Origin: Enterobacteria phage Kha5h
Strand: one strand, 5' to 3'
Sequence record: NC_054905.1
DNA: 64,000 nucleotides
Part shown: in pieces, positions 1 through 64,000 of the stretch
Position numbering within the stretch: position 1 is the first letter of the stretch
Layout of the letters: every line of letters begins with the position of its first letter
The notes under the pieces: model-generated
The model's input: only the letters and a program-made list of their open reading frames with translations
What the model was told of the DNA's origin: nothing
The model's database searches: none
Position numbers and translations under genes: made by a program

Positions 1-224
1 TTTTCATAAATAATAAGCGATGATACCATTCCATAATAGTTTCTAATTTCAATATACATCATACCGATAAGAATTCCGCTATTAACACTAATAACAGTAA
101 AAGGATATCCGCCAGTTAAACCAAGAAGTTCACAAAACTTATTATGAGCTGTATTAGACAGTACCGAAAAATTCTTAATTTCATCAAATTTTTTCAATTG
201 ATAAACAGCATTATTTTTAATCAT
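1..224 (-). CDS. hypothetical protein, N-terminal part only (ORF runs off window start)
   Basis: ATG at 222-224 (minus); frame open to position 1; N-terminus MIKNNAVYQLKKFDEIKNF. Confidence 0.4.
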   Translation of the reverse strand, partial: MIKNNAVYQLKKFDEIKNFSVLSNTAHNKFCELLGLTGGYPFTVISVNSGILIGMMYIEIRNYYGMVSSLIIYE

Positions 225-234
225 GATTTTCTCT

Positions 235-738
235 TTAATCTAAAGTAATAAAGCCTTTTAATTCGGCATGTGATTTGCGGAACATTACTTGGTGCCCGCC
301 AATGATAACTTGGTCATCAGGTACTTCGTATACAGCGAGATAAAATCCTTTAGAAGCTAATTCTTCACGCTCTTCTCGTGTGAACCATCTCATCATATCA
401 TATTCGCTAGCGAAAGCAAAATGATAAAGAGCTATAAACCATCCTGGAATATAGTGATCTACGCCTACATATTCTTCTTTCTCAAAATTAGTATTAATTG
501 CTATATTAGCATTTTTAACTAATAATTTGTCTTCATGCGGCACAGGAATTCTTTTATTATCATTACTATGATGCATAAAATTGGGTCTGTCATAACCTAC
601 GCGTAATAACCACTCTTCACTCCATGAATCTATTATACTCCTGTACGGAGTTATTTGAACACAAAGATTTCGACGTATTGTTATAGCATCTTCATAATTA
701 AGAATACTAAACGATGATTCAACACGATAAATTTTCAT
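235..738 (-). CDS. hypothetical protein (167 aa from MKIYRV)
   Basis: Track ORF 235..777; SD GAGGA 8 nt upstream of ATG at 738; early promoter at 766-795 lies inside the longer track ORF. Confidence 0.55.
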   Translation of the reverse strand: MKIYRVESSFSILNYEDAITIRRNLCVQITPYRSIIDSWSEEWLLRVGYDRPNFMHHSNDNKRIPVPHEDKLLVKNANIAINTNFEKEEYVGVDHYIPGWFIALYHFAFASEYDMMRWFTREEREELASKGFYLAVYEVPDDQVIIGGHQVMFRKSHAELKGFITLD

Positions 739-765
739 TTTATTATCCTCAGTAGCTATGGTGTT

Positions 766-795
766 ATAATACCACAACTAACCGAGGAAGTAAAC
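766..795 (-). promoter_or_regulatory. early promoter (GTTTAC-N18-TATTAT)
   Basis: Hexamers read on minus strand upstream of 235..738. Confidence 0.55.
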
Positions 796-801
796 AACTT
801 T

Positions 802-1485
802 TTATCGTTTTGTTGGAAGAGACAGAGGATCGCACTCTTCCTCTGACGGAGCATCTTCAAGACCCATAGCATAGCGCAAAGCATACTTCATCATCAGGAT
901 GTCTTTCGCACAGTCATGAATAGAATCATGTGCAACGAATCCATCTAAGGTTCCCTTTGGAAGAGGACAAGTGGTCATATCACGAACAAGGAGAAGTGCT
1001 TCAATTCTAGTACGAATGTCGCGTTGATTCCAGAATTTACACGGTTCTAACTTAAATGTATCAAGCTCATTCTCGGAAACGCCGTTAAGACGTTGAATAT
1101 CGCGAATGAGATCGACTAAAATTGGAAAATCAAACGACATTCCACGGCACCAACCTTGAGATTTCCAAGGATCGATATTATGTGCATTGATGTAATCATT
1201 AAATTTTGCAATACCGTCAATAGTGCTTACATCTTCATCTGATGGTGCAATATTTTTTCTAGCTTCAGGTGATTGATTTTTCCACCATTCGATAGTGCTT
1301 TTAGTAAAAAGACGATGTCCTTTTTGGCTTTTTAAATCAAATTTGATTTTAATGCCACGTGAAACTAATTCATCAAACGTTTCAACGACTTCTGGATTAG
1401 GGTCAAAAGCAATTACAGCCAAATCAATAACAGCTGCTTTTTCACCACTTCCCATTGTTTCAAAATCTATAATAAAATCAAACAT
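802..1485 (-). CDS. dexA: exonuclease A (DexA), 3'-5' exonuclease
   Basis: 227 aa, same length as T4 DexA; N-terminal FDFETMG exonuclease-type motif; sits next to dda. Confidence 0.8.
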   Translation of the reverse strand: MFDFIIDFETMGSGEKAAVIDLAVIAFDPNPEVVETFDELVSRGIKIKFDLKSQKGHRLFTKSTIEWWKNQSPEARKNIAPSDEDVSTIDGIAKFNDYINAHNIDPWKSQGWCRGMSFDFPILVDLIRDIQRLNGVSENELDTFKLEPCKFWNQRDIRTRIEALLLVRDMTTCPLPKGTLDGFVAHDSIHDCAKDILMMKYALRYAMGLEDAPSEEECDPLSLPTKR

Positions 1486-1760
1486 TAAACTTTCCTCGCT
1501 AAATCGCGAATTTGACCTACAGTATAATCTTGGATATAAACTTTATTAATAGGCTCATCAATAAATTTTGCCATAGATTCAATATCTTTTTGTATCTCTT
1601 CAAGACTGTATACTATCTTTAAAGCTTTTTCGCGAATAGTAATATTTTCAGGACTAGAATTTTCCTCAATGACAGCTTTAACATTTGTCATAAGAGATTT
1701 AAACTGATGCAAACTTAATTCAATCATTAATAACCGCCTTATAAAGATGGCTAATTTCAC
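1485..1760 (-). CDS. hypothetical small protein (start may be an internal Met)
   Basis: Track ORF; C-terminus resembles neighbour 1720..1980. Confidence 0.45.
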   Translation of the reverse strand: MKLAIFIRRLLMIELSLHQFKSLMTNVKAVIEENSSPENITIREKALKIVYSLEEIQKDIESMAKFIDEPINKVYIQDYTVGQIRDLARKV

Positions 1761-1980
1761 CTAAAACATAATCACTGATTGTGACAGTTTTCACTTCACC
1801 ACAAAAGAATTCTAACGCAATTAAATCTCGTTCAATTTCTTCTAATTGAAGCATTAACTTACCAGATTCAATTTTTACATTTCTACGATTTTTACTATAA
1901 GCTATTTCATAAATTTCGCTCACTTTATCTTGAAGTAGATAAAACTGGTCTTTAGTTATTTCCACGAATAGCTTCCTCAA
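1720..1980 (-). CDS. hypothetical small protein, paralog of 1485..1760
   Basis: Track ORF, 86 aa; shared C-terminal motif I-x-DY-x-x-G-x-I. Confidence 0.45.
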   Translation of the reverse strand: MRKLFVEITKDQFYLLQDKVSEIYEIAYSKNRRNVKIESGKLMLQLEEIERDLIALEFFCGEVKTVTISDYVLGEISHLYKAVIND

Positions 1981-2212
1981 ATTTAATTAGTAATTTACAG
2001 ACACTTTCATCTAGTGTAATTACCGTATCTGTATTACTGTGATATGATTGTTTTTCAATTCGTTTAATTGCTAATATAGTATCACTTATAAGATAAAGCT
2101 TATGAAGGAGCTCAGCTCCTGTTACCATAACATCGAGATTATCTTGCTTATTAGTATGCTTCCTTATACCATCTATTAGACGATTTAAATATTTTGAATT
2201 GATGTTAATCAT
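1952..2212 (-). CDS. hypothetical small protein
   Basis: Track ORF, 86 aa, same size class as the two downstream ORFs. Confidence 0.45.
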   Translation of the reverse strand: MININSKYLNRLIDGIRKHTNKQDNLDVMVTGAELLHKLYLISDTILAIKRIEKQSYHSNTDTVITLDESVCKLLIKFEEAIRGNN

Positions 2213-2218
2213 ATAGCC

Positions 2219-3538
2219 TCACACATAAAATACATCATAACGACCACGAGTTACACCAACATAAAGAAGTTGTTGAGCTAATTCAGCATCTGCATAATGA
2301 ATACAAGGTGTATAAATGAAAGCACGGTCTACAGACATACCCTGAGCTTTATGGAATGTTGATGCAGGAAGTGCTTTCACTTTACTGAACTGTGATTTAG
2401 CATCCCAAAAATCACTCCACGGAGCTTTTCCGCCTTTGTTCCAATTTTTATAAGTTTCTGCCGTTTTACCTAAAAATAAATTAAACTTATATAGCTCTTC
2501 ATCAGATGAAATTATTTTAATCTTTTCACGATAATATTCATCATCGCCGTAAGTTTCTACTGTTAAATCCCAATGACGAATTAAGTATTCTCCAGGAACA
2601 CCACGAGCTTTAACAAACGTTGATGTATACTCTGCTTCTATAATACGAACTAATTGTCCGTTATTAAAAATAATTTCTGACACAGGCTTTCCATCAATTT
2701 TATATGTTTTAATTAATGGTTCCTGCATTACAATAATTTCACCAACAATAAAATCTTTATCAGTTTCAAAAATCTTTTTACGAATAATGCTATTTAACTT
2801 GTCAACAGATTTATTCGTAAATGCCATTACGCGATTTTCAAACAAATCATCTAAAGATTTGACGATTGAAAAATAATTTACCATAAAATCGCGTAAAGCG
2901 GTATCACCAGTAAATCCACGTACTCCATGCCCGTCAACAACTTTATCATAAATCCACTTACCGTTACGAACATCAGTAGCTACATCAATAATAGGAGCAT
3001 TACTGCGTTTAACTTCAGTAAGTTCACACTGATAAAAATCTTTGTGTGTAAAGAATGGACTGATATAAGCAGTATTTTCTCCTGGATCAACAGGTCTAAT
3101 TTGCTTATTATCACCTATTCCAATTATAGTACACCAAGGTGGAATAGTTGAAAGCAGAATTTTAAATAGCTTTCTATCATACATTGACACTTCGTCGCAG
3201 ATTAATACCCTGCATTTAGCTAAATCTGGTACTTCCTTCTGCTCAAAGAGGACATTTTCTTCATATGTTACCGGGTTAATTTTGAGAATACTGTGAATAG
3301 TACTCGCTTCTTTCCCTGATAGTTTTGAAAGAATCTTTTTAGCCGCATGAGTAGGAGCTGCTAAAATAATACCAGTTTCACCCGTAGATATTAAAGCTTC
3401 AATGATGAACTTAGTAAGAGTAGTCTTACCAGTACCAGCAGGTCCATTAATAGTTACATGATGTTTCTTTTCTTTAATAGCATTCATAACAATGTTAAAG
3501 ACATTTTTCTGGCCTTCGGTCAAATCATCAAATGTCAT
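2219..3538 (-). CDS. dda: Dda DNA helicase (SF1)
   Basis: 439 aa; Walker A GPAGTGKT; near-identical to T4 Dda as I recall it. Confidence 0.95.
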   Translation of the reverse strand: MTFDDLTEGQKNVFNIVMNAIKEKKHHVTINGPAGTGKTTLTKFIIEALISTGETGIILAAPTHAAKKILSKLSGKEASTIHSILKINPVTYEENVLFEQKEVPDLAKCRVLICDEVSMYDRKLFKILLSTIPPWCTIIGIGDNKQIRPVDPGENTAYISPFFTHKDFYQCELTEVKRSNAPIIDVATDVRNGKWIYDKVVDGHGVRGFTGDTALRDFMVNYFSIVKSLDDLFENRVMAFTNKSVDKLNSIIRKKIFETDKDFIVGEIIVMQEPLIKTYKIDGKPVSEIIFNNGQLVRIIEAEYTSTFVKARGVPGEYLIRHWDLTVETYGDDEYYREKIKIISSDEELYKFNLFLGKTAETYKNWNKGGKAPWSDFWDAKSQFSKVKALPASTFHKAQGMSVDRAFIYTPCIHYADAELAQQLLYVGVTRGRYDVFYV

Positions 3539-3846
3539 CGGAAAGTCCCTGCAATTGGAATACTAACAATACGCCCAGTATCTAGAATTCGTTGATATAA
3601 TCTTTGTGTATCTACATCAGGCTTAACATGTTTAACTTCTATTTTATTAAACCAAAATTTACGTGGAGTCTCAACTAATCTTGGAATTCCCTTACCTAAA
3701 GCTAGTTGATACTGCTCTTTAAGAGTGGTAAATACTTTGTCAGCAATATTCCATTCAAAAAATACAGCAGGACGATGTTCATCAAGCGGAACTGGCGCCG
3801 TAAATCCGTCTTTGTCTCGGTAAACTATCGCATATACATAAACCAT
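3535..3846 (-). CDS. hypothetical protein (dda.1 position)
   Basis: Track ORF 103 aa; start overlaps upstream stop. Confidence 0.5.
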   Translation of the reverse strand: MVYVYAIVYRDKDGFTAPVPLDEHRPAVFFEWNIADKVFTTLKEQYQLALGKGIPRLVETPRKFWFNKIEVKHVKPDVDTQRLYQRILDTGRIVSIPIAGTFR

Positions 3847-3847
3847 A

Positions 3848-4594
3848 TTATCCTCGGATAAGTTTAAAAATTGAACAATTTAGCGGGTATCCTCTTTTTA
3901 ATTTGAGTTTATCAATAAATGATAAGTTTTGAAACCGCTCTACACCTTGAATAATTTTATCACACATATCATATTGCATTTCTGCTTCTGACAACTTTTT
4001 CACAGTTTTCCAATCCGAGCCTTTAAGAAGAACGTTCAATTTAACAACTTCAGCGCCTTCTGCTATACGAGAACCATCAATACGAGCTTTAAGTGCTATA
4101 ATTCTTAGCTTAATGTCAGAGGTCTGTTTTGATTTAGAAAGCTGAGAAATGTGTTCAATTCGGTTTTCACGTTTTTTCTGTATAGCTTTAATTTGATTAT
4201 AAGTCTTTTTGATTTTAGCCCATTTCTTTTCATCTAAATTTAGTTTATGAACTTTTTTCGCAGATGAACGACCAATTCGCAAAGCAAATAAATCACGCTT
4301 TTCAATCAACTCTTCTAAAGTATAATCAGAACGAAATGTATTATACTTTTTCTTTACTGCAATAACATTCCCTTTAATGTATCCAACGTTATTATCAAAA
4401 CGTTCTAATGATAATTTCTCTCCTTCAATACGATTATCAAAAGGTTCTCCCGAGTAAGCGCAAACTTTTTGATCTAAAATGTTCTTAATGTAATTGAAGT
4501 CTAAGTTAAAATCTTTAGAACGTCTTTTTGCAGATGCCTGAGTATGCTCTAAACGACGTTTAATTTTACGAATTTGGTTATTAGACAGCTTCAT
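3848..4594 (-). CDS. basic protein at the srd locus (possible Srd)
   Basis: 248 aa K/R-rich; position between dda.1 and modA as in T4; early promoter at 4631-4660. Confidence 0.5.
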   Translation of the reverse strand: MKLSNNQIRKIKRRLEHTQASAKRRSKDFNLDFNYIKNILDQKVCAYSGEPFDNRIEGEKLSLERFDNNVGYIKGNVIAVKKKYNTFRSDYTLEELIEKRDLFALRIGRSSAKKVHKLNLDEKKWAKIKKTYNQIKAIQKKRENRIEHISQLSKSKQTSDIKLRIIALKARIDGSRIAEGAEVVKLNVLLKGSDWKTVKKLSEAEMQYDMCDKIIQGVERFQNLSFIDKLKLKRGYPLNCSIFKLIRG

Positions 4595-4630
4595 ATTTTT
4601 CTCACATCTTACGGACGGTTAACTACTTAT

Positions 4631-4660
4631 ACTATAACATTTTTACTTTAACCTGTAAAC
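4631..4660 (-). promoter_or_regulatory. early promoter (GTTTAC-N18-TATAGT)
   Basis: Upstream of the srd-locus gene. Confidence 0.55.
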
Positions 4661-4717
4661 AACTTTATGTAAAAATGCTTTAAAAATTTCATGGTATAAT
4701 GAATCTAAGTCCTTCCA

Positions 4718-5320
4718 TTATAGATTAAATCCTTCAAAATCAAGAGTATAGATAGTGTATGTTGAATACTTTTTGTACTCATATCTATCTGCAATTCTAA
4801 ATACACTTCCAGCTGGTATCATTACTTCTTGTTCATCTGAAACTAATTCCATATTACGATAACGATGGCTATCCGGAAACTTAAAGTTTGGATTGTATTC
4901 TTTACAGCGTAGAGCTTTTATAGCATACTCCTGGAAATTGAATACCATAGGAGCTTTGAATTCAAAAATAACTTGTGTGTTATACTCTAAACCGGAAGCA
5001 AAATGTAGAGCTATATTTTTATCATATGAAGCTGATACTACTTTATCAAATGTAATAATATCAATTCCTTGATTTAACACTTGCTTAGTCTCGACTGGAA
5101 CACCTCTCCAAAGAGGTTTATCGTTTGGAACCAAACGAGATTTGATTATTTCATTTAACCAAGTATGGTCATCTGGTTTGTTGGTAATACAATGAATTAA
5201 AAGTTCAATTTCAGATAAATTAAACCCTTCAGAAAGTAATTCTTCACGAATAGAAGCACGCACCGATGCATCCATTGATTTTATTTTAAAATCTTTTAGT
5301 TGCATTACTGAGTATTTCAT
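4718..5320 (-). CDS. modA: ADP-ribosyltransferase ModA
   Basis: 200 aa; R (LWRGV), S-x-S (SAS) and EQE motifs; tandem with modB. Confidence 0.7.
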   Translation of the reverse strand: MKYSVMQLKDFKIKSMDASVRASIREELLSEGFNLSEIELLIHCITNKPDDHTWLNEIIKSRLVPNDKPLWRGVPVETKQVLNQGIDIITFDKVVSASYDKNIALHFASGLEYNTQVIFEFKAPMVFNFQEYAIKALRCKEYNPNFKFPDSHRYRNMELVSDEQEVMIPAGSVFRIADRYEYKKYSTYTIYTLDFEGFNL

Positions 5321-5940
5321 TCAATTACCTCAATATCATAAACTTTAAATGTTCCAAATGAATCGTGTAATTTTTCTTTTGAAATAGAAGTTATTTTATA
5401 CTTTCCAATTGGAATCATCCATTCTTGTTCATGTACAATCATCATTAAGTTATCAGTTCTTTCTGAATCTAACCCATCAGTATCTTCATACGTGTACTTA
5501 AACTCAGTGTTAGGAGAAGAAAGTATAATATCGCTGATATGGTCAGAATAATTAAAAGCTTTATCAGTTTTTAAACGAAGTATTGTTTCAGTGAAATATT
5601 CAGCATAAGAAAAAGAACACGCTGTATGCAAACTAGTAGTAAATGAATCTACTCTGTTCGTTGAAAACACTTCTCCAACTTGTAAATCTTTAATAAGTTC
5701 TTTTGTCGATTTTGATATACCACGATATAATTGATAAGGCGATTTAGTTAAATGCTTTTTAATGATTTTATTCAACTGCCTATGAAGAGCTTCATTCTTT
5801 TTGGCTTCCATACATTGCCAAAGAACAGACTGCTCGAAGTCAGTAAATTTTTCACAGACTTTTTTATACATATCATGTTGAAAATCAACGCTTTCAGCTT
5901 TTATAGATAACTGTTCAACATCTGCAGGATTAATAATCAT
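5317..5940 (-). CDS. modB: ADP-ribosyltransferase ModB
   Basis: 207 aa; YRGI, STN and EQEW motifs; paralog of ModA. Confidence 0.7.
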   Translation of the reverse strand: MIINPADVEQLSIKAESVDFQHDMYKKVCEKFTDFEQSVLWQCMEAKKNEALHRQLNKIIKKHLTKSPYQLYRGISKSTKELIKDLQVGEVFSTNRVDSFTTSLHTACSFSYAEYFTETILRLKTDKAFNYSDHISDIILSSPNTEFKYTYEDTDGLDSERTDNLMMIVHEQEWMIPIGKYKITSISKEKLHDSFGTFKVYDIEVIE

Positions 5941-5966
5941 GATAGCCTCCGTATACTTCAGAAGCT

Positions 5967-5996
5967 ATCATATCATCGTTAGAAAGGAAAGTAAAC
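5967..5996 (-). promoter_or_regulatory. early promoter (GTTTAC-N18-TATGAT)
   Basis: Upstream of modB. Confidence 0.45.
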
Positions 5997-6007
5997 AACT
6001 TTTTGAA

Positions 6008-6190
6008 TTATTTTGCCCAGGGAGCCCAAGGCGGAGGGTCAAGATGGTATGAAGCTAGTTCTTCTAGAAGAGCATCTGGGGCTTCAATTCCATAATTCTG
6101 TAATACTATACGGTACTCTTTCTTATAATCACTAGAATCATTCTGGATATTCGTAGAATGATTATCTTCTAACATCTCAAATAAATCCAT
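6008..6190 (-). CDS. hypothetical small acidic protein
   Basis: Track ORF 60 aa. Confidence 0.4.
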   Translation of the reverse strand: MDLFEMLEDNHSTNIQNDSSDYKKEYRIVLQNYGIEAPDALLEELASYHLDPPPWAPWAK

Positions 6191-6198
6191 ATTAATTC

Positions 6199-6669
6199 CT
6201 AGCGATAAAAACCAAAGTGACGATTAGCTTCAACAATCTTTCTTTCTTCTTCAGACATTCTCCAGCGTAGTCCAACATCAAAATGAGCCCAGACCATCCT
6301 AACAAATGCATTTATATCTTTAATATCTTCAATAATGAATGTTTTACTTTTAGAAGGTTGACTCGCTAATTTAACTTTATCGTCTTCAAACATGTCAAAA
6401 AGACCATATTCATGAGCTCTTTTATAGCCTTTAATAGTTAAAGCTTCAGAAGAAGAAAACGGTGAATCAGTATTCTGCAAAATATCTTCAGTATGCTTTA
6501 TAATTAGAATAATATTTTCTGGATATTTTCTTTCTTTTATATCTTTAATTAAAATATCCGGATTTTCTGCTAAAGGAATAATTAACGAGCAATTTTTATC
6601 AAGTGTATTTACCGATTTACCTTCTTTAGACATAAATTCTATTGAATAATGTTTTGCTACTTCAATCAT
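6199..6669 (-). CDS. hypothetical protein
   Basis: Track ORF 156 aa. Confidence 0.5.
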
Positions 6670-6826
6670 GGGATTTCCTTTTGCCTACTAATGGACCATC
6701 GGGAATTTTGTTTTCCTGGATATATTTCTCATTTTCTTCCATCATTTTACTACCAATTTTAAGAAGCAAATCCATTGCTTCATTTGCTTTTGCTTTAGCC
6801 TCTTCCAATGTCATATCTTTGCTCAT
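6662..6826 (-). CDS. small ORF (54 aa) below track cutoff
   Basis: Start ATG overlaps upstream stop (ATGA); fills a 150-bp gap; [21 protein letters not shown]... Confidence 0.35.
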
Positions 6827-7026
6827 GATTTATCACCATAGATGTCTCTCATCAATTTAAGCGCTGAGCGTTCTAATTTCTTTTCTTTCTCAACGCTAAT
6901 CATTGATTTCATCCATTCTTCTGATTCATTCTGCATTTCTTTATTTGCTTGTTCAACCCAACCGTCGTCAATGTACATTGAGTTTGGTCTATTGAACCAT
7001 TCAAACATTTTCTTCAGAACTTTCAT
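6823..7026 (-). CDS. hypothetical small protein
   Basis: Track ORF 67 aa. Confidence 0.4.
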
Positions 7027-7486
7027 TTGTTTTACCTAAAACAACAGTAGGAGCATCATCAAATTCATGAATTTTTAGCAAATTTGGATGTAAACTATTC
7101 CATACAGAAGAAATAAAGTATGATAACGCATCTTCACTCGCAATTATAAATTTGTTTCCTTTGTCTATTTTCCAGTTATATACTGAATCGTACGAATAAA
7201 AAGATAAGGGTTTATCATTATATTGTTCTGCGCTAACATTAATGTATTCGGATTTAGTAAATGCTTCAATTGCTCTAAATGGAATATTTGGTACAGTTTC
7301 AATAATTCCGATCTTTTTAAGTTTTATTTCAGCATCTTCTGGAACTGGCATTGAAACGAAATTTTCTACGAGATACATTGGGTCACAATAACCCTTATCA
7401 ATCATTACGGCTACAGTAATTGGAACATCTTTAGCAAACGACATGCTATTACTGCTAATATACATTTCAAACAAAATCGCTTCCAT
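7001..7486 (-). CDS. hypothetical protein at the mrh locus (161 aa from second Met)
   Basis: Track ORF 7001..7498; position between modB and soc. Confidence 0.45.
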
Positions 7487-7494
7487 AATTTTCC

Positions 7495-7836
7495 TCAATC
7501 ACAAGATGTAGATGAACAACTAGAATCACAAGAACTTCCGCATGAATCGCCCGTCCATACATGAACAGGAACATTAGTATCATATGAATCAGAACTAGAT
7601 CGTGTATTCTGTGTGTTAGATGATGTAGTAGGTGTTGACCAGCGCCAAGGATTTTTATAATATTCTTGGGCTTCTTCATAAGTCATAGTAACTGCTTCTA
7701 CTGTTCCATCTCCCATATAAACATACTCAACTACAGTTAAAGGAAGGTAGTCATTTGAAATAGGAACTACACCTTCCCCAGGAGTCGTAGAGAAAAAATC
7801 CGTAAAGAAACTTTTAAACCAATTAAAGATAAACAT
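7495..7836 (-). CDS. hypothetical protein with Ser/Cys-rich C-terminal tail
   Basis: 113 aa; C-terminus [17 protein letters not shown]. Confidence 0.5.
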
Positions 7837-8042
7837 TACAAAAAGCCTCTCTTAAATTCGACTTGCTTCTCGCCATAATCATATCGAATCTCTGCATTAA
7901 ATTCGACAGAACCATCTGCGTACATCATAAATGAATGTACAACAACTTCTGTAGACCATGGCTGTAGTTCATATTTCTTCATTACATGCCGTGAAATGAT
8001 AATATCTAAATCTTCATTTGGTTTAATCCAGCGATTTAACAT
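7836..8042 (-). CDS. hypothetical small protein
   Basis: Track ORF 68 aa; early promoter 8069-8098 upstream. Confidence 0.45.
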   Translation of the reverse strand: MLNRWIKPNEDLDIIISRHVMKKYELQPWSTEVVVHSFMMYADGSVEFNAEIRYDYGEKQVEFKRGFL

Positions 8043-8068
8043 AGTGCTCTCCTCTATAAGATAATTCT

Positions 8069-8098
8069 ATTATACCATACTCATTTTGGAAAGTAAAC
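8069..8098 (-). promoter_or_regulatory. early promoter (GTTTAC-N18-TATAAT)
   Basis: Consensus hexamers directly after the soc terminator. Confidence 0.65.
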
Positions 8099-8112
8099 CG
8101 TTTAAATGAAAA

Positions 8113-8134
8113 AAGGACTCCCGAAGGAGTCCTT
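8113..8134 (-). terminator. tetraloop hairpin after soc
   Basis: AAGGACTCC-CGAA-GGAGTCCTT (UUCG loop on mRNA). Confidence 0.6.
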
Positions 8135-8140
8135 GAATTA

Positions 8141-8377
8141 TTAACCACCTATTTCTGTAGGCGTAAACATTGCAGCATTCTTAGTTTTCCAGTCAGCTGC
8201 ATCAGAAACTACAGTAGAATATGCCGCCTTTTCAGAAGGAAAGGTCTGATAATAAGAATCTGCAATACGATGCTCGTTAGAATAGATTTCAAATGGAACA
8301 GAAACTTCCATACCTTTAACTTCTTTGCCTTCACCTGCTGGATGAGTAAAGGTCTTGATGTTAACGAAACCACCCAT
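8141..8377 (-). CDS. soc: small outer capsid protein Soc
   Basis: 78 aa; VNIKTF and YQTFPSEKAAYSTV match Soc; late promoter TATAAATA upstream; hairpin downstream. Confidence 0.75.
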   Translation of the reverse strand: MGGFVNIKTFTHPAGEGKEVKGMEVSVPFEIYSNEHRIADSYYQTFPSEKAAYSTVVSDAADWKTKNAAMFTPTEIGG

Positions 8378-8408
8378 AATAAACTCCTTTATTGTTTAAT
8401 TACAAGTG

Positions 8409-8416
8409 TATTTATA
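8409..8416 (-). promoter_or_regulatory. late promoter TATAAATA for soc
   Basis: Exact TATAAATA on minus strand ~30 nt upstream of soc ATG. Confidence 0.6.
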
Positions 8417-9263
8417 AACCATTTTCAAACCTCTTTATCATATTTATATAGTTTTCATCGGGATAACCTAGACTAACTGCTAACTTTCTAAAATTGACAT
8501 ATTTAGGTTTGTTGTTATTAATCCATAATTCTCTAAGCTCTTTTTCATAATTCCATTTAAGTTGATTTCTGCGTGCAGTTTTGCTTAAAGTTTTTCCTTT
8601 AGCTTTTAAAGCTTTTTCGGATGATTGTTTTAATTTTTGAATATTTAAAACTTCTTCTATAGATAAATTATTTTCCTTTGAATACCTTATGCAAAAATCT
8701 TTTACTACGGCTATTAGGCAATTTTTGTGAGTACCTAAAATTTCTGGGTTATTTTCTTCAACTAAAATTCCCCAATATCTTCGGTAGCGAGGCATATCCC
8801 TTGAAATCCAGTCATTATACCAAAAATCAAAGTTGGAATACATGAAAGATTTTCTTTTGCGAAGAGTATCTTGGTTTATCCATTGCTCACGTTTATCAGC
8901 CCATAACTTAATAGTAAAGTCTTTCTCTAAGTCAGAAAGCTTCTTAAATTGCGAGCTATTTACTGAGGTCATTCTCTGGAATGCATTCAGCAATCCAAAT
9001 CTTCCAGTTGAACATAAGAGATAGTGAACATATATGTGTTGATATATTGGGAGATATACTCTATTCCAAGGATATATTTTAAAATCACTATACTCAGGAA
9101 ATGCGCATTTAGGAAGTATATGATGGGCTTCTGTTTTAGATTTAATGTGAGTGTTTAACTTATACTTATCTATAATTTTTAAGTACTCATCTAAAAGTTC
9201 CCATTGCGGGAACTTTTCTTTAAGAGCAGATTTGAAATTAATATCCATTATCTTGACGTTCAA
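8412..9263 (-). CDS. HNH-family homing endonuclease (free-standing)
   Basis: AHHILPK ... WNRV ... QHIYVH (H-N-H); basic C-terminal tail; 5' end overlaps 3' end of gene 56. Confidence 0.6.
   Translation of the reverse strand: MNVKIMDINFKSALKEKFPQWELLDEYLKIIDKYKLNTHIKSKTEAHHILPKCAFPEYSDFKIYPWNRVYLPIYQHIYVHYLLCSTGRFGLLNAFQRMTSVNSSQFKKLSDLEKDFTIKLWADKREQWINQDTLRKRKSFMYSNFDFWYNDWISRDMPRYRRYWGILVEENNPEILGTHKNCLIAVVKDFCIRYSKENNLSIEEVLNIQKLKQSSEKALKAKGKTLSKTARRNQLKWNYEKELRELWINNNKPKYVNFRKLAVSLGYPDENYINMIKRFENGL
8441..8448 (-). promoter_or_regulatory. second late-promoter-like TATAAATA
   Basis: Exact octamer inside the 3' end of the HNH gene. Confidence 0.35.
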
Positions 9264-9756
9264 AATTATGTTTGTTCTTCAGATAATAAAGTTTAAAGAT
9301 TTCTTCAGCCGTAAGACCGAGACCTTGGAACATGTTCAGAACGAAATGAAGAATATCAATCATTTCGAATTTAATTTCCAACTGGTCTTGTGGAGACAAA
9401 TCAGTAATTAAAGTTTCACGACGTTCACCATGTTGAGCTTTCCAAGGCTTCCATACAGCAGATGCATCTTTTTCGCCATTGCTCATACCACCAAGAGAAG
9501 TCAATAGTTCGCGGAATTCATCATCAATATAATCTTTCTGATTACGCAGCCAATCAACAACTTCACCCGCAGTAGCCAAATCATCAGGATGACGGTTATA
9601 TTCAGGTTTATCTTTAGCTAAACGAACCTGAAGAGATTTCTGCATATCAAGCATAACTTGCAGCGGGTCTTTTTCATCACCGAGAATATCCCAGTATTCA
9701 TTTTGAGCTTTATCAGCGCCTTCAATCAGTTGACTACATTCGTTGAAATGTGGCAT
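9238..9756 (-). CDS. 56: dCTPase/dUTPase gp56
   Basis: 172 aa; recognised as T4 gp56; MotA-box middle promoter upstream. Confidence 0.85.
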   Translation of the reverse strand: MPHFNECSQLIEGADKAQNEYWDILGDEKDPLQVMLDMQKSLQVRLAKDKPEYNRHPDDLATAGEVVDWLRNQKDYIDDEFRELLTSLGGMSNGEKDASAVWKPWKAQHGERRETLITDLSPQDQLEIKFEMIDILHFVLNMFQGLGLTAEEIFKLYYLKNKHNFERQDNGY

Positions 9757-9792
9757 GTTATTTTTCCTTTCAATTCATGGGTTAGTAGATTA

Positions 9793-9816
9793 ATTATACA
9801 ATAAATATATAAAGCA
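9793..9816 (-). promoter_or_regulatory. middle promoter (MotA box TGCTTTA + TATAAT) for gene 56
   Basis: MotA-box-like sequence 11 nt from -10 on minus strand. Confidence 0.5.
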
Positions 9817-9829
9817 ATAAGGAGGACAT

Positions 9830-10030
9830 ATGGTACAAAAATTAATGGCACTTGTTAATGCCATAAAAGGTAATAAAAAGCGTATAGCTTTTACTATTTC
9901 TGCTATGGTAGGAATTTTACTCTGGAACTTTATTCTATCACCTGTTGCAATTGCGCATGGTATTAATATTCCAGTAGTTACTCTTGATACATTTGTAGAT
10001 TTAGCATTTGCTTTAGTTGGGTTGATTTAA
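9830..10030 (+). CDS. small hydrophobic protein (66 aa), plus strand
   Basis: Strong SD AAGGAGG 4 nt before ATG; predicted TM segments; stop overlaps gene 61 stop (TTAA). Confidence 0.45.
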   Translation: MVQKLMALVNAIKGNKKRIAFTISAMVGILLWNFILSPVAIAHGINIPVVTLDTFVDLAFALVGLI

Positions 10031-11055
10031 ATCTTAGCATATTTAGATAGCCGCATTTTAGCCATCAACCCCTGGGCAATATTATTTTTCATATATTCCA
10101 TAATTTGTTCAGGGGTTGCACCTTCCTTTCTAATCATATCATTGACATCTTTTGATTTCCAGGGAGATTTATCCCAAAACATAACCCTTTCTCCTGCATC
10201 AACTAATTTAGTCATTCGCTTAATAGTGTCAGGATGACGAGGTTCATTATCTAAAACCCACACACGTCTATCTTTAAATGGAACAACTTCTAGGTCTAAT
10301 TGACCACCCGTAATAGCTATACCATTTTCAATAAAAAGTGAATCTATAGGTCCTTCTAGAACATATACATCACCATCTTTAACTCGTTCGACTCCATAGA
10401 TTTTTGTTGCTTCAGGATAAGCTTTGATGGTGATATATTTTTGAGGAGCATCTTTCTTTAATGCACGTCCTTGAAAAGACTCAGCTTTTCCATTAGCATT
10501 ATAAATTGGAATAACAAGACGAGGCTCAGAAATTTCCTTTTTGTATGTTCCTGGTGCTATGCTATTAACTAATTTAGGCCATTCGGTTGTAAACCAAAGA
10601 TATTTCCATTTATCCTTTGGAATACAACGAGCTTTTACATATTTTATAATTGCATGGTCTTCCGCCAGTTTATCTAATCGAACACATGACGGAAGAGATT
10701 TAATTATTTTCTTCTCAGGTTGTTTAGGAAGTTCTTTAGGTTTTTCTACTGGACGACTTTTACCTTTTTCTTTTCTTATTTCAAAGATATACTCACGATA
10801 TAAATCAGGTTCAAACTCCTTTAAATATATTCCGATTGGTGCATGATAGTTACAGTTATAACAATGAATATTTCCTTCATTATTATCACCATAATACCAT
10901 CCACGAGCTTTATTCTGGTCGGTTTTTGAATCTCCACAAACAGGACATCTAAACCGTAATTTAAAAGTTGAACTATTATTTACTTGTGTGAATTTAGGTA
11001 AATGAGCTAATGCACGGTATGCAAACTCATTATCAATCCAAGGTATTGATGACAT
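10027..11055 (-). CDS. 61: DNA primase gp61
   Basis: 342 aa; zinc ribbon CPVCGDSK...CYNCNYH; recognised as T4 gp61. Confidence 0.9.
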   Translation of the reverse strand: MSSIPWIDNEFAYRALAHLPKFTQVNNSSTFKLRFRCPVCGDSKTDQNKARGWYYGDNNEGNIHCYNCNYHAPIGIYLKEFEPDLYREYIFEIRKEKGKSRPVEKPKELPKQPEKKIIKSLPSCVRLDKLAEDHAIIKYVKARCIPKDKWKYLWFTTEWPKLVNSIAPGTYKKEISEPRLVIPIYNANGKAESFQGRALKKDAPQKYITIKAYPEATKIYGVERVKDGDVYVLEGPIDSLFIENGIAITGGQLDLEVVPFKDRRVWVLDNEPRHPDTIKRMTKLVDAGERVMFWDKSPWKSKDVNDMIRKEGATPEQIMEYMKNNIAQGLMAKMRLSKYAKI

Positions 11056-11057
11056 TT

Positions 11058-11222
11058 TTACTCTTCTTTTTCTTTAGATTCCTCTTTTTTCTTTTTAGGA
11101 ATCTGCTCAGGGCCTTTATTTACTACAGCGCCTGACGTTGTTCCAGTAGAGATATTTTCAGGATTACCACCTGAATCTCCAGCGACCATATCTTCTTTAA
11201 TAAATTCTTTATATGTTTTCAT
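11058..11222 (-). CDS. small ORF (54 aa) with internal-protein-like N-terminus
   Basis: MKTYKEFIKE start resembles capsid targeting sequence; Lys/Glu-rich tail; 2 nt from gene 61 ATG. Confidence 0.4.
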   Translation of the reverse strand: MKTYKEFIKEDMVAGDSGGNPENISTGTTSGAVVNKGPEQIPKKKKEESKEKEE

Positions 11223-11268
11223 ATTAACCTCTATTCATAAAAGCATTAAAAATTTGGTCATCAATAGA
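11216..11268. repeat. direct repeat copy A (3' end of 118-aa gene)
   Basis: CATATTAACCT(C)TATTCATAAAAGCATTAAAAATTTGGTCATCAATAGA. Confidence 0.8.
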
Positions 11269-11580
11269 TGGAATAGCAACCTTTTCGGCATCATTTAGCA
11301 AATCATTAATTTCATCAGATAGCATAACACATGTGCCTTTATTTCCTGTAATTGTTACTGCACAATTACGAACGTTTTCTTTATCAAATTTTAGGTTAAT
11401 ATTTTCGTAGTGAAAATCCTTTAATGCCGAATATATCTTTAAAATGAAATTGTCTTTTACTACAATAAACCCAACTTCACTATTAAAACGTGGTTCATGG
11501 AAACTGTAATAAACCTTTTCATCTATAAAATCGTATGAAATTTTTTCCATTTTTAAATATGAAAATTCAGAACTATACAT
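11224..11580 (-). CDS. hypothetical protein (118 aa)
   Basis: Track ORF; C-terminal 12 residues shared with next gene. Confidence 0.55.
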   Translation of the reverse strand: MYSSEFSYLKMEKISYDFIDEKVYYSFHEPRFNSEVGFIVVKDNFILKIYSALKDFHYENINLKFDKENVRNCAVTITGNKGTCVMLSDEINDLLNDAEKVAIPSIDDQIFNAFMNRG

Positions 11581-11626
11581 ATTAACCTTTATTCATAAAA
11601 GCATTAAAAATTTGGTCATCAATAGA
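11574..11626. repeat. direct repeat copy B (3' end of 208-aa gene)
   Basis: One mismatch to copy A over ~50 bp. Confidence 0.8.
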
Positions 11627-12208
11627 AACATTTACTTTAGACTGTTTTTCAGATGGCAATTCATATCCACATATTACAATTTTATGATCAATATTAAAAT
11701 ACACAGAAGCAATATGATTAATGATATTTTCAGTGAAGTCTAAATCGACATCAATATCTTTTTGACCAAAGCCCAAAGGATAAATAATGCGAGTAATTCG
11801 ATTATCTTTAACAAAGATTCCACCGACATACTCTGTACTGCGTTTAAAGTCTACACGCCGACGAAATGAAAAATATTCAGGCTCTCTATGAGCTCGGCTC
11901 ATAGGACACAACGAGTAACTAGAATAAGAGATGTCAAATCCTACACCTTCGATATGAGCCAAAGTGTTATGATTAAACCAATTATAATCGTACGCCAAAT
12001 CCATTAGATTATAATATGTAAAAGGCACCGGATTAACATCATTAGTCACAAGCATATAATTAGCAACTGCTATAATTTCATTGTTTTTAACGAATACAAA
12101 CCGTGATTGATGCGAATGACCTGGACCCGCGTTTTCACGATTAATGATATAACACTGGGCACCTTTATATTTGTATGTATCTTTGCACTTGTGCATTTGA
12201 TAGAGCAT
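11582..12208 (-). CDS. hypothetical protein (208 aa)
   Basis: Track ORF; C-terminus SIDDQIFNAFMNKG duplicated in neighbour. Confidence 0.55.
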   Translation of the reverse strand: MLYQMHKCKDTYKYKGAQCYIINRENAGPGHSHQSRFVFVKNNEIIAVANYMLVTNDVNPVPFTYYNLMDLAYDYNWFNHNTLAHIEGVGFDISYSSYSLCPMSRAHREPEYFSFRRRVDFKRSTEYVGGIFVKDNRITRIIYPLGFGQKDIDVDLDFTENIINHIASVYFNIDHKIVICGYELPSEKQSKVNVSIDDQIFNAFMNKG

Positions 12209-12501
12209 TATTCACCTACCACTTCAGCGATGATATTTTTGTTATTAAAGTTTTTATCGCAATACAGAACATAATTATACTGCATTACACCACCAGACTT
12301 AAGTTGTTTTTGCACTTCAGCTTTCATTTCAGGACGATCGCGCTCAACGATATTCATAATATCCGCTTCAATTTGAGTTTCAACTTCAGTCTGATCTGCA
12401 GTCATAGACCATTCACACAAATCTTTATCATATCCTGCCATAGCAGGCTGAGCAGCGCAAGAAGCTAAAGCAAAAATTGTGGCAAAGATAAATTTTTTCA
12501 T
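12208..12501 (-). CDS. putative lipoprotein (97 aa)
   Basis: Signal peptide with lipobox LASC; early promoter 12530-12559. Confidence 0.55.
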   Translation of the reverse strand: MKKFIFATIFALASCAAQPAMAGYDKDLCEWSMTADQTEVETQIEADIMNIVERDRPEMKAEVQKQLKSGGVMQYNYVLYCDKNFNNKNIIAEVVGE

Positions 12502-12529
12502 GATAATCTCCTCAGTAGTTTATGTTTAT

Positions 12530-12559
12530 ATAGTATCTCAATTTCCAACAAAAGTAAAC
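12530..12559 (-). promoter_or_regulatory. early promoter (GTTTAC-N18-TACTAT)
   Basis: Upstream of lipoprotein gene 12208..12501. Confidence 0.55.
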
Positions 12560-12561
12560 AG

Positions 12562-12819
12562 CTATTTTAAAACTTCTGCGTAATCACATGTTACAAACTG
12601 TTTCTCTAGCTTAACGATTTTACGAAAATACCTTTTATACTGACGAATCTGCCTCTTCGTAGGACGTACAGCAAACTTAATAAATTCCACTAGACCAAAT
12701 GGAGGACTTTCTTCTGCTGGAATATCTAACACCAATTCCCACGTATCTGCAATAAGTGCTTTGAATTGCGTATTTTTCCTGACGTTATACGGAGTAGGTT
12801 TAAATAAAACAATATGCAT
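12562..12819 (-). CDS. hypothetical protein (85 aa from MHIVLF)
   Basis: SD GAGGA 4 nt before ATG at 12819, 1 nt after dmd stop; track ORF is longer. Confidence 0.45.
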   Translation of the reverse strand: MHIVLFKPTPYNVRKNTQFKALIADTWELVLDIPAEESPPFGLVEFIKFAVRPTKRQIRQYKRYFRKIVKLEKQFVTCDYAEVLK

Positions 12820-12820
12820 A

Positions 12821-13003
12821 TTATCCTCGGCAATCCACTTCGCACACTTTCTTGTCATCAATGAAAGCTTTAACTAATGCTTTATTAACTTCAGCATACT
12901 GAGTAGTAGCCCATTGAACGTCATCTTTCATCATTGTGGTTTCTTTAGTAAACATGCTTTCATTCTTAAACCACCCCATAAAAACTACCTTTACCAATTC
13001 CAT
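12821..13003 (-). CDS. dmd: Dmd, antitoxin against host RnlA/LsoA RNases
   Basis: 60 aa MELVKVVFMGWFKNESMFTKE..., recognised as T4 Dmd. Confidence 0.8.
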   Translation of the reverse strand: MELVKVVFMGWFKNESMFTKETTMMKDDVQWATTQYAEVNKALVKAFIDDKKVCEVDCRG

Positions 13004-13032
13004 AACAATCTCCTCATTTAACCAACAAGACT

Positions 13033-13062
13033 ACTATACCATAGTCTCGTCAGCTTGTAAAC
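13033..13062 (-). promoter_or_regulatory. early promoter (GTTTAC-N18-TATAGT) for dmd
   Basis: -35 overlaps gene 41 stop codon. Confidence 0.55.
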
Positions 13063-14489
13063 TAAAATTTTAATTCATTCGCCAAAGCATCTAACTGAGC
13101 TCGAGTCGATTCGTTTCTTTGATAGCGATTCTGTTCAGCCTGAATCTGTTGTGAACCTGCTACCTCACTCACTTCAGTTGGAGTAGAATCTTGTTCAATT
13201 TCTACCCATTTCTGATTTCCCTTTTGAACACCCATCAAAAACTTATTCCACTTATTCTTATCGCCATATCGTGATTTGATTTGCTTAATGAGTTGTTGTT
13301 CAGCAGCTGCTAGCTCCTCGGTTTCAATGACCGCAAGCATAAAATCAGCTGTTGCTGGAAGACCAGCAGATTCTGCAATATCGCTCATGTTAACATCAGA
13401 AGAGTCCCAAGCTTGTTTACCGACCTGTGCTGCAGTCCAAAGAACAGTTTCGGTTTCAACAGCCAGAGCACGCAATTCCTCTGCAATAGCTTTAACAGTT
13501 GTGTAACTATTTTCTGAATAAACTCTGATGCGGCAAGATTTACAAATACCTAGATAGTCGACAATAATGATTGTTGGAACAAAATTCTTTTTGAGCTTTA
13601 ATTCATTTAAAAGTGATCGAAATGTATTAGCATCTGCTCCACCAGTAGGGTACTGTTTAACGATTAAACGACCAAGAGTAGATTTCTCACGCCATTTTTC
13701 CATTTTTCCTTTATACTCGGCGTAAGAAATATGTCCATCATCAATATCGTCAAGAGAAACATCGAGCATATTAGCATCAATACGTTTAGCGCAGACTTCT
13801 TCTGCCATTTCCATGGAGATATAAAGAACGTTATGACCAAGCTGCAAATAATCTGCTGCTAATGAACAAAGTCCTAATGATTTACCAACGTTAACGCCAG
13901 CCATTAAAACGTTCAGTGTTCCAGTCTCAGCTCCGCCTTTAGTAATTTTGTTTAGAATTCTGAGTTTAAATGGAACCTTACGAGCTTTATTCATATAAGA
14001 TAGCCAACGCGCTTCGTAGTCATCCATCCAATCATGACCAACGTAACTATCAAATGAAATTGATAATGCTTGGCGCATGATGTCAGGAATAGCACCTACA
14101 TCTGGCATTTTCTTATTTCGTTTTTCCGGAGGAAGCTCAGCATTAGTTTGAATTTCGATTATTTTAGACGTAGCATTAAACATCGCCCTTTGCTGAACAT
14201 ATTTTTCTGTTTCTTTTACTAACCAACTGTGGTCTTCCGGAGAATCAGCTAGTTTTGAAATAAGTGTTTTTACACCAGAATATTCTGTTTCAGTAAATGA
14301 ACTATTTTCTAATGCAACATTTAACGCATTAATAGATGGAACGCTATGATACTCATTGACATGAGATTTAATTAATTTGAATGTATTTTTAGCTGGACCA
14401 CTTTCAAAATATTCTGAATCCATATATGGCCAAACTTTTGAAAAATAAGCTTGATCAAATATGAGATGAGAAAGAATAATTTCTACCAC
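13062..14489 (-). CDS. 41: replicative DNA helicase gp41
   Basis: 475 aa; DnaB-family Walker A GVNVGKS. Confidence 0.95.
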   Translation of the reverse strand: MVEIILSHLIFDQAYFSKVWPYMDSEYFESGPAKNTFKLIKSHVNEYHSVPSINALNVALENSSFTETEYSGVKTLISKLADSPEDHSWLVKETEKYVQQRAMFNATSKIIEIQTNAELPPEKRNKKMPDVGAIPDIMRQALSISFDSYVGHDWMDDYEARWLSYMNKARKVPFKLRILNKITKGGAETGTLNVLMAGVNVGKSLGLCSLAADYLQLGHNVLYISMEMAEEVCAKRIDANMLDVSLDDIDDGHISYAEYKGKMEKWREKSTLGRLIVKQYPTGGADANTFRSLLNELKLKKNFVPTIIIVDYLGICKSCRIRVYSENSYTTVKAIAEELRALAVETETVLWTAAQVGKQAWDSSDVNMSDIAESAGLPATADFMLAVIETEELAAAEQQLIKQIKSRYGDKNKWNKFLMGVQKGNQKWVEIEQDSTPTEVSEVAGSQQIQAEQNRYQRNESTRAQLDALANELKF

Positions 14490-14498
14490 ACTTACTCC

Positions 14499-14858
14499 TT
14501 AAAAGAATTTAAATTTTTTCTTTGACCTTTTATTAAATGCATCTTGCAGTTGCATTGTAATACATTTTTCTACATGAGGAGCTAACTCAGCTTTTCTTTC
14601 TTGGTCAAGAACAGCAAAGTCCATTACAACCTTTCCATCAACCCAATCCAGTTTAGTTACATACACTATATGTGTAGAACCATCTTCTAGTTTAATGACA
14701 ATCTCCTGGATAACATTTTCCATGGCAGATTTAATTATCTTAAGAGACTCGTTAAAAAGACGTTCTTTTCTTTCTTCCCCCTCCGAAGAGGGGGATTCAT
14801 CGATAATTTCTAGATCTAAGTCTAAATCATCTTTATTCATTAAATTCTTCCATATCAC
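14499..14858 (-). CDS. 40: gp40 head-assembly protein
   Basis: 119 aa; position between 41 and uvsX. Confidence 0.6.
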   Translation of the reverse strand: MIWKNLMNKDDLDLDLEIIDESPSSEGEERKERLFNESLKIIKSAMENVIQEIVIKLEDGSTHIVYVTKLDWVDGKVVMDFAVLDQERKAELAPHVEKCITMQLQDAFNKRSKKKFKFF

Positions 14859-16014
14859 TTAACTGCTCGAGGTCAGTTTCTAAATCAGCTGCTGATTTAC
14901 TTTTACTTTCTGGAGATTTAAATTTTTCAACCTTTGAGTTAATCAATTCATCAACTTCAGCTTCAACAATTTCATTACTATCAATAGCACCTAACTGATA
15001 AGCACGTTTAATAGCATCTCGGAATGGTTGATGCTTAAATAAAGGACCCCAGAATGTAGTGCAGTTGGTATCTTTTGCACGCCAAGATTTTTCTTCGCGA
15101 ATCATCTCGCCAGTTTCTTCGTCAAGAAATTCACGAGCATACCAACCATTCTTAGGTTTTACAACAAATCCTAATTCTAGAGCCATATCTAACAATCCAG
15201 AATAAGGATCGATACCACCGTCAAATTTAACATCAATAAAGAATTTACTTTTTTCTTTAACGGTACGAGATTTTTCTACATTTAGAACAAATTGATACCC
15301 CTGAAGATCAGAACCATCTTTAATCTGGCGTTTACCGATAATGAATACAGTATCAGCCGAATACATTACGCCTGTACCACCTGTCATCACGGTTTTACTA
15401 AACATTTCAATTGTTTCAATTGTATGGTTAACCGCAACACATGGAATATTTTTAATGCTAAAATAAGGAGTAACAATACGGAATAATGACTTCAGTGATT
15501 TAGCACGAGTCATATCTGCCACAGATTTTTCATTCAAGGCATCTTCCGTTTCTTTCTTAGAAGCCATATTACCGATTGAGTCGATGAATACAATAACCTT
15601 TTCACCACGCTCAATAGCTTCAAGCTGGTTCACCATATCAATTTTCAGCTGTTCAACTGACTGAATTGGCGTATGAATTACTCGTTCCGGGTCAACTCCC
15701 ATGGATCGTAAATAAGCTGGAGTAATACCAAATTCGCTATCATAGAATAGACAAACCGCGTCAGGATATTTGTTCAAATATGCCGCAACCATAGTCAAAG
15801 ACATATTTGATTTAAAGTGTTTAGAAGGCCCTGCGAAAATAGTTAAACCAGACTGCATGCCGCCATCAATCGCACCAGAAATAGCAATATTAAGCATTGG
15901 GATTTTTGTACGGATTACATCCTTTTCATTAAAGAATTTAGATGTAGTCAGTTCAGCAGTCATTTTAGAAGTGGAAGCTTTAATCAAACGGGATTTTAAA
16001 TCTGCAATAGACAT
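14833..16014 (-). CDS. uvsX: UvsX recombinase (RecA-like)
   Basis: 393 aa; Walker A GPSKHFKS; acidic C-terminal tail. Confidence 0.95.
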   Translation of the reverse strand: MSIADLKSRLIKASTSKMTAELTTSKFFNEKDVIRTKIPMLNIAISGAIDGGMQSGLTIFAGPSKHFKSNMSLTMVAAYLNKYPDAVCLFYDSEFGITPAYLRSMGVDPERVIHTPIQSVEQLKIDMVNQLEAIERGEKVIVFIDSIGNMASKKETEDALNEKSVADMTRAKSLKSLFRIVTPYFSIKNIPCVAVNHTIETIEMFSKTVMTGGTGVMYSADTVFIIGKRQIKDGSDLQGYQFVLNVEKSRTVKEKSKFFIDVKFDGGIDPYSGLLDMALELGFVVKPKNGWYAREFLDEETGEMIREEKSWRAKDTNCTTFWGPLFKHQPFRDAIKRAYQLGAIDSNEIVEAEVDELINSKVEKFKSPESKSKSAADLETDLEQLSDMEEFNE

Positions 16015-16091
16015 TCATTTTTTCCATAGGCATCATTATATTTTCCTCACTGGTTAAAGATAGAGTAATTATAACACAATAAATTTAGGCA

Positions 16092-16940
16092 TTAATCAAC
16101 TGCTATTGGATGAATAGCATTAAACTTATGAAATGCTTCTGATTTTTCTTTACGTGAAACACACATGCGAAGAACCTTTAATGGCTCGTCTTCTTCACCC
16201 AACGATTTTCGTTTTTCAATATTAGAAGTTTTCCAACGAGCTTGCTCTGGAAACTCTCTATTGATTTGCTCAAGCGCTCTATTATGTTTAGAATTACTGC
16301 GAATTGAACTACACCCGCCAGGAGCTTGTGCTTTTCCAGATACAACCAGATATTTGAACAAGGCCAAATGCGGATAACCTTGACTAATTAAATTGAGAAA
16401 TGCATACATATCTTCGCATAAATCAATTTTTCCATACCCAATTTGTTCTGTAGTAAGTTTTCCGAGGTCATACCATGTATTCGTGAATCCATATGAATTT
16501 TCACGATAATTACCCCAAGATGAAGTAATTTTAAAAATAGGTAGACGAGCATGGCCATGATAATACCCACAATCCATGGCATCCTCAACATATTGAATCA
16601 ATTCATAGAACTGTTCATGAGTCAATTGATTGACTTTATCCACACAACGACGGTCATCTCTTTTTCGCATTGAACTCATACGAATAGTAGTATCATCGTC
16701 AATCATCCAAATTCGTTGACCTGCATACATATCAGTAATTGCTTTACGAGTACCGGCAATTCCGTTTACATCATCAGGAATAGTTATAATTTTAGCTCTA
16801 GACCCATAAGCATCATAATAAGCTTTTTCTTCGTGTTCACGCACTACAATATGGGGTTCATAATCAGTCGGAAACATATTAAGGGCAGAAACTGCCCCTA
16901 CACGCTGATAACTTGGAATTACGAATTGAATCATTTCCAC
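16092..16940 (-). CDS. GT-A fold glycosyltransferase at the beta-gt locus (putative beta-alpha-glucosyltransferase)
   Basis: 282 aa; VIPSYQR and DDD motifs typical of family-2 glycosyltransferases; not T4-type beta-gt. Confidence 0.6.
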   Translation of the reverse strand: MEMIQFVIPSYQRVGAVSALNMFPTDYEPHIVVREHEEKAYYDAYGSRAKIITIPDDVNGIAGTRKAITDMYAGQRIWMIDDDTTIRMSSMRKRDDRRCVDKVNQLTHEQFYELIQYVEDAMDCGYYHGHARLPIFKITSSWGNYRENSYGFTNTWYDLGKLTTEQIGYGKIDLCEDMYAFLNLISQGYPHLALFKYLVVSGKAQAPGGCSSIRSNSKHNRALEQINREFPEQARWKTSNIEKRKSLGEEDEPLKVLRMCVSRKEKSEAFHKFNAIHPIAVD

Positions 16941-17671
16941 TCACCGTTATAATCTTTTTTCACAATATGAGTTTCGCCAGTATTCCACCAATGATCAACC
17001 AAGTAAAAATGACGAGAATATACATGAAGACTTCCAACATTCCATATAATAGAACCTGCTTTATACTGACGAGTTGAATCGCCTGCATTCAAATCAGATA
17101 CTAATTTATCTAATACGTATTTTTGCCATGCATAATCATTACGGAATCCGAAGACCACGTCATTTGAGCGCATGCTTACTACTGCATTGACTTTCTTATC
17201 ACGAATCAGGTACTGTACTGTATTAGTACACATGAAATCTGACATACCATCTTTATTGTAGTCAAATTGCATGGATGGACGAGTATAAATCATGATACCA
17301 CGCCGAGAATCAGGATTTTGACCAAGTTCAGCTAAACACATATCATACTGGGCATAGTTATCTTCTGACCAAATAGCCCAACCATAATTCGAGTTAATTT
17401 CGCCTTTAGAAGATGCTACCTGCTGCCAAATCTTTGGTGTTTCACCTGGAATATCTTTAACAAACAAGCTCTTAGATTTATACCATTCAAGTTCGCGCTG
17501 AATGTATTCATCATTAAGAGCGCCAAAAATAAACGGTTCATCTGCTACAAATGATGCGCCAATAATTTCAATAGTTTTAACACCAGTTTTATCAACTACG
17601 AAATCTTTTTCCTTTAATGCAAGCCCCAAATGAAGACGGATTTCTTCAACTGTCATAGAGTCACTAATCAT
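16931..17671 (-). CDS. 42: dCMP hydroxymethylase gp42
   Basis: 246 aa; thymidylate-synthase-like; recognised as T4 gp42. Confidence 0.9.
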   Translation of the reverse strand: MISDSMTVEEIRLHLGLALKEKDFVVDKTGVKTIEIIGASFVADEPFIFGALNDEYIQRELEWYKSKSLFVKDIPGETPKIWQQVASSKGEINSNYGWAIWSEDNYAQYDMCLAELGQNPDSRRGIMIYTRPSMQFDYNKDGMSDFMCTNTVQYLIRDKKVNAVVSMRSNDVVFGFRNDYAWQKYVLDKLVSDLNAGDSTRQYKAGSIIWNVGSLHVYSRHFYLVDHWWNTGETHIVKKDYNGEWK

Positions 17672-17697
17672 TTAAACCTCAATTGATGCATTCATAT

Positions 17698-17829
17698 TTA
17701 AATTGTAACAGTAATAAACCCCACCCCTATGATAAGAGTTGGAATCATAGCAGGAACTGTTACGCTATAGTATATACTTATTATAACCATCAAGATTAAA
17801 AGCAACACTGTTATAATTTTGCTTTTCAT
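17698..17829 (-). CDS. small hydrophobic peptide (43 aa) below track cutoff
   Basis: ATG overlaps imm stop (ATGA); MKSKIITVLLLILMVIISIYYSVTVPAMIPTLIIGVGFITVTI. Confidence 0.35.
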   Translation of the reverse strand: MKSKIITVLLLILMVIISIYYSVTVPAMIPTLIIGVGFITVTI

Positions 17830-18077
17830 TCTTTCTCTCTGATGATAATTACCTGATTTGGCTGTGCAGACTTTTTAGTTTCACCAGCAATTGACCAAAT
17901 AAATGTAATAAACCAACCAATAATTGACCAGTTAAACAGTAAAGATGTGAAAAAGATTCCTACTGTCGATTTTGACCCACGCATCAAGGCGATAAACCAT
18001 GGAAGCATGTATATAATAATAGCCAACACACCTGAAACTAAAACCATAAAAATTGAACCTGCTACTAAAGTTTCCAT
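17826..18077 (-). CDS. imm: superinfection immunity protein Imm
   Basis: 83 aa, two TM helices; recognised as T4 Imm. Confidence 0.85.
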   Translation of the reverse strand: METLVAGSIFMVLVSGVLAIIIYMLPWFIALMRGSKSTVGIFFTSLLFNWSIIGWFITFIWSIAGETKKSAQPNQVIIIREKE

Positions 18078-18084
18078 GTTTTCC

Positions 18085-18465
18085 TCACTTAGTCAAATTT
18101 TTTACACATGAATTATAAGAATTCACTACATACTCCATCGGAGCATTTTTACCAGTACGCCATTGGTAATTATTAGCCCAATTAGCCCAAATTTCGGCGC
18201 AGTAGTTTTCAATTTTTTCTTCGCGTGTAATTACATCAGAATTACGATATGCTTGAGCAGATTCATCTGGACGAATAGCTTCGTCAAAATTCGCCTGCAT
18301 TTGTTCGACTGTTTGCTTTGGAGCTTCTTTATAACACTTGACATTAGGATTATAAAATTTGCTTGAACAGTTTACAATTTTTCCTACATCAGACTGATTT
18401 ACTACCGGTCCTTGAGCTACACAACCAGTAAGACCTAATGCAATAACCAAAATAGCGATTTTCAT
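18085..18465 (-). CDS. putative lipoprotein (imm.1 position)
   Basis: Signal peptide with lipobox LTGC; 126 aa. Confidence 0.55.
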   Translation of the reverse strand: MKIAILVIALGLTGCVAQGPVVNQSDVGKIVNCSSKFYNPNVKCYKEAPKQTVEQMQANFDEAIRPDESAQAYRNSDVITREEKIENYCAEIWANWANNYQWRTGKNAPMEYVVNSYNSCVKNLTK

Positions 18466-18475
18466 AATAATTTCC

Positions 18476-18724
18476 TCAAATGCAAGTAGTAATTACTCCA
18501 GTAGTGCTTATGCAGGTATTACCCATTTGCACACCTAAAGATCCATTTGTATTCACATGAAGATTATCATCAATTTTAACTGATATTTTACCATTAGTGT
18601 GAATAACGGTGCTAGATTCAATCACAGGTTGAGTATCATTTTCAACACTAACAAATGGAACTGCTGCTAATGCAACTAAACAAACTGCTAAGCATCCCAT
18701 AACAATTTTCATTTTATTCTCCAA
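18476..18724 (-). CDS. small secreted protein
   Basis: 82 aa with N-terminal signal-like hydrophobic segment; conserved promoter-leader upstream. Confidence 0.5.
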   Translation of the reverse strand: MENKMKIVMGCLAVCLVALAAVPFVSVENDTQPVIESSTVIHTNGKISVKIDDNLHVNTNGSLGVQMGNTCISTTGVITTCI

Positions 18725-18746
18725 ATCCGTATTAGTTGATAGTTGT

Positions 18747-18776
18747 ATAGTACCATGGAAGAACAGTCTTGTAAAC
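18747..18776 (-). promoter_or_regulatory. early promoter with conserved 22-bp -10/leader element
   Basis: GTTTAC-N18-TACTAT; element AGTTGATAGTTGTATAGTACCA at 18734-18755. Confidence 0.6.
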
Positions 18777-18862
18777 AGTTTTGTGAAAATTTTTTAGGGA
18801 ATTCTAAAGGTCCAGAATCATCTGTTTTTCATAAGTATAGATTTATATTACTTGTATGAAAA

Positions 18863-18880
18863 AGGGACCCGGAGGTCCCT
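18863..18880 (-). terminator. hairpin after gene 43
   Basis: AGGGACC-CGGA-GGTCCCT. Confidence 0.55.
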
Positions 18881-18892
18881 AGATTTATTCTA

Positions 18893-21589
18893 TCAGCCAA
18901 ACAGGAAGTCTAACGAAGCTTTTTCTTCATAGTCCATGCCAGCCGATTCACACATACCCGCAAGCGGTTTAACAAACGATTTTTGGAACAAAGTTGAGTA
19001 GTCAATCCAAGACAGTACGTCAGAACGAATTTCTTTTGGAAGTTCTGTACCCGACGGCCAAGCAATGCATTTGTCACCAAATGGATTTCCTTCACGCAAT
19101 GGAAGAACCATTACTTTATTTCCATCCAAAATTGGAGCTACACCTAAACCGCTAACAGCTCGACGATAAGTTAGCACACCACGAATATGGAACGGACATT
19201 TAAATCCTGGCCAACCTTTATCATCATATTTCGCTATATCGTTCGCAGTTTTTACTTCAGCAATAACTTTATAGTCAAGTTGACGATATTCTTTCTCGAA
19301 GTTCTTGTAATATTCTTGGACAGACTCTTCACCTTCCTGAAGAATACGACGAATACTTTCTTCGAGAGCTTCTTGAACCGCTTTAGGCGTTGAACTTTGC
19401 TGAGTTTCCATACCCATGATTTTTAGATGCGGTTCAGCAAATCGCTTATCTTCCATATCATAAACGTTCAGAGCATAACGCTTTTTCGCTTTCCAAAATC
19501 CACCAACACCCTTTGAACCAAGCGGAGGGCAAGAAATAGCTTCACGGTCCATATGCATCAGATGCTCGCGGTTATTCATATAATCACATAACTCACGATA
19601 TGCAACATCAATCATAGGTTCCATCTTTTTCTTACCGAACTGATTCATAAATTCAACCAAATCGTTCTGCTCTTTGAATCGGTCAAGACCTACTTTTTCA
19701 ATAACTTTATCTACGCAAACATATACCGAATCAGTATCACCTGCTGCGATGAAATCTTCGCCATTAGTTCCGCACACTTTATTCAGATACTCATTAATTT
19801 TACGAGCAATCCACTGAATACCAACTTGGCCGAAAATTGTGATAGCAGTAGCATTTCGCAAATCATAGTAACGGAAATGAATATTACCAAGAGCACCGTA
19901 AAGGCTGTTAATAAGAATTTTACGGTTCAGCTGATTTGTATTAGCAAGTGTAGCTGCTTTTTCACATTCCTCAATCAGACTATTGAGAACAGATTCAGTA
20001 TAATTCGATAGTTCATTTAAGAAATCATCATTGAACTTAACATATCGTTCAACTTCTGGTTTAGTTGAACAAGACCCTGCGCCTTTCATAATAATCTTTT
20101 TAATAGCTTCGGCATTCATTTCTTCAGCGAACATTTTCTTTTTCCAATCTTTACGCTGGAAAAATACTTTAGCGATTTCCTTTGGAATGATACCTTCTTG
20201 ATGCTTATCGTACATCCATCCATTCGGAGAACAAGAATATTCATCACTCGGTTTAGGAGCTGTTCCTGCGATATATTCATGAATTGGATGAACTTTAAAC
20301 TGACCACGAATAGTCTCAGGACTAATGTTAACCTGACGAATAATGCTCGGATACAGAGACGTCAAGTCAAAACTCATAATATATCGACGAGCAATTGGTT
20401 TAGGTTCAAATACAAATGCACCCGGAAAACTTTGTTTAACGTGCGAACCTTGTTGAGGAATAACCTTGTGTTCACCTTTCAATGAGTTAAAAATAATAGC
20501 ATCCCAAGTTTTAATAGGACTCATTACACCAGAAAAAGGCATTTTAGCGTAATAAGACATACTTAAAACTAGATCGATAAACCCGCGAATTTTATCAATT
20601 GCTTGAACTGATTCTACGTCAATGATGTTATAACTAATGTATCGTTGATGATTAGTCTCACGAAGTTTATTAATAGGACCGTCGTATGGTAATTTACCTT
20701 TTTTGGTTTCATGTTGAGCAACTGATTCCAAAGAGAATGACGGCAAATTAGTAAAAGCAAATTTCTTGTACAAATCTAAATAATCAAGAATAGATACGCC
20801 ATCAATAGAATAAATTTCTTTGCTGCCGTACATATTTTGAATTAGTTTAGATTTTACTCGACCGATTGGAGAGAAGCGTTTCATACTACGTTCACCGAGA
20901 ACCATTTTAACGCGATTCATGATATACGGAACGTCAAATCCCTCAATATTCCAACCAGTAAAAATAGCAGGTCGTTTCTGTTCCCAGAGATTGATATATT
21001 CCATGAGCATATCACGCTCATTATCGAATGGCATATAAATTACTCGGTCAAGAATTTCTTGAGGAACTTCATCACCACCTTCACAGTCAAGCTTAGCAGC
21101 TAACTTTGCATCCCATTTTGATACTGAACCGTACATTGAATTCAAAAGGTCGAAAACATAAAAACGATCATCAATTGAATCGTAATGAGTGATAGCATCA
21201 ATTTCATATTCAGCTTTCATTGGGTCAGGAAATTTATCACCAGTAACCTCAATGTCACAGTTAGCTACACGAACAAATTTTCGGTCATAAACAATTTCTG
21301 AACCGTATGTATCACTGATATAAGCGAGTTTAAAATCGTTCATACCGAGAGCTTCGAGACCGATGTCTTCCATTCGTTTCATCCAATCTCGAGCATCTTT
21401 CATTGATGGAAATTTTTGAGGAGCGCAGTTTTTACCATAGATGTCTTTGTATTTTGACTCTTCCTTACAATGCCTAAACATAGTTGGAAGATATTCTACT
21501 TCACGAGTACGTTCCTTTCCGTTTTCATCAATATAACGTTCAACAATGTTATTTCCAACTGTTTCGATAGAGATATAAAATTCTTTCAT
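18893..21589 (-). CDS. 43: DNA polymerase gp43 (family B)
   Basis: 898 aa; exonuclease and polymerase motifs (DTDS); recognised as T4 gp43. Confidence 0.97.
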   Translation of the reverse strand: MKEFYISIETVGNNIVERYIDENGKERTREVEYLPTMFRHCKEESKYKDIYGKNCAPQKFPSMKDARDWMKRMEDIGLEALGMNDFKLAYISDTYGSEIVYDRKFVRVANCDIEVTGDKFPDPMKAEYEIDAITHYDSIDDRFYVFDLLNSMYGSVSKWDAKLAAKLDCEGGDEVPQEILDRVIYMPFDNERDMLMEYINLWEQKRPAIFTGWNIEGFDVPYIMNRVKMVLGERSMKRFSPIGRVKSKLIQNMYGSKEIYSIDGVSILDYLDLYKKFAFTNLPSFSLESVAQHETKKGKLPYDGPINKLRETNHQRYISYNIIDVESVQAIDKIRGFIDLVLSMSYYAKMPFSGVMSPIKTWDAIIFNSLKGEHKVIPQQGSHVKQSFPGAFVFEPKPIARRYIMSFDLTSLYPSIIRQVNISPETIRGQFKVHPIHEYIAGTAPKPSDEYSCSPNGWMYDKHQEGIIPKEIAKVFFQRKDWKKKMFAEEMNAEAIKKIIMKGAGSCSTKPEVERYVKFNDDFLNELSNYTESVLNSLIEECEKAATLANTNQLNRKILINSLYGALGNIHFRYYDLRNATAITIFGQVGIQWIARKINEYLNKVCGTNGEDFIAAGDTDSVYVCVDKVIEKVGLDRFKEQNDLVEFMNQFGKKKMEPMIDVAYRELCDYMNNREHLMHMDREAISCPPLGSKGVGGFWKAKKRYALNVYDMEDKRFAEPHLKIMGMETQQSSTPKAVQEALEESIRRILQEGEESVQEYYKNFEKEYRQLDYKVIAEVKTANDIAKYDDKGWPGFKCPFHIRGVLTYRRAVSGLGVAPILDGNKVMVLPLREGNPFGDKCIAWPSGTELPKEIRSDVLSWIDYSTLFQKSFVKPLAGMCESAGMDYEEKASLDFLFG

Positions 21590-21591
21590 AG

Positions 21592-21626
21592 ATATTCCTT
21601 AGTTTATAGCCCGAGTTATTAGGCTC
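21592..21626 (-). promoter_or_regulatory. gene 43 translational operator (hairpin + SD)
   Basis: mRNA GAGCCUAAUAACUCGGGCU hairpin (5-bp stem, 8-nt loop) next to AAGGAA SD, matching the T4 gp43 operator as I recall it. Confidence 0.6.
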
Positions 21627-21647
21627 TTGATATATTATACTCCAAAT

Positions 21648-21665
21648 AAGGGGCCGAAGCCCCTT
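21648..21665 (-). terminator. tetraloop hairpin between 21670..21906 and the gene 43 leader
   Basis: AAGGGGC-CGAA-GCCCCTT. Confidence 0.55.
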
Positions 21666-21669
21666 TGCT

Positions 21670-21906
21670 TTAAATTTCTACTGTACAACGCGATATAACG
21701 GACTTGCCATCTTTATTTGTGGTTTTGATAATCGCATGAAATGCGCGTTGGCGTGGGTAAACTAATCGTTGGAATTCTTTTTGGAATTCTATTTGTTTAT
21801 CTTCCGGGAGGTCAAAAACCAGTTGGGTAGAAGACAGACCATATGTTTGTTTTAGATTTTCGAATATTAGAAAAGCTTCGGTAAACTGAATCTCTGATTG
21901 TGTCAT
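21670..21906 (-). CDS. hypothetical protein (78 aa from MTQSEIQF)
   Basis: SD AAGG upstream of ATG at 21906; track ORF extends into regA. Confidence 0.4.
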   Translation of the reverse strand: MTQSEIQFTEAFLIFENLKQTYGLSSTQLVFDLPEDKQIEFQKEFQRLVYPRQRAFHAIIKTTNKDGKSVISRCTVEI

Positions 21907-21916
21907 ATAATTTACC

Positions 21917-22285
21917 TTAATTACCAATCGTATATTTAGGAACGAGTTTCCATTCATGTTTTTGTTTAAAAGAAATAACTCGGAAGTTATTAGTTAAATC
22001 TTTCATAAAAGTTCTTTGACCAGGAACGATTTCAATCAGTCCCCAATCTTCTAACAACCATGCAATCGAATCACGACGAACTTCATCTTCTTCTGTCATT
22101 TCAACTTGACGGCCATCCATACGAAGCATTTCTTTAAAATGAACGATATAGTATAGTCCTTTTTTCTGAAGAATATGACAGGACTGATACAGAACTTTAT
22201 CTTTATTATTAGCAATTCCCATACGAGTCAAAGTTTCTTTTACTTTCAGAAAATCTTCAGGTTTTTTAAGAGTAATTTCAATCAT
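21917..22285 (-). CDS. regA: translational repressor RegA
   Basis: 122 aa; recognised as T4 RegA. Confidence 0.9.
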   Translation of the reverse strand: MIEITLKKPEDFLKVKETLTRMGIANNKDKVLYQSCHILQKKGLYYIVHFKEMLRMDGRQVEMTEEDEVRRDSIAWLLEDWGLIEIVPGQRTFMKDLTNNFRVISFKQKHEWKLVPKYTIGN

Positions 22286-22286
22286 T

Positions 22287-22850
22287 TTACCATTCCAATG
22301 CTAGTTTTTTGAGTTGTTTCTGTTCTTTTACGTTCTTAGTCACTTCTTTTAAAAAATCATCCGTGACTAATCCTTTAAGTTCTTTTAATACTAAAGGTAG
22401 TTTTCCATTTTTAGTAAGAATTGATTTATAGTTAATTGCATCATTTGTATTAACTTGATACCGCTTAGCAAGTAACTTAATAATCAATACTTCGGTGGAA
22501 TCTTCAACTAGTTTTGCCCATTTACCATATCTTTTACCACGAGGAACTGCAGCCATTAGATAATTAAAATGAGCTTCATCACTTAAGCCTGATCCAATTA
22601 AATTCATAGCATATACAGCTGGCATGCACTCTGGAAATTGTGATAATGCATTTTCAACCATGAATTTTGAATAATCTTTTTGAGCAATAGAGCATTTAGT
22701 TTTATTATTAATAGCTCCAATTATTTCAAAAAATTCATTTTCAGCTTTTTCTTTAAAAGTATCAGCAGCAGATTGGACAGCTGTCCAATCTTTAGAATAC
22801 CAAGCAACTTGATGCTCGTTTAATTGAATATCATCTTCAAATAAGCTCAT
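22287..22850 (-). CDS. 62: clamp-loader subunit gp62
   Basis: 187 aa from MSLFEDD; ATG 1 nt after gp44 stop. Confidence 0.85.
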
Positions 22851-22851
22851 A

Positions 22852-23811
22852 TCACTTCCACTGCATTTCACATGCTAATTGAATGAAAAGATAAACTAAA
22901 TGTAATTCAGTGTTAGCTGCAATTCCATGATACTGATTATTTTCACCAACAATTTCGTACATACGAATAATACTTTGTGGAGTTACACGTGAATAGATTT
23001 CTTCGGCAAGTTTACCCACGAACCACGAATAATCGGCTGCATATTTTGGTGCTAAAGCTCTGAGTTGTTTAACATCTTTATTTTTGAGAGACTCAAGAAC
23101 ATCATCAATAGCACCACGATCGTTAGTAACCAGTGATAAAATACCAGCATCCAAAACACCTTTAGATGAATAACTATCGAGCTCGCCAATAGTTTTACGA
23201 AAATCAGGAAAATTCTTTTTAACCAAAGCTGCTACAACTTTCATATCAGCTATAGCAATACCTTCATGTTTACAGATTTCAGTCAATCGACGAATCATCT
23301 GCTTCATCATTTCAATTTTATCTTCATCGGTCGGTTGACCGAATGTAATAACTCGGCAGCGTGACTGAAGTGGTTTAATAATACCATCAATATTGTTAGC
23401 AGTAATAATAATACTACAGTTTGAACTATAAGCTTCCATAAAGGAACGAAGATGTCGCTGAGATTCTGCTAAACCTGAACGGTCAAATTCATCAATAACA
23501 ATTACCTTTTGACGACCATCAAATGAAGCGGCGCTGGCAAAATTAGTCAAAGGACCACGAACGAAATCAATTTTACAGTCTGATCCATTCACAAACATCA
23601 TATCAGCATTTACATCATGACACAATGCTTTTGCTACAGTTGTTTTACCTGTTCCTGGAGAAGGAGAATGAAGAATAATATGTGGAATCTTACCTTTACT
23701 TGTAATAGATTTAAAGGTTTCTTTATCAAAGGCGGGAAGAATACATTCATCGATAGTAGATGGACGATATTTCTGTTCAAGAATGTGTTCTTTTTCATTT
23801 ACGGTAATCAT
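22852..23811 (-). CDS. 44: clamp-loader ATPase gp44
   Basis: 319 aa from MITVNEK; Walker A GTGKTT; AAA+. Confidence 0.9.
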
Positions 23812-23845
23812 AATTTCCTCATTCAAGTTTTAGTGTAAATTATAA

Positions 23846-23859
23846 AGGGCCGAAGCCCT
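23846..23859 (-). terminator. tetraloop hairpin between genes 44 and 45
   Basis: AGGGC-CGAA-GCCCT. Confidence 0.5.
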
Positions 23860-23862
23860 CTA

Positions 23863-24549
23863 TTAAAAATCGTGGGTAGAATCAGCTTCAAGAGCTACTA
23901 CATAATTCGCGTGTTCACCTTCAAATTTAGCAGCGCCTTGTTTACCTTTTGCCCAGAGCAGAAGTTTATAATTTCCTGGTTGCATTTTCATATTTGCCAT
24001 ATTGATAATGAAATTAAATGTATTTTCACCATCATAATCACCAAGAGTCAAAGAATATTTAACACGGGTCAGAGCAGAATCTTCTACTTTATTAAAACCG
24101 TTAATTACGATTTTACCTTCTTTTACCGTGATAGCAATTGTATCAATTTGCAGACCACGAGATACACGCAACAGTTGTTGAAGGTCTTCAGCTTTAATTT
24201 CAGTAACAACAGATGCTACCGGGAATGGAATTGGTTTATTAGGAGCAACTACTGTACTCGGATCGGCTGCTGGCCAAAAAATTGTTGAACGAGCATCAGC
24301 AATTTTAATATTTCCATCTTCTGACTGGGAAATTTCTGCATCATCATTAACTAGCGACAGAATACCGAGAAAACCGTTCAAATCGTAAATTGCTACATCA
24401 AAATCAATAACGTCAGAAATATTTGCTTCCGCATAAGTTGTACCATTAACTGCGCGAGTCATAATAAATTGACCGGATTTAAGCATAATACCAGAGTTAA
24501 TAGTAGCGAAATTTTTAAGCAGAGCAGTAGTATCTTTAGACAGTTTCAT
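23863..24549 (-). CDS. 45: sliding clamp gp45
   Basis: 228 aa; MotA-box promoter upstream; hairpin downstream. Confidence 0.85.
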   Translation of the reverse strand: MKLSKDTTALLKNFATINSGIMLKSGQFIMTRAVNGTTYAEANISDVIDFDVAIYDLNGFLGILSLVNDDAEISQSEDGNIKIADARSTIFWPAADPSTVVAPNKPIPFPVASVVTEIKAEDLQQLLRVSRGLQIDTIAITVKEGKIVINGFNKVEDSALTRVKYSLTLGDYDGENTFNFIINMANMKMQPGNYKLLLWAKGKQGAAKFEGEHANYVVALEADSTHDF

Positions 24550-24578
24550 GTAATTTCCTTCAATTCAAATGAGATTTA

Positions 24579-24603
24579 ATTTTATAACTAATTTAATAAA
24601 GCA
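24579..24603 (-). promoter_or_regulatory. middle promoter (MotA box + TAAAAT) for gene 45
   Basis: TGCTTTA then 12 nt then TAAAAT on minus strand. Confidence 0.5.
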
Positions 24604-24604
24604 A

Positions 24605-24994
24605 TTAACGATTAAAATCAGCTGCGATTGTTTCGGCAACAATTTGAGCAGCAACAATCAGACGTTCATCTGCATTGCCGCAATATTCATCTTCAAGGCG
24701 TTCACCACATGAAGTCATAATAAATTTAGCACCGGCGTTTAGGGATTCTGCAGTATGTTTGCGCATTAGTTCAATCCATTTATTACTTACTTCACGATCG
24801 ATAGCTTCATAATACGCATGACGAGCAGGTGCAGATTTAATTTTGTTCTGAATAACTTCCATTGCGTTATCAGAAAGAGACAAAACCCATGCTCGACGAA
24901 TTTTATTTTGGTTTTGTGGATTTGATTCAGAACGCACGTGTTTTGGCTGAATATCTTTTACATCAACAGTATAATTCACAGTAATTTTAGTCAT
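24605..24994 (-). CDS. rpbA: RNA polymerase-binding protein RpbA
   Basis: 129 aa; position upstream of 45. Confidence 0.7.
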
Positions 24995-25003
24995 AATACA
25001 CCT

Positions 25004-25192
25004 TTAGTCATAATAATCAGTAACAGTCCAAGCTTCATTTCTATTGGACATTATTTTTGTATATTCTGCTTTAAATGCATTCCTAAGCATAGATTCAGTA
25101 ACTATATGCTCTTCATTAGAAAAATTATTTCTCAGAATATATCGTTTTATTTCAGGAAAAGTTAATAGATGCTGTCCAGTTGAATATTCCAT
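25004..25192 (-). CDS. hypothetical small protein
   Basis: Track ORF 62 aa; SD GGAGG; MotA-box promoter 25210-25233. Confidence 0.45.
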   Translation of the reverse strand: MEYSTGQHLLTFPEIKRYILRNNFSNEEHIVTESMLRNAFKAEYTKIMSNRNEAWTVTDYYD

Positions 25193-25209
25193 GTTTTTCC
25201 TCCATAGAG

Positions 25210-25233
25210 ATTATACTCTAATAAATTAAAGCA
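25210..25233 (-). promoter_or_regulatory. middle promoter (MotA box + TATAAT)
   Basis: TGCTTTA then 12 nt then TATAAT; upstream of 25004..25192 and rpbA. Confidence 0.5.
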
Positions 25234-25247
25234 TAATCTCTTATAAA

Positions 25248-26930
25248 TTAAACCATTACAGTAAATCGACCAACTTTCTTCATTTGAAGATGCTGACCGT
25301 ATGCTTGCGGGTCATGGTCTCTATGTGAAATAACAAAAACATTAGTATTTTTTAAACTATCTAAAATAGTTGAAATAGCTTTTACACCTTCAACGTCGGT
25401 CGCTGAATCAAAAACTTCATCAAGAATTAGTGTGTTTATTTTAACACCTGAAACTTTTTCAGCAATATCACGCCAAGTAAATAAAAGAGCAATATCAATT
25501 CGCGCTTTTTCACCTTGACTGAATGAAGCATAACTAAAATCTTCACGACCACGGGATTTAATTGTCTCATTAAATTCTTCATCTAATGTAAACACATAAT
25601 CCGCTTCCATTATTTTAAGATAATGGTTAATCTGCTTATTAAATAATGGAATGTACTTTTTAATAATAGCACCTTTAATACCAGAATCTTTGAGCATATC
25701 AGTCAAAATTCCTCTGTGGTATTTTTCCATTACTAAATTAGTTTTTGTCTTAACAATTTTATCAAGTTCTTCTTGAAGCAGTGCTATTTCATCAGCATGG
25801 TCAATAAACTCAGAAGATGCTTTTTCTATAGCCGCTTTAACCTTTTTAGCTTTATCTACTGTCGTGATTAGAGATTGCTTTTTATTGCGAATATCATTTG
25901 CCAACGACTGTTGGGTTTTAATATTATCTCGGTATTCATCAACAAGAACTTTTAAATTATCACGATGTGTTGAAAGCTGTTCAAACGAATGCGTACATTC
26001 AGAAACTTTATCTTTAATTTTAGAAACAACTTTATCACCTGAACTTAATTGTGACAAGCAGGTTGGACATAATCCACCTTCGTGATACATATTAATGACT
26101 TTATTATACGAGTCAATTTTTGATTTAATTAAAACTGCTTCTTGACCGATTTTATTAAATGCATCAGTTGGGTCTTCATCCAAAACAATATTAACTAATC
26201 TTTCATTAGCTTCTTCTATTTCCGATTTTAGCGTTCTAGCTTCTTTTGCCAAATCATCATACATATTTTGTAGACGAGTAAGGTTGTCACCAGTTAATTT
26301 TTTCTGGCGTTCAACGTTATCATTATATATTTTAATTTGTTGGATAATACTATCTTTTTTAACATCAAGCACTTGGTTCTGCGAATTTAATTCACGTATT
26401 AGTGCTTTATTAAGCTTATCCATTTCAGCTAATGTTCCTACCTCAAGCAGGTCTTCCACAAGCTTTCTTCGTGCAGGGGTCGACAAACCCATGAAAGGGG
26501 TATACCCTGCTGTACCAAGGACAACAATCTGCTTGAAACTGGCATATGACATTCCGATAAGCTGTTCAAATTCTGCTTGGAAATCTTTACTGCTGGCAGA
26601 TTCATTAAGACGTGTACCGTTAACGGTGATTTCGAAAACGTTTGGTTTTTGTCCTCTTTTGATATAATACTTTTTCTCATCATATTCCATCCACAGTTCA
26701 ACTAAAAGTTCTTTCTTATTTGTGCTGTTTATTAATTGACCTTTCTTTACATCACGAAATGGCTTGCCAAAAAGCCCAAATGTGATGGCTTCTAACATAG
26801 TAGACTTACCACCGCCATTTCGTCCAGTAATAAGAGTTTTTTGAACCTTATCTAGTTGAATGTCAATAGGATTTCCACCTACTGACATTATATTTTGATA
26901 CCTAACTCGGTTTAGTTTAAAATTCTTCAC
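25248..26930 (-). CDS. 46: recombination nuclease subunit gp46 (Rad50/SbcC-like)
   Basis: 560 aa; Walker A GRNGGGKST; coiled coil with CPTC zinc hook. Confidence 0.9.
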   Translation of the reverse strand: MKNFKLNRVRYQNIMSVGGNPIDIQLDKVQKTLITGRNGGGKSTMLEAITFGLFGKPFRDVKKGQLINSTNKKELLVELWMEYDEKKYYIKRGQKPNVFEITVNGTRLNESASSKDFQAEFEQLIGMSYASFKQIVVLGTAGYTPFMGLSTPARRKLVEDLLEVGTLAEMDKLNKALIRELNSQNQVLDVKKDSIIQQIKIYNDNVERQKKLTGDNLTRLQNMYDDLAKEARTLKSEIEEANERLVNIVLDEDPTDAFNKIGQEAVLIKSKIDSYNKVINMYHEGGLCPTCLSQLSSGDKVVSKIKDKVSECTHSFEQLSTHRDNLKVLVDEYRDNIKTQQSLANDIRNKKQSLITTVDKAKKVKAAIEKASSEFIDHADEIALLQEELDKIVKTKTNLVMEKYHRGILTDMLKDSGIKGAIIKKYIPLFNKQINHYLKIMEADYVFTLDEEFNETIKSRGREDFSYASFSQGEKARIDIALLFTWRDIAEKVSGVKINTLILDEVFDSATDVEGVKAISTILDSLKNTNVFVISHRDHDPQAYGQHLQMKKVGRFTVMV

Positions 26931-27190
26931 AAAAGATTCCTTTTAATGTATCTTTTAGACCATTCTATCATATCATCATAATCTAAAAAGTATTCATCAA
27001 ATTCAGCCATGCAAACAACACCTTGTGCTGTTTTTGATGTAATATAAATTATTCCAACATATCTAGAATCTTCTTCGGTATAATCAATGTTTGCTATGAA
27101 TTCATCATTAATGTCAAATGTCGAAAACTTCACAGTATGCATCCTTAATACAAGATACAGCCATATCTCGTAATGATTTAGGTGTGTCAT
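26927..27190 (-). CDS. hypothetical small protein
   Basis: Track ORF; true start probably internal. Confidence 0.4.
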   Translation of the reverse strand: MTHLNHYEIWLYLVLRMHTVKFSTFDINDEFIANIDYTEEDSRYVGIIYITSKTAQGVVCMAEFDEYFLDYDDMIEWSKRYIKRNLL

Positions 27191-27377
27191 TATCTAAAAT
27201 GTTGAAGTTAAAAGATACAGCCCAGTCAGTGCAGACTGTAACCTTTTTAATACAATTATCTTCAACCTCTAGCGGTTCAAACCAATATTCAATAATTTCT
27301 TTATGACCAATATCATCTTTTACTTCGCATTCAAAATGCTGACTCATCATAACATTTTTAAATTCATCAAAAGTCAT
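27114..27377 (-). CDS. hypothetical small protein
   Basis: Track ORF 87 aa. Confidence 0.45.
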   Translation of the reverse strand: MTFDEFKNVMMSQHFECEVKDDIGHKEIIEYWFEPLEVEDNCIKKVTVCTDWAVSFNFNILDNDTPKSLRDMAVSCIKDAYCEVFDI

Positions 27378-28393
27378 TGTGTTGCCTCTACATATAGCTG
27401 ATTTGCATATTGAATAAGTGCTTCACGGTCAGAATCAGTGATGTCTGGAATTGCATTAATGTATTCTTCCATCAACGTCTGAAGAGATTGAACTTCAACT
27501 TCTTCACTATCATCTGACTCGACAGAGTTATCAATCTTTGACACAACTCGTAACGAATGCACAACTTTTTCTAGTTCAGATTCGAACTTCGTTAGATTTT
27601 TGTCTACTTCAGTTACTATAACACGTACTGATAGATTTGTAAAATCTTTATAGTCAATTTTTCCTTTAAATGGATAATGAATTCTACGATGCCAGGTAGT
27701 ATTGTTTGGAATAAATTCCATTCGTTCTGTTTCTGTATCAAACATCCAGAACCCACGAGGGTCATTCTCGTCACCTGCAGTTAGTGTCCATGGTGTCCCA
27801 ATATATCTGACGTTTGCAGCCTCAGAAATAGTATGGAAGTGACCAGACCACACTTCTTTATAAGTCTTAAGGAAATCAGGTTCAAGACCGTGAGATTTCA
27901 TTCCTTTATAAAAATAAAATCCATTCAGTTCCCAGTGACCAACACAAAAAGAAGCAGATGAAGTTTTGATGTGCTCAAGAATTTCACCAGTATTTTCTTC
28001 ACACATCCAAGGAATTAAATCAATTAAACATCCGTCAAAATCTACTGTTGTAGGCTTATCATATACTTTAACATTGGGATATTTAGCCAAAAGCTCAGTA
28101 GAAGCATTTGGATGCATTACATTTTTGTAGTGGAGATCGTGATTTCCTACAATAGTATGTAATGTGATTCCAGCATCATCAAGCATTTGAACTATTTCGC
28201 GAGCGAACTCCATAGTTTTATGCGTGATTGCTTTTCGCACATCAAAAATATCGCCGTATTGAATCCATGTAGTAATTCCATTTTTCTTAGAATATTCTAT
28301 TGCTTGTTTAATTCCATCAATTTGAATACCGCGAATCCACTCATCATCAGCTTTAACGCCTAAATGCCAATCACCTAAATTTAAAATTTTCAT
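27374..28393 (-). CDS. 47: recombination nuclease subunit gp47 (Mre11/SbcD-like)
   Basis: 339 aa; phosphoesterase motifs DWHLG, GNHD. Confidence 0.9.
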   Translation of the reverse strand: MKILNLGDWHLGVKADDEWIRGIQIDGIKQAIEYSKKNGITTWIQYGDIFDVRKAITHKTMEFAREIVQMLDDAGITLHTIVGNHDLHYKNVMHPNASTELLAKYPNVKVYDKPTTVDFDGCLIDLIPWMCEENTGEILEHIKTSSASFCVGHWELNGFYFYKGMKSHGLEPDFLKTYKEVWSGHFHTISEAANVRYIGTPWTLTAGDENDPRGFWMFDTETERMEFIPNNTTWHRRIHYPFKGKIDYKDFTNLSVRVIVTEVDKNLTKFESELEKVVHSLRVVSKIDNSVESDDSEEVEVQSLQTLMEEYINAIPDITDSDREALIQYANQLYVEATQ

Positions 28394-28530
28394 ATATCAA
28401 GAACCGTCATTGAAATGCAAAATAAAATTATTGAAATAAATCCATCTGGAGTGCTAAAGAACCCAATCCAACATGCTCTAGTGAATAGATAAAATGCAAG
28501 AAAAAGTATCACATATCCAAGAAATATCAT
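28390..28530 (-). CDS. small hydrophobic peptide (46 aa) below track cutoff
   Basis: Stop TGA overlaps gp47 ATG; MIFLGYVILFLAFYLFTRACWIGFF... Confidence 0.35.
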   Translation of the reverse strand: MIFLGYVILFLAFYLFTRACWIGFFSTPDGFISIILFCISMTVLDI

Positions 28531-28554
28531 TATATCAAACTCCGTATAAAGCTA

Positions 28555-28570
28555 AAGGGCCGAAGCCCTT
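28555..28570 (-). terminator. tetraloop hairpin after alpha-gt
   Basis: AAGGGC-CGAA-GCCCTT; stop codon inside stem. Confidence 0.55.
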
Positions 28571-29772
28571 TATTTTGTAATAATGTCAAATTGCTCTTTA
28601 AAGCAGAAGCTTGAATCTTGATGCTGATACAAAAATTCATACGCTTTTTCTCGCTCACGGTCATAAAGAGCTCGGTCAGATGACAGTTCTTTAATACGCT
28701 CGAATGTTGATTCCATATCATTTTCATCAAACCAAACGATACCGCTATCATGCGAAATTAGCGGAGTATTATCAACACGGAATTTTAAATTTTCGCCAGT
28801 AGATTTCCAAAATACCGGAATTGTTCCACATGCACCAAGCTCGAGATGAGTATATTCTAAAGAACGCTGTAGATATTTTTTATCCAACTTACTCAACTGA
28901 TAACCAAATCCGGATTTACTCATACGTTCAAGCATTTCGCTATTTACATAACGGTCAAGAATTTGCGTTGGCAAATTAGGAGCAATTTTAATTTGGTCTA
29001 CTTGATGAAGACGATAATACTCGTATGGAATTCCTTTTTCTTTAATAGGAATGAACGCTGGAGAACGTTCCAGACCTTCCATAATAGTACTTAGTCCTGC
29101 AGGTTTAAGATGTTTTTCGTGAAAATCAAACATCTGATAAAAACCTTTCCATGTAGTCGTACGACCAATCCAACGGTTGATATTCATGTTAATTTCAGAA
29201 ACATCTTTCCAGTAAGTTGACCGAACCTTCGCAATATCCATAGGAGGCTGAAAGTTATATACTGTCGGTGCTTCTTCAATATCATCAAACAGAGAAACAG
29301 TTTCTGGATACCATTCTTTCATCAGAACTTTATTAAAATCACCATTATCAGAATGGCTAAAAATAACATCAGCTCGACGAACAGTTTCTTCTAATCCCAA
29401 ATTTCGGCGCAAAGAAAGAGAAGAATGGTCATGTTGATAAACTACAACACGAACAGAAGGTTTAATGTTATCAATAATTTTTTTATAGTTATTAATCGTG
29501 TCTTCTTCAACCGAAGTAGCAGGAACTGAATTGATAATTAGAATATCACAATCATTTACCAGCTTAAGTGTTTTATCATATTCTTTTGCCAATAAAACCG
29601 GAATTGAAAATGATTTATAATCATGCGCGCAATTACGAGTAAATGATTTATCTTTAGCATAAACCAAAGTCACTTCATGACCATTTTTAATAAACCAATC
29701 ACGTTGCTCGAGTGAGAATTTTGTTACACCACAACCTTCAAGACCTCGAGCCATAAAAATACATACTTTCAT
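28570..29772 (-). CDS. a-gt: DNA alpha-glucosyltransferase
   Basis: 400 aa; recognised as T4 alpha-gt; MotA-box promoter upstream. Confidence 0.9.
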   Translation of the reverse strand: MKVCIFMARGLEGCGVTKFSLEQRDWFIKNGHEVTLVYAKDKSFTRNCAHDYKSFSIPVLLAKEYDKTLKLVNDCDILIINSVPATSVEEDTINNYKKIIDNIKPSVRVVVYQHDHSSLSLRRNLGLEETVRRADVIFSHSDNGDFNKVLMKEWYPETVSLFDDIEEAPTVYNFQPPMDIAKVRSTYWKDVSEINMNINRWIGRTTTWKGFYQMFDFHEKHLKPAGLSTIMEGLERSPAFIPIKEKGIPYEYYRLHQVDQIKIAPNLPTQILDRYVNSEMLERMSKSGFGYQLSKLDKKYLQRSLEYTHLELGACGTIPVFWKSTGENLKFRVDNTPLISHDSGIVWFDENDMESTFERIKELSSDRALYDREREKAYEFLYQHQDSSFCFKEQFDIITK

Positions 29773-29796
29773 TTAATATCCTCTTTGTTTTGGTTT

Positions 29797-29820
29797 ATTT
29801 TACCAAAAATTTATAAAGCA
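29797..29820 (-). promoter_or_regulatory. middle promoter (MotA box + TAAAAT) for alpha-gt
   Basis: TGCTTTA then 11 nt then TAAAAT. Confidence 0.5.
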
Positions 29821-29824
29821 ATAT

Positions 29825-29840
29825 AGGAGCCGAAGCTCCT
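29825..29840 (-). terminator. tetraloop hairpin upstream of the alpha-gt promoter
   Basis: AGGAGC-CGAA-GCTCCT. Confidence 0.5.
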
Positions 29841-30015
29841 ATCCGCATAATACGCCACACAGAGGCTCGTTAGAACTTTTAAATTTTATGCGCTTATATG
29901 TTATAGTTCCTTCTGCTTTAGCTTTATCATGAGACTCTTTAAAGCGTCTCATCATTTCCTCTTTAGAGGAACGAATTTTATTATAATCTATTTCAGAAGT
30001 CTGGGTGTTCATCTT

Positions 30016-30222
30016 TCATAACTGCCACCATTTTTTGACTTGATAAGAATCAACCCACACTTTCATATTAGGGTCTGCTCTTACAATAGGAGGATTAACT
30101 TCTTTAATTGAACTATCATGGTATTCTTTTTCAGAAATTTTCACACAAAGATGACCATTCAAAGATTCAGTAAATCCTGCATTAATTTTAAGACGCTTGA
30201 ATTTTACGTGTGTAAGCATCAA
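30016..30222 (-). CDS. hypothetical small protein
   Basis: Track ORF 68 aa. Confidence 0.4.
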   Translation of the reverse strand: MMLTHVKFKRLKINAGFTESLNGHLCVKISEKEYHDSSIKEVNPPIVRADPNMKVWVDSYQVKKWWQL

Positions 30223-30505
30223 TCATATCCTCAATTTGCGATCTAGTAGTCTTCCAAAGAATACTGATGAGTTCATCGTTATATGGCTGTTTTAGAATAT
30301 CCCGACTTTTCTTGATAGCATATTCGTATTGAGCAAAATTATTATTTTCAGCTGCAATCTGAGCGTGCTTATAAAGACGATTCAGTTCACGTTTGTTTTT
30401 AGACAATAACTTATTTGCTTTTCTTTCTGCTTCAAGACGGTTCTTTTCTTCAATAGAAGAAATAAGCTTTTCCACTTCATCATTAATTTCGGGTTTATCA
30501 GTCAT
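30188..30505 (-). CDS. hypothetical protein, coiled-coil
   Basis: Track ORF 105 aa. Confidence 0.45.
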   Translation of the reverse strand: MTDKPEINDEVEKLISSIEEKNRLEAERKANKLLSKNKRELNRLYKHAQIAAENNNFAQYEYAIKKSRDILKQPYNDELISILWKTTRSQIEDMIDAYTRKIQAS

Positions 30506-30506
30506 A

Positions 30507-30725
30507 TTATTTCTCTAATATAAAATAAAAATCATCATCTGTTAAATGATACCGATAGTTTAATTCTACACCATTAGATTTAAAAGCGGTATCATACGGA
30601 TTTTCTGGATCAATATCAATGTCAAGAGCTAAAACTTCCCTGAGATACATTTTAAGTAAATAGGGAATAGCTTCAACTTCAGGTATTTCTTCCAAGAATC
30701 CGGAGAGGTTAATCGTTAGCCTCAT
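30507..30725 (-). CDS. hypothetical small protein
   Basis: Track ORF 72 aa. Confidence 0.45.
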
Positions 30726-31266
30726 ATAAAAAATCCAAACTAGGAGAATCGTCTACAACACTTTTCTTTTCAGCCCCCGGTGTTCTATAGGTTGATTCTT
30801 CGTAATGCGTCATTTTATCGTAGATGTCTTGAATAAAAGTTTCATCTACTAACGCAACCATATCGTCGTCACGACTGTCATAGACATTGTGAACGAAGTA
30901 ACTATATTTCTTTGCAACTTCCTTACGTTCTTTTTTAATACGCTGGACGAATGCATTAAAACAAGCTTGAGTTATATACGCATGTGGGTTTTTATATTTC
31001 GTTTCATCAAAATTATGAAGCCCCTTAATAGAAGCTTCTATACCATCTGCAATCATTTCTTGTTTCCAAGACTGGGTGTATCCTGAAAAGTTGAAACGTT
31101 TAGATAAGCCTTCTGCAATAAGCATAATGGCTAATCCGATAGTATCATTCTGACGAACTACTTTATTTGGGTCTTTATTATTTGCTAATTCTGTTTTCCA
31201 ATCAATAATAGCTTGTAAAAGCTCTTTATTGTTTACGTAATTATATTTAGGCTTAGTTTCTGACAT
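30709..31266 (-). CDS. 55: late sigma factor gp55
   Basis: 185 aa from MSETKPKY; SD AGAGG upstream; track ORF begins at an upstream GTG. Confidence 0.9.
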
Positions 31267-31344
31267 TTTCACCTCTTAGCTCAATTCATAGATCTATTAT
31301 ATCATAATATTTGAAGATCTATCTTAAAGCATAGAGGATATCAG

Positions 31345-31614
31345 TTATCTAAGTAAACAGTATGCTTGGAACACTTTTTCCATCATCTTTTTAAATTCAT
31401 GAATATCTATGTAATGACTAGTTAAATCAGCATGATATAAAAAGTCTAAAAACTTTTCATGTGTACTAACATATTCACTTTCATTTAATTCAGAAACATG
31501 GCTTTCCCAATATCCAACACCAGTCTTATTTGGGAAAAATGAAATTTTCATGTATTGGTCAACATAGAAAATGCCACAATTTTCAATAGTAATAGAAATA
31601 TTAATAAATTTCAT
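31345..31614 (-). CDS. hypothetical protein
   Basis: Track ORF 89 aa. Confidence 0.45.
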   Translation of the reverse strand: MKFINISITIENCGIFYVDQYMKISFFPNKTGVGYWESHVSELNESEYVSTHEKFLDFLYHADLTSHYIDIHEFKKMMEKVFQAYCLLR

Positions 31615-31826
31615 ACATTCATCAACTTAGCCGCTCCAAGAGCTGCATCTAGTGAATCAAATTGGTCAACATATTCAATCAATTCGCCGTAATTGGCATA
31701 TAACCACCATTGGCTAAATTCATACTCAAGGATGAATCCGTTTCCTTCAATTTGAGTTAAACCAATGCCATTTGTATTTACTTCATACCCAGCAAGACGT
31801 AAATCGTTAATAAGAGCTTCGTTCAT
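31611..31826 (-). CDS. hypothetical small protein
   Basis: Track ORF 71 aa. Confidence 0.45.
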   Translation of the reverse strand: MNEALINDLRLAGYEVNTNGIGLTQIEGNGFILEYEFSQWWLYANYGELIEYVDQFDSLDAALGAAKLMNV

Positions 31827-31828
31827 AA

Positions 31829-32155
31829 TTATACCTTAGTAATTTTCAGGTCTGCAAATTTTTTCTTGCGTTGATTTTTCATGCGACGAATAGTTTTATC
31901 GGAAATTTCATGCTTTTGATAAGCTTTAGATTCTACGCCAAAAGCTTTAACATCAAATTCCGACAAGATATATTGAACCAGCAATTCACGGACAGTATTA
32001 CGTCCAATCTTCTGATCATTCTGTTTCATCGTCTGATGAAGCTCTTTTTCCCATTTATCCAAAATTTGAGGAGTTACAATATCGCCTTTTTCTAGCAAAG
32101 AAACTACTTTATCATATGCGTAAGAATTAATGACGTTTTTAATTTGAATAGTCAT
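31829..32155 (-). CDS. hypothetical protein
   Basis: Track ORF 108 aa. Confidence 0.45.
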   Translation of the reverse strand: MTIQIKNVINSYAYDKVVSLLEKGDIVTPQILDKWEKELHQTMKQNDQKIGRNTVRELLVQYILSEFDVKAFGVESKAYQKHEISDKTIRRMKNQRKKKFADLKITKV

Positions 32156-32193
32156 ACATTATCCTCAATTGCATTAAAATTTTATTATCCAAA

Positions 32194-32209
32194 AAGGGCC
32201 GAAGCCCTT
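32194..32209 (-). terminator. tetraloop hairpin
   Basis: AAGGGC-CGAA-GCCCTT. Confidence 0.5.
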
Positions 32210-32408
32210 AGCTAAACCGTTTGGCACCCTTCCAGCCTTCATACATCATTGCGGCTGATATTAATATTGCTCCTGAGCAACTTGAATATTTGTGATTCCA
32301 AAACCAGTTTAGAAAAACTTCGTCATCAATACCTTGGGCTATCATATTTTCAAAGAACTGACGACGAGCTTCGGCAATTCGCTGCGATAATTTAGATTCA
32401 GGATTCAT
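32208..32408 (-). CDS. hypothetical small protein
   Basis: Track ORF 66 aa. Confidence 0.4.
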   Translation of the reverse strand: MNPESKLSQRIAEARRQFFENMIAQGIDDEVFLNWFWNHKYSSCSGAILISAAMMYEGWKGAKRFS

Positions 32409-32624
32409 TTAAATTTTCCAGTTACCATTTTCATCAATAAATTTAATCCAGTCATTTACTGACCACTTAGTTGTATCGCCTTTTGGAGTAACATTTAAAG
32501 TGTATAACCCCTGCTTAAAAAGCATTCGTTTGATATTCATATTTTCCTCAGCTGTAACGATAACACTCGTTTGATTTGCGCTTAGCAACTCGTTGAGATG
32601 TATTATAATCAAAATCATCGTCAA
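32409..32624 (-). CDS. hypothetical small protein
   Basis: Track ORF 71 aa. Confidence 0.4.
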   Translation of the reverse strand: MTMILIIIHLNELLSANQTSVIVTAEENMNIKRMLFKQGLYTLNVTPKGDTTKWSVNDWIKFIDENGNWKI

Positions 32625-32880
32625 TGTAAACTGATTTTTTCAACTTTCTTACTTCACCACGTAATTGGCGATTTAGCTCATCTTTAACTTCTGAATCAAT
32701 ACCTTTCATTCTACGCCATTTATCTGAGCGAAAAATGTTTTCAACCATATCTTTATGACTTACCCCATCAGGAGCTTTACGCTTTCCGAAATAGTCATAA
32801 TCACGCACTTTTAAGTCTTTACGACGATACGTTTTACCCATGGAGTTTAATTTCCTTAGCAACTGAACTAAATGCAGCAC
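32548..32880 (-). CDS. hypothetical basic protein (start probably internal)
   Basis: Track ORF; overlaps both neighbours. Confidence 0.4.
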   Translation of the reverse strand: MLHLVQLLRKLNSMGKTYRRKDLKVRDYDYFGKRKAPDGVSHKDMVENIFRSDKWRRMKGIDSEVKDELNRQLRGEVRKLKKSVYIDDDFDYNTSQRVAKRKSNECYRYS

Positions 32881-33016
32881 GATCGCAAATCATGCGTTTA
32901 TGTAACTTGAGTATAATATAGCAAACTTCAAAACTATTTACATGAGTAACACGAACAGCATTACCATTAATGAGATAATACTGTCCCTTTTTAATTTCTT
33001 TATCAACCATAACCAT
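32834..33016 (-). CDS. hypothetical small protein
   Basis: Track ORF 60 aa; early promoter 33047-33076. Confidence 0.4.
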   Translation of the reverse strand: MVMVDKEIKKGQYYLINGNAVRVTHVNSFEVCYIILKLHKRMICDRAAFSSVAKEIKLHG

Positions 33017-33046
33017 ATCAATTCCTCAAAGGTAATTCATATGTTA

Positions 33047-33076
33047 ATAATACCACGGTTTGAACTTGTTGTAAAC
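33047..33076 (-). promoter_or_regulatory. early promoter (GTTTAC-N18-TATTAT)
   Basis: Upstream of 32834..33016; follows the nrdH hairpin. Confidence 0.55.
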
Positions 33077-33155
33077 AACTTTGTGAAAAATATTTTAGGG
33101 AATGACAAGAAGGGAACGATAGCTTAGAATGGTAATATACAGAATGTAAGAAAGA

Positions 33156-33176
33156 AAGGCCCAGAGGGCCCGCCTT
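33156..33176 (-). terminator. hairpin after nrdH
   Basis: GGCCC-AGA-GGGCC core. Confidence 0.5.
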
Positions 33177-33483
33177 AGTCTTCTATGATATCTCTATCAT
33201 ATCCAAGTGAAATGAGAGTTTCTTTGAAGTGTTTAATGTTCTTTTGTCTAGAATCATTAATGAAAATGACTGGATAACGAATGTTAAGAGATGTGAATCC
33301 AGCGCGTTTAGCAAGAGATACAATCAGCGGACGATCATACTCAATCTTACCATTATTTGTAAGAACTTTATAGAAAGTAAAAGGAGCATTGAGCTCCTTT
33401 AGAAGTTTTGTAACTGATTGACATCCAGGACAACGACCTACTTCATCTGGAATTCCATAGACTTCAATCTTGTTTTGTTTCAC
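33175..33483 (-). CDS. nrdH: glutaredoxin-like NrdH
   Basis: 102 aa; CPGC redox motif. Confidence 0.8.
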   Translation of the reverse strand: MKQNKIEVYGIPDEVGRCPGCQSVTKLLKELNAPFTFYKVLTNNGKIEYDRPLIVSLAKRAGFTSLNIRYPVIFINDSRQKNIKHFKETLISLGYDRDIIED

Positions 33484-33485
33484 AA

Positions 33486-33698
33486 CTATTCCTTACTAAG
33501 AGCAGCATTCAGCTTGTTAGTAATTTTATCTAGACGCTTATTGAACTCGCTAGAAGATAAGCCCTTTTCTGGAGAAATCAAACTAATCACGAAAAATATA
33601 GCAATAAAAGGAATAAGGAAAATAGCTCCAACTGCCATAAACAGAAAGAATGTTACAGTTGTAAGAAAATCAGCTAAACTTTTACGAAATTTATACAT
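33486..33698 (-). CDS. small membrane protein
   Basis: 70 aa with one TM helix. Confidence 0.45.
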   Translation of the reverse strand: MYKFRKSLADFLTTVTFFLFMAVGAIFLIPFIAIFFVISLISPEKGLSSSEFNKRLDKITNKLNAALSKE

Positions 33699-33813
33699 AT
33701 TTTACCCTTAATTGATTAACCAAGCATTGATAAGCACTAAACTATATTGCGAATAAAATTCTGGACCAAAATGAAAAATCATATCATTTATAGTATCCAT
33801 AATGTAATTCAAT

Positions 33814-34284
33814 TTAATCATGTGTCCACACCCCATCGGTATTTGACCAAAGTCGCTGATTATCTGATCCTCGCCACAGCTTTTTGGTCGGAAGATTTTT
33901 CTCATACTTCCCATCAATAATAACATCAACATATTTAAGCATTTCTAGTTGTTTAATATCTTCAAATTTATATCCTGTCCACAACCAAATGCTTTTATTG
34001 GGATAAAGATTTTTTACTGTTTGAACAATGCAATGAATAACATCTCGGTTATCAGGATAGAGAGGGTCACCTCCAGTTATAGTCAATCCTTCTATATAAT
34101 CATTATTCAAACATTCAATTAATTGCTCTAGTGTTTCACCAGTGAATGGAATACCATTTCTAGCATTCCATGTTGATTTATTATAACACCCTTCACATTT
34201 ATGCAAACAACCTGTAACGAAAAGAACGACTCTGCAACCAGGGCCATTCACAAAATCGCAAGGATAAAATCTATCATAATTCAT
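33814..34284 (-). CDS. nrdG: anaerobic ribonucleotide reductase activase NrdG
   Basis: 156 aa; radical-SAM cysteine cluster CLHKCEGC. Confidence 0.9.
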   Translation of the reverse strand: MNYDRFYPCDFVNGPGCRVVLFVTGCLHKCEGCYNKSTWNARNGIPFTGETLEQLIECLNNDYIEGLTITGGDPLYPDNRDVIHCIVQTVKNLYPNKSIWLWTGYKFEDIKQLEMLKYVDVIIDGKYEKNLPTKKLWRGSDNQRLWSNTDGVWTHD

Positions 34285-36098
34285 TGGTGTTTAACCCTAT
34301 GCATGATTTCTTTATTTTTACCGAGATTAAATCCGCGTTCGTTCGGATTTCCCAAATAACCACATGTTCTTCTTATGGTATTCATCTTTTTAGGATCAGT
34401 TTCTCCACAAACTGAACAAACAAATCCGTTTTCAGTAGGAGTCATTTCATGGGTACTTCCACATGTAAAACACTTATCTACTGGCATATTAACACCAAAA
34501 TAATCTAAATGCTGCGCAGCATAATCCCATACAGCCTCAAGTCCTTTTAGGTTGTTTTTCATATCTGGAAGTTCAACATAAGAAATGTGACCACCCGTCG
34601 CAATGAAATGATACGGTGCTTCACGAGAAATCTTTTCAAACGGAGTGATATTTTCTTCTACTGAAACGTGGAAACTATTAGTGTACCAGCCTTTATCGGT
34701 AACATCTTTTACGCTTCCATATTTTTCTGTGTCGAGTTTACAGAAACGATAACACAAGTTTTCAGCAGGAGTAGAATATAAACTAAAAGCAAATCCAGTT
34801 CTTTCGGACCACTGTTTAAGATGAGCATTCATTTTAGTTAAAATTTCTTGTCCAATATCACGACCAACAAGAATATTCAATTCATGAATACCGATGTATC
34901 CTAAAGACACTGAACTTCTGCCGTTTTTAAATAACTCAATTATATCGTCATCAGGTTTAAGACGAACCCCGAATGCACCTTCTTGGTATAGAATAGGAGC
35001 AACAGTCGCTTTAACTCCTTTTAAGGAACTAATTCTACACATCAAAGCTTCAAAACACAAATCCATTCGTTCATTGAACAATTCGATAAATTTCTGTTCA
35101 TTGAACTGCGTTCCAATATAAGAATCTAATGCGATGCGAGGAAGATTCAATGTTACAACACCAAGATTATTACGTCCATCAAGAATTTCATTACCAGTCG
35201 AATCTTTCCATACGCTCAAGAAACTACGGCATCCCATCGGAGAAACAGGAATAGATGAACCAGTGATAGCTTTATTATTCTTAGCTGAAATAATATCAGG
35301 ATACATCCTTTTGCTTGCGCACTCTAGAGCAAGTTGCTTAATGTCGTAATTCGGATCGTCTTTATAAAGATTAACGCCTTCTTCAACGAACATAACAAGC
35401 TTAGGGAAAATAGGAGTTATCCCATCACGACCGAGACCTTTAATACGATTTTTCAGAATTGCTTTCTGAATCATTCGTTCAGTCCAGTCAGTTCCTGTAC
35501 CAAATGTAATTGTTACAAAAGGTGTTTGTCCGTTTGAACTAAAGAGAGTATTTACTTCATATTCATAAGCTTGGAATGCATCGTATACATCTTTTTCTGT
35601 TTTAGACTGGGCATAATTCAACGCATCAGCGATTTGCCATTTTTCTGCATCCTCAATATGTTTTGCATAGGTGCGTTTAACATAAGGAGAAAGTACTTTA
35701 TCTACATTAGCAAAAGTCGTTCCGCCATATTGGTGAGAAGCAACCTGTGCAGTAATTTGTGCCATAATTGCAGTAGCAACGCCAATTGATTTAGGAGTTT
35801 CAATCTGCGCATTACCTAGCTTAAATCCATTTTCAAGCATTCCTTTTAAATCTACTAAACAACAATTAGTAAATGGAAGAGCAGGGGAATAATCAATATC
35901 GTGGAAATGAATAATTCCGCTTTCATGCGCTTTCATAATAAAAGACGGGACCATATTTTTGGCAATGTGTTTAGACACAATACCAGCCATAAGGTCCCGT
36001 TGAGTTGGAAAAACACGAGAATCTTTATTAGCATTCTCGTTTAAAAGGTCTTTATTAGTTTTATGAATCAATCCTTCAATTTCTTTTTCAATTGTCAT
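34281..36098 (-). CDS. nrdD: anaerobic ribonucleoside-triphosphate reductase NrdD
   Basis: 605 aa uninterrupted; C-terminal glycyl-radical and CxxC zinc motifs. Confidence 0.95.
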   Translation of the reverse strand: MTIEKEIEGLIHKTNKDLLNENANKDSRVFPTQRDLMAGIVSKHIAKNMVPSFIMKAHESGIIHFHDIDYSPALPFTNCCLVDLKGMLENGFKLGNAQIETPKSIGVATAIMAQITAQVASHQYGGTTFANVDKVLSPYVKRTYAKHIEDAEKWQIADALNYAQSKTEKDVYDAFQAYEYEVNTLFSSNGQTPFVTITFGTGTDWTERMIQKAILKNRIKGLGRDGITPIFPKLVMFVEEGVNLYKDDPNYDIKQLALECASKRMYPDIISAKNNKAITGSSIPVSPMGCRSFLSVWKDSTGNEILDGRNNLGVVTLNLPRIALDSYIGTQFNEQKFIELFNERMDLCFEALMCRISSLKGVKATVAPILYQEGAFGVRLKPDDDIIELFKNGRSSVSLGYIGIHELNILVGRDIGQEILTKMNAHLKQWSERTGFAFSLYSTPAENLCYRFCKLDTEKYGSVKDVTDKGWYTNSFHVSVEENITPFEKISREAPYHFIATGGHISYVELPDMKNNLKGLEAVWDYAAQHLDYFGVNMPVDKCFTCGSTHEMTPTENGFVCSVCGETDPKKMNTIRRTCGYLGNPNERGFNLGKNKEIMHRVKHQ

Positions 36099-36568
36099 TT
36101 TAAACTCTTTCTAAGCTGCTTCTTAAATGAAGCTATTAATTGTGTTTTAGTGTCAGATTCATTATATTCAAATCCTCTTTGAAGCATCTCAGCCATCATT
36201 TCCTCTTTTCCTAAACGAGAAAATTCCTTTGATTTATCTCCAACGAAGTTAGGGTGAATATTATTTTGGGTGTAATCGGATTTTAAATAAGTAAGTAAAT
36301 TTTCTAGCCATTCAAGATAATCAACGCCTTGTCCCTTTAAGCCAGAACGATTAAATTTATGCTTCATTTGACCTTCCGCAGCATTGCAGAGATTACAGAG
36401 CAATCCACGTACCTTTCCTGCTTTTGGTCCATTTAATTCATGGTCATGGTCAAGGTGATTAGCTTGAACATCAGGATTTAGTTCTCGTTGGCAAATTAAG
36501 CATTTACCGTTTTGTGCATTATAAAATTTTTGTTTTTCTTCTTTATATAATTTGCCAGTCAATAACAT
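36095..36568 (-). CDS. 49: endonuclease VII (gp49)
   Basis: 157 aa; recognised as T4 endo VII; zinc-binding CLIC...CNLC. Confidence 0.9.
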   Translation of the reverse strand: MLLTGKLYKEEKQKFYNAQNGKCLICQRELNPDVQANHLDHDHELNGPKAGKVRGLLCNLCNAAEGQMKHKFNRSGLKGQGVDYLEWLENLLTYLKSDYTQNNIHPNFVGDKSKEFSRLGKEEMMAEMLQRGFEYNESDTKTQLIASFKKQLRKSLK

Positions 36569-36617
36569 AATAAAACCCTTACCTTAAATAGATAAGGGTA
36601 TTTATTATTTTCAAGTA

Positions 36618-37082
36618 TTAAAACGCTCGGTCAGAAAAAGAAATTTGAGTTTCAAGCCATTCAATATATTCTGCCGCGGCTTGCATTAAATTTCCTTCAT
36701 AATCATCAATATCTTTTTTCAACGCCGATTTAGATAATGCATATGAAATTCGTTCACCCTGAAATCCAGCTTTAGGTTTATGAAGAACTTGATCAATTCG
36801 TTCTACAACTTCTTCAATTTCGCCATTTTCTGCGGATTCAGTATTCCACAAGCACCAATACGTAATTGGCTTATCATAGATGTTAATAATCTTTCCATCA
36901 GAAAGTTCAATTTCAATAATTCCAGTATCAGGTTCTATATCATCTTCGCATTCTTTTGCAAGTTCACGAACTTTAAAGACAGTACCTGCACTAAGTTCCG
37001 GCCAGTAATTACACAGCCCTTTATCAGCACGATTAATTCTAAACCACTTATCTACTGCAATCATGTCCCATCTCCATATCAA
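36618..37082 (-). CDS. hypothetical protein
   Basis: Track ORF 154 aa. Confidence 0.5.
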   Translation of the reverse strand: MIWRWDMIAVDKWFRINRADKGLCNYWPELSAGTVFKVRELAKECEDDIEPDTGIIEIELSDGKIINIYDKPITYWCLWNTESAENGEIEEVVERIDQVLHKPKAGFQGERISYALSKSALKKDIDDYEGNLMQAAAEYIEWLETQISFSDRAF

Positions 37083-37187
37083 TTAAGTCATTTATTGTTG
37101 GTTCATTATATACTGTTTCTTCATCAGTGTAAACCGGTTCTTCCGGCTCTGGCTCTACAGTTTCCCATCTAGCCGCCCACCAGGGTT

Positions 37188-37508
37188 TTATAGCGTAATC
37201 CATTCTCGTACTATCTGAGTTACTACACGTTCATGGGGCTCGACTAGTTCAACAGTCGGAACTGCATAATACCAGTCAGAATGATAAGAACCTGACCGAG
37301 ATTCATTTACCGCTACATGTACATTATGTTTTGGACTAAAGTAAACACACTGACGATATTGACATTTACCATCTTGCACCCAGTCTTCTATTTCGACAGG
37401 TTTAAGATAATCGGAAAAATCGAAATCATAGTTTTCCGAAAATGCATCATGGTCTTCAATGATTTCGCTCAGAACTGCATCAACATCTAATTTATTTTCA
37501 ATAGTCAT
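37188..37508 (-). CDS. hypothetical protein
   Basis: Track ORF 106 aa. Confidence 0.45.
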   Translation of the reverse strand: MTIENKLDVDAVLSEIIEDHDAFSENYDFDFSDYLKPVEIEDWVQDGKCQYRQCVYFSPKHNVHVAVNESRSGSYHSDWYYAVPTVELVEPHERVVTQIVREWITL

Positions 37509-37691
37509 TTTTCACCAATTAATTTCGCAATTTATTAAGTTCTTCATCATCAATCCAGGATTCTAGTCCTGATGGCAGGGCACATTCAATTTCCCAAAGA
37601 AGTTCTTCAATTTTCTGAAGACGTTCTAGTTCTTCGGCTGGAATAGTAACCATTGACGGAGCTCGTGATACATTAATATCGTAAATCATAT

Positions 37692-37907
37692 TTACCCCAA
37701 TTTAACCATACAATCGCCGTATTTCCACTTAGAAATAGACTTTTCACCATTAGAATAATAAACTTCGAGTTTAGCACGATTATTTTTAATTTGAATAACC
37801 TTTGCTGTCATCAAAGTTCCATACCCATAATAAACTGCAACTTCATCACCTACATATACCGCGCTTCCGCGGTAATCGTGAATATAGTCAGTTCCTTCGA
37901 GCATCAT
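37692..37907 (-). CDS. hypothetical small protein
   Basis: Track ORF 71 aa. Confidence 0.45.
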   Translation of the reverse strand: MMLEGTDYIHDYRGSAVYVGDEVAVYYGYGTLMTAKVIQIKNNRAKLEVYYSNGEKSISKWKYGDCMVKLG

Positions 37908-38167
37908 TTAAAATATTCTCGCAGTTGGTCAAATCCACCAATATGACTTCCATCAGGAGCAAATACCTGGGGCATTGTCAAGCCGATTTGAGTATCACGA
38001 CCTAGTTTAGTCAGAAGCTCAGCGATTTTCTCATCATCAAAAACACCTTTTTCCGGCATAATGTTGATAAATTCAAACGGCTGTTTCTTCACGGTCAAAA
38101 GACGTTTTGCATTATCGCAATACACACATTTATGAATGTTGCTATCATAACCATATACTTTAAACAT
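37904..38167 (-). CDS. nrdC: thioredoxin/glutaredoxin NrdC
   Basis: 87 aa; active site CVYC; recognised as T4 NrdC. Confidence 0.85.
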   Translation of the reverse strand: MFKVYGYDSNIHKCVYCDNAKRLLTVKKQPFEFINIMPEKGVFDDEKIAELLTKLGRDTQIGLTMPQVFAPDGSHIGGFDQLREYFK

Positions 38168-38168
38168 A

Positions 38169-38411
38169 TTATTCCTTAATTCCTAGTACTTGTTTAAAAG
38201 TCTCGTCGTAATCAAGACTTTGGCCCGTTTGTTCTTTATGTTTGTATATAATATCACTTACTTCTGATAGCATATTTTTATATGAACGAGTTAAAGCAGA
38301 TTTAAGCACGCTGTATCTATCAGGAAATTTACCATGTTCATTATAATAAGCTATTGCTAATTCACGGACTGCCTTTTCAGCAGCTTCCATATATTCTTTA
38401 CGCTTGGTCAT
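38169..38411 (-). CDS. hypothetical small protein
   Basis: Track ORF 80 aa. Confidence 0.45.
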
Positions 38412-38413
38412 TT

Positions 38414-38803
38414 TTAATCCAAAATATTATTAGGCATTGGTTGAACACTCACAAGTTCTTTAAAGAACTCAGTAGAGTCAGGCAATTTAACCATTTCCGG
38501 AGCATGCTTACTGAATTTATGTTTACATTGACGGCATTTATATTCAAGCTCTGGTTTACGCCAGTTAATCAACTGAACTTGTTCAGTACCGCATTCAGGG
38601 CAATTAGGAACGTTTTTAGAAGCTCTTTCACGTCGTTCAACCATAGCCATAATAGCATCCCATGCTGGAGGTTTAAAATCTAAATCGTCGCAGCCGTGAA
38701 TCTTTCCACGCATTTCCATATCATCTTCCTCACCAGCCATAATAATTTTAATTAAACTGGAATTACTTGAAGCTGCAATGTCTTCTAATAAACGCTTTTT
38801 CAT
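38414..38803 (-). CDS. zinc-ribbon protein
   Basis: 129 aa; CPECG...CRQC. Confidence 0.5.
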
Positions 38804-39729
38804 TTCAATACCTCAATAGCATTACGTAAACCATTTGCTTTTGCATTAAGAGCTTTTAACAATTTGGTGTGTTCTGTAATTTGGGCTTCAACTTCAATCA
38901 AACGGGCATTGAGATATTCACGTTCTTCACTCAGATTATCAACCTTTTCTACTTTAGGTTCTTTTACAACTGTCTTATATGTATTAGGGTTCTTCAGTTT
39001 AATTAGAATGCGTGAACTGTATAACATTGAACCATTATCTTCGGTTTCGTCATACATTTCCACTACGTCCATAATTTTTAACATCATGCGGAGTTTATAA
39101 GACAACGAACGAATAGTTTTGTTGTGCTTATTAATTTCTTTAGCTGTCATGGTGCCAAGATTACGTGAGTAATAATAAGGAACCTGGATATTAATTAATA
39201 CTGATGAACCACCTGGCTTGTGTGTTACTTCATCAGCAATAACCCAGTCCTTAACATGAACTGTATTTGTACGGTCATCGCCCGCGGTAAATAGTTTGCG
39301 AGCATGCTTAAAAAGCATATTCACTTGGTCATTGAATTGACAAGCAAATTTATCAGCAAATTTAGTTTCAGGAATGGTAGAAAACCAATCAGCCAAATGA
39401 GTCTTTTTAACATCATTAACAATAGTAAATTCAACCAAATCGGTTATAGATGTCTCAGATTTAATGAAGCTCGGCTTCATAAAGTTTTTAATGTTCTCAT
39501 GAGCTACAGTAGAAGATAACATACGAGAACGTTTAAACCATTCAAGCAAATTGCCTAACGAATGAGAATAAGCGTTTTGAGTATCTTTACAGATATGATT
39601 TTCCTGACCAACATATTGAAGGAAATCACGAAGAATATTATTGATTACTGCTCTGTGCCCGATCTGATAATTACGGTGTTTAGTAATAAGACTGTCAAAA
39701 TAATCAATATAATGTTTACGAGTTTTCAT
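38800..39729 (-). CDS. coiled-coil-tailed protein, paralog family member 1
   Basis: 309 aa; C-terminal heptad-repeat region. Confidence 0.55.
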   Translation of the reverse strand: MKTRKHYIDYFDSLITKHRNYQIGHRAVINNILRDFLQYVGQENHICKDTQNAYSHSLGNLLEWFKRSRMLSSTVAHENIKNFMKPSFIKSETSITDLVEFTIVNDVKKTHLADWFSTIPETKFADKFACQFNDQVNMLFKHARKLFTAGDDRTNTVHVKDWVIADEVTHKPGGSSVLINIQVPYYYSRNLGTMTAKEINKHNKTIRSLSYKLRMMLKIMDVVEMYDETEDNGSMLYSSRILIKLKNPNTYKTVVKEPKVEKVDNLSEEREYLNARLIEVEAQITEHTKLLKALNAKANGLRNAIEVLK

Positions 39730-39781
39730 ATTCTTCTCACTTGGTTAATGGTTTATACTCCGAGCCATCCTTGGCTTTAAA

Positions 39782-40783
39782 TTACTTAATTAACTGTAAA
39801 GCTTGTTCAAGACGATCAAGACGATTAACGGATTCTTCCCAAATCTTTTTAGCCTGCTCATATTCTTTCTGCGCTTTATTAGAAATTTCTAGAACTTCTT
39901 TATAAGCTTTTTCTAATGCAATAACTTCTGGACGAATTTCTACCGGTTCAGGTGAATCATCAAGACATTCCATTAGTTCCTCAAGGGTAGTTTCTTCTTT
40001 AGGAGTATTCACAATTTCATCACATTTTTGTTGGTAAATTTCTTTACTAGTAGGTGAATAAGCACATTTCACTTCACGAAGACTAATTACAATTTTATAT
40101 CCTTCCCATCCGCATATATTCTTAAAAGGATATGTATGAATATTTTCTACTGTTTCCATACAAAGTAATGCAGTCTCTAACTGACGAGTTATAGTGCTAG
40201 CAATTGAGAAAAATTTATTAATATTCTTTTGGTTAGCGTTTGGTGTAAAAAATCCATAATTCACAAAAATAGCTACTTTATTTTCATCAAGCTCATATTC
40301 TTTTACGATAATCATATCAGAAGCCAAAGGATGAATTTGACGATAATCGCCATAACATAATTTAGAAGCTGATTTTAGAATTTGTCCTTTGAAAAGTCTG
40401 AAATTACTAATCCAACGACGAGTAAAAATATTCTCAGGGTCTTCTTTATTATTAAGATGATAAGAATTAACATCACCGAACCAATTATATCCTACTACAT
40501 CTTTAGTTCGTTTAATTTCTTTCCCAAAATTACCAAGAATATCCCGATTAACCAAATATGAAAGAAGACGAGACTCTTTAAAGGTTTTCTTGATAACATC
40601 TTTATCTACACGGCTAGAAATTTTACGAATTTCATGAATAAATTTAGCAGAAGAAACAATACTTGCATCAACACTATTGAGCCATTGGTTGATAATAGAA
40701 AGAACGCTATTTTGGCCAAACATCGGTATAGCTTTATCATCAATAACGCTATTGAATGATTTGATATATTCGTTACGAGTCAT
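39782..40783 (-). CDS. coiled-coil-tailed protein, paralog family member 2 (333 aa from MTRNEY)
   Basis: SD GAGGAG 7 nt before ATG at 40783; early promoter 40812-40841 lies inside the longer track ORF. Confidence 0.55.
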   Translation of the reverse strand: MTRNEYIKSFNSVIDDKAIPMFGQNSVLSIINQWLNSVDASIVSSAKFIHEIRKISSRVDKDVIKKTFKESRLLSYLVNRDILGNFGKEIKRTKDVVGYNWFGDVNSYHLNNKEDPENIFTRRWISNFRLFKGQILKSASKLCYGDYRQIHPLASDMIIVKEYELDENKVAIFVNYGFFTPNANQKNINKFFSIASTITRQLETALLCMETVENIHTYPFKNICGWEGYKIVISLREVKCAYSPTSKEIYQQKCDEIVNTPKEETTLEELMECLDDSPEPVEIRPEVIALEKAYKEVLEISNKAQKEYEQAKKIWEESVNRLDRLEQALQLIK

Positions 40784-40811
40784 AATAATCTCCTCAGTAG
40801 AAAGTAAGAAC

Positions 40812-40841
40812 ATTATACCACATCCTTGTGGCAATGTAAAC
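40812..40841 (-). promoter_or_regulatory. early promoter (GTTTAC-N18-TATAAT)
   Basis: Upstream of coiled-coil paralog 2; -35 overlaps stop of paralog 3. Confidence 0.6.
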
Positions 40842-41845
40842 TAGTTCAGTGCATTTAGTGCATTGTTCAGTTTAGAACGTTGCTTCGTAAGATTTTTGAC
40901 TTTTTCTTGAGCTTTTTCCAGCATCTTTTCAGCTTCTAACACTTCATTAGTTGCTTTAACGAGTTCATCATCTACTGCCTTGATAGACTTCTCAATCGCA
41001 TCCGTGTGCCATTTTTCAACAGGTTTAAGACTCGGATTTTCAACAGGAAGAAAATTCACTTTATTGAATTTCCATGCATCATTATTACCTGAACTATACA
41101 TCCAAAATTTAGGATCGTTTGATGAGTAATTAGTTTGGGGTTCAGGTTTTTTCTCTTGTGTAACTTCGTCCTTTCTCAAAAAATCATATTTAAATGAAAC
41201 GATCATATCAAGTTCATATGTTGTCGTATCTAATTTAAATCGTTCGAAATGCTGCGAAATCTTAGACTGAACAGCAGCAACAACATCCATATACTTAAAT
41301 GCTTCTGTCAACTGTGATTTAAGGCATTCACAAATTGAAAGAGAATTTTTAGTATTAGGCTTAAAGCTAATTCGCGCAGTTCTATTATTTTCCTTTAATG
41401 GTCTTACTTCCATCTGAAGAGTATAACCATCAAATTTAAGATTCTTTAAGTTAATATCAGAGCCTTTTAATCGACTAGCAGTAGACAAAATTTGCTTTAA
41501 TTGTCTACGGAACAGAGCAATAAATCTCCATTCAATACGATAATGATTTGGATTGAAAAATCCAGATGATAAATCGACCTTACTTTGACCAACGCCTTGA
41601 ACAAATAGAGGATTTTTATAATCAATAGTTTTACAGAAATCGGTGAGCTGCTCACGAGCAGTCATTTGTGTAATATATCCAGCTTTATCAAAATGACGTA
41701 ACCATTCACTGCTATTCATATACTTAAAGTGAATATCACGATTAACTTTATCAGGGTCTAAATTATTTTGGCACAAAAATGTCATAACATCACGAGTATA
41801 GCTGGCATTACGAACCATATCTTCAATTTGAGAACGAGTTTTCAT
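40841..41845 (-). CDS. coiled-coil-tailed protein, paralog family member 3
   Basis: 334 aa; C-terminal coiled coil. Confidence 0.55.
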   Translation of the reverse strand: MKTRSQIEDMVRNASYTRDVMTFLCQNNLDPDKVNRDIHFKYMNSSEWLRHFDKAGYITQMTAREQLTDFCKTIDYKNPLFVQGVGQSKVDLSSGFFNPNHYRIEWRFIALFRRQLKQILSTASRLKGSDINLKNLKFDGYTLQMEVRPLKENNRTARISFKPNTKNSLSICECLKSQLTEAFKYMDVVAAVQSKISQHFERFKLDTTTYELDMIVSFKYDFLRKDEVTQEKKPEPQTNYSSNDPKFWMYSSGNNDAWKFNKVNFLPVENPSLKPVEKWHTDAIEKSIKAVDDELVKATNEVLEAEKMLEKAQEKVKNLTKQRSKLNNALNALN

Positions 41846-41853
41846 AGTGTTCC

Positions 41854-42765
41854 TTAAGATTTAAGTAAATCAACAATTTTAATTAATTTTTCACGCTCGG
41901 ATTTAGCTTTACTACTCAGTCCAGATAGTCTGAAAATTTCATCATCATATTGCTGAATAGAAATATTCAGCTCTTCAATCTGCTTATTAAAATAATCAAT
42001 TTGTTCAGAATGTTTTTCGTTACTACGAACTGGTACAGGTTTTGTAGGTAATTTAGATGAACTGGATTCATCCGGGCGATAAATTAAAATACAACTTGAA
42101 CCAATCGGGCATTTAGCACCAGACGAATATTCTAATGTTCCAGCTTCTTTTAAAACTTCAAAAGCTAAACAGAGATGATGCCCCATATTAACATAATCTG
42201 TAGAGCGAGCTCTGATGTAATAATCATCTCCGCGAATACTAAATTTAAAGCATTTAAGGTCTTCTGTATTATTGGTCTTAAAAATCATTTGTTTATCTAG
42301 ACCTTTAGCTAATCGAGCGCCTAATGCTAATAATCGTCGTTGATTTTCCCACAAATCCGCAATCATTTGGTCAAATGATAATTTCGGCATTAGTCGACCA
42401 TAAAGGTCGTATCCTTTATTATAATTACGAAGGATTTCACTCGCATTAATACGAGACAACGCTCCAATTTTATTAAGGGCTTTCATAATACGATTAGATA
42501 AACTCATTCCAGACCCGTTTGTTCGCTGTAAATGTTTTTCTAATCCAAATCCAATATCAACTTTAAATTTATCTAAAATTTCAGCATGAACATCTTTATC
42601 AATAACATTCAAATCCAAAGTTGGGTTAAATCTATGAAAAAATTTATCTGGCTCTCCACGACGAAGTACAGTCCATTCATTCATCATTTTCTTATTAACT
42701 AAAGATTTAATTACTGCATTGACATTATTAATTACTACTGACATATTTTCCTCACTCAATTTCAA
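41854..42765 (-). CDS. coiled-coil-tailed protein, paralog family member 4
   Basis: 303 aa; C-terminal coiled coil. Confidence 0.55.
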   Translation of the reverse strand: MKLSEENMSVVINNVNAVIKSLVNKKMMNEWTVLRRGEPDKFFHRFNPTLDLNVIDKDVHAEILDKFKVDIGFGLEKHLQRTNGSGMSLSNRIMKALNKIGALSRINASEILRNYNKGYDLYGRLMPKLSFDQMIADLWENQRRLLALGARLAKGLDKQMIFKTNNTEDLKCFKFSIRGDDYYIRARSTDYVNMGHHLCLAFEVLKEAGTLEYSSGAKCPIGSSCILIYRPDESSSSKLPTKPVPVRSNEKHSEQIDYFNKQIEELNISIQQYDDEIFRLSGLSSKAKSEREKLIKIVDLLKS

Positions 42766-43159
42766 TTTTACTAAATATACAGAATAAGATGGAACAGACT
42801 ATATAAGCACCACACACAGATTGAACTAATACCATTCCAAAGAACCAAATAATATTATCAAACAATGTCTGTTTTACGTCGAAAGGACGTAAACTTACAG
42901 TAATATTATCACCTTTTTCTATTGAAGAATACATCTCTGGGGAAATATATTCACTAAATCTATAACCGTCTTTGAGTTCATATACAGCAATAAATGATAA
43001 ACTAGACCCCTTTCCTTGAGTTCCTGTAAGAGTATTAACTACAGTAACATCATAATCTTTATAATGCATATAATCATTAATTGCGTAATAACCATATGCA
43101 ATTACTATACATAAACAACATATCAATAAATTCAATCTTTTAATTATCAACTGTTTCAT
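42752..43159 (-). CDS. membrane protein (two TM helices)
   Basis: Track ORF 135 aa. Confidence 0.5.
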   Translation of the reverse strand: MKQLIIKRLNLLICCLCIVIAYGYYAINDYMHYKDYDVTVVNTLTGTQGKGSSLSFIAVYELKDGYRFSEYISPEMYSSIEKGDNITVSLRPFDVKQTLFDNIIWFFGMVLVQSVCGAYIVCSILFCIFSKIEIE

Positions 43160-43214
43160 AATAATCTCAATTAAAAGGGCTTAGAACCATTATACCATCC
43201 TTGGTATAAAGCGG

Positions 43215-43742
43215 TTATGCGAGTACCGTCTTTAACCGTTCTTCAAACTTCCGAAGAGTATTTTGGCGTTCAGCTCTTTGCTTTTTGTAAGTTTCAATAC
43301 GCTCTGAAATGAGAGTGTATCGTTCATTTACTGATTCTTTCATAAAATCAGGAATTTCACGAGAAGCTTTAATCTCGTCAAATTTATCAATAACAGCTTG
43401 CTCTTCAGCAATTAAGTTATCATACATCAAAATATCTTTCTTGATGAACTCAATATCTTCTTGAGTTACACGAGATAATTTAGATGCTTTATCCTTTTTG
43501 TACTGTTCGTTAGTATCACGAGACCAGTGTAATGTACGATTTTTATTCGTATTCTTGTAAATTTCTACAATACCGATCTCGTCAATAATAACGATCCAAT
43601 TCCAACGGGATTTGTAAATTTGTCCTCCATCAACAGTGATTTCACCTCCAATTGAGATGTCATTAAAGAACTTGCTTTGTGCTTCTGATTTAAATTTACC
43701 ATCGTTGTAATTTACCAGGTTGAAAATATCTTTAGCGTTCAT
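43215..43742 (-). CDS. hypothetical protein with C-terminal coiled coil (175 aa from MNAKDIF)
   Basis: SD GGAGG before ATG at 43742; the track ORF's N-terminus translates the conserved promoter leader. Confidence 0.5.
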   Translation of the reverse strand: MNAKDIFNLVNYNDGKFKSEAQSKFFNDISIGGEITVDGGQIYKSRWNWIVIIDEIGIVEIYKNTNKNRTLHWSRDTNEQYKKDKASKLSRVTQEDIEFIKKDILMYDNLIAEEQAVIDKFDEIKASREIPDFMKESVNERYTLISERIETYKKQRAERQNTLRKFEERLKTVLA

Positions 43743-43770
43743 TTTGTGTTCCTCCGTAGTTGATAGTTGT

Positions 43771-43800
43771 ATAGTACCACAGAGGAACGGTCTTGTAAAC
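43771..43800 (-). promoter_or_regulatory. early promoter with conserved 22-bp element
   Basis: GTTTAC-N18-TACTAT; element at 43758-43779. Confidence 0.6.
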
Positions 43801-43802
43801 AA

Positions 43803-44117
43803 CTAAAAGAAACTTCTTTCACAATTTTTTCCACTGAACCACGCACTCACTGCTTTCTTAGTCTCAGGAGCAGTGTTATCCATAAACCATTCAAAGGCAG
43901 CCTTTTTATGATTCTGGAGGGCTTCTCGGGCTTTAATCTGCTCACGGTCTATTAACACTAACATATGAGCCTTTCTTGTCACCATGGGCTTCTTATGATT
44001 TTTTGAATACTCCCAATCATTTGTCCATCGCATCGTTGTTGCGAACTGAAATACTGCTTCTTTAATTTTAGTTTCGTAAATTTCACGAGCCTTTGAGTAT
44101 AACATCACTACCTCCAT
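43803..44117 (-). CDS. hypothetical protein
   Basis: Track ORF 104 aa. Confidence 0.45.
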   Translation of the reverse strand: MEVVMLYSKAREIYETKIKEAVFQFATTMRWTNDWEYSKNHKKPMVTRKAHMLVLIDREQIKAREALQNHKKAAFEWFMDNTAPETKKAVSAWFSGKNCERSFF

Positions 44118-44206
44118 TCACCAGTTTAATTCTAGTCATCTTTTTGATGGCAGTCCATATAATCTATTTCTGAACTGCCTTTTTGTCATAGAAGTCCTCT
44201 TATGAA

Positions 44207-45187
44207 TTATTTCAGAAGAGTAACCTCAGCAATTTCTTCCCAACCGTTTTTGTCGGTCATAATAAAGTCAGCAAGATAAAGTGCAGTACGCAGTGAAACA
44301 TTGCGTAAACGATTAACATTGACTTTCATCCATGATAATGCTTTATAAGTTTCTTCATCAGAAAGACCGCGCTTTTGCATCATGTCAGTTGAAAGAATAA
44401 CATCTTCAACCCTGACCATAATTTCTTCATTAGTGTGAACACCCAAATCTAAATAAACTGAGCGGGAAACTAATGCTTGTAAATGTGGAGCAAGTTTAGT
44501 ACCACGGTCTAATTCGCGGTCAATGTCAACGTTTGTGATAAAAACAATCGTTCCTTTAAATTCAAACTCACGCTCAATGCCTTTTTCTTCTAAGTAAGAA
44601 GATGCAGTGCTCCAGCAGACTTTACGGGTCTCTCCAGTGTCCAGAGCAGCTTTCAAAAGATTAAGAATGTCCATATCAGAGAAAACATCCACATCATCAA
44701 TCAAAAGGACAGAATTCTCTTCACGATTATTCCAGAGCTGTTCATAAAGACCGATACCAGAGATTTTACCGTTAATGCTTTTATATTCAATGTATCCAAT
44801 ATCATTTGCTTTATTTAAAGCTTTATCTAAAGAATACGTTTTACCAATGCCTGCCGCACCAGAGATAATTAATGAACGAATGTTTCCGTTAATAATACCA
44901 TTCGTCATCATTCCCATAACATTAAATCTTTTATTAATGCGGGTTTTCATATCTTCATATGATTCTTTAACTTCTTCAACTTTTACACCATCATATGAAA
45001 TGTCTGATTTGTAAACCCAAACACCGCGACGCTTACCGTCAATTTCAACAAAAACTTTACCATCTCCTTGTGCATCCACCGGAGCATTATCTGGGAACCA
45101 TTCACCTAAGAGCTCAAAAGTTCCAGAGATTTCTTTACCGAAGTAGATACCCTTATTGATAGTTACAGTTTTCATTTTATTCTCCAA
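44207..45187 (-). CDS. AAA+/P-loop ATPase
   Basis: 326 aa; Walker A GAAGIGKT, Walker B LLIDDVD, sensor-like FITN. Confidence 0.6.
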   Translation of the reverse strand: MENKMKTVTINKGIYFGKEISGTFELLGEWFPDNAPVDAQGDGKVFVEIDGKRRGVWVYKSDISYDGVKVEEVKESYEDMKTRINKRFNVMGMMTNGIINGNIRSLIISGAAGIGKTYSLDKALNKANDIGYIEYKSINGKISGIGLYEQLWNNREENSVLLIDDVDVFSDMDILNLLKAALDTGETRKVCWSTASSYLEEKGIEREFEFKGTIVFITNVDIDRELDRGTKLAPHLQALVSRSVYLDLGVHTNEEIMVRVEDVILSTDMMQKRGLSDEETYKALSWMKVNVNRLRNVSLRTALYLADFIMTDKNGWEEIAEVTLLK

Positions 45188-45209
45188 ATCCGTATCAGTT
45201 GATAGTTGT

Positions 45210-45239
45210 ATAGTACCATAAAGCTTTATGCCTGTAAAC
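45210..45239 (-). promoter_or_regulatory. early promoter with conserved 22-bp element (AAA+ ATPase gene)
   Basis: GTTTAC-N18-TACTAT; element at 45198-45219. Confidence 0.6.
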
Positions 45240-45272
45240 CGTTTTGTGAAAAATTTTTGAAATAAAAAAAAA

Positions 45273-45290
45273 GGGAGCCCGAAGGCTCCC
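45273..45290 (-). terminator. tetraloop hairpin after the nucleotidyltransferase gene
   Basis: GGGAGCC-CGAA-GGCTCCC, preceded by A-tract. Confidence 0.6.
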
Positions 45291-45292
45291 TA

Positions 45293-46306
45293 TCATTTAT
45301 AATAACTTCGGTGGTTTTCAAGATAGACCTTCTCAAGGAAGTCATCCCAGAAACTCATGTCTACTGTTTTAGGCATACCGTTCTTAGAAGCTTCAGTAGA
45401 TGCTGCTTCTACTTGATCGACCACATCTTCCAAAAACTCTTGAACTGTTTTAAATGGATGTTTACCCAACTTCACGTCGAGAATAAATGGAGCATCTTGA
45501 AGTGGATAGACTAAGTCACCAGTTTTGTAAATTTCCAATAGTTGGAGTCCACCACGACAAGCATGACTCAAAGCTTTCCAGTCAATACCTTCATTGGCTT
45601 CGGCCTTACGAGCACGTTCACCATATTCAGCATCTAATTTGTTCAGTGACTGCTTAAGCTCAATAAGAGAAAGCGTTGTCTGATATTTACGACCCAACAC
45701 AGTGTAGAACGTTTGTGGGCCTGTTTTCTCATGATTATGGAACACCCATTCACAGAATTCGTTTTCTGGAAGACGATGCTTAATATCTTCAACTTTAGTG
45801 CGACGCTGCTTAATAGAACCATCTTCTTGGTAATCAATCCACTGCTCAGGGATTTGATTAACTACTTTCAATACATCACGTAATGCAGCCAAACGAGAAC
45901 CTTTGACACCGTATTTAGAAGCTTGCTTGCGGACATATCCTAAATATGATTTCATGTTAGTCGTATAAAAACGAGAACGGTTGTCTTGAATAAACTTCCA
46001 CACATCAGGCAAATCAGATTTAACCACTAGTTCAGGTGGAGTGTGAAGCATATCTAATGCTACGGTTTCACCATCTGCTGCTAATTTAAAGAAATATTTA
46101 AGACTGTATAGTTCATGGTCAATATCATCTTTAGTGTTTTTAGATGATGTGTTGTTAGTGTTTTTACTCATATGCTCTTTAACATTTCCGATAAGAATAT
46201 CGCGAGCAGGAGGAACAAAGATTTCTTTAAAATCTACATCAGATTCTGGAGTAGAAGTTCCATAAAGATGACTACCAAAATAGCTTTTCATTACTGTTTT
46301 CATCAT
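45293..46306 (-). CDS. nucleotidyltransferase-fold protein (Pol-beta superfamily)
   Basis: 337 aa; FGSHLYG-x8-SDVDF matches GS...DxD motif; hairpin terminator downstream. Confidence 0.6.
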   Translation of the reverse strand: MMKTVMKSYFGSHLYGTSTPESDVDFKEIFVPPARDILIGNVKEHMSKNTNNTSSKNTKDDIDHELYSLKYFFKLAADGETVALDMLHTPPELVVKSDLPDVWKFIQDNRSRFYTTNMKSYLGYVRKQASKYGVKGSRLAALRDVLKVVNQIPEQWIDYQEDGSIKQRRTKVEDIKHRLPENEFCEWVFHNHEKTGPQTFYTVLGRKYQTTLSLIELKQSLNKLDAEYGERARKAEANEGIDWKALSHACRGGLQLLEIYKTGDLVYPLQDAPFILDVKLGKHPFKTVQEFLEDVVDQVEAASTEASKNGMPKTVDMSFWDDFLEKVYLENHRSYYK

Positions 46307-46764
46307 TCAGCCTTATATTCAATAACAGGACATACTTTAGCTTTACGCGCTTTTAAAAATTCGACGATAACCGATTTCTTGGGTTGAATAGGAGGTAAAC
46401 CTTTATACGCCCTATCAATATTTTCTACGTGTAAAGCATAATCCTTTTTCCATTTATAATCTTTATATTTTTCACGCAAATGTGCAGGAATAACAAATGA
46501 ACCGATAATAAGTAAAACAACCAAAAGCGCAAGTATAAATGCCGATGGAAGAAGAGTCCATAAACTACCGAAAATAAGCCAACGTTGTAGGCTTTCTGCA
46601 CAAATAATTGTTAGCCCTACGAGTATAGCACATCCAAAAATAGAAACGAAAAATGTAGGAATGGCAATAGACCAAAAATATGCGCATAGTGTCTTAGGTC
46701 GTTGCCATTCATCGTTAAACAATTTGAATAATTTATAATGCCAAGAGTTTTCATTAATAATCAT
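46303..46764 (-). CDS. membrane protein
   Basis: 153 aa, two TM helices. Confidence 0.5.
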   Translation of the reverse strand: MIINENSWHYKLFKLFNDEWQRPKTLCAYFWSIAIPTFFVSIFGCAILVGLTIICAESLQRWLIFGSLWTLLPSAFILALLVVLLIIGSFVIPAHLREKYKDYKWKKDYALHVENIDRAYKGLPPIQPKKSVIVEFLKARKAKVCPVIEYKAE

Positions 46765-46766
46765 AA

Positions 46767-47288
46767 TTATCCTTTCATTGAAGGTGTAACAGTTGTTAAA
46801 TACTTAATCATAGCCTCAGCTTCTGATTTTGATAGTGAAATTTCTTCACCGTTTTGGCGAATAGAAACAAAATCTGGATGACGATCACCACCAGCTTTTA
46901 AAACACACATATAAGTATCAGCTTCGCCTTCAATATTTGAAATGATTGAAGCAGTTCCACACGAATGTGGTTTTTGATAAATCAATACAGCTTTTCTTCC
47001 ACCATTTGACTGTTCATAGGCTTTTAATACATCAAACAAATCAGTTCTTTTATCAATAGCTAAAATGTTATTTTCATCTTCAATGTTAAATCCTTCGGAT
47101 ACTTCATAAAGCGTTACCCATAAATCGCCAATATCAATAACAGCATTTACTTTTCCACGGCTTTCAAGAGTATGACAAATTTTCTTGATTTCGTCATAAC
47201 TCATTTTAATAATATCATCTCCTTGACTAAGAAAGATGTCATTTTTAAATTCAACACGAATTAAACCACTTCCACTTGAAATAAACAT
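46767..47288 (-). CDS. hypothetical protein, paralog of 47295..47849
   Basis: 173 aa; shared C-terminal motif. Confidence 0.5.
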   Translation of the reverse strand: MFISSGSGLIRVEFKNDIFLSQGDDIIKMSYDEIKKICHTLESRGKVNAVIDIGDLWVTLYEVSEGFNIEDENNILAIDKRTDLFDVLKAYEQSNGGRKAVLIYQKPHSCGTASIISNIEGEADTYMCVLKAGGDRHPDFVSIRQNGEEISLSKSEAEAMIKYLTTVTPSMKG

Positions 47289-47294
47289 ATTTCC

Positions 47295-47849
47295 TCACTT
47301 TGAAATCATAGTTGGAATGACAGAATCAAGATAAGTCTTTAGTGCAATAGCTTCGTCTTTGGTAAATGTGACAATATGTGCTCGAGAATCATCATTTTGG
47401 CGAACAAGTACGACATCGCCATCTTCATAAGAAGTCTTGACATCCAAAGTCGTAGTATAGTTTGCAGCTACTGGATTAATAATGTTAGCACCGCGATCTT
47501 TAGCCCATTGAAGTTTAGCCTTTTCGGGTGTTTCGGCTGTTTCAGATTCTAAGAATTCTTTCACCTTGGCAACGAATGTTGCCCAATTGTTGATAGAAAG
47601 ACACATAAATTCAGTTTCAATATTACCGCCGTAAAGGCCACGATAAAAACGAACTTGGAGGTCACCTGTAATATTAGTTACACCGGTAACTCCTGAGGGA
47701 GCATAAGATAAAATCGCAGCCAGTTCCATAGGAAGAATAGTAATACTATCGTCTTCCTGCGTCAGAACGTATACATTACCGCGTTTTTCGATAACTAGGT
47801 CACCGAACAAATCAGTTGTTTCAATTACAGCTTTCATATTATTTACCAA
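47295..47849 (-). CDS. hypothetical protein
   Basis: Track ORF 184 aa. Confidence 0.5.
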   Translation of the reverse strand: MVNNMKAVIETTDLFGDLVIEKRGNVYVLTQEDDSITILPMELAAILSYAPSGVTGVTNITGDLQVRFYRGLYGGNIETEFMCLSINNWATFVAKVKEFLESETAETPEKAKLQWAKDRGANIINPVAANYTTTLDVKTSYEDGDVVLVRQNDDSRAHIVTFTKDEAIALKTYLDSVIPTMISK

Positions 47850-48024
47850 TTAAAGTTTCAATATAAGAATCAAGATTTACTTTAGCTTCTTCCATAAGAG
47901 TTTTGTATTTAATCTTGTTAGCATGTCCGGAGAAAGCTGATTCATCAATAATTGTTGATGTATGAACAGCTTTACTATACGTCTCAATTAATTCTCTTAA
48001 TTTAAAAGCCTGCTCACTTGTCAT
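47839..48024 (-). CDS. hypothetical small protein
   Basis: Track ORF 61 aa; early promoter 48157-48186. Confidence 0.4.
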   Translation of the reverse strand: MTSEQAFKLRELIETYSKAVHTSTIIDESAFSGHANKIKYKTLMEEAKVNLDSYIETLIGK

Positions 48025-48156
48025 TACATACTCCTCTGAATCATATCAATAATGTTGTTTACCAAATTATAAGTAAACATTGGGTAATTATATTGAATCA
48101 TCACATACACAACAAACAAAACTTTCATTCTCTTCTCCTTGGCAGTTGACAAGATT

Positions 48157-48186
48157 ACTATACCATAACCTTGCCAACTTGTAAAC
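48157..48186 (-). promoter_or_regulatory. early promoter (GTTTAC-N18-TATAGT)
   Basis: Upstream of 47839..48024. Confidence 0.55.
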
Positions 48187-48351
48187 CATTAAATGACGTT
48201 TTCGATAAAATTCTGAAGCTTTGTATGAGCATCAACCATGATTTTCAATTCTTCTTTAGCGAAAGCCGTACCTCTTTCCCGAGCAGAATACTCATAGTCA
48301 GAAACTGCATTAGCATATTCTTCAATTAGTTTCATTAAAAACATCTGCTTT

Positions 48352-48546
48352 TCAGTTTTCATTATTCCACCTAATCATTTCAAGATATTGAACTAATTTA
48401 GCTTTAGATTTGTCCAAATCCTTTTTAGCTGCTTCTATACCGTCGTATGAATATCCTTCACAATGCTCAACTGCTAATTGGTATGAATCTATTTCAATAT
48501 CATGCGCTAATTTAATGATTTTTTCAAACTGTTCGCGTGTTAGCAT
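48352..48546 (-). CDS. hypothetical small protein
   Basis: Track ORF 64 aa. Confidence 0.4.
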   Translation of the reverse strand: MLTREQFEKIIKLAHDIEIDSYQLAVEHCEGYSYDGIEAAKKDLDKSKAKLVQYLEMIRWNNEN

Positions 48547-48548
48547 AA

Positions 48549-48788
48549 TTAAACTCTCGTATTATGATCGATAATTTCATCAAGAAACATATCTAACGCT
48601 TCTAAAGCATTATCAACTTTAGCTTCAAGTTCATCAATGCCTTTATTTGCAATGCCTGATGAAAACCAAGCAAAGTCACTAAGTTCCTCATCTGCTTTAC
48701 GAATTAAAGCTACCAATTCCTTAATTTTATCCGCTTGTTCGATACTAATCATTATTCCACCACATATGAAAGAGAGAATATTGCACAT
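48549..48788 (-). CDS. hypothetical small protein
   Basis: Track ORF 79 aa. Confidence 0.4.
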
Positions 48789-48985
48789 GCCATGTGAGTT
48801 GCAACTTCATCACACATATTATAACGTTTCTTAAGAAATTCTACAAGTTCTTCACTAGTAACTTCATCCATGTCGACGAAAAAATCACCATTAATGATGA
48901 CGTAGATATTTCCTTCTTGATTGAGTGCTTCAATTTTCATGATGTTCTCCTCTTTATCCGATAGTTGTATAGTATCACAGCTCAA
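48752..48985 (-). CDS. hypothetical small protein
   Basis: Track ORF 77 aa; early promoter 48969-48998. Confidence 0.4.
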
Positions 48986-48998
48986 ACGGAAAGTAAAC
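48969..48998 (-). promoter_or_regulatory. early promoter with partial conserved element
   Basis: GTTTAC-N18-TACTAT; follows hairpin 49014-49031. Confidence 0.55.
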
Positions 48999-49013
48999 CG
49001 GTAAAATGAAAAA

Positions 49014-49031
49014 AGTCTCCCGAAGGAGACT
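49014..49031 (-). terminator. tetraloop hairpin after rI.-1
   Basis: AGTCTCC-CGAA-GGAGACT. Confidence 0.6.
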
Positions 49032-49035
49032 AATG

Positions 49036-49422
49036 TTATTCGAGGGAAAGAAGATACTTACTCTGGTAAAACATTCCAGTAATATCATCTATCGTGCTTT
49101 GAATGGCTGGAGGCATTTCTTTATAAATGCTGTTAGATTGGTCTAGTATGCGATCAATCATTTTAATTGTGTCGGTAGGAAGTTTACTGGCATCTGGAAT
49201 TGAAGGCGTGTATTTTCTACCAGAATACCCCAAATATTGCTCACCAAATTTATCAATCAAATCTGGCAACTCGGAGAAAATAAAATCGTATGCTTTGTGT
49301 CTAGCATAACTTTTAGTTTCAAAATGTGCAGAATGAAAATAAGCTTGTGCAGCCATTAATAAACCTAAGTATTCATCTGCCTTTGAAGGTTTTCCACTTT
49401 GTGAAAAGTCGCTGAATTTCAT
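49036..49422 (-). CDS. hypothetical protein (rI.-1 position)
   Basis: Track ORF 128 aa. Confidence 0.5.
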
Positions 49423-49712
49423 TCAGTCTCCAATTTAATGTTCATAATTCTAGCGTATGATTGTGCCATCTCCGCGCCTCGTTCTATACATTCAAAATCA
49501 GAAGAGCACGGGTCATTTTTATAGGTCGTTCTCATAAAACTATAGAATTGTTCAGACGATTCTACGCTTTTATTTTCAAAAAGTGTATAAACGTGCCTAA
49601 TACCAGATTCCATAAATTTATCAAAATGAGGATCGACATTCGCTTCAATCGATGGAGATAAAACAAATGACAATCCTAGCATGGCAAAAAGTGCCGTTGC
49701 TTTTAAGGCCAT
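49419..49712 (-). CDS. rI: lysis inhibition regulator RI
   Basis: 97 aa; signal-anchor MALKATALFAMLGLSFVLSPSIEA; recognised as T4 RI. Confidence 0.85.
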   Translation of the reverse strand: MALKATALFAMLGLSFVLSPSIEANVDPHFDKFMESGIRHVYTLFENKSVESSEQFYSFMRTTYKNDPCSSDFECIERGAEMAQSYARIMNIKLETE

Positions 49713-49724
49713 AAAGGCCTCCTA

Positions 49725-49937
49725 TCATTTTTGTCCTGTATTTACTTTATGCCGATGCACGGCCTTAACTTTATCAAGGTATTTTTCAAAATTTCGCAAT
49801 CTAGTATAGTCTGCCGGAGATTGGTTGAGTGATACTTCTCGACGCAAAGCTGAAATGATATTTCCAACTTCCCTACGAATTTCATCTAATTGAAGCACAG
49901 TAAGATTGCGAAGTTGCTTTTCAGTTAATTGTAGCAT
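49725..49937 (-). CDS. hypothetical small protein
   Basis: Track ORF 70 aa. Confidence 0.45.
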
Positions 49938-49979
49938 ATATACCCCTTTAGTTAGATAAACCTATTTATAACTTTTGCA

Positions 49980-50561
49980 CTAACCAAGCTTTTTAGTTAA
50001 TTCATTCCAATGTTTTCTGCACAAAGAAACATAAATTTCATCACCAATACAGATTTGATTACCTTCTTTAACTGGTGTTCCATCTTCCATTAATCGAGCT
50101 GTCATAATCGCTTTTTTGCCGCAATGACAAACTGCCTTTAGTTCAATAAGTTTATCTGCAATCGCTAAAAGTTCTTTAGAACCTTCAAACAATTTTCCAG
50201 CGAAATCAGTCCTTAATCCATAAGCCATAACAGGAACATTATATGTATCAACAATTCGGCTTAATTGGTGCACCTGTTCAGTTTTTAAAAACTGAGCTTC
50301 ATCTACAAATACGCAATGAATATCTTTTTGTGCTTCAGCCCATTTATAGAACTCGAAAATATCCATATCATCTGTAATAATATTCGCTTCCTGTTTAATT
50401 CCAATGCGAGAAACAACTTCACAGACAGAATCGCGAGTATCAATAGCAGGCTTAAGAACTAATACACTCATTCCACGTTCTTTATAATTATGTGCAGCAG
50501 TCAAAAGAGAAGCAGATTTTCCAGCATTCATTGCTGCATAAGTAAAAATTAAACTCGCCAT
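49980..50561 (-). CDS. tk: thymidine kinase
   Basis: 193 aa; P-loop AAMNAGKS; C-terminal zinc-binding cysteines. Confidence 0.9.
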   Translation of the reverse strand: MASLIFTYAAMNAGKSASLLTAAHNYKERGMSVLVLKPAIDTRDSVCEVVSRIGIKQEANIITDDMDIFEFYKWAEAQKDIHCVFVDEAQFLKTEQVHQLSRIVDTYNVPVMAYGLRTDFAGKLFEGSKELLAIADKLIELKAVCHCGKKAIMTARLMEDGTPVKEGNQICIGDEIYVSLCRKHWNELTKKLG

Positions 50562-50570
50562 ATCACCTTC

Positions 50571-50756
50571 TTAAAGCGTATTCACATAAGCTATTAATTC
50601 ATTTTCTTTCTTATCAAACCGATCAGCAAATTCTTCCTGCTGTTCGGGAGATAGCGGGCCGTATTCATCATAAAAGGTGTTTGCTTCTGCATGCTCATCT
50701 AGAAGTTCATGGATAAGCTCAAACAATTTATCTTTTTGTTCTTTGCTTAGGCTCAC
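50571..50756 (-). CDS. hypothetical small acidic protein (GTG start)
   Basis: Track ORF 61 aa. Confidence 0.4.
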   Translation of the reverse strand: MSLSKEQKDKLFELIHELLDEHAEANTFYDEYGPLSPEQQEEFADRFDKKENELIAYVNTL

Positions 50757-50929
50757 AGTATGTCAATCCCCAAAAGTTTTAAAATGACTCGTTTCTGATT
50801 CATAACCGCTACGATTGAATGACCGTTGGGGTCTTTTTGACCCGATCCAATTATAAATCCTTTTTGTGCAGAAAGTTCAATCAAAACATCAAGTTCACGT
50901 AATAATTGATATTTTAAATCATCATTCAT
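50753..50929 (-). CDS. small ORF (58 aa) below track cutoff
   Basis: ATG overlaps upstream stop, TGA overlaps downstream GTG start; fills a 170-bp gap. Confidence 0.3.
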   Translation of the reverse strand: MNDDLKYQLLRELDVLIELSAQKGFIIGSGQKDPNGHSIVAVMNQKRVILKLLGIDIL

Positions 50930-51153
50930 TTTGGTTTACCTTCTTTAACGAAATCAGGATAAGGATAAAATCCCGAATAAAATCCTTCACCTTTATGATT
51001 GATGCATCCTTTATTAGAACAATAGCACCAATAATCGAAATCACAAGCCATTTCATCATTACATAAAGCAAAAACAACAGGCCACTTACACTTTTCACAG
51101 TGGGCATTTTTAAGAATACTAGTTTGGCTCATAACCATGTAACCTTTAAGCAA
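50926..51153 (-). CDS. cysteine-rich small protein
   Basis: 75 aa with 8 Cys (CEKC...C...CYC...C). Confidence 0.45.
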   Translation of the reverse strand: MLKGYMVMSQTSILKNAHCEKCKWPVVFALCNDEMACDFDYWCYCSNKGCINHKGEGFYSGFYPYPDFVKEGKPK

Positions 51154-51341
51154 TATTCTTCTACATGTTGTTTACGACCTTTCTTATCAATAAAGGTATA
51201 TTCAACGAATGTTCCAATGTAGTCTTTATCTACATCATGTGGACTATTAATTGGACATTTAGTACGGCAAATGCGTTCCCATTGACGAATAATTTCCACT
51301 TTGTTTTTAGGATCAAACGGATGTGGGTAATGTACTTTCAT
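51129..51341 (-). CDS. hypothetical small protein
   Basis: Track ORF 70 aa. Confidence 0.4.
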   Translation of the reverse strand: MKVHYPHPFDPKNKVEIIRQWERICRTKCPINSPHDVDKDYIGTFVEYTFIDKKGRKQHVEEYCLKVTWL

Positions 51342-51792
51342 AATCCACCACTATTAAATCAATATCAGGAGTAAACATGTCGATTAATTTAGAAACCTTA
51401 TCCCAATCGCCGCCAGCAATACCACAACCTATGCGTGGAATGTAAATTACTGGTTTAAACAAAAGGGTTTCTGCCTGTAGATTTAATTCTATCATGCAGT
51501 TTACTAAAGCACCATAATCAAGATTAGGACCTGGTTCGTATTGCGTATACAGGTTATAGCATATACCAAAACCATTAGGTTTATGTTTAAAAACAATAGA
51601 CATATCGCCTAATTTATCACGAGAACCGTACTCAGTAGTGGTTTTATCTATTTCTAAAATTTTGGGATAGGCTCTTGCTAATTGACCAGCTACACCACTG
51701 CCCATTGTATGAAAACAGTTACACCCATGCGCAATAATATTACCTTCAAGAAAGAGGGCGACAATATCGCCCTTGATATATTTTACAATCAT
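51313..51792 (-). CDS. macro-domain protein (ADP-ribose binding/processing)
   Basis: 159 aa; GSGVAGQLA and IGCGIAGG loops resemble the two Gly-rich macro-domain loops. Confidence 0.6.
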   Translation of the reverse strand: MIVKYIKGDIVALFLEGNIIAHGCNCFHTMGSGVAGQLARAYPKILEIDKTTTEYGSRDKLGDMSIVFKHKPNGFGICYNLYTQYEPGPNLDYGALVNCMIELNLQAETLLFKPVIYIPRIGCGIAGGDWDKVSKLIDMFTPDIDLIVVDYESTLPTSV

Positions 51793-52130
51793 CTAGTACT
51801 CAATCCTCGATTATAAGAATCTACCAAACGGTCAACCATTGAATGACAAGCGGCTTTATCTTTTTCCTCCGCAACTGAACATTCTAAGGTATTCCACTTT
51901 TTAGCATATCGTTTTAACAATGTATCGTTTTTGTATCTGCTTGATTTATCTCTTTCTCCGTCTTTATATGCATATATTAATTTCTGCGCAAATTCAGCTT
52001 GGCATGCTTTATTTTTCCCGCAATAATCCGCTGCAGTACGGTTTACATACTCTCTAATTTCAGTATATGATGTATCTGCTAACGCAGAAAATGAAATTAA
52101 TCCTATACATAAAACCAAAATTTTAGTCAT
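51789..52130 (-). CDS. secreted small protein
   Basis: 113 aa; signal peptide MTKILVLCIGLISFSALA; 4 Cys. Confidence 0.5.
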   Translation of the reverse strand: MTKILVLCIGLISFSALADTSYTEIREYVNRTAADYCGKNKACQAEFAQKLIYAYKDGERDKSSRYKNDTLLKRYAKKWNTLECSVAEEKDKAACHSMVDRLVDSYNRGLSTR

Positions 52131-52668
52131 TTACTATTTCCAAAAGTTTATTATTTTTAAGGTAATTAGCCTTTTCTAGGACTTCAGAAGCATATTTAGA
52201 ACCTGCTTTAACATTCCATCCCGAATTATAAGAGGATATTGCTTTTCTTATATCGCCCTTATGTATATTTAACCAATAAGAAAGTTCAATGTACGCCCAG
52301 GAAGCTGAATTGGACCGTTTATTCAACATTCTTTTTATTTCAGCATCGGTCATATTATAACCAAGTTCCTTAACTCTTGCTCGCATTGTCGGCAAATAAT
52401 TTTGGAACATTCCGTAGGCATGATGCTTTGGTTTAGATTTTAAATTAACTCCGGCAGAGCTTTCTTGCCATAAAATAGCAGCCATTATATGACCTAATCC
52501 GCTCTTGTGGATATTTTTGTGTGTTTTATATTTTCCATCCTTAGAAAATTGTTCCCCGAATTGATACGCGTAACGCATGTTATCGAGTTGGACATTACTG
52601 AAAGTATGCTCGGAGCTATGTGCCATCATTGAAATGGCCAATAGACCAGCGAGTAGTGCTTTTCTCAT
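52123..52668 (-). CDS. secreted lytic transglycosylase-like protein (SLT domain)
   Basis: 181 aa; signal peptide; LWQESS, GMFQ and YNSGW motifs. Confidence 0.6.
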   Translation of the reverse strand: MRKALLAGLLAISMMAHSSEHTFSNVQLDNMRYAYQFGEQFSKDGKYKTHKNIHKSGLGHIMAAILWQESSAGVNLKSKPKHHAYGMFQNYLPTMRARVKELGYNMTDAEIKRMLNKRSNSASWAYIELSYWLNIHKGDIRKAISSYNSGWNVKAGSKYASEVLEKANYLKNNKLLEIVND

Positions 52669-52675
52669 GTTTACC

Positions 52676-53137
52676 TCATTGAGTTTTAATTACTGCTTTA
52701 GAAGCCTTTCCTGGTAAACGACGACTGTTGATAATTGCCATCCTGCATTGAAGTGACGGGTTTTTGAACTTCTCATTAGGCTTACAAACTGTAAATCCAA
52801 GCCAAAGATTTCCATCTGTGATTTCTAAACGTCCAGGACGATATTCAATCCCATCAATAAAATCCTCGTCAATGTCAGGACGCGGAGGCATACTCAGGAA
52901 TTCATTAACTTCTAAAACATGGTCTTTTATTTTATGGAATAATTCAAAAACGTATGTCTCATCAATCTCCCGTTGAATTGCGCGATCAAGAAGATGCTGA
53001 GAATATTTTAGATGAAACGATGAGACTCCTGCTGCTTTTGATGCCTCACGAATCTCATTGTTAATTTGACGAAACTCCGACTCAAAGTGACGACGAAGCT
53101 TATTTCGACGGATAAAAACTTCTGTGTTGATAGTCAT
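52676..53137 (-). CDS. regB: endoribonuclease RegB
   Basis: 153 aa; recognised as T4 RegB; early promoter 53165-53194. Confidence 0.9.
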   Translation of the reverse strand: MTINTEVFIRRNKLRRHFESEFRQINNEIREASKAAGVSSFHLKYSQHLLDRAIQREIDETYVFELFHKIKDHVLEVNEFLSMPPRPDIDEDFIDGIEYRPGRLEITDGNLWLGFTVCKPNEKFKNPSLQCRMAIINSRRLPGKASKAVIKTQ

Positions 53138-53164
53138 GTTATTCTCCTCTTAACTGATAGAAAA

Positions 53165-53194
53165 ATTATACCACAGTCAAGAGGAAAAGTAAAC
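53165..53194 (-). promoter_or_regulatory. early promoter (GTTTAC-N18-TATAAT) for regB
   Basis: Consensus hexamers upstream of regB. Confidence 0.6.
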
Positions 53195-53196
53195 AA

Positions 53197-53517
53197 TTAT
53201 TCTTTAAATCTAATCAATTTATTCATAGACTTTGAAACTTCTGCACGAACCTCATGTAGGTTTTTAAGCTGTTCAAGACGCTGCTCATAGTAAGCAATTT
53301 CATCTTCTTCGAGACAGTCCTGCGAATCTTCTTTAAGATAACGTGCATAGTCCTGGAAAGCTTTACGGACTACTTCCTGGAAGTCATCAAGACTTTGAAT
53401 TTTCTTAGGAGCAACAGATACACGACGAGGGGCAGTATAATACTCATAACCAAACCCTGCGCTTAATTGAGCCATTAATATTTTTCCTCTGGTTGGAACA
53501 CAGCACGACAAGCCCAC
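53197..53517 (-). CDS. hypothetical protein
   Basis: Track ORF 106 aa. Confidence 0.45.
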
Positions 53518-53777
53518 ATACTGGCTTCTTTGAGTTTCGTTTTAGCAATAGTTAACTGATCGAGGCTTTCAGCATAATTCTTCGCGAATTCACAGTCTTC
53601 ACAATTATCTAGTGCTTCCCAGAATTCATCATATAAAGCGTCAAAGATAAGTCCTAAACGAACTTCAGCGTCTTTGATAGCATTCACTTTACCGATTTTC
53701 TCTTCAGTATGTGGCTTATAACCCTTAATATCTTCAATCATATTTGACTTCCTCACCAGTACATAAATCATATTCAA
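53475..53777 (-). CDS. hypothetical protein
   Basis: Track ORF 100 aa. Confidence 0.45.
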
Positions 53778-53955
53778 CTAAACGAATAGGTTCATGAATG
53801 CCATATCCTTGAACAGAAATTTCTGTCGTAGGATAAATTCCATCAATATCACCCATATTCCATGCTTCATTAAATTGTTGTTCGCCTGAATTACTAAACC
53901 ATTCGGCGAAAGCATTTAGCACATCTTTAGAACCTTCAATAATTATCTTTGCCAT
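53734..53955 (-). CDS. hypothetical small protein
   Basis: Track ORF 73 aa. Confidence 0.4.
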   Translation of the reverse strand: MAKIIIEGSKDVLNAFAEWFSNSGEQQFNEAWNMGDIDGIYPTTEISVQGYGIHEPIRLVEYDLCTGEEVKYD

Positions 53956-54317
53956 TACAAACTCTCAGTAAAGGTACGAGCGATAACGTCGCGCTGCTGT
54001 TCCGGAGTCAGAGAGTTAAAGCGAACTGCATAACCGGATACACGGATGGTCAGCTGCGGATATTTTTCCGGATGCTTAACTGCATCTTCCAGAGTTTCGC
54101 GACGCAGAACGTTAACGTTCAGGTGTTGACCACCTTCAATTTTAACTGTAGGCTGTGGTTCAATTTCAATTTCACGGGCATGCAAACCGTAGAAAATTTC
54201 TGGGTCTACAAAAGAGTCCTCTTTAAAGGTTTTAGAGACAATAATTCGTGCTTGAATACCATCTTCAAAATAAATAGTACCTTTATGTGTGCCTTCAAGA
54301 ATTTGATATGCTTTCAT
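53955..54317 (-). CDS. autonomous glycyl radical cofactor (GrcA/YfiD-like)
   Basis: 120 aa; C-terminal ~60 aa including [25 protein letters not shown] near-identical to E. coli GrcA as I recall it. Confidence 0.75.
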
Positions 54318-54323
54318 ATAACC

Positions 54324-54704
54324 TCAATTAGAAAATAAATTTATCCAAGATTGTTCTTTAATTAAAAATGGCTCAGAATCATATGCCATTAAACTTTGGG
54401 TAATTAGTCCTTTAAAAGGCCCATCAATAAATTCCATGGTAAAATATGGAATTTTATTCATTAATCTTGCATTAGGAGCAGTACACAAAACTCTGCATCC
54501 TTTGAATACGCCTTTTTGTAATTTGTATTGCTTAGGATAAAATTCGCTCAAGACGTTGTTATTTGCCAAAATTTCAAAATGATTCACCAATTTATTTTTA
54601 ATAGTTTTTGGCGAAAAATAAAGATATTCGAAAAGTTGCGTGTCTGTCATCATTGCATTCCGATTATGAAAAACTGTGGACGAGTAATACCACCAATGCA
54701 ACAC
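54324..54704 (-). CDS. hypothetical protein (start probably internal)
   Basis: Track ORF 126 aa. Confidence 0.45.
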   Translation of the reverse strand: MLHWWYYSSTVFHNRNAMMTDTQLFEYLYFSPKTIKNKLVNHFEILANNNVLSEFYPKQYKLQKGVFKGCRVLCTAPNARLMNKIPYFTMEFIDGPFKGLITQSLMAYDSEPFLIKEQSWINLFSN

Positions 54705-55237
54705 TTGCTATTACAACAGTAATGTACAGTTTCAATATGAATATTGTAAATTTTATCCATATCAGGAGATTTAACAGGCTCATCAATTATATACAAAATC
54801 CGCGAAAGCGATAAACCTCTGAACTTGCTTCCTTTATTACCGATAAAACTACGGACAGAATCGGTAAATAAGCGGAATCGAATATCATCGCTAGAATAAC
54901 GAGAAAATTCTTTTTTAATGTGGCCCGCAGAAATTTTAGCGTAAGCTGAAGTATTAGAAAGAACAATAACTGTTCCACCATCATACAGCCAATTAGCAGC
55001 AAAGTTAGTCACAGCAGTTGATTTACCGGATTGTCTGCCACCATCTAATCGAAGTGTGCAATACTGCTTGAGTAAGTCTTCAAATGGTGGGATATAATCG
55101 TTTTTACAAATTTCTTCTACTCTAGCATCAGAATGGTGTGTAAAAGCATTCATCAGGGATAGATAAGGACCAGTTAAAAATGTTCTCATTTTATTCTCTC
55201 TAAATTTGGGCCATTCCATGGCGCATGAATTGTCCAT
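54650..55237 (-). CDS. small P-loop NTPase
   Basis: Walker A GGRQSGKST, Walker B-like ILYIIDEP; C-terminal CCNSKCC. Confidence 0.5.
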   Translation of the reverse strand: MDNSCAMEWPKFRENKMRTFLTGPYLSLMNAFTHHSDARVEEICKNDYIPPFEDLLKQYCTLRLDGGRQSGKSTAVTNFAANWLYDGGTVIVLSNTSAYAKISAGHIKKEFSRYSSDDIRFRLFTDSVRSFIGNKGSKFRGLSLSRILYIIDEPVKSPDMDKIYNIHIETVHYCCNSKCCIGGITRPQFFIIGMQ

Positions 55238-55342
55238 TTCTGTATTTACCCATTACCGCACTTGGGCTCGACCTTATTACAGGTTGGCGGGAATCCCTCA
55301 TAGAATCATGAGGTCCAGCTTGTTCCCATATTTCTTATTTGC

Positions 55343-55816
55343 TTATTTGAATGATTTGACGTACTGAATAGAACCTTTACTATTCACGAAAGCGATTTTA
55401 CCATTTTTATTATACATGGTAGCAGTACGCTGATAGCCATAAGTTTGTTTACCAGATTGATAACCAACTAATGCGAAATTATCTTCACCCATTTTATTCT
55501 GTTTAGCGCGAATACGTTCATGACCGTGTGCCATAAGAACCTTAGCATCACCAGTTGAAATTGATCTACGAGTTTTTTCATCTTCAACTGTATTAACAAA
55601 GTCGTCAAATGAATCAAATTTAGCATGGGATTTATTATACAGTTTTCCATCTACTGCATAATTATATCCCTGTACATCCATCTCAACTTCTGTACCATCA
55701 TCCAATACAGCAGTGATTTTTTGACCTTTTTTAAATTTCAAAAGATCAGTAAAAGATTCAGCAATAATTTGAGAATTAATAGCTGCTTCAGTGATAAATT
55801 CTTGATATGTTTTCAT
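55343..55816 (-). CDS. internal-protein-like packaged protein
   Basis: 157 aa; N-terminus MKTYQEFITEA matches capsid targeting sequence of T4 internal proteins. Confidence 0.55.
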   Translation of the reverse strand: MKTYQEFITEAAINSQIIAESFTDLLKFKKGQKITAVLDDGTEVEMDVQGYNYAVDGKLYNKSHAKFDSFDDFVNTVEDEKTRRSISTGDAKVLMAHGHERIRAKQNKMGEDNFALVGYQSGKQTYGYQRTATMYNKNGKIAFVNSKGSIQYVKSFK

Positions 55817-55825
55817 ATGTTTCCT

Positions 55826-56242
55826 TTAAATGTAAATATTTTTGCCGTAATACTTGTACCAGTGTGGCTTCATTAAAATTTTTTCATCGAGTCGTTGTTG
55901 ACTCAATTTAATAGCTGATTTGCATGGATTATAATCATTTTTCCATTCTGCTGGAATATCGCTGATGTCAGGAACTTCAGTATCTTTTATACTAAACCCA
56001 CGTTTTAAGCATTCCGTTATAATGTCTGATTGACGCTTTCGCAAAAATTCTAACTTATCGTAAAAGAACGTAACATGACCAGAGCCTAAAATAAACTCGG
56101 AAGATATTTTAAAATCTTTAACCCGCTTACCATTTGCCACATGTTTACGAACTATACCAAAAACACGCGGCAATTCACGATACTCAGCCATAAGATGTTG
56201 GTCGGTCAGTTCAGAAACAAGTGTTAAATTGATACGAGTCAT
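55826..56242 (-). CDS. denV: endonuclease V (pyrimidine-dimer glycosylase) DenV
   Basis: 138 aa from [12 protein letters not shown]; SD GGAGG 5 nt upstream. Confidence 0.9.
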
Positions 56243-56269
56243 AATTTCCTCCAAGTAGTTGATGAATGT

Positions 56270-56299
56270 ATAGTATCAAAGTCCTTGGAGGAAGTAAAC
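56270..56299 (-). promoter_or_regulatory. early promoter with variant conserved element, for denV
   Basis: GTTTAC-N18-TACTAT; element variant at 56257-56278. Confidence 0.55.
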
Positions 56300-56300
56300 A

Positions 56301-57541
<1,241 letters not shown>

Positions 57542-57560
<19 letters not shown>

Positions 57561-58030
57561 TCGGTGATAAAATTATTTAAATTTTGAGTATATTTCTTTT
57601 CATCAAAAATCTTTTGCTGCCTACGTAAACGCCATGGCATTTCAATGAACGTGTACCATATCCCAGATAATATTGCTGCTGTAAAAATATTAACAAGTAT
57701 GGTTAAAATAATCCAATCTCCCGTTCTGTCTACTGGACTTTCTCCAAAGAAGCAAAATACAAATGATGTCACAGGAAAACTAATAATATACCACAGAATC
57801 ATAATCTTATCTGTGAACCAATCAGTGTTCGTTAATTTAGCGCGACCATTATGAATACACACGAATTTATCATCTGTTGCAGTAGATGGCTTAACTGGTT
57901 GATATCCCATTCTAAACTCCCTAATCAGCAAATTTTTCATATCTTCGGAACAGCCATTCCAGTCAACTCTATCAACTGAAATGCCATCATCCCCATCATC
58001 TAAATCATACCAGCGAGTTTTTAAAATCAT
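57542..58030 (-). CDS. membrane protein (e.2 position)
   Basis: 162 aa; TM helices; C-terminus FITECRKLK. Confidence 0.5.
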
Positions 58031-58401
58031 TTGATTTTCCTACAATCATTCACGAATTCTTTCATTGATTCATTTTCAATATAAGACATGTAGTTATTAT
58101 ATTCTTTTAATTGTATTTTGTAATCCTTTTTTCTTTGCCAATTTATTTTAAAATTATCATAATGAAAATATAAAATAATACCAAAGAATGAAAATAATGA
58201 AATCGCTATAGTATAATGAAGTTCACTCCAAACTTCTATTATATCTACTATACCGCTGACATTACTGCGGATGTTTAAAATAATACAGTCAATCATTAAT
58301 CCAATAAGACTACCAGCAAGAGCTGCAGCCAACGCCACAGCAAAAATTAAAAATGACTCAGAAAAAGAATATTTGACTTTATTTAGTTTTGGCTTTTGCA
58401 T
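58027..58401 (-). CDS. membrane protein (e.3 position)
   Basis: 124 aa; TM helices; C-terminus FVNDCRKIK. Confidence 0.5.
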   Translation of the reverse strand: MQKPKLNKVKYSFSESFLIFAVALAAALAGSLIGLMIDCIILNIRSNVSGIVDIIEVWSELHYTIAISLFSFFGIILYFHYDNFKINWQRKKDYKIQLKEYNNYMSYIENESMKEFVNDCRKIK

Positions 58402-58796
58402 CGTGATTCCTTAACAAATTTCATAATTTCGTTAAATTCATGCATATCTAATTTAAGCTGGTGTTCCTTTTTAATCTTTTTACACTGAGCTTTCCATTCA
58501 CGTACACGTTTACGATAATGCCTTCCTTGATACCAATATCCTACCCAATTTACAGGTACCAATAAAAATGGAACTACTAATGGAAGAATTAATACTAACA
58601 AAAATATTACGCCAGATTCAATATCAGTCATAAAGTCTATAACCATTCCAACAACCAATAGAATTACAAATGATATAGCTGTCACAGGACCTATTAATAC
58701 ATCAGTAGGAATTAGCTGACGCTTTAGTTCATACTTCACAGGTTTACTTGGAAGGTATAGTGATGGCTTTGACATATTCTCTACATTCCTTAACAA
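58383..58796 (-). CDS. membrane protein (e.4 position)
   Basis: 137 aa; TM helices; C-terminus FVKESRCKSQN. Confidence 0.5.
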   Translation of the reverse strand: MLRNVENMSKPSLYLPSKPVKYELKRQLIPTDVLIGPVTAISFVILLVVGMVIDFMTDIESGVIFLLVLILPLVVPFLLVPVNWVGYWYQGRHYRKRVREWKAQCKKIKKEHQLKLDMHEFNEIMKFVKESRCKSQN

Positions 58797-59349
58797 ATTT
58801 TTCTAATAATAAATCGCTTTCAAAATTAGGATTTTCCACGAATTTATCAAAAAGATCATCAACGATAGTTAAGATATTCTTTTTATTAAGAATACGCTTA
58901 TTTTCATATTTTGTTTCAGAGTCAACTATAAGAGTAAAGAAATATTTCTTTCCCTGAAATTTTACCGTAGTATCAATATAGAACAAATTTGACTTTTGTA
59001 AATTACGTTTAAACCATGCGTCACTTAAACTGTAAACGCCAAGATAATCATAATCGTCATTTAAATAACAAACTGTCCATTCAGGAGAAATGAAATCAGT
59101 AAATTCAACATCAAAATCACACGTCAATGAATGAATTGATTCAATACTTTTAATGAGTATTCCAGGACGTATTAAAGACTTTTTACCTTTATAAAATCCA
59201 GAAAGACTTTCATCAGTTTCGTATGAAGACCCCCAATAGTAATTACGTCCTTCTGCCATACGTTTAAGAGCATTTAGTAATTGATCTGGAACATCAACCT
59301 GTCTTTGGAACTCTTCAAACATTGAATTGAAATCACTTTGCATTTTCAT
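58744..59349 (-). CDS. hypothetical protein (e.5 position)
   Basis: 201 aa; contains FVKECRE near C-terminus. Confidence 0.5.
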   Translation of the reverse strand: MKMQSDFNSMFEEFQRQVDVPDQLLNALKRMAEGRNYYWGSSYETDESLSGFYKGKKSLIRPGILIKSIESIHSLTCDFDVEFTDFISPEWTVCYLNDDYDYLGVYSLSDAWFKRNLQKSNLFYIDTTVKFQGKKYFFTLIVDSETKYENKRILNKKNILTIVDDLFDKFVENPNFESDLLLEKFVKECREYVKAITIPSK

Positions 59350-59369
59350 TCCTATTTACTCCAAGTAAT

Positions 59370-59385
59370 AGGGGCCGAAGCCCCT
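59370..59385 (-). terminator. tetraloop hairpin between e.6 and e.5
   Basis: AGGGGC-CGAA-GCCCCT. Confidence 0.55.
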
Positions 59386-59390
59386 TATCA

Positions 59391-59984
59391 TTATTTCAGA
59401 GAATTAATGTATTCCTGAACATCGGCAGAGGTAGTTTCAACCCCAGAAATATTACCGTTAAAGGTTTCAACTCGGGCAAGAGTATCTTCAATATCAACCT
59501 TAGTCAGTGCTGCAATTTCAACTACATCATCAGCAGTACTAATTCCGAGGGCATTCGCTGCGCGAGTTTCACGGATATATTCCAATTTAACCGCAAGTTC
59601 TTGACGAGCATCATCCAATTCAACTACTTTCTTGGCGATTTCAATTCGCATTTCAGCATACCCATCAGCTTTAGTAGTCAGCTGTTCAGCTGTTCGACGA
59701 TATAGCAAGCCGAGTTTAGCATGCATTGTTACATCTTGACCTTCAGAAAGAAGCTTGCGAATTTCACGCTCTTTTGATTCAGCCTGTTTATTCTTTTCAA
59801 TAACAAGTTCACGAATACGTTTTTCTTCATTAATAGATTTAACAGAAGCAGTTTTTAGATCTTTAATTTTATCAAGTAGTTTTGCTGCTGCAGCAGTATA
59901 CTGTTCTTCAACAGATAGATTTTTAGCCATAGCAGAACCAAGTTTAGTGCGAATAAACTCAACAATTTTCTTCAAAGTGTTCAT
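59391..59984 (-). CDS. coiled-coil protein (e.6 position)
   Basis: 197 aa, mostly helical heptad repeats; hairpin terminator downstream. Confidence 0.5.
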
Positions 59985-60027
59985 AGTATTTCCTTAGGTT
60001 GATTAAGATTTAAAATCCGTGAGAGTA

Positions 60028-60204
60028 TTATACTCCGGATAGTTTGTAAACTATTTCAACATCGCCTTTTGCTGCTTTATAACCTTCAGCCCAAGATATA
60101 ACCGAGTTTTTATCTGAAGATTCAAATTCTGGCATTGGGCTTTCGCCAATGTTCACACAATATGTTTCTTCATTTTCGTCGAACCAAATAATTAAAGTAG
60201 TCAT
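60028..60204 (-). CDS. small ORF (58 aa) below track cutoff
   Basis: SD GGAG 6 nt before ATG at 60204; MTTLIIWFDENEETYCVNIG... Confidence 0.35.
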   Translation of the reverse strand: MTTLIIWFDENEETYCVNIGESPMPEFESSDKNSVISWAEGYKAAKGDVEIVYKLSGV

Positions 60205-60272
60205 TTATTTCTCCGTTTCTATATTTGTTTTGATAAGTCTATAATAACACCGTCCTTGGTGTTTGTACACAA

Positions 60273-60536
60273 TTATTTCATATTATTGAAATATTCTTCT
60301 GCGATTTCGTCGTTATCATGGTAAACTTTAGAAGACAGTTTAACATAACCTTCAGCAGTGAACATGTTAATCACAACCTTTACAGTATACCACTGACCGT
60401 CTTCATTACCCATTACTGCATAAGTTTCAAACATCGGATGATCAGGACCGATAACTTTAATATCATTCACCGTACGACCAAAATCTTCTGAAACGCATTT
60501 CATAAAGAAGTTGAACAGTTCGCCGTAATTATCCAT
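60273..60536 (-). CDS. hypothetical protein (87 aa from MDNYGELF)
   Basis: SD GGAG upstream; the track ORF's N-terminus translates the conserved promoter leader. Confidence 0.45.
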   Translation of the reverse strand: MDNYGELFNFFMKCVSEDFGRTVNDIKVIGPDHPMFETYAVMGNEDGQWYTVKVVINMFTAEGYVKLSSKVYHDNDEIAEEYFNNMK

Positions 60537-60579
60537 TTCGTTCTCCAAGTTGTTTTCTGTATCAGTAGTTGATAGTTGT

Positions 60580-60609
60580 ATAGTACCATGGAAGGACAAG
60601 GATGTAAAC
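60580..60609 (-). promoter_or_regulatory. early promoter with conserved 22-bp element
   Basis: GTTTAC-N18-TACTAT; element at 60567-60588. Confidence 0.6.
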
Positions 60610-60744
60610 CGTTTTGTGAAAAAATTTTTTAAAAAGTTTTAGGGAATTCTAGGGCAGGGAGGGGCAATTAAAAGATAGGATAATATATTATAAAGGGTAG
60701 AAACTAAATGATGCCTAGAGAGGCCTGGAAAGGCCTAGATACCA

Positions 60745-60774
60745 AAAAGCCCCAACCTTTCGGCTAGGGCTAAG
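60745..60774 (-). terminator. hairpin element downstream of internal-protein-like gene
   Basis: AAAAGCCCCAACCTTTCGGCTAGGGCTAAG; GAAA loop on mRNA. Confidence 0.5.
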
Positions 60775-60778
60775 AATG

Positions 60779-61252
60779 TTATTTGATTTGTTTAGCAGAC
60801 CAAATGCGGTCTTTAATAATTTTTTGAATGTCTTCAACATACTCAAGAGAGTGAGCATGTGGGTTATCTTTGAAACTATAAGCACGAGCCAGTTTTTGGC
60901 CTTCAGTTTTGATTACTAAAAGCTCTTTAAGGATAGCTTCATATCTGGAGATAATTCCTTTAACAATATTTTTCTCTTGTGCGACTTTAGGATCTGCTTT
61001 AGGAGCAGGTTTACCCGAAGCCTTTGCAAAAGCAGCGCCAGTAGCAACTAAACTTTTCCAAGCCATACTAACTGCATTCCCTGTAAATCCTTCGGCTTTC
61101 ATATCACGAGCAAATTGGAATCGTGATTCATCGGAAGCATCTTTATAGGAATATTTACCCGCGGCAATGGCTGCTTTTGCGACAGCTTGAATTTCGGTGC
61201 TAGATGCTTCATTTAACACCGCTTCATTTAAAAATTGAGCATATGATTTCAT
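60779..61252 (-). CDS. internal-protein-like packaged protein
   Basis: 157 aa; N-terminus MKSYAQFLNEA; late promoter upstream; hairpins on both sides. Confidence 0.55.
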   Translation of the reverse strand: MKSYAQFLNEAVLNEASSTEIQAVAKAAIAAGKYSYKDASDESRFQFARDMKAEGFTGNAVSMAWKSLVATGAAFAKASGKPAPKADPKVAQEKNIVKGIISRYEAILKELLVIKTEGQKLARAYSFKDNPHAHSLEYVEDIQKIIKDRIWSAKQIK

Positions 61253-61288
61253 CTTATTTCCTGTTTTAATTCGTGGTTTTAATATACT

Positions 61289-61296
61289 TATTTATA
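61289..61296 (-). promoter_or_regulatory. late promoter TATAAATA for internal-protein-like gene
   Basis: Exact octamer 37 nt upstream of ATG at 61252. Confidence 0.55.
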
Positions 61297-61298
61297 CT

Positions 61299-61330
61299 AA
61301 AAAGCCCCAACCTTTCGGTCGGGGCTAAGC
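61299..61330 (-). terminator. hairpin element upstream of internal-protein-like gene (near-copy of 60745-60774)
   Basis: AAAAAGCCCCAACCTTTCGGTCGGGGCTAAGC. Confidence 0.5.
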
Positions 61331-61640
61331 CTTGCGGCAACCTTGTCGGGGTTCCACCTGCTAAGGCAAGTGTTTGTACGAAACGCCGGGATTCGAACCC
61401 GGTTATTAAGCAGTTGACGCTACTCAATATTTTTAAAAGGCCATATCTCGACCATATCCGAACGTTCCGTCAAAAACGCTACTCGGCTTACGGCAAAGAT
61501 ATTTCCTCGAATCGATAATTCGGTGCGCCGTTTTTGCTGTGATATAAGGGGGCATTAACAAAACATAAAGATTTGTTAATGCCAGTCCTTAAACAGGGAA
61601 CATCAGTCCGACGACTTACCGGTAGCGACCCGGTTTCTTA
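61330..61640 (-). ncRNA. candidate stable small RNA region (possible T4 species 1/2 RNA equivalents)
   Basis: GC-rich, ORF-poor block next to tRNA cluster; isolated tRNA-like T-arm CCGGGATTCGAACCCGG at 61386-61402. Confidence 0.3.
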
Positions 61641-61988
61641 ATATTCTTTTAAAGCATCAATTTGTTCACGGCGTTTACGCCATAAATCAATTGCTTCATA
61701 CGCAGATTCAGCATTTCGAATTAGCCGGCATTTATGTAAAGACTTATGATTTTGATATTGTGTAGATAACGGAATTTTATCTAAAAGGTCTTTACGTTCA
61801 AAGTATTCGTAACCATCTAAGCCAAATGAACGATTTTTAAGAAATTGCCAATGACCAAATTCGTTTTCGACATAAACATAATCTGCATGCTGATAAAGTA
61901 AATTAATTACACGTTCAGAAATAACAGTATCATTATGATTAAAATAGAATGTTAAATCATGAACTACTAAGTAAACATTGCCTTTCAT
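61638..61988 (-). CDS. hypothetical protein (116 aa from MKGNVY)
   Basis: SD GAGGAAA before ATG at 61988; longer track ORF would overlap tRNA-Arg. Confidence 0.5.
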   Translation of the reverse strand: MKGNVYLVVHDLTFYFNHNDTVISERVINLLYQHADYVYVENEFGHWQFLKNRSFGLDGYEYFERKDLLDKIPLSTQYQNHKSLHKCRLIRNAESAYEAIDLWRKRREQIDALKEY

Positions 61989-62006
61989 ATTTTCCTCACT
62001 TATAAT

Positions 62007-62083
<77 letters not shown>

Positions 62084-62087
62084 TATT

Positions 62088-62162
62088 TGGCGGACATGCA
62101 TGGATTCGAACCATGGACCAATTGATTAACAGTCAACTGCTCTACCACTGAGCTACACATCC
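62088..62162 (-). tRNA. tRNA-Asn (anticodon GUU)
   Basis: Hand-folded cloverleaf; anticodon loop CUGUUAA; CCA encoded. Confidence 0.75.
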
Positions 62163-62166
62163 AAAT

Positions 62167-62253
62167 TGGTGGGGAGTGATGGAGTCGAACCACCCGAGTC
62201 GCAATGACAATGGATTTACAGTCCACACCGCTACCTCTACGGGATAACTCCCC
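62167..62253 (-). tRNA. tRNA-Tyr (anticodon GUA), long variable arm
   Basis: Acceptor GGGGAGU/ACUCCCC; anticodon loop CUGUAAA; CCA encoded. Confidence 0.75.
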
Positions 62254-62265
62254 TAATTCATAATT

Positions 62266-62340
62266 TGGTGGCCCTGGGTGGAATTGAACCACCATCTGGC
62301 GATTATGAGTCGCTTGCTTGAACCTTCCAGCTACAGGGCC
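62266..62340 (-). tRNA. tRNA with CAU anticodon (Ile or Met)
   Basis: Acceptor GGCCCUG/CAGGGCC; anticodon loop CUCAUAA; sits where T4 has tRNA-Ile. Confidence 0.75.
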
Positions 62341-62341
62341 T

Positions 62342-62417
62342 TGGTGCTGATTGACGGAATCGAACCGCCGACCTTCTCATTACAAGTGAGTTGCTCTACC
62401 TACTGAGCTAAATCAGC
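62342..62417 (-). tRNA. tRNA-Thr (anticodon UGU)
   Basis: Acceptor GCUGAUU/AAUCAGC; anticodon loop CUUGUAA. Confidence 0.8.
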
Positions 62418-62422
62418 AAAAC

Positions 62423-62512
62423 TGGCGGAGGCGATAGGATTTGAACCTATGAGTCGCCGGAGCGACTGCCGGTTTTCAAGACCGGTGCATTAAACCACTC
62501 TGCCACGCCTCC
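62423..62512 (-). tRNA. tRNA-Ser (anticodon UGA), long variable arm
   Basis: Acceptor GGAGGCG/CGCCUCC; anticodon loop CUUGAAA. Confidence 0.8.
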
Positions 62513-62514
62513 AG

Positions 62515-62588
62515 TCTCCATACAAGGATTTGAACCTTGGACCTCCTGATCCCAAATCAGGCGCTCTACCAAACTGAGCTACACGGAG
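62515..62588 (-). tRNA. tRNA-Pro (anticodon UGG), CCA not encoded
   Basis: Acceptor CUCCGUG/UAUGGAG; 2 nt from tRNA-Ser 5' end (dimeric precursor as in T4). Confidence 0.75.
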
Positions 62589-62597
62589 TAATTAAAT

Positions 62598-62671
<74 letters not shown>

Positions 62672-62676
62672 AAATT

Positions 62677-62763
62677 TGGTGCGAGAAGTGGGACTCGAAC
62701 CCACAAGGAAATCATTCCGCAGCATTTTAAGTGCTGTGCCTTTACCAATTTGACCATTCTCGC
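62677..62763 (-). tRNA. tRNA-Leu (anticodon UAA), long variable arm
   Basis: Acceptor GCGAGAA/UUCUCGC; anticodon loop UUAAAAU. Confidence 0.8.
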
Positions 62764-62764
62764 G

Positions 62765-62837
62765 CTGGGAATAAAGGACTCGAACCTTTGCATCTAGCAG
62801 TCAAAGTGCTATGCCTTACCAACTTGGCTAATTCCCA
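62765..62837 (-). tRNA. tRNA-Gln (anticodon UUG), CCA not encoded
   Basis: Acceptor UGGGAAU/AUUCCCA; 1 nt from tRNA-Leu 5' end (dimeric precursor as in T4). Confidence 0.75.
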
Positions 62838-62916
62838 ATTATTAACAAAGGCTCTCAAACAAGAACCCTTGATGATAGAGGGTATTAATCAGTGCGGTAT
62901 GAGTTAATAATAACAA

Positions 62917-62941
62917 ATAATTCTTAAAGCAAATTAAACAT
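62917..62941 (-). promoter_or_regulatory. middle promoter (MotA box + TATTAT) reading into the tRNA cluster
   Basis: TGCTTTA then 12 nt then TATTAT, about 80 nt upstream of tRNA-Gln. Confidence 0.45.
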
Positions 62942-63439
62942 TTTAACAGTCGGCAAAACAATTTCTTTTTCTATATAAGAGTATTTAACACTCTCAACTA
63001 CACGCAGAAAATCATAATCATAATATTCAGAAGCACTGCCTAAAATATTAATAAGTCCTTCAAACACTTTATTACCATTCACAAAGAATAAGTCAAATAC
63101 ACGTTCTTCATCTTCTTCAGATTTATTACCAAGGTCAACTTCTATATCAAAGACCTTTTTAATGAATTCTGGATAAAGCTGGTCTGAGAACAGTCCTTCA
63201 ACCAAGTATTCATAAATAAAAAGCGATTGCTCGCTGAACAAGCCATTACCACAATAACGTTCAACTTTTGTGCTAGAATGTCTGCTTTTAAACTTCTTTA
63301 AAAGATATTGGAATTGTAAGATTTCATGCTCTTCTACACCAAACAGTGTTTTAGTTTTATAGTTGTCACCATCATTTTCCCAGGTAGTGACATCAATTAC
63401 GTAACCCTGCGGAATTGTAGTACCTAAACAAATATTCAT
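62924..63439 (-). CDS. hypothetical protein
   Basis: Track ORF 171 aa. Confidence 0.5.
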   Translation of the reverse strand: MNICLGTTIPQGYVIDVTTWENDGDNYKTKTLFGVEEHEILQFQYLLKKFKSRHSSTKVERYCGNGLFSEQSLFIYEYLVEGLFSDQLYPEFIKKVFDIEVDLGNKSEEDEERVFDLFFVNGNKVFEGLINILGSASEYYDYDFLRVVESVKYSYIEKEIVLPTVKMFNLL

Positions 63440-63729
63440 TTACTCACCATATTAATGTAAGTATATTCAATACATTCAAGACCCAAAGGATTCTTGAAAA
63501 TATCATATTCAAGAGGACCTTTTTCTGTTTCAATAAAGAAATCAAAATTTACTGTATTAAATTTACGGTCTTCCTTCAATAATTTAACTTGAGAAGATGA
63601 ACGGTCAACATAAACCTTTTCAACTTCAAAACATGTTAAAACGCCATAATCATCAATCAAGGCTTTAGCCGCGTCTTGATCATATTTATATCCATTTTCA
63701 ATGGACGATACTTTAGCATAAAGAATCAT
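63436..63729 (-). CDS. hypothetical protein
   Basis: Track ORF 97 aa. Confidence 0.5.
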   Translation of the reverse strand: MILYAKVSSIENGYKYDQDAAKALIDDYGVLTCFEVEKVYVDRSSSQVKLLKEDRKFNTVNFDFFIETEKGPLEYDIFKNPLGLECIEYTYINMVSK

Positions 63730-63732
63730 TAT

Positions 63733-64000
63733 TTACCCTTCATCAACAATAGTATGAGTGTGGGCATTTACAATTTGCCACCAATCAAAGCGATTAGAAC
63801 CATACATTGGTTTATTTTCATTTTCTTTAATAATATCACGAAGTTCATCTTCGGTAGCGGCTTTCGCGATTAAATCAGCATATCCACCACGAGGATAATA
63901 ATTATCACCTGCAAAAAGTAAAAAGTTTGGTTTAATATTATTGAACTCTTCAAGAGTAATAACTTTTCCTGATGGTAGTTGAACAATCTCTACATATTTA
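63733..64000 (-). CDS. hypothetical protein, C-terminal part only (ORF enters from beyond window end)
   Basis: Open frame from 64000 to TAA at 63733-63735; C-terminus ...DWWQIVNAHTHTIVDEG. Confidence 0.5.
   Translation of the reverse strand, partial: KYVEIVQLPSGKVITLEEFNNIKPNFLLFAGDNYYPRGGYADLIAKAATEDELRDIIKENENKPMYGSNRFDWWQIVNAHTHTIVDEG

Follow-up and report, generated by a model that had tools for sequence, protein, structure and literature searches.

Ip4, an interchangeable internal-protein cargo of T-even phages, is probably a packaged and injected counter-defence protein

We analyzed an ATG-initiated open reading frame (55343..55816, minus strand) that encodes a protein of 157 aa with the N-terminus MKTYQEFITEAAINS. 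The window, to which coordinates refer unless another record is named, is the whole 64-kb stretch of DNA that was analyzed. An earlier note on this DNA had singled out the same frame, starting MKTYQEFITEA, and it is present there with its ATG start. On the coding strand the neighborhood reads nudE, e, a gene for a 93-aa protein with a capsid targeting sequence (CTS), denV, ip4 and vs.8. The features are listed below by increasing coordinate, with a slash marking each predicted cleavage.

54650..55237, minus strand: vs.8 homolog, the next gene downstream of ip4 (PHROG 1488; annotation of phage ime09).
55238..55322, minus strand: conserved segment of higher G+C content at which the ip4 cassette ends on its right-hand side (homology shared by T4, T2 and the window).
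55343..55816, minus strand: ip4 coding sequence (IpIV, internal head protein 4; DUF7412, PHROG 3155, ime09 annotation, exact UniRef match).
55757..55786, minus strand: residues 11-20, AAINSQIIAE, ending at the second predicted protease site IAE/S (invariant E20; profile alignment with IPI).
55787..55816, minus strand: CTS, residues 1-10, MKTYQEFITE, ending at ITE/A (identity to the T4 IPII and IPIII leader; invariant E10).
55817..55843, minus strand: 27-nt leader AAAAATATTTACATTTAAAGGAAACAT with a Shine-Dalgarno sequence; the final codons of denV and its stop are contained in it as well (identity to the sequence upstream of T4 ipII).
55826..56242, minus strand: denV, endonuclease V, a pyrimidine dimer glycosylase (Pyr_excise, PHROG 1183; ime09 and Kelasse annotation).
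56301..56582, minus strand: 93-aa CTS protein, an internal head protein of the RB69ORF127c type (PHROG 3499 at 1.4e-46; cluster names).
56579..57067, minus strand: e, T4-type lysozyme (Pfam Phage_lysozyme; ime09).
57081-57088 and 57094-57101, minus strand: two T4 late-promoter motifs TATAAATA upstream of e (motif search).

The 157-aa protein belongs to a family that is already named. The DUF7412 profile (PF24183) covers it at full length with 1.3e-95 and 318.2 bits (curated Pfam cut-off 27 bits), aligning protein residues 1-157 with profile positions 1-158. PHROG 3155, "internal virion protein", matches at 1.1e-101, and matches to other internal-protein PHROGs are confined to residues 1-14 or 1-21. 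UniRef holds the exact sequence under the name "Internal head protein 4", and a near-identical member of the same cluster is the T2 "IpIV internal head protein". The Ip4 protein of phage K3 (UniProt Q38388) is 98% identical and is the sole structural neighbor in the viral structure library; the gene is annotated as Ip4 in ime09 and RB51 and as ipIV or ip4 in T2 records. The description of the protein as a variant, put forward in the earlier note, is therefore superseded by an existing name. The T2 record AP018813.1 departs from this usage: there ip4 (2501-2974) is mis-annotated as "valyl tRNA synthetase modifier", and several small ORFs nearby have acquired by transfer names that can hardly be right (tail sheath, major capsid protein), so that the annotation of this record is unreliable.

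By tblastn the Ip4 protein is present in 469 phage records, including T2, K3, RB3, RB27, RB51 and ime09. Identity is at least 95% in 305 of them (among these T2, RB3, RB27, RB51, fD1 and pSs-1) and at least 99% in 225, which are Tequatrovirus, while about 160 T4-like phages of Klebsiella, Salmonella and Raoultella carry Ip4 at 67-71% identity. A 3-kb stretch around ip4 is 99.5% identical to vB_EcoM_Kelasse and 97.8% identical to ime09, and the window is that of a Tequatrovirus. The assignment of the gene to ip4, a member of the CTS-bearing internal-protein family, is as good as certain.

The gene orders across the interval between e and vs.8, read on the coding strand with IP93 standing for the 93-aa gene, compare as follows.

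T4: e-ipIII-ipII-denV-vs.8.
T2: e-ip4, then the vs.8 region; without denV.
fD1: e-denV-ip4-vs.8.
ime09, Kelasse and the window: e-IP93-denV-ip4-vs.8.
Klebsiella phage KP182 and Salmonella phage Melville: e-ip4, then another internal-protein gene.

The placement of ip4 thus varies among T2, fD1, ime09 and the phages of Klebsiella and Salmonella, and its position in the window is one of several known arrangements of a shuffled locus. Repoila and colleagues reportedly gave the extra ORFs the names ip4 to ip10 and regarded the conserved leader, with the sequence upstream, as a possible means of shuffling. According to PMC2839356 and PMC12373910, which cite Repoila et al. (1994), the interval from e to vs.8 is one of two highly variable internal-protein loci. 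At least 80% of a 200-nt probe spanning the junction of denV and ip4 is covered in about 163 phage records, and the ATGA junction of e and IP93 is covered in about 237; both counts are approximate, as nearby pieces were joined into one match. The T4 order given in the earlier note, denV-ipII-ipIII-e, agrees with the T4 genome. Its placement of ip4 upstream of denV reverses the direction of transcription, since on the coding strand ip4 lies downstream (3'), 9 nt past the denV stop. Nor is the locus new or non-canonical: the same interval holds ipII and ipIII in T4, and the order in ime09 is identical. As the note had stated, no ipIII lies between e and the gene that it took for ipII; the 64-kb window contains no homolog of mature T4 IPI, IPII or IPIII, and yields only matches of leader length.

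The gene next to e had been taken for ipII. The observation behind this, an ATGA overlap of the e stop with the start of the adjoining gene, holds, but the adjoining gene encodes the 93-aa protein, which has only the 11-residue leader in common with T4 IPII and belongs to PHROG 3499, T4 IPII being PHROG 7857. An assignment to ipII was rejected on these grounds. The mature part of the 93-aa protein has a pI of about 6.3 and a net charge of 0, unlike the basic mature forms of IPI, IPII, IPIII and Ip4.

The ip4 cassette has clean boundaries. T4 and the window cease to be homologous at the end of denV, and T4 lacks ip4. All three sequences, those of T4, T2 and the window, become homologous again at GGGAACAAsCTGGACCTCATGATT, directly behind the stop codon of denV in T4 but of ip4 in T2 and the window. 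From about 13 nt before the ip4 ATG through the conserved downstream segment, T2 and the window are collinear. Further upstream they have different affiliations: the 27 nt before the ATG in the window (AAAAATATTTACATTTAAAGGAAACAT) are identical to the 27 nt before T4 ipII, whereas T2 ip4 is preceded by 60 nt that match the leader of T4 ipIII almost completely. The same cargo therefore lies behind two leader cassettes, of the ipII type in the window and of the ipIII type in T2. The leader cassette supplies the end of denV, four codons and the stop (..K NIYI and stop; 55826-55843, minus strand), in a form identical to the sequence upstream of T4 ipII; T4 denV itself ends in ..K AIYA and stop, for which the DNA is similar but not the same. 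It appears that the cassette junction has given DenV of the window lineage a new C-terminus. An end of denV inside the leader, together with one cargo behind two leaders, is consistent with recombination across the leader and CTS that these genes share; the literature explains the polymorphism of this locus in that way. The ip4 gene is an interchangeable internal-protein cargo gene of T-even phages.

On the far side of the cassette, the segment of roughly 100 nt after ip4 (55238-55342, minus strand) has a G+C content of 0.45-0.48, compared with about 0.33 nearby, and is about 96% conserved with T4 and T2. The T4 annotation makes this segment the first ~40 codons of vs.8 (MRDSRQPVIRSS...). In the window the vs.8 frame is closed within it by a TAG and an 8-nt deletion, and vs.8 must therefore start further downstream. 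Either the annotation of the long vs.8 start in T4 is wrong, or something else keeps the segment conserved, such as a role as recombination boundary. A structured RNA or tRNA remnant was considered for the segment and rejected: ARAGORN reported none, Rfam gave nothing credible and the fold z-score was -0.26.

The first 11 residues of Ip4 match those of T4 IPII and IPIII (MKTYQEFIAEA) at 10 positions, and the ten residues of the CTS match at nine. Six-frame translation of the window contains the loose CTS pattern M[KR][TS][YF]x[ED]F at three places, all of them initiator Met positions of real ORFs, whereas 200 shuffles gave 0.01 occurrences on average. The likeness is thus not due to chance, and the CTS that the earlier note had recognized in this protein is borne out. 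The T4 prohead protease gp21 cuts at Leu/Ile-x-Glu followed by a small residue. Two such positions of Ip4, E10 (ITE/A) and E20 (IAE/S), are invariant in all 14 aligned family members, which range from 60 to 99% identity, and in the profile alignment E20 aligns with the ITE/A site that closes the 19-residue propeptide of T4 IPI. Ip4 would accordingly pair the 10-residue site of IPII and IPIII with a second, IPI-like site, both being predicted points of cleavage. The unprocessed protein is predicted to yield the N-terminal peptide TYQEFITEAAINSQIIAESFTDLLK, and the cleaved forms to start with AAINSQIIAESFTDLLK from A11 and SFTDLLK from S21. At the level of sequence, Ip4 has the features of a T4-type internal protein: a CTS, protease sites at the end of the leader and a place in a polymorphic internal-protein locus as a dispensable cassette.

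The third CTS-like leader of the window, MKTYKEFIKE/DMVAGDSGGNPENISTGTTSGAVVNKGPEQIPKKKKEESKEKEE, belongs to a 54-aa ORF (11058-11222, minus strand) that is the ortholog of T4 gene 61.1 (PHROG 1823). It adjoins the primase gene 61, far from both internal-protein loci, and the remainder of the protein is of low complexity and rich in Lys and Glu. If it is packaged and cut after E10, it would leave a 44-residue head peptide. We found no annotation of this ortholog as an internal protein.

The N-terminus of Ip4 could also be a mere scar of recombination, carried by a protein that stays in the cytoplasm early or late in infection and is never packaged. The leader and CTS region is clearly a substrate of recombination, and ip4 lies directly behind the early gene denV. 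A scar, however, would hardly account for the maintenance of the leader and both Glu sites in relatives at 60-99% identity, or for the related leader MNFxxFLNES, which persists at about 35% identity. Since this leader persists where DNA homology is gone, selection at the level of the peptide is indicated. In T4, the first 10 residues of IPIII suffice for incorporation into the head, and they package foreign proteins as well (PMC9026906). Direct detection comes from virions of the Yersinia phage fD1: at the strict LC-MS/MS threshold, the product of its gene g129 (62785-63258; 157 aa, 17.8 kDa) was scored "Head protein, PPAP" (PMC8309999 Table S3), and this ORF (Gp129) is 99.4% identical to the window Ip4. 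The fD1 study has low specificity, however, since it counted 113-137 of the 277 phage proteins, together with 672 proteins of the host, as particle-associated, DenV and lysozyme among them (PMC8309999); this speaks for an unpackaged protein. We regard the fD1 detection as supportive, not decisive, for packaging, and give an unpackaged cytoplasmic protein a very slim chance. The earlier description of the gene as encoding an internal protein stands: the protein has a CTS and, after it, a prohead-protease site, its gene occupies an internal-protein locus, and an ortholog that is nearly identical was detected in virions. We consider it highly probable that Ip4 is packaged and injected.

The arrangement of promoters is compatible with production at the time of head assembly. 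T4 has the same pair of late promoters before e and none directly before ipIII or ipII. Between e and ip4 the window has no TATAAATA within one mismatch that could serve as a dedicated late promoter of ip4; one match with at most one mismatch falls within the ip4 reading frame. A search of the minus strand from the late promoters of e to the end of ip4 gave no terminator-like site. Because the late promoters of e are co-oriented with these genes, no terminator intervenes and the T4 layout is the same, late co-transcription of e-IP93-denV-ip4 is plausible. An element GTTTAC...TACTAT is located between IP93 and denV; we take it to resemble the consensus of T4 early promoters, in which case expression would occur early as well.

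The mature part aligns with none of IPI, IPII and IPIII by BLASTP or tblastn, the leader being the only part that aligns. An apparent similarity of the N-terminal half of Ip4 to mature IPI was rejected, as the hhalign probability of 85% with the leader drops below 1% when the leader is removed; a BLASTP match to IPI (E = 3e-4 over residues 1-57) and a match to PHROG 4363 (0.007) had suggested it too, and a Pfam search gave no match to PF11634 (IPI). A HMMER profile search against 1.84 billion representatives returned eight matches, comprising the narrow family and three metagenomic relatives (E = 1e-17 to 1e-22). The three metagenomic proteins carry the variant leader MNFxxFLNES, and in one of them the mature domain has 35% identity to that of Ip4. 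The long matches among the eight (P0019 and P0021) were discarded as repeat artefacts. Distant DUF7412 relatives on two short metagenome contigs (L008, 181-654; L009, 712-1215) have 34-37% identity to Ip4 and the leader MNF(E/K)(Q/D)FLNES. Neither contig has a match in the phage genome collection. These relatives suggest that uncultured phages carry cargo akin to Ip4 behind another type of targeting leader. An adjacency of denV and ip4 on L009 was considered and dismissed: the upstream gene is PHROG 624, with a weak Pyr_excise match and no BLASTP similarity to denV.

Sixteen positions are invariant among close and distant relatives (G31, V48, G50, K58, N61, K62, A65, L94, N107, K108, A115, Q120, G122, G127, Y128 and T131), and they comprise only Gly, Val, Lys, Asn, Ala, Leu, Gln, Tyr and Thr. 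The enterobacterial subfamily is additionally invariant at H64, H99, R101, E111, D112 and N113. Such a set of polar residues could belong to an enzyme that is injected and modifies some component of the host, as Alt, the packaged ADP-ribosyltransferase of T4, does, rather than to a stoichiometric inhibitor, and an activity would be compatible with a fold that lacks matches. In the relatives at 34-37% identity (P0015, P0016 and P0017), however, the polar residues are not kept, H64, H99, E111 and D112 among them, and the mature domain has no match to any enzyme in Pfam, PDB or fold searches, nor a PDB fold match of any kind. Because distant relatives do not keep the invariant His, Asp and Glu of the subfamily, a binding protein is favored, and an enzyme appears very improbable.

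The mature protein, whether it comprises residues 11-157 or 21-157, is predicted to have a mass of 16.5 or 15.5 kDa, a pI of 9.1-9.3 and 17 Lys, and the mature IPI, IPII and IPIII of T4 are basic too, with a pI of 9.0-9.7. Its basic character would suit a generic counter-ion or packing protein, packaged by way of its CTS, that neutralizes the charge of DNA or aids packaging or ejection and has no specific target. The great uniformity of Ip4 within Tequatrovirus would agree with such a role, as would tests published in 2025 in which Ip4 to Ip10, expressed in E. coli, gave no reproducible inhibition of further active GmrSD variants (PMC12373910, Supplementary Fig. 9). Three equally basic T4 internal proteins, however, all proved to be specific inhibitors: Ip1, Ip2 and Ip3 each block one distinct GmrSD type IV restriction enzyme, without cross-protection (PMC12373910). 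The growth of T4 on ECOR17 needs IPIII, and IPIII supplied in the cell works without its CTS (PMC9391042). Moreover, ip4 is dispensable, patchy in distribution and absent from T4, which fits a host-range function better than a structural need, and the co-resident 93-aa internal protein is not basic, so that charge is not a shared requirement. We therefore consider a generic DNA-packing role improbable, although less so than an enzyme or an unpackaged protein.

The preferred reading is that Ip4 is a packaged, protease-processed and injected protein that binds a host defence protein, and we put its probability at roughly 0.75. Ip4 would be made late, and probably also early from the denV promoter. 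Residues 1-10 would dock onto the scaffolding core of the prohead, and gp21 would cut after E10 and probably after E20 as well, so that a basic protein of 15.5-16.5 kDa, with a pI of about 9.2 and 17 Lys, would remain with the DNA in the head. On infection of the next host, Ip4 would leave the head together with the DNA and most likely bind and block a defence protein that attacks the incoming glucosyl-hmC DNA. By analogy with Ip1-3, the target may be a subtype of the GmrSD family or a comparable first-response nuclease. Processing, injection and the class of the target are inferred, injection from T4 Ip1-3. That Ip4 is a specific anti-defence binder is the part towards which we lean with some reserve, and a target within the GmrSD family in particular is a tentative proposal by analogy, which has failed once already for Ip4 in the negative tests of Ip4 to Ip10. 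A fold without relatives and these negative results also allow an injected inhibitor with a fold not seen before that acts on a first-response defence other than GmrSD. We hold this to be rather unlikely; if true, it would extend the T-even internal proteins beyond the inhibition of type IV restriction.

The phrase "candidate injected counter-defence protein", which the earlier note had applied to Ip4, coincides with the working hypothesis of the field for all internal proteins (PMC3012670, PMC12373910). The gene, its name, its leader, the locus, the variable placement and the counter-defence hypothesis are published or annotated already. New here are the second conserved processing site, the finding of neither a fold relative nor a conserved catalytic residue, and the occurrence of ip4 behind leaders of both the ipII and the ipIII type. 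Our literature search found no functional study of Ip4 or DUF7412, and none after PMC12373910. The target of Ip4 is a question that the field already recognizes and pursues. Carriers include T2 and several hundred sequenced T-even, Klebsiella and Salmonella phages, many of them therapy candidates, and identifying the host defence that Ip4 neutralizes would aid the prediction of host range.

Among known systems, the GmrSD-inhibitor families Ip1, Ip2 and Ip3 are the functional models, although the mature domain of Ip4 has no detectable sequence or fold homology to them; Ip4 probably works in much the same manner nonetheless. T4 IPI (Ip1; PF11634), the inhibitor of GmrSD(CT596), resembles Ip4 in its CTS-type leader, its small size and its basic character, and its E19 site aligns with E20 of Ip4; it differs in that no homology is left without the leader and in that its gene occupies the other internal-protein locus, beside 57B. 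The T4 proteins IPII and IPIII, which inhibit GmrSD(ECOR21) and GmrSD(ECOR17), respectively, share with Ip4 the 10-residue CTS, a site of the ITE/A or IAE/A type, the e-to-vs.8 locus, the leader cassettes and basic mature proteins, whereas the mature domains are unrelated in sequence and fall into different PHROGs. The RB69ORF127c-type neighbor is, like Ip4, a CTS protein, encoded in the same locus of the same phage, but its mature part is unrelated and of near-neutral pI, and its gene abuts e. The closest counterpart is the Ip4/IpIV of T-even phages, which is the same gene as that of the window, with 98-100% amino acid identity and a full-length family match. In T2 this gene, the sole internal-protein gene of the locus there, lies directly after e, behind an ipIII-type leader, whereas in the window it lies after denV, behind an ipII-type leader.

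Follow-up and report, generated by a model that had tools for sequence, protein, structure and literature searches.

The window, by which we mean the whole stretch of 64,000 nucleotides analysed here, is to judge from its closest matches the DNA of a T4-like coliphage (Tequatrovirus, ~97% identical to RB51/RB68). Its region 60200-62100 has matches in 788 phage records, the best being those of the Tequatroviruses JoYop, RB51, RB68 and Sf25 (96.7-97.9% identity). The minus strand is the coding strand for all genes at the locus. In that direction, ten tRNA genes in an uninterrupted cluster are followed by rnaD and then by rnaC, the last gene of the tRNA-rnaD-rnaC unit, a position on which the annotations of T4, RB68 and Aplg8 concur. 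A hairpin, T1, lies 51 nt beyond the annotated 3' end of rnaC, and T1 is therefore likely to be the terminator of that unit. After T1 come, in order, two bases, the motif TATAAATA, a Shine-Dalgarno sequence, the ATG and stop codon of a 157-aa gene (ip157), and a second copy of the hairpin, T2, which begins 7 nt past the stop codon. The unit so composed measures 555 bp, of which 474 bp are coding. Past T2 the spacer holds AGGCCT units, an A/T-rich tract and an early-type promoter, in that order, ahead of e.8. The features are as follows:

61522-61638, minus strand: rnaD, placed by alignment to T4
61377..61515, minus strand: homologue of rnaC (species 1 stable RNA), 98.6% identical over 139 nt to T4 rnaC
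61294..61329, minus strand: predicted terminator T1, the rnaC-proximal repeat copy; stem-loop at 61326-61303 (AGCCCCGACC GAAA GGTTGGGGCT), U5 tail at 61302-61298
61289..61296, minus strand: T4-type late promoter motif TATAAATA, 2 nt past the U-tract of T1 and 36 nt before the ATG
61257..61262, minus strand: Shine-Dalgarno AGGAAA, read from the sequence, 4 nt before the ATG
60779..61252, minus strand: ip157 (RB32ORF132c, PHROG 2280), 157 aa; ATG at 61252, stop codon at 60779-60781
60739..60774, minus strand: predicted terminator T2, the distal repeat copy; stem-loop at 60771-60748 (AGCCCTAGCC GAAA GGTTGGGGCT), U5 tail at 60747-60743
60711..60739, minus strand: tandem 10-bp units TCTAGGCCTT / TCCAGGCCTC / TCTAGGCATC, found nowhere else in the window
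60580..60608, minus strand: early-type promoter (TTTACA, 17 nt, TG-TACTAT) from a promoter scan, a consensus match only, with an A/T-rich tract upstream
60273..60536, minus strand: e.8 homologue, 87 aa; a conserved gene that follows the variable interval

In the initial annotation the hairpins were given as two copies of AAAAGCCCCAACCTTTCGG(C/T)(T/C)(A/G)GGGCTAAG, identical at 27 of 30 positions. Both the pattern and the degree of identity hold, as does the placing of one copy at 60745-60774, but the other lies at 61300-61329, the interval 61299-61330 originally assigned to it being one base too wide at each end. With three mismatches allowed, the pattern occurs exactly twice in the 64 kb, where 100 shuffles give an expectation of zero. 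The direct repeat stretches to 36 nt (60739-60774 and 61294-61329; 32 of 36 positions identical) at a spacing of 555 bp, and is the sole substantial direct repeat in the part of the window from 54 to 64 kb. The minus-strand consensus of the copies is CTT-AGCCC(C/T)(G/A)(A/G)CC-GAAA-GGTTGGGGCT-TTTTT, and both have a 10-bp G+C-rich stem (6-7 G-C pairs), a GAAA tetraloop of the GNRA type and a U5 tail. A terminator scan of the window returned T1 (10 pairs, 7 of them G-C, loop of 4) and T2 as its top hits. The folding energy on the minus strand is -20.7 kcal/mol for T1 (z-score -3.7) and -18.5 kcal/mol for T2 (z-score -3.9); on the plus strand the values are -16.0 and -9.7 kcal/mol, respectively. 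Terminators are annotated at both hairpins, independently, in two GenBank records. These properties point to two copies of one rho-independent terminator that would act in vivo when read on the minus strand. A scan of 60500-62900 against Rfam at a permissive threshold found tRNAs only, and nothing for the hairpins, the spacer or rnaC/rnaD.

The strand preference can also be seen in how the copies differ. T1 and T2 differ by three transitions in the 5' arm, each facing a G or U in the 3' arm; pairing is thereby kept through G.U, and only in the minus-strand RNA. The same holds more widely: the 3' arm GGTTGGGGCT is invariant in 49 hairpin copies from T4-like loci, and the 5' arm variants of Tequatroviruses (CGACC, TAGCC, CAGCC, CGATC and CAACC) show only transitions opposite G or U. 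Across the 49 copies 95.6% of the cells are paired and the changes are all one-sided. Covariation evidence is weak because two-sided compensatory changes in the stem are absent from these copies, and the covariation test was without significance, with an uninformative shuffle control, because the 3' arm never varies. The one-sided wobble pattern is nevertheless the drift expected under an RNA-pairing constraint, to which it lends modest support. Hairpins of the Mosigvirus type (5' arm CTTCC or CTCCC) have mismatches at two central positions of the stem. T1 is kept after rnaC in all T4-like loci examined.

Terminator function alone would explain the strand-specific wobble pattern. The hairpins might accordingly be terminators and nothing else, alike by duplication or convergence, with the gene gained and lost by other means, for example by illegitimate recombination as for morons. 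Near-identical terminator halves with other flanks are indeed found in unrelated viral contigs (L005, L006, L009 and others), so this type of hairpin can recur. On balance we consider such an explanation improbable, and the evidence against it comes from the comparison of loci described below.

The initial annotation took the gene between the hairpins to be internal-protein-like. The 157-aa open reading frame at 60779-61252 is real and lies on the minus strand, and its start, MKSYAQFLNE, set against MKTYQEFIAE of T4 IPII/IPIII, keeps Y4, F7, L8 and E10. Experiments summarised in PMC9026906 assign capsid targeting mainly to residues 4 and 7 and processing to residues 8 and 10, cleavage by the gp21 protease being after L/I-x-E. 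Residues 1-10 of ip157 keep all the experimentally defined residues of the T4 capsid targeting sequence, and the L-N-E cleavage motifs end at E10 and E15. Since ip157 carries this 10-residue sequence, its product is most likely loaded into the core, packaged and injected. In six-frame translation, the window contains only four instances of a loose form of the targeting-sequence motif, all of them opening an ORF on the minus strand:

60779-61252, minus strand: ORF starting with the motif (ip157)
55343-55816, minus strand: ORF starting with the motif
56301-56582, minus strand: ORF starting with the motif
11058-11222, minus strand: ORF starting with the motif

In every database entry the ip157 product is named 'hypothetical protein', and searches of the literature turned up no proteomic report of it. 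Among PHROGs it falls only in a family of unknown function (PHROG 2280), and Pfam has no family for it. Its homologues are restricted to T4-like phages and share the N-terminal domain and a proline-rich linker, the C-terminal part being replaced in Klebsiella and Yersinia phages. The AlphaFold model is of moderate confidence (pLDDT 71) and all-helical, with a helical bundle and a long helical hairpin; when PDB and BFVD were searched with this model in Foldseek, nothing came back apart from its own homologues and helical matches that were not significant.

Could the protein remain behind in the cell? Its leader might resemble a targeting sequence by inheritance or coincidence, and the protein might act late in the infected cell or be a degraded part of the prohead core or scaffold. 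The predicted bundle and helical hairpin would also be typical of scaffold-like proteins, and ip157, at 95-99% conservation in most Tequatroviruses, lacks the rapid divergence of the classical internal proteins. However, ip157 has retained each of the four residues mapped for targeting and processing, the targeting motif is far rarer than chance allows, a late promoter (by its motif) drives the gene, and the protein is basic and Lys-rich (pI 9.5, 20 Lys), as internal proteins are. Moreover, cassettes adjoining at the same site also start MKTY..F(L/I).E. A protein that is not injected thus seems rather unlikely, and packaging, processing and injection are what the leader and the late promoter together suggest.

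The promoter in question was annotated at the outset as the gene's own, and a match to the TATAAATA motif is present at 61289-61296. All loci that carry ip157 have the motif unchanged at the same offset, with varying flanking bases; it sits outside the repeat. It occurs seven times in the window, always on the minus strand. No -35/-10 pair is found after T1, where the promoter is TATAAATA. Late promoters of this type are served by the gp55/gp33/gp45-dependent polymerase of T4. With strong minus-strand intrinsic terminators predicted on both sides and the promoter motif 2 nt past the first U-tract, the unit fits its original description as an insulated late cassette. The two hairpin copies bracket a small, probably late gene that encodes a probable head-packaged, injected protein.

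The AGGCCT-rich sequence that had been remarked on in the spacer does exist, as three tandem 10-bp units at 60711-60739 on the minus strand. By its presence in T4 too, this stretch is the start of the resident rnaC-e.8 spacer and lies outside the cassette. Among phages its position is conserved and its sequence variable. We rejected the stretch as a conserved RNA hairpin, since the pairing possible in some phages is broken in T4 and RB10. The whole spacer folds no better than shuffles (z-score -0.84). The early-type promoter, as a consensus match, is positioned to drive e.8 and the genes downstream. An element similar to it is found at 56254-56278.

The repeats had been proposed to mediate cassette exchange, with a comparison of the locus across T-even genomes as the check. 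We ran this comparison with loci drawn from IMG/VR, metagenomes and GenBank; from a metagenome scan anchored on rnaC, the unrelated GC-rich contigs L052, L056 and L058 were discarded. It reveals presence and absence with hairpin-precise boundaries, from which recombination at the repeats would follow as the probable cause. The outcome named beforehand as contrary to exchange, namely hairpins that enclose another gene and have no boundaries in common, was not found: the genes differ and the boundaries are shared. The content of the rnaC-e.8 interval varies among loci and always begins at the rnaC terminator. In T4, T2, T6, PST, RB10 and the Mosigvirus phi25-307 the site is empty, with one hairpin, no gene and both outer flanks intact. 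In T4, the e.8-side flank of the single hairpin is the sequence adjacent to T2 in the window and the rnaC-side flank is the sequence adjacent to T1. The window has the 157-aa gene alone. A different gene with a targeting sequence, encoding 187 aa and starting MKTYAEFLTEAAKL, is found alone in L057 and in isolate ESh36, and both genes stand in tandem in L042, L049 and L059. Other late units at the site encode targeting-sequence proteins of 205 and 126 aa and a membrane protein of 184 aa. All units come with a (T/A)ATAAATA motif and a terminator of their own.

The breakpoints fall at the repeat in every comparison, which argues against hairpins that are terminators only. The metagenomic contigs L057 and L059 differ over ~2.9 kb by five substitutions, one 1-nt indel and one 557-bp indel; the last is bounded by the identical 32-nt hairpin repeat CTTAGCCCCGACCGAAAGGTTGGGGCTTTTT and corresponds to exactly one repeat period. 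Upstream of the hairpin stands either rnaC or the 3' end of ip157, and downstream of it one of four contexts: the ip157 promoter, the 187-aa unit, the spacer before e.8 or another gene module. Of the eight possible combinations seven are seen, joined through the same 32 nt. The 5' arm variants CGACC and CAGCC swap proximal and distal positions between genomes (L041, L051 and L060), and exchange between copies is thereby indicated.

Empty sites are not confined to one lineage. In the 265 nt of the rnaC-side flank, T2, RB10 and phi25-307 are each closest to a filled genome (99.2% identity), and one rnaC-flank haplotype, 100% identical in L042, L053, L057 and L059, has three occupancy states. On these flank comparisons the empty sites are polyphyletic, not a clade. 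The locus is present in about 576-582 of 50,697 phage records, and the uninterrupted empty junction in ~78 of the 576 records with the locus (single-piece rows). An approximate census of the 50,697 records gave 387 with the junction of rnaC to the 157-aa gene and 275 with that of the 157-aa gene to e.8. The approximation is due to the 101-nt queries, for which the search sometimes bridges the 557-bp cassette and joins two pieces; hits of this kind inflate the counts for rnaC|ip187 (48) and ip157|ip187 (123). The 157-aa family is found in 510 phage records, other genera included, and 165 records have the 187-aa gene. These two proteins are the commonest cargo of the interval, carried by about two thirds and a quarter, respectively, of sequenced Tequatroviruses. 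Two copies of the 157-aa gene occur in no phage record.

One observation sits better with terminators alone. In Mosigvirus-like loci a homologous gene directly follows the rnaC terminator but ends in an unrelated terminator and is kept all the same, so that retention of the gene does not depend on flanking repeats. This distribution suggests a long residence of the gene at this site and a repeat arrangement peculiar to Tequatrovirus. Presence and absence are compatible both with a gain of the gene by other genomes and with its loss from those of the T4 type.

If exchange takes place between the hairpins, they might be more than short homologies. The hairpin would then be a dedicated recombination site, attC-like or the target of a structure-specific nuclease, recognised as folded DNA by a specific enzyme, an idea also raised by the authors of the PeSL work (PMC2839356). 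The integron-like array, in which single-gene units each end in an imperfect hairpin, is in keeping with this. So are two loop inversions: GAAA to TTTC in KAW1E185, and TAAAT to ATTTA in another terminator of the locus (L043 compared with L042), which indicate that the DNA hairpin is at times a template or a substrate. However, neither the ORFs nor the annotations reveal a recombinase gene in or beside the locus, each unit has its own promoter, unlike integron cassettes, and the differences between copies preserve the RNA fold while weakening the plus-strand DNA fold. In addition, the general recombination of T4, according to work cited in PMC2839356 (Singer 1982), already uses short homologies. 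We therefore regard a dedicated site as quite improbable.

Homing endonucleases spread with co-conversion of the DNA that flanks them. The neighbouring endonuclease SegB could in this way have driven the spread of the cassette, the hairpin being incidental, and in T4, T6, PST, RB68 and KAW1E185 segB, whole or as remnants, is found at a distance of 0.4-1.5 kb. However, the window has no segB, its tRNA cluster being uninterrupted; the segB carriers T4, T6 and PST are empty-site genomes; and co-conversion tracts end variably, so that repeat-bounded indels are not predicted. A role of SegB as the driver is highly improbable.

Our preferred reading joins twin terminators, an insulated late unit, a capsid-targeted protein and exchange between the terminator copies in one account, to which we assign a probability of about three in four. 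T1 would end the tRNA-rnaD-rnaC transcript with a self-contained late unit directly behind it, and T2 would stop late transcription ahead of the early promoter of e.8, the late unit being thus isolated between the early/middle stable-RNA unit and the early e.8 unit. The ip157 protein would enter the prohead core, be trimmed by gp21 after Glu10, be packaged with the DNA and be injected into the next host, where it is a candidate anti-defence protein like Ip1-3. The rnaC-e.8 interval would be a polymorphic array of promoter-gene-terminator units, which homologous recombination or copy-choice between terminator copies could delete, insert and reshuffle as wholes. Since every unit ends in the same ~32-nt terminator, exchange would move whole units with hairpin-precise ends and leave the neighbours undamaged. 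It might occur within one genome, between co-infecting phages or via an excised circle. The comparison of loci supports the view of the ip157 unit as an insulated late cassette within a polymorphic cassette array, with the terminator as the crossover point.

A bolder and more tentative version, which is possible although we would not count on it, makes rnaC-e.8 a third T-even internal-protein locus: its anti-defence cassettes, expressed late and injected, would form an integron-like array in which the conserved rnaC hairpin is a dedicated crossover or template-switch site. Ip1-3 inhibit distinct type IV restriction enzymes, each blocking specific GmrSD enzymes (PMC12373910), and the 157-aa and 187-aa proteins are therefore candidate injected anti-defence factors. 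In the 2025 study that assigned GmrSD targets to Ip1-3, only ip4-10 were tested (PMC12373910). If the bolder version is true, the targets inhibited by the 157-aa and 187-aa proteins would be defence systems with which no internal protein has so far been paired.

Several known systems resemble the locus in part. Lambdoid morons (Hendrix and colleagues), as they are presented in PMC2839356, have their own promoter and terminator, lie between genes that are adjacent in relatives and are expressed independently of their neighbours. The slightly higher G+C content of the ip157 coding sequence (38.2%, compared with 34.5% for the window) is also as in morons. However, by the same account the arrival of morons is ascribed to illegitimate recombination in which no flanking sequence is conserved, and they are typically expressed from prophages. 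Here the flanking terminator is a direct repeat, the host phage is strictly lytic and the promoter is a late one. Integron cassettes are likewise linear single-gene units that end in imperfect hairpins and are gained, lost and reordered unit by unit. Unlike the integron, with its tyrosine-recombinase integrase and promoterless attC cassettes, the present locus has no integrase and has a promoter in every unit. Unlike attC, its hairpin is constrained as coding-strand RNA and has a U-tract.

In gene content the locus is like the hypervariable ip loci of T-even phages, which, as PMC2839356 and PMC12373910 relate them (Repoila 1994), hold non-essential genes that share only the N-terminal targeting sequence and are swapped among close relatives beside promoter/stem-loop elements. 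Variable presence among close relatives, a trait of internal proteins, is shared by ip157 (absent from T4, T2, T6, PST and RB10). The literature and annotations place the ip loci at two sites, beside e and beside 57B, whereas the interval from rnaC to e.8 is a third, empty in T2, T4, T6 and PST, and the genes found in it are annotated as hypothetical throughout. Moreover, the elements at the known loci have early promoters and weak AT-rich stem-loops. In our literature searches we came upon no account of targeting-sequence genes in the rnaC-e.8 interval, which, as a third site of capsid-targeted proteins, probably escaped notice because T2, T4, T6 and PST are empty there.

In architecture the locus resembles the PeSL/PmSL elements (Arbiol 2010, PMC2839356; Comeau 2014, PMC4122927), which are intergenic, flank single accessory ORFs in plastic regions, form insulated units and have been proposed to act in exchange through recombination between elements. 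With PeSL, two elements surround an ORFan in one phage and a single element is found in a relative, and excised circles have been detected (PMC2839356, PMC4122927). The same alternation of two elements around an ORF with a single element is seen between the window and T4, T2, T6, RB10 and PST, and between L059 and L057, and here too a stem-loop terminator stands beside a promoter in an intergenic, plastic region. The differences lie in the details. The promoter is the late TATAAATA, whereas PeSL and PmSL have a sigma-70-like early or a MotA-dependent middle promoter. No sigma-70-like early promoter lies within the repeat as in PeSL, only the terminator of ~32-36 nt being repeated. Unlike the dispersed, multi-copy PeSL family, the short hairpin repeat (32-36 nt) is confined to this locus, at one or two places per genome record. 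The hairpin itself, in contrast to PeSL/PmSL, is strong and GC-rich with a GNRA loop and a U5 tail, and the cargo consists of targeting-sequence proteins. Hairpin-precise gain and loss of genes would thus be a known style of phage shuffling, at a site not described before. It does not overturn current understanding but makes a useful, testable addition to it: the near-isogenic genomes that differ by one repeat-bounded unit and the occurrence of all four occupancy states are unusually clean natural evidence for short regulatory repeats as linkers of module exchange in T4-like genomes, and where the linker idea had concerned early and middle promoters, they carry it over to a late unit whose only linker is the terminator.

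In Mosigvirus-like genomes, the rnaC-e.8 site, which holds the gene for the 157-aa protein (60779-61252, minus strand), also carries a late-promoter unit whose product, a predicted membrane protein of 184 aa, lacks a targeting leader. This unit precedes or follows the targeting-sequence gene, depending upon the genome. The site is thus open to more than internal proteins, and its units occur in shuffled order.

Comparison loci carrying the 184-aa membrane-protein unit
L045 and L047: 1636-2190
L046: 2326-2880
L008: unit present
L061: unit present

The 157-aa family is itself modular. In alignment A1 of the family, a conserved N-terminal domain (residues ~15-75) is followed by a Pro/Lys-rich linker, and in the homologues from Klebsiella and Yersinia phages unrelated sequence stands in place of the C-terminal helical part. 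A capsid-targeting-like leader also opens three more ORFs in the window, all on the minus strand.

Other window ORFs with a capsid-targeting-like leader
55343-55816, minus strand: 157-aa DUF7412 protein; leader MKTYQEFITEA; length equal to that of the PST gene annotated ipIV
56301-56582, minus strand: 93-aa ORF; second (I/V)LNEA motif in common with the 157-aa gene at 60779-61252
11058-11222, minus strand: 54-aa ORF; N-terminus MKTYKEFIKED

The terminators of the rnaC-e.8 locus vary in the orientation of their loops. In phage KAW1E185 (L002, 3549-3570) the distal hairpin copy reads AGCCCCAACC-TTTC-GGTTGGGGCT, in which the stem is perfectly palindromic and the loop TTTC is the reverse complement of GAAA. 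For the 187-aa gene, another targeting-sequence gene found at this site in relatives, the terminator loop reads TAAAT in certain contigs but ATTTA elsewhere (L043, 2768-2786, versus L042, 2780-2798). Such inverted loops are a hallmark of recombination or template switching inside a quasi-palindrome. A near-identical terminator, AAAAGCCCCAACCTTTCGGCC(G/A)GGGC, is also present in viral contigs whose flanks differ entirely (L005, L006, L009-L013, L018, L019, L027-L030, L033, L035, L036, and L038); either hairpins of this type originated independently, or enterobacterial phages share the type more broadly.

Over the whole window, all seven octamers of the T4-type late promoter motif, TATAAATA, lie on the minus strand. 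Their number is below the shuffle mean of 10.7, a shortfall that would fit with stray late promoters being avoided. A 25-nt direct repeat (84% identity) links 56254-56278, within the e-proximal ip locus, to 60564-60588, which spans the -10 region and the start of the early promoter predicted for e.8; the repeat probably reflects related early promoters.

The stretch 61360-61399, which takes in the 3' end annotated for the rnaC homologue (61377) plus 17 nt downstream, is 70% identical, GGATTCGAACC included, to 62073-62112, which covers the tRNA-Arg/tRNA-Asn junction. Because of this resemblance, a tRNA-like T-arm is suggested to lie within or at the end of rnaC.

In T4, rnaD and tRNA-Arg are adjacent, whereas in the window they are separated by an ORF (61638-62036, minus strand; 132 aa from TTG or 116 aa from ATG) that belongs to PHROG 3355, of unknown function, and whose 3' end adjoins or overlaps the rnaD homologue. 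Compared with T4, this ORF is one more insertion in the region of the 157-aa gene. The tRNA genes of T4, T6, and PST number eight or nine and are divided by the segB homing endonuclease gene; the window cluster (62007-62837, minus strand), from which segB is absent, comprises ten in a single unbroken series, namely, Arg, Asn, Tyr, Met, Thr, Ser, Pro, Gly, Leu, and Gln.
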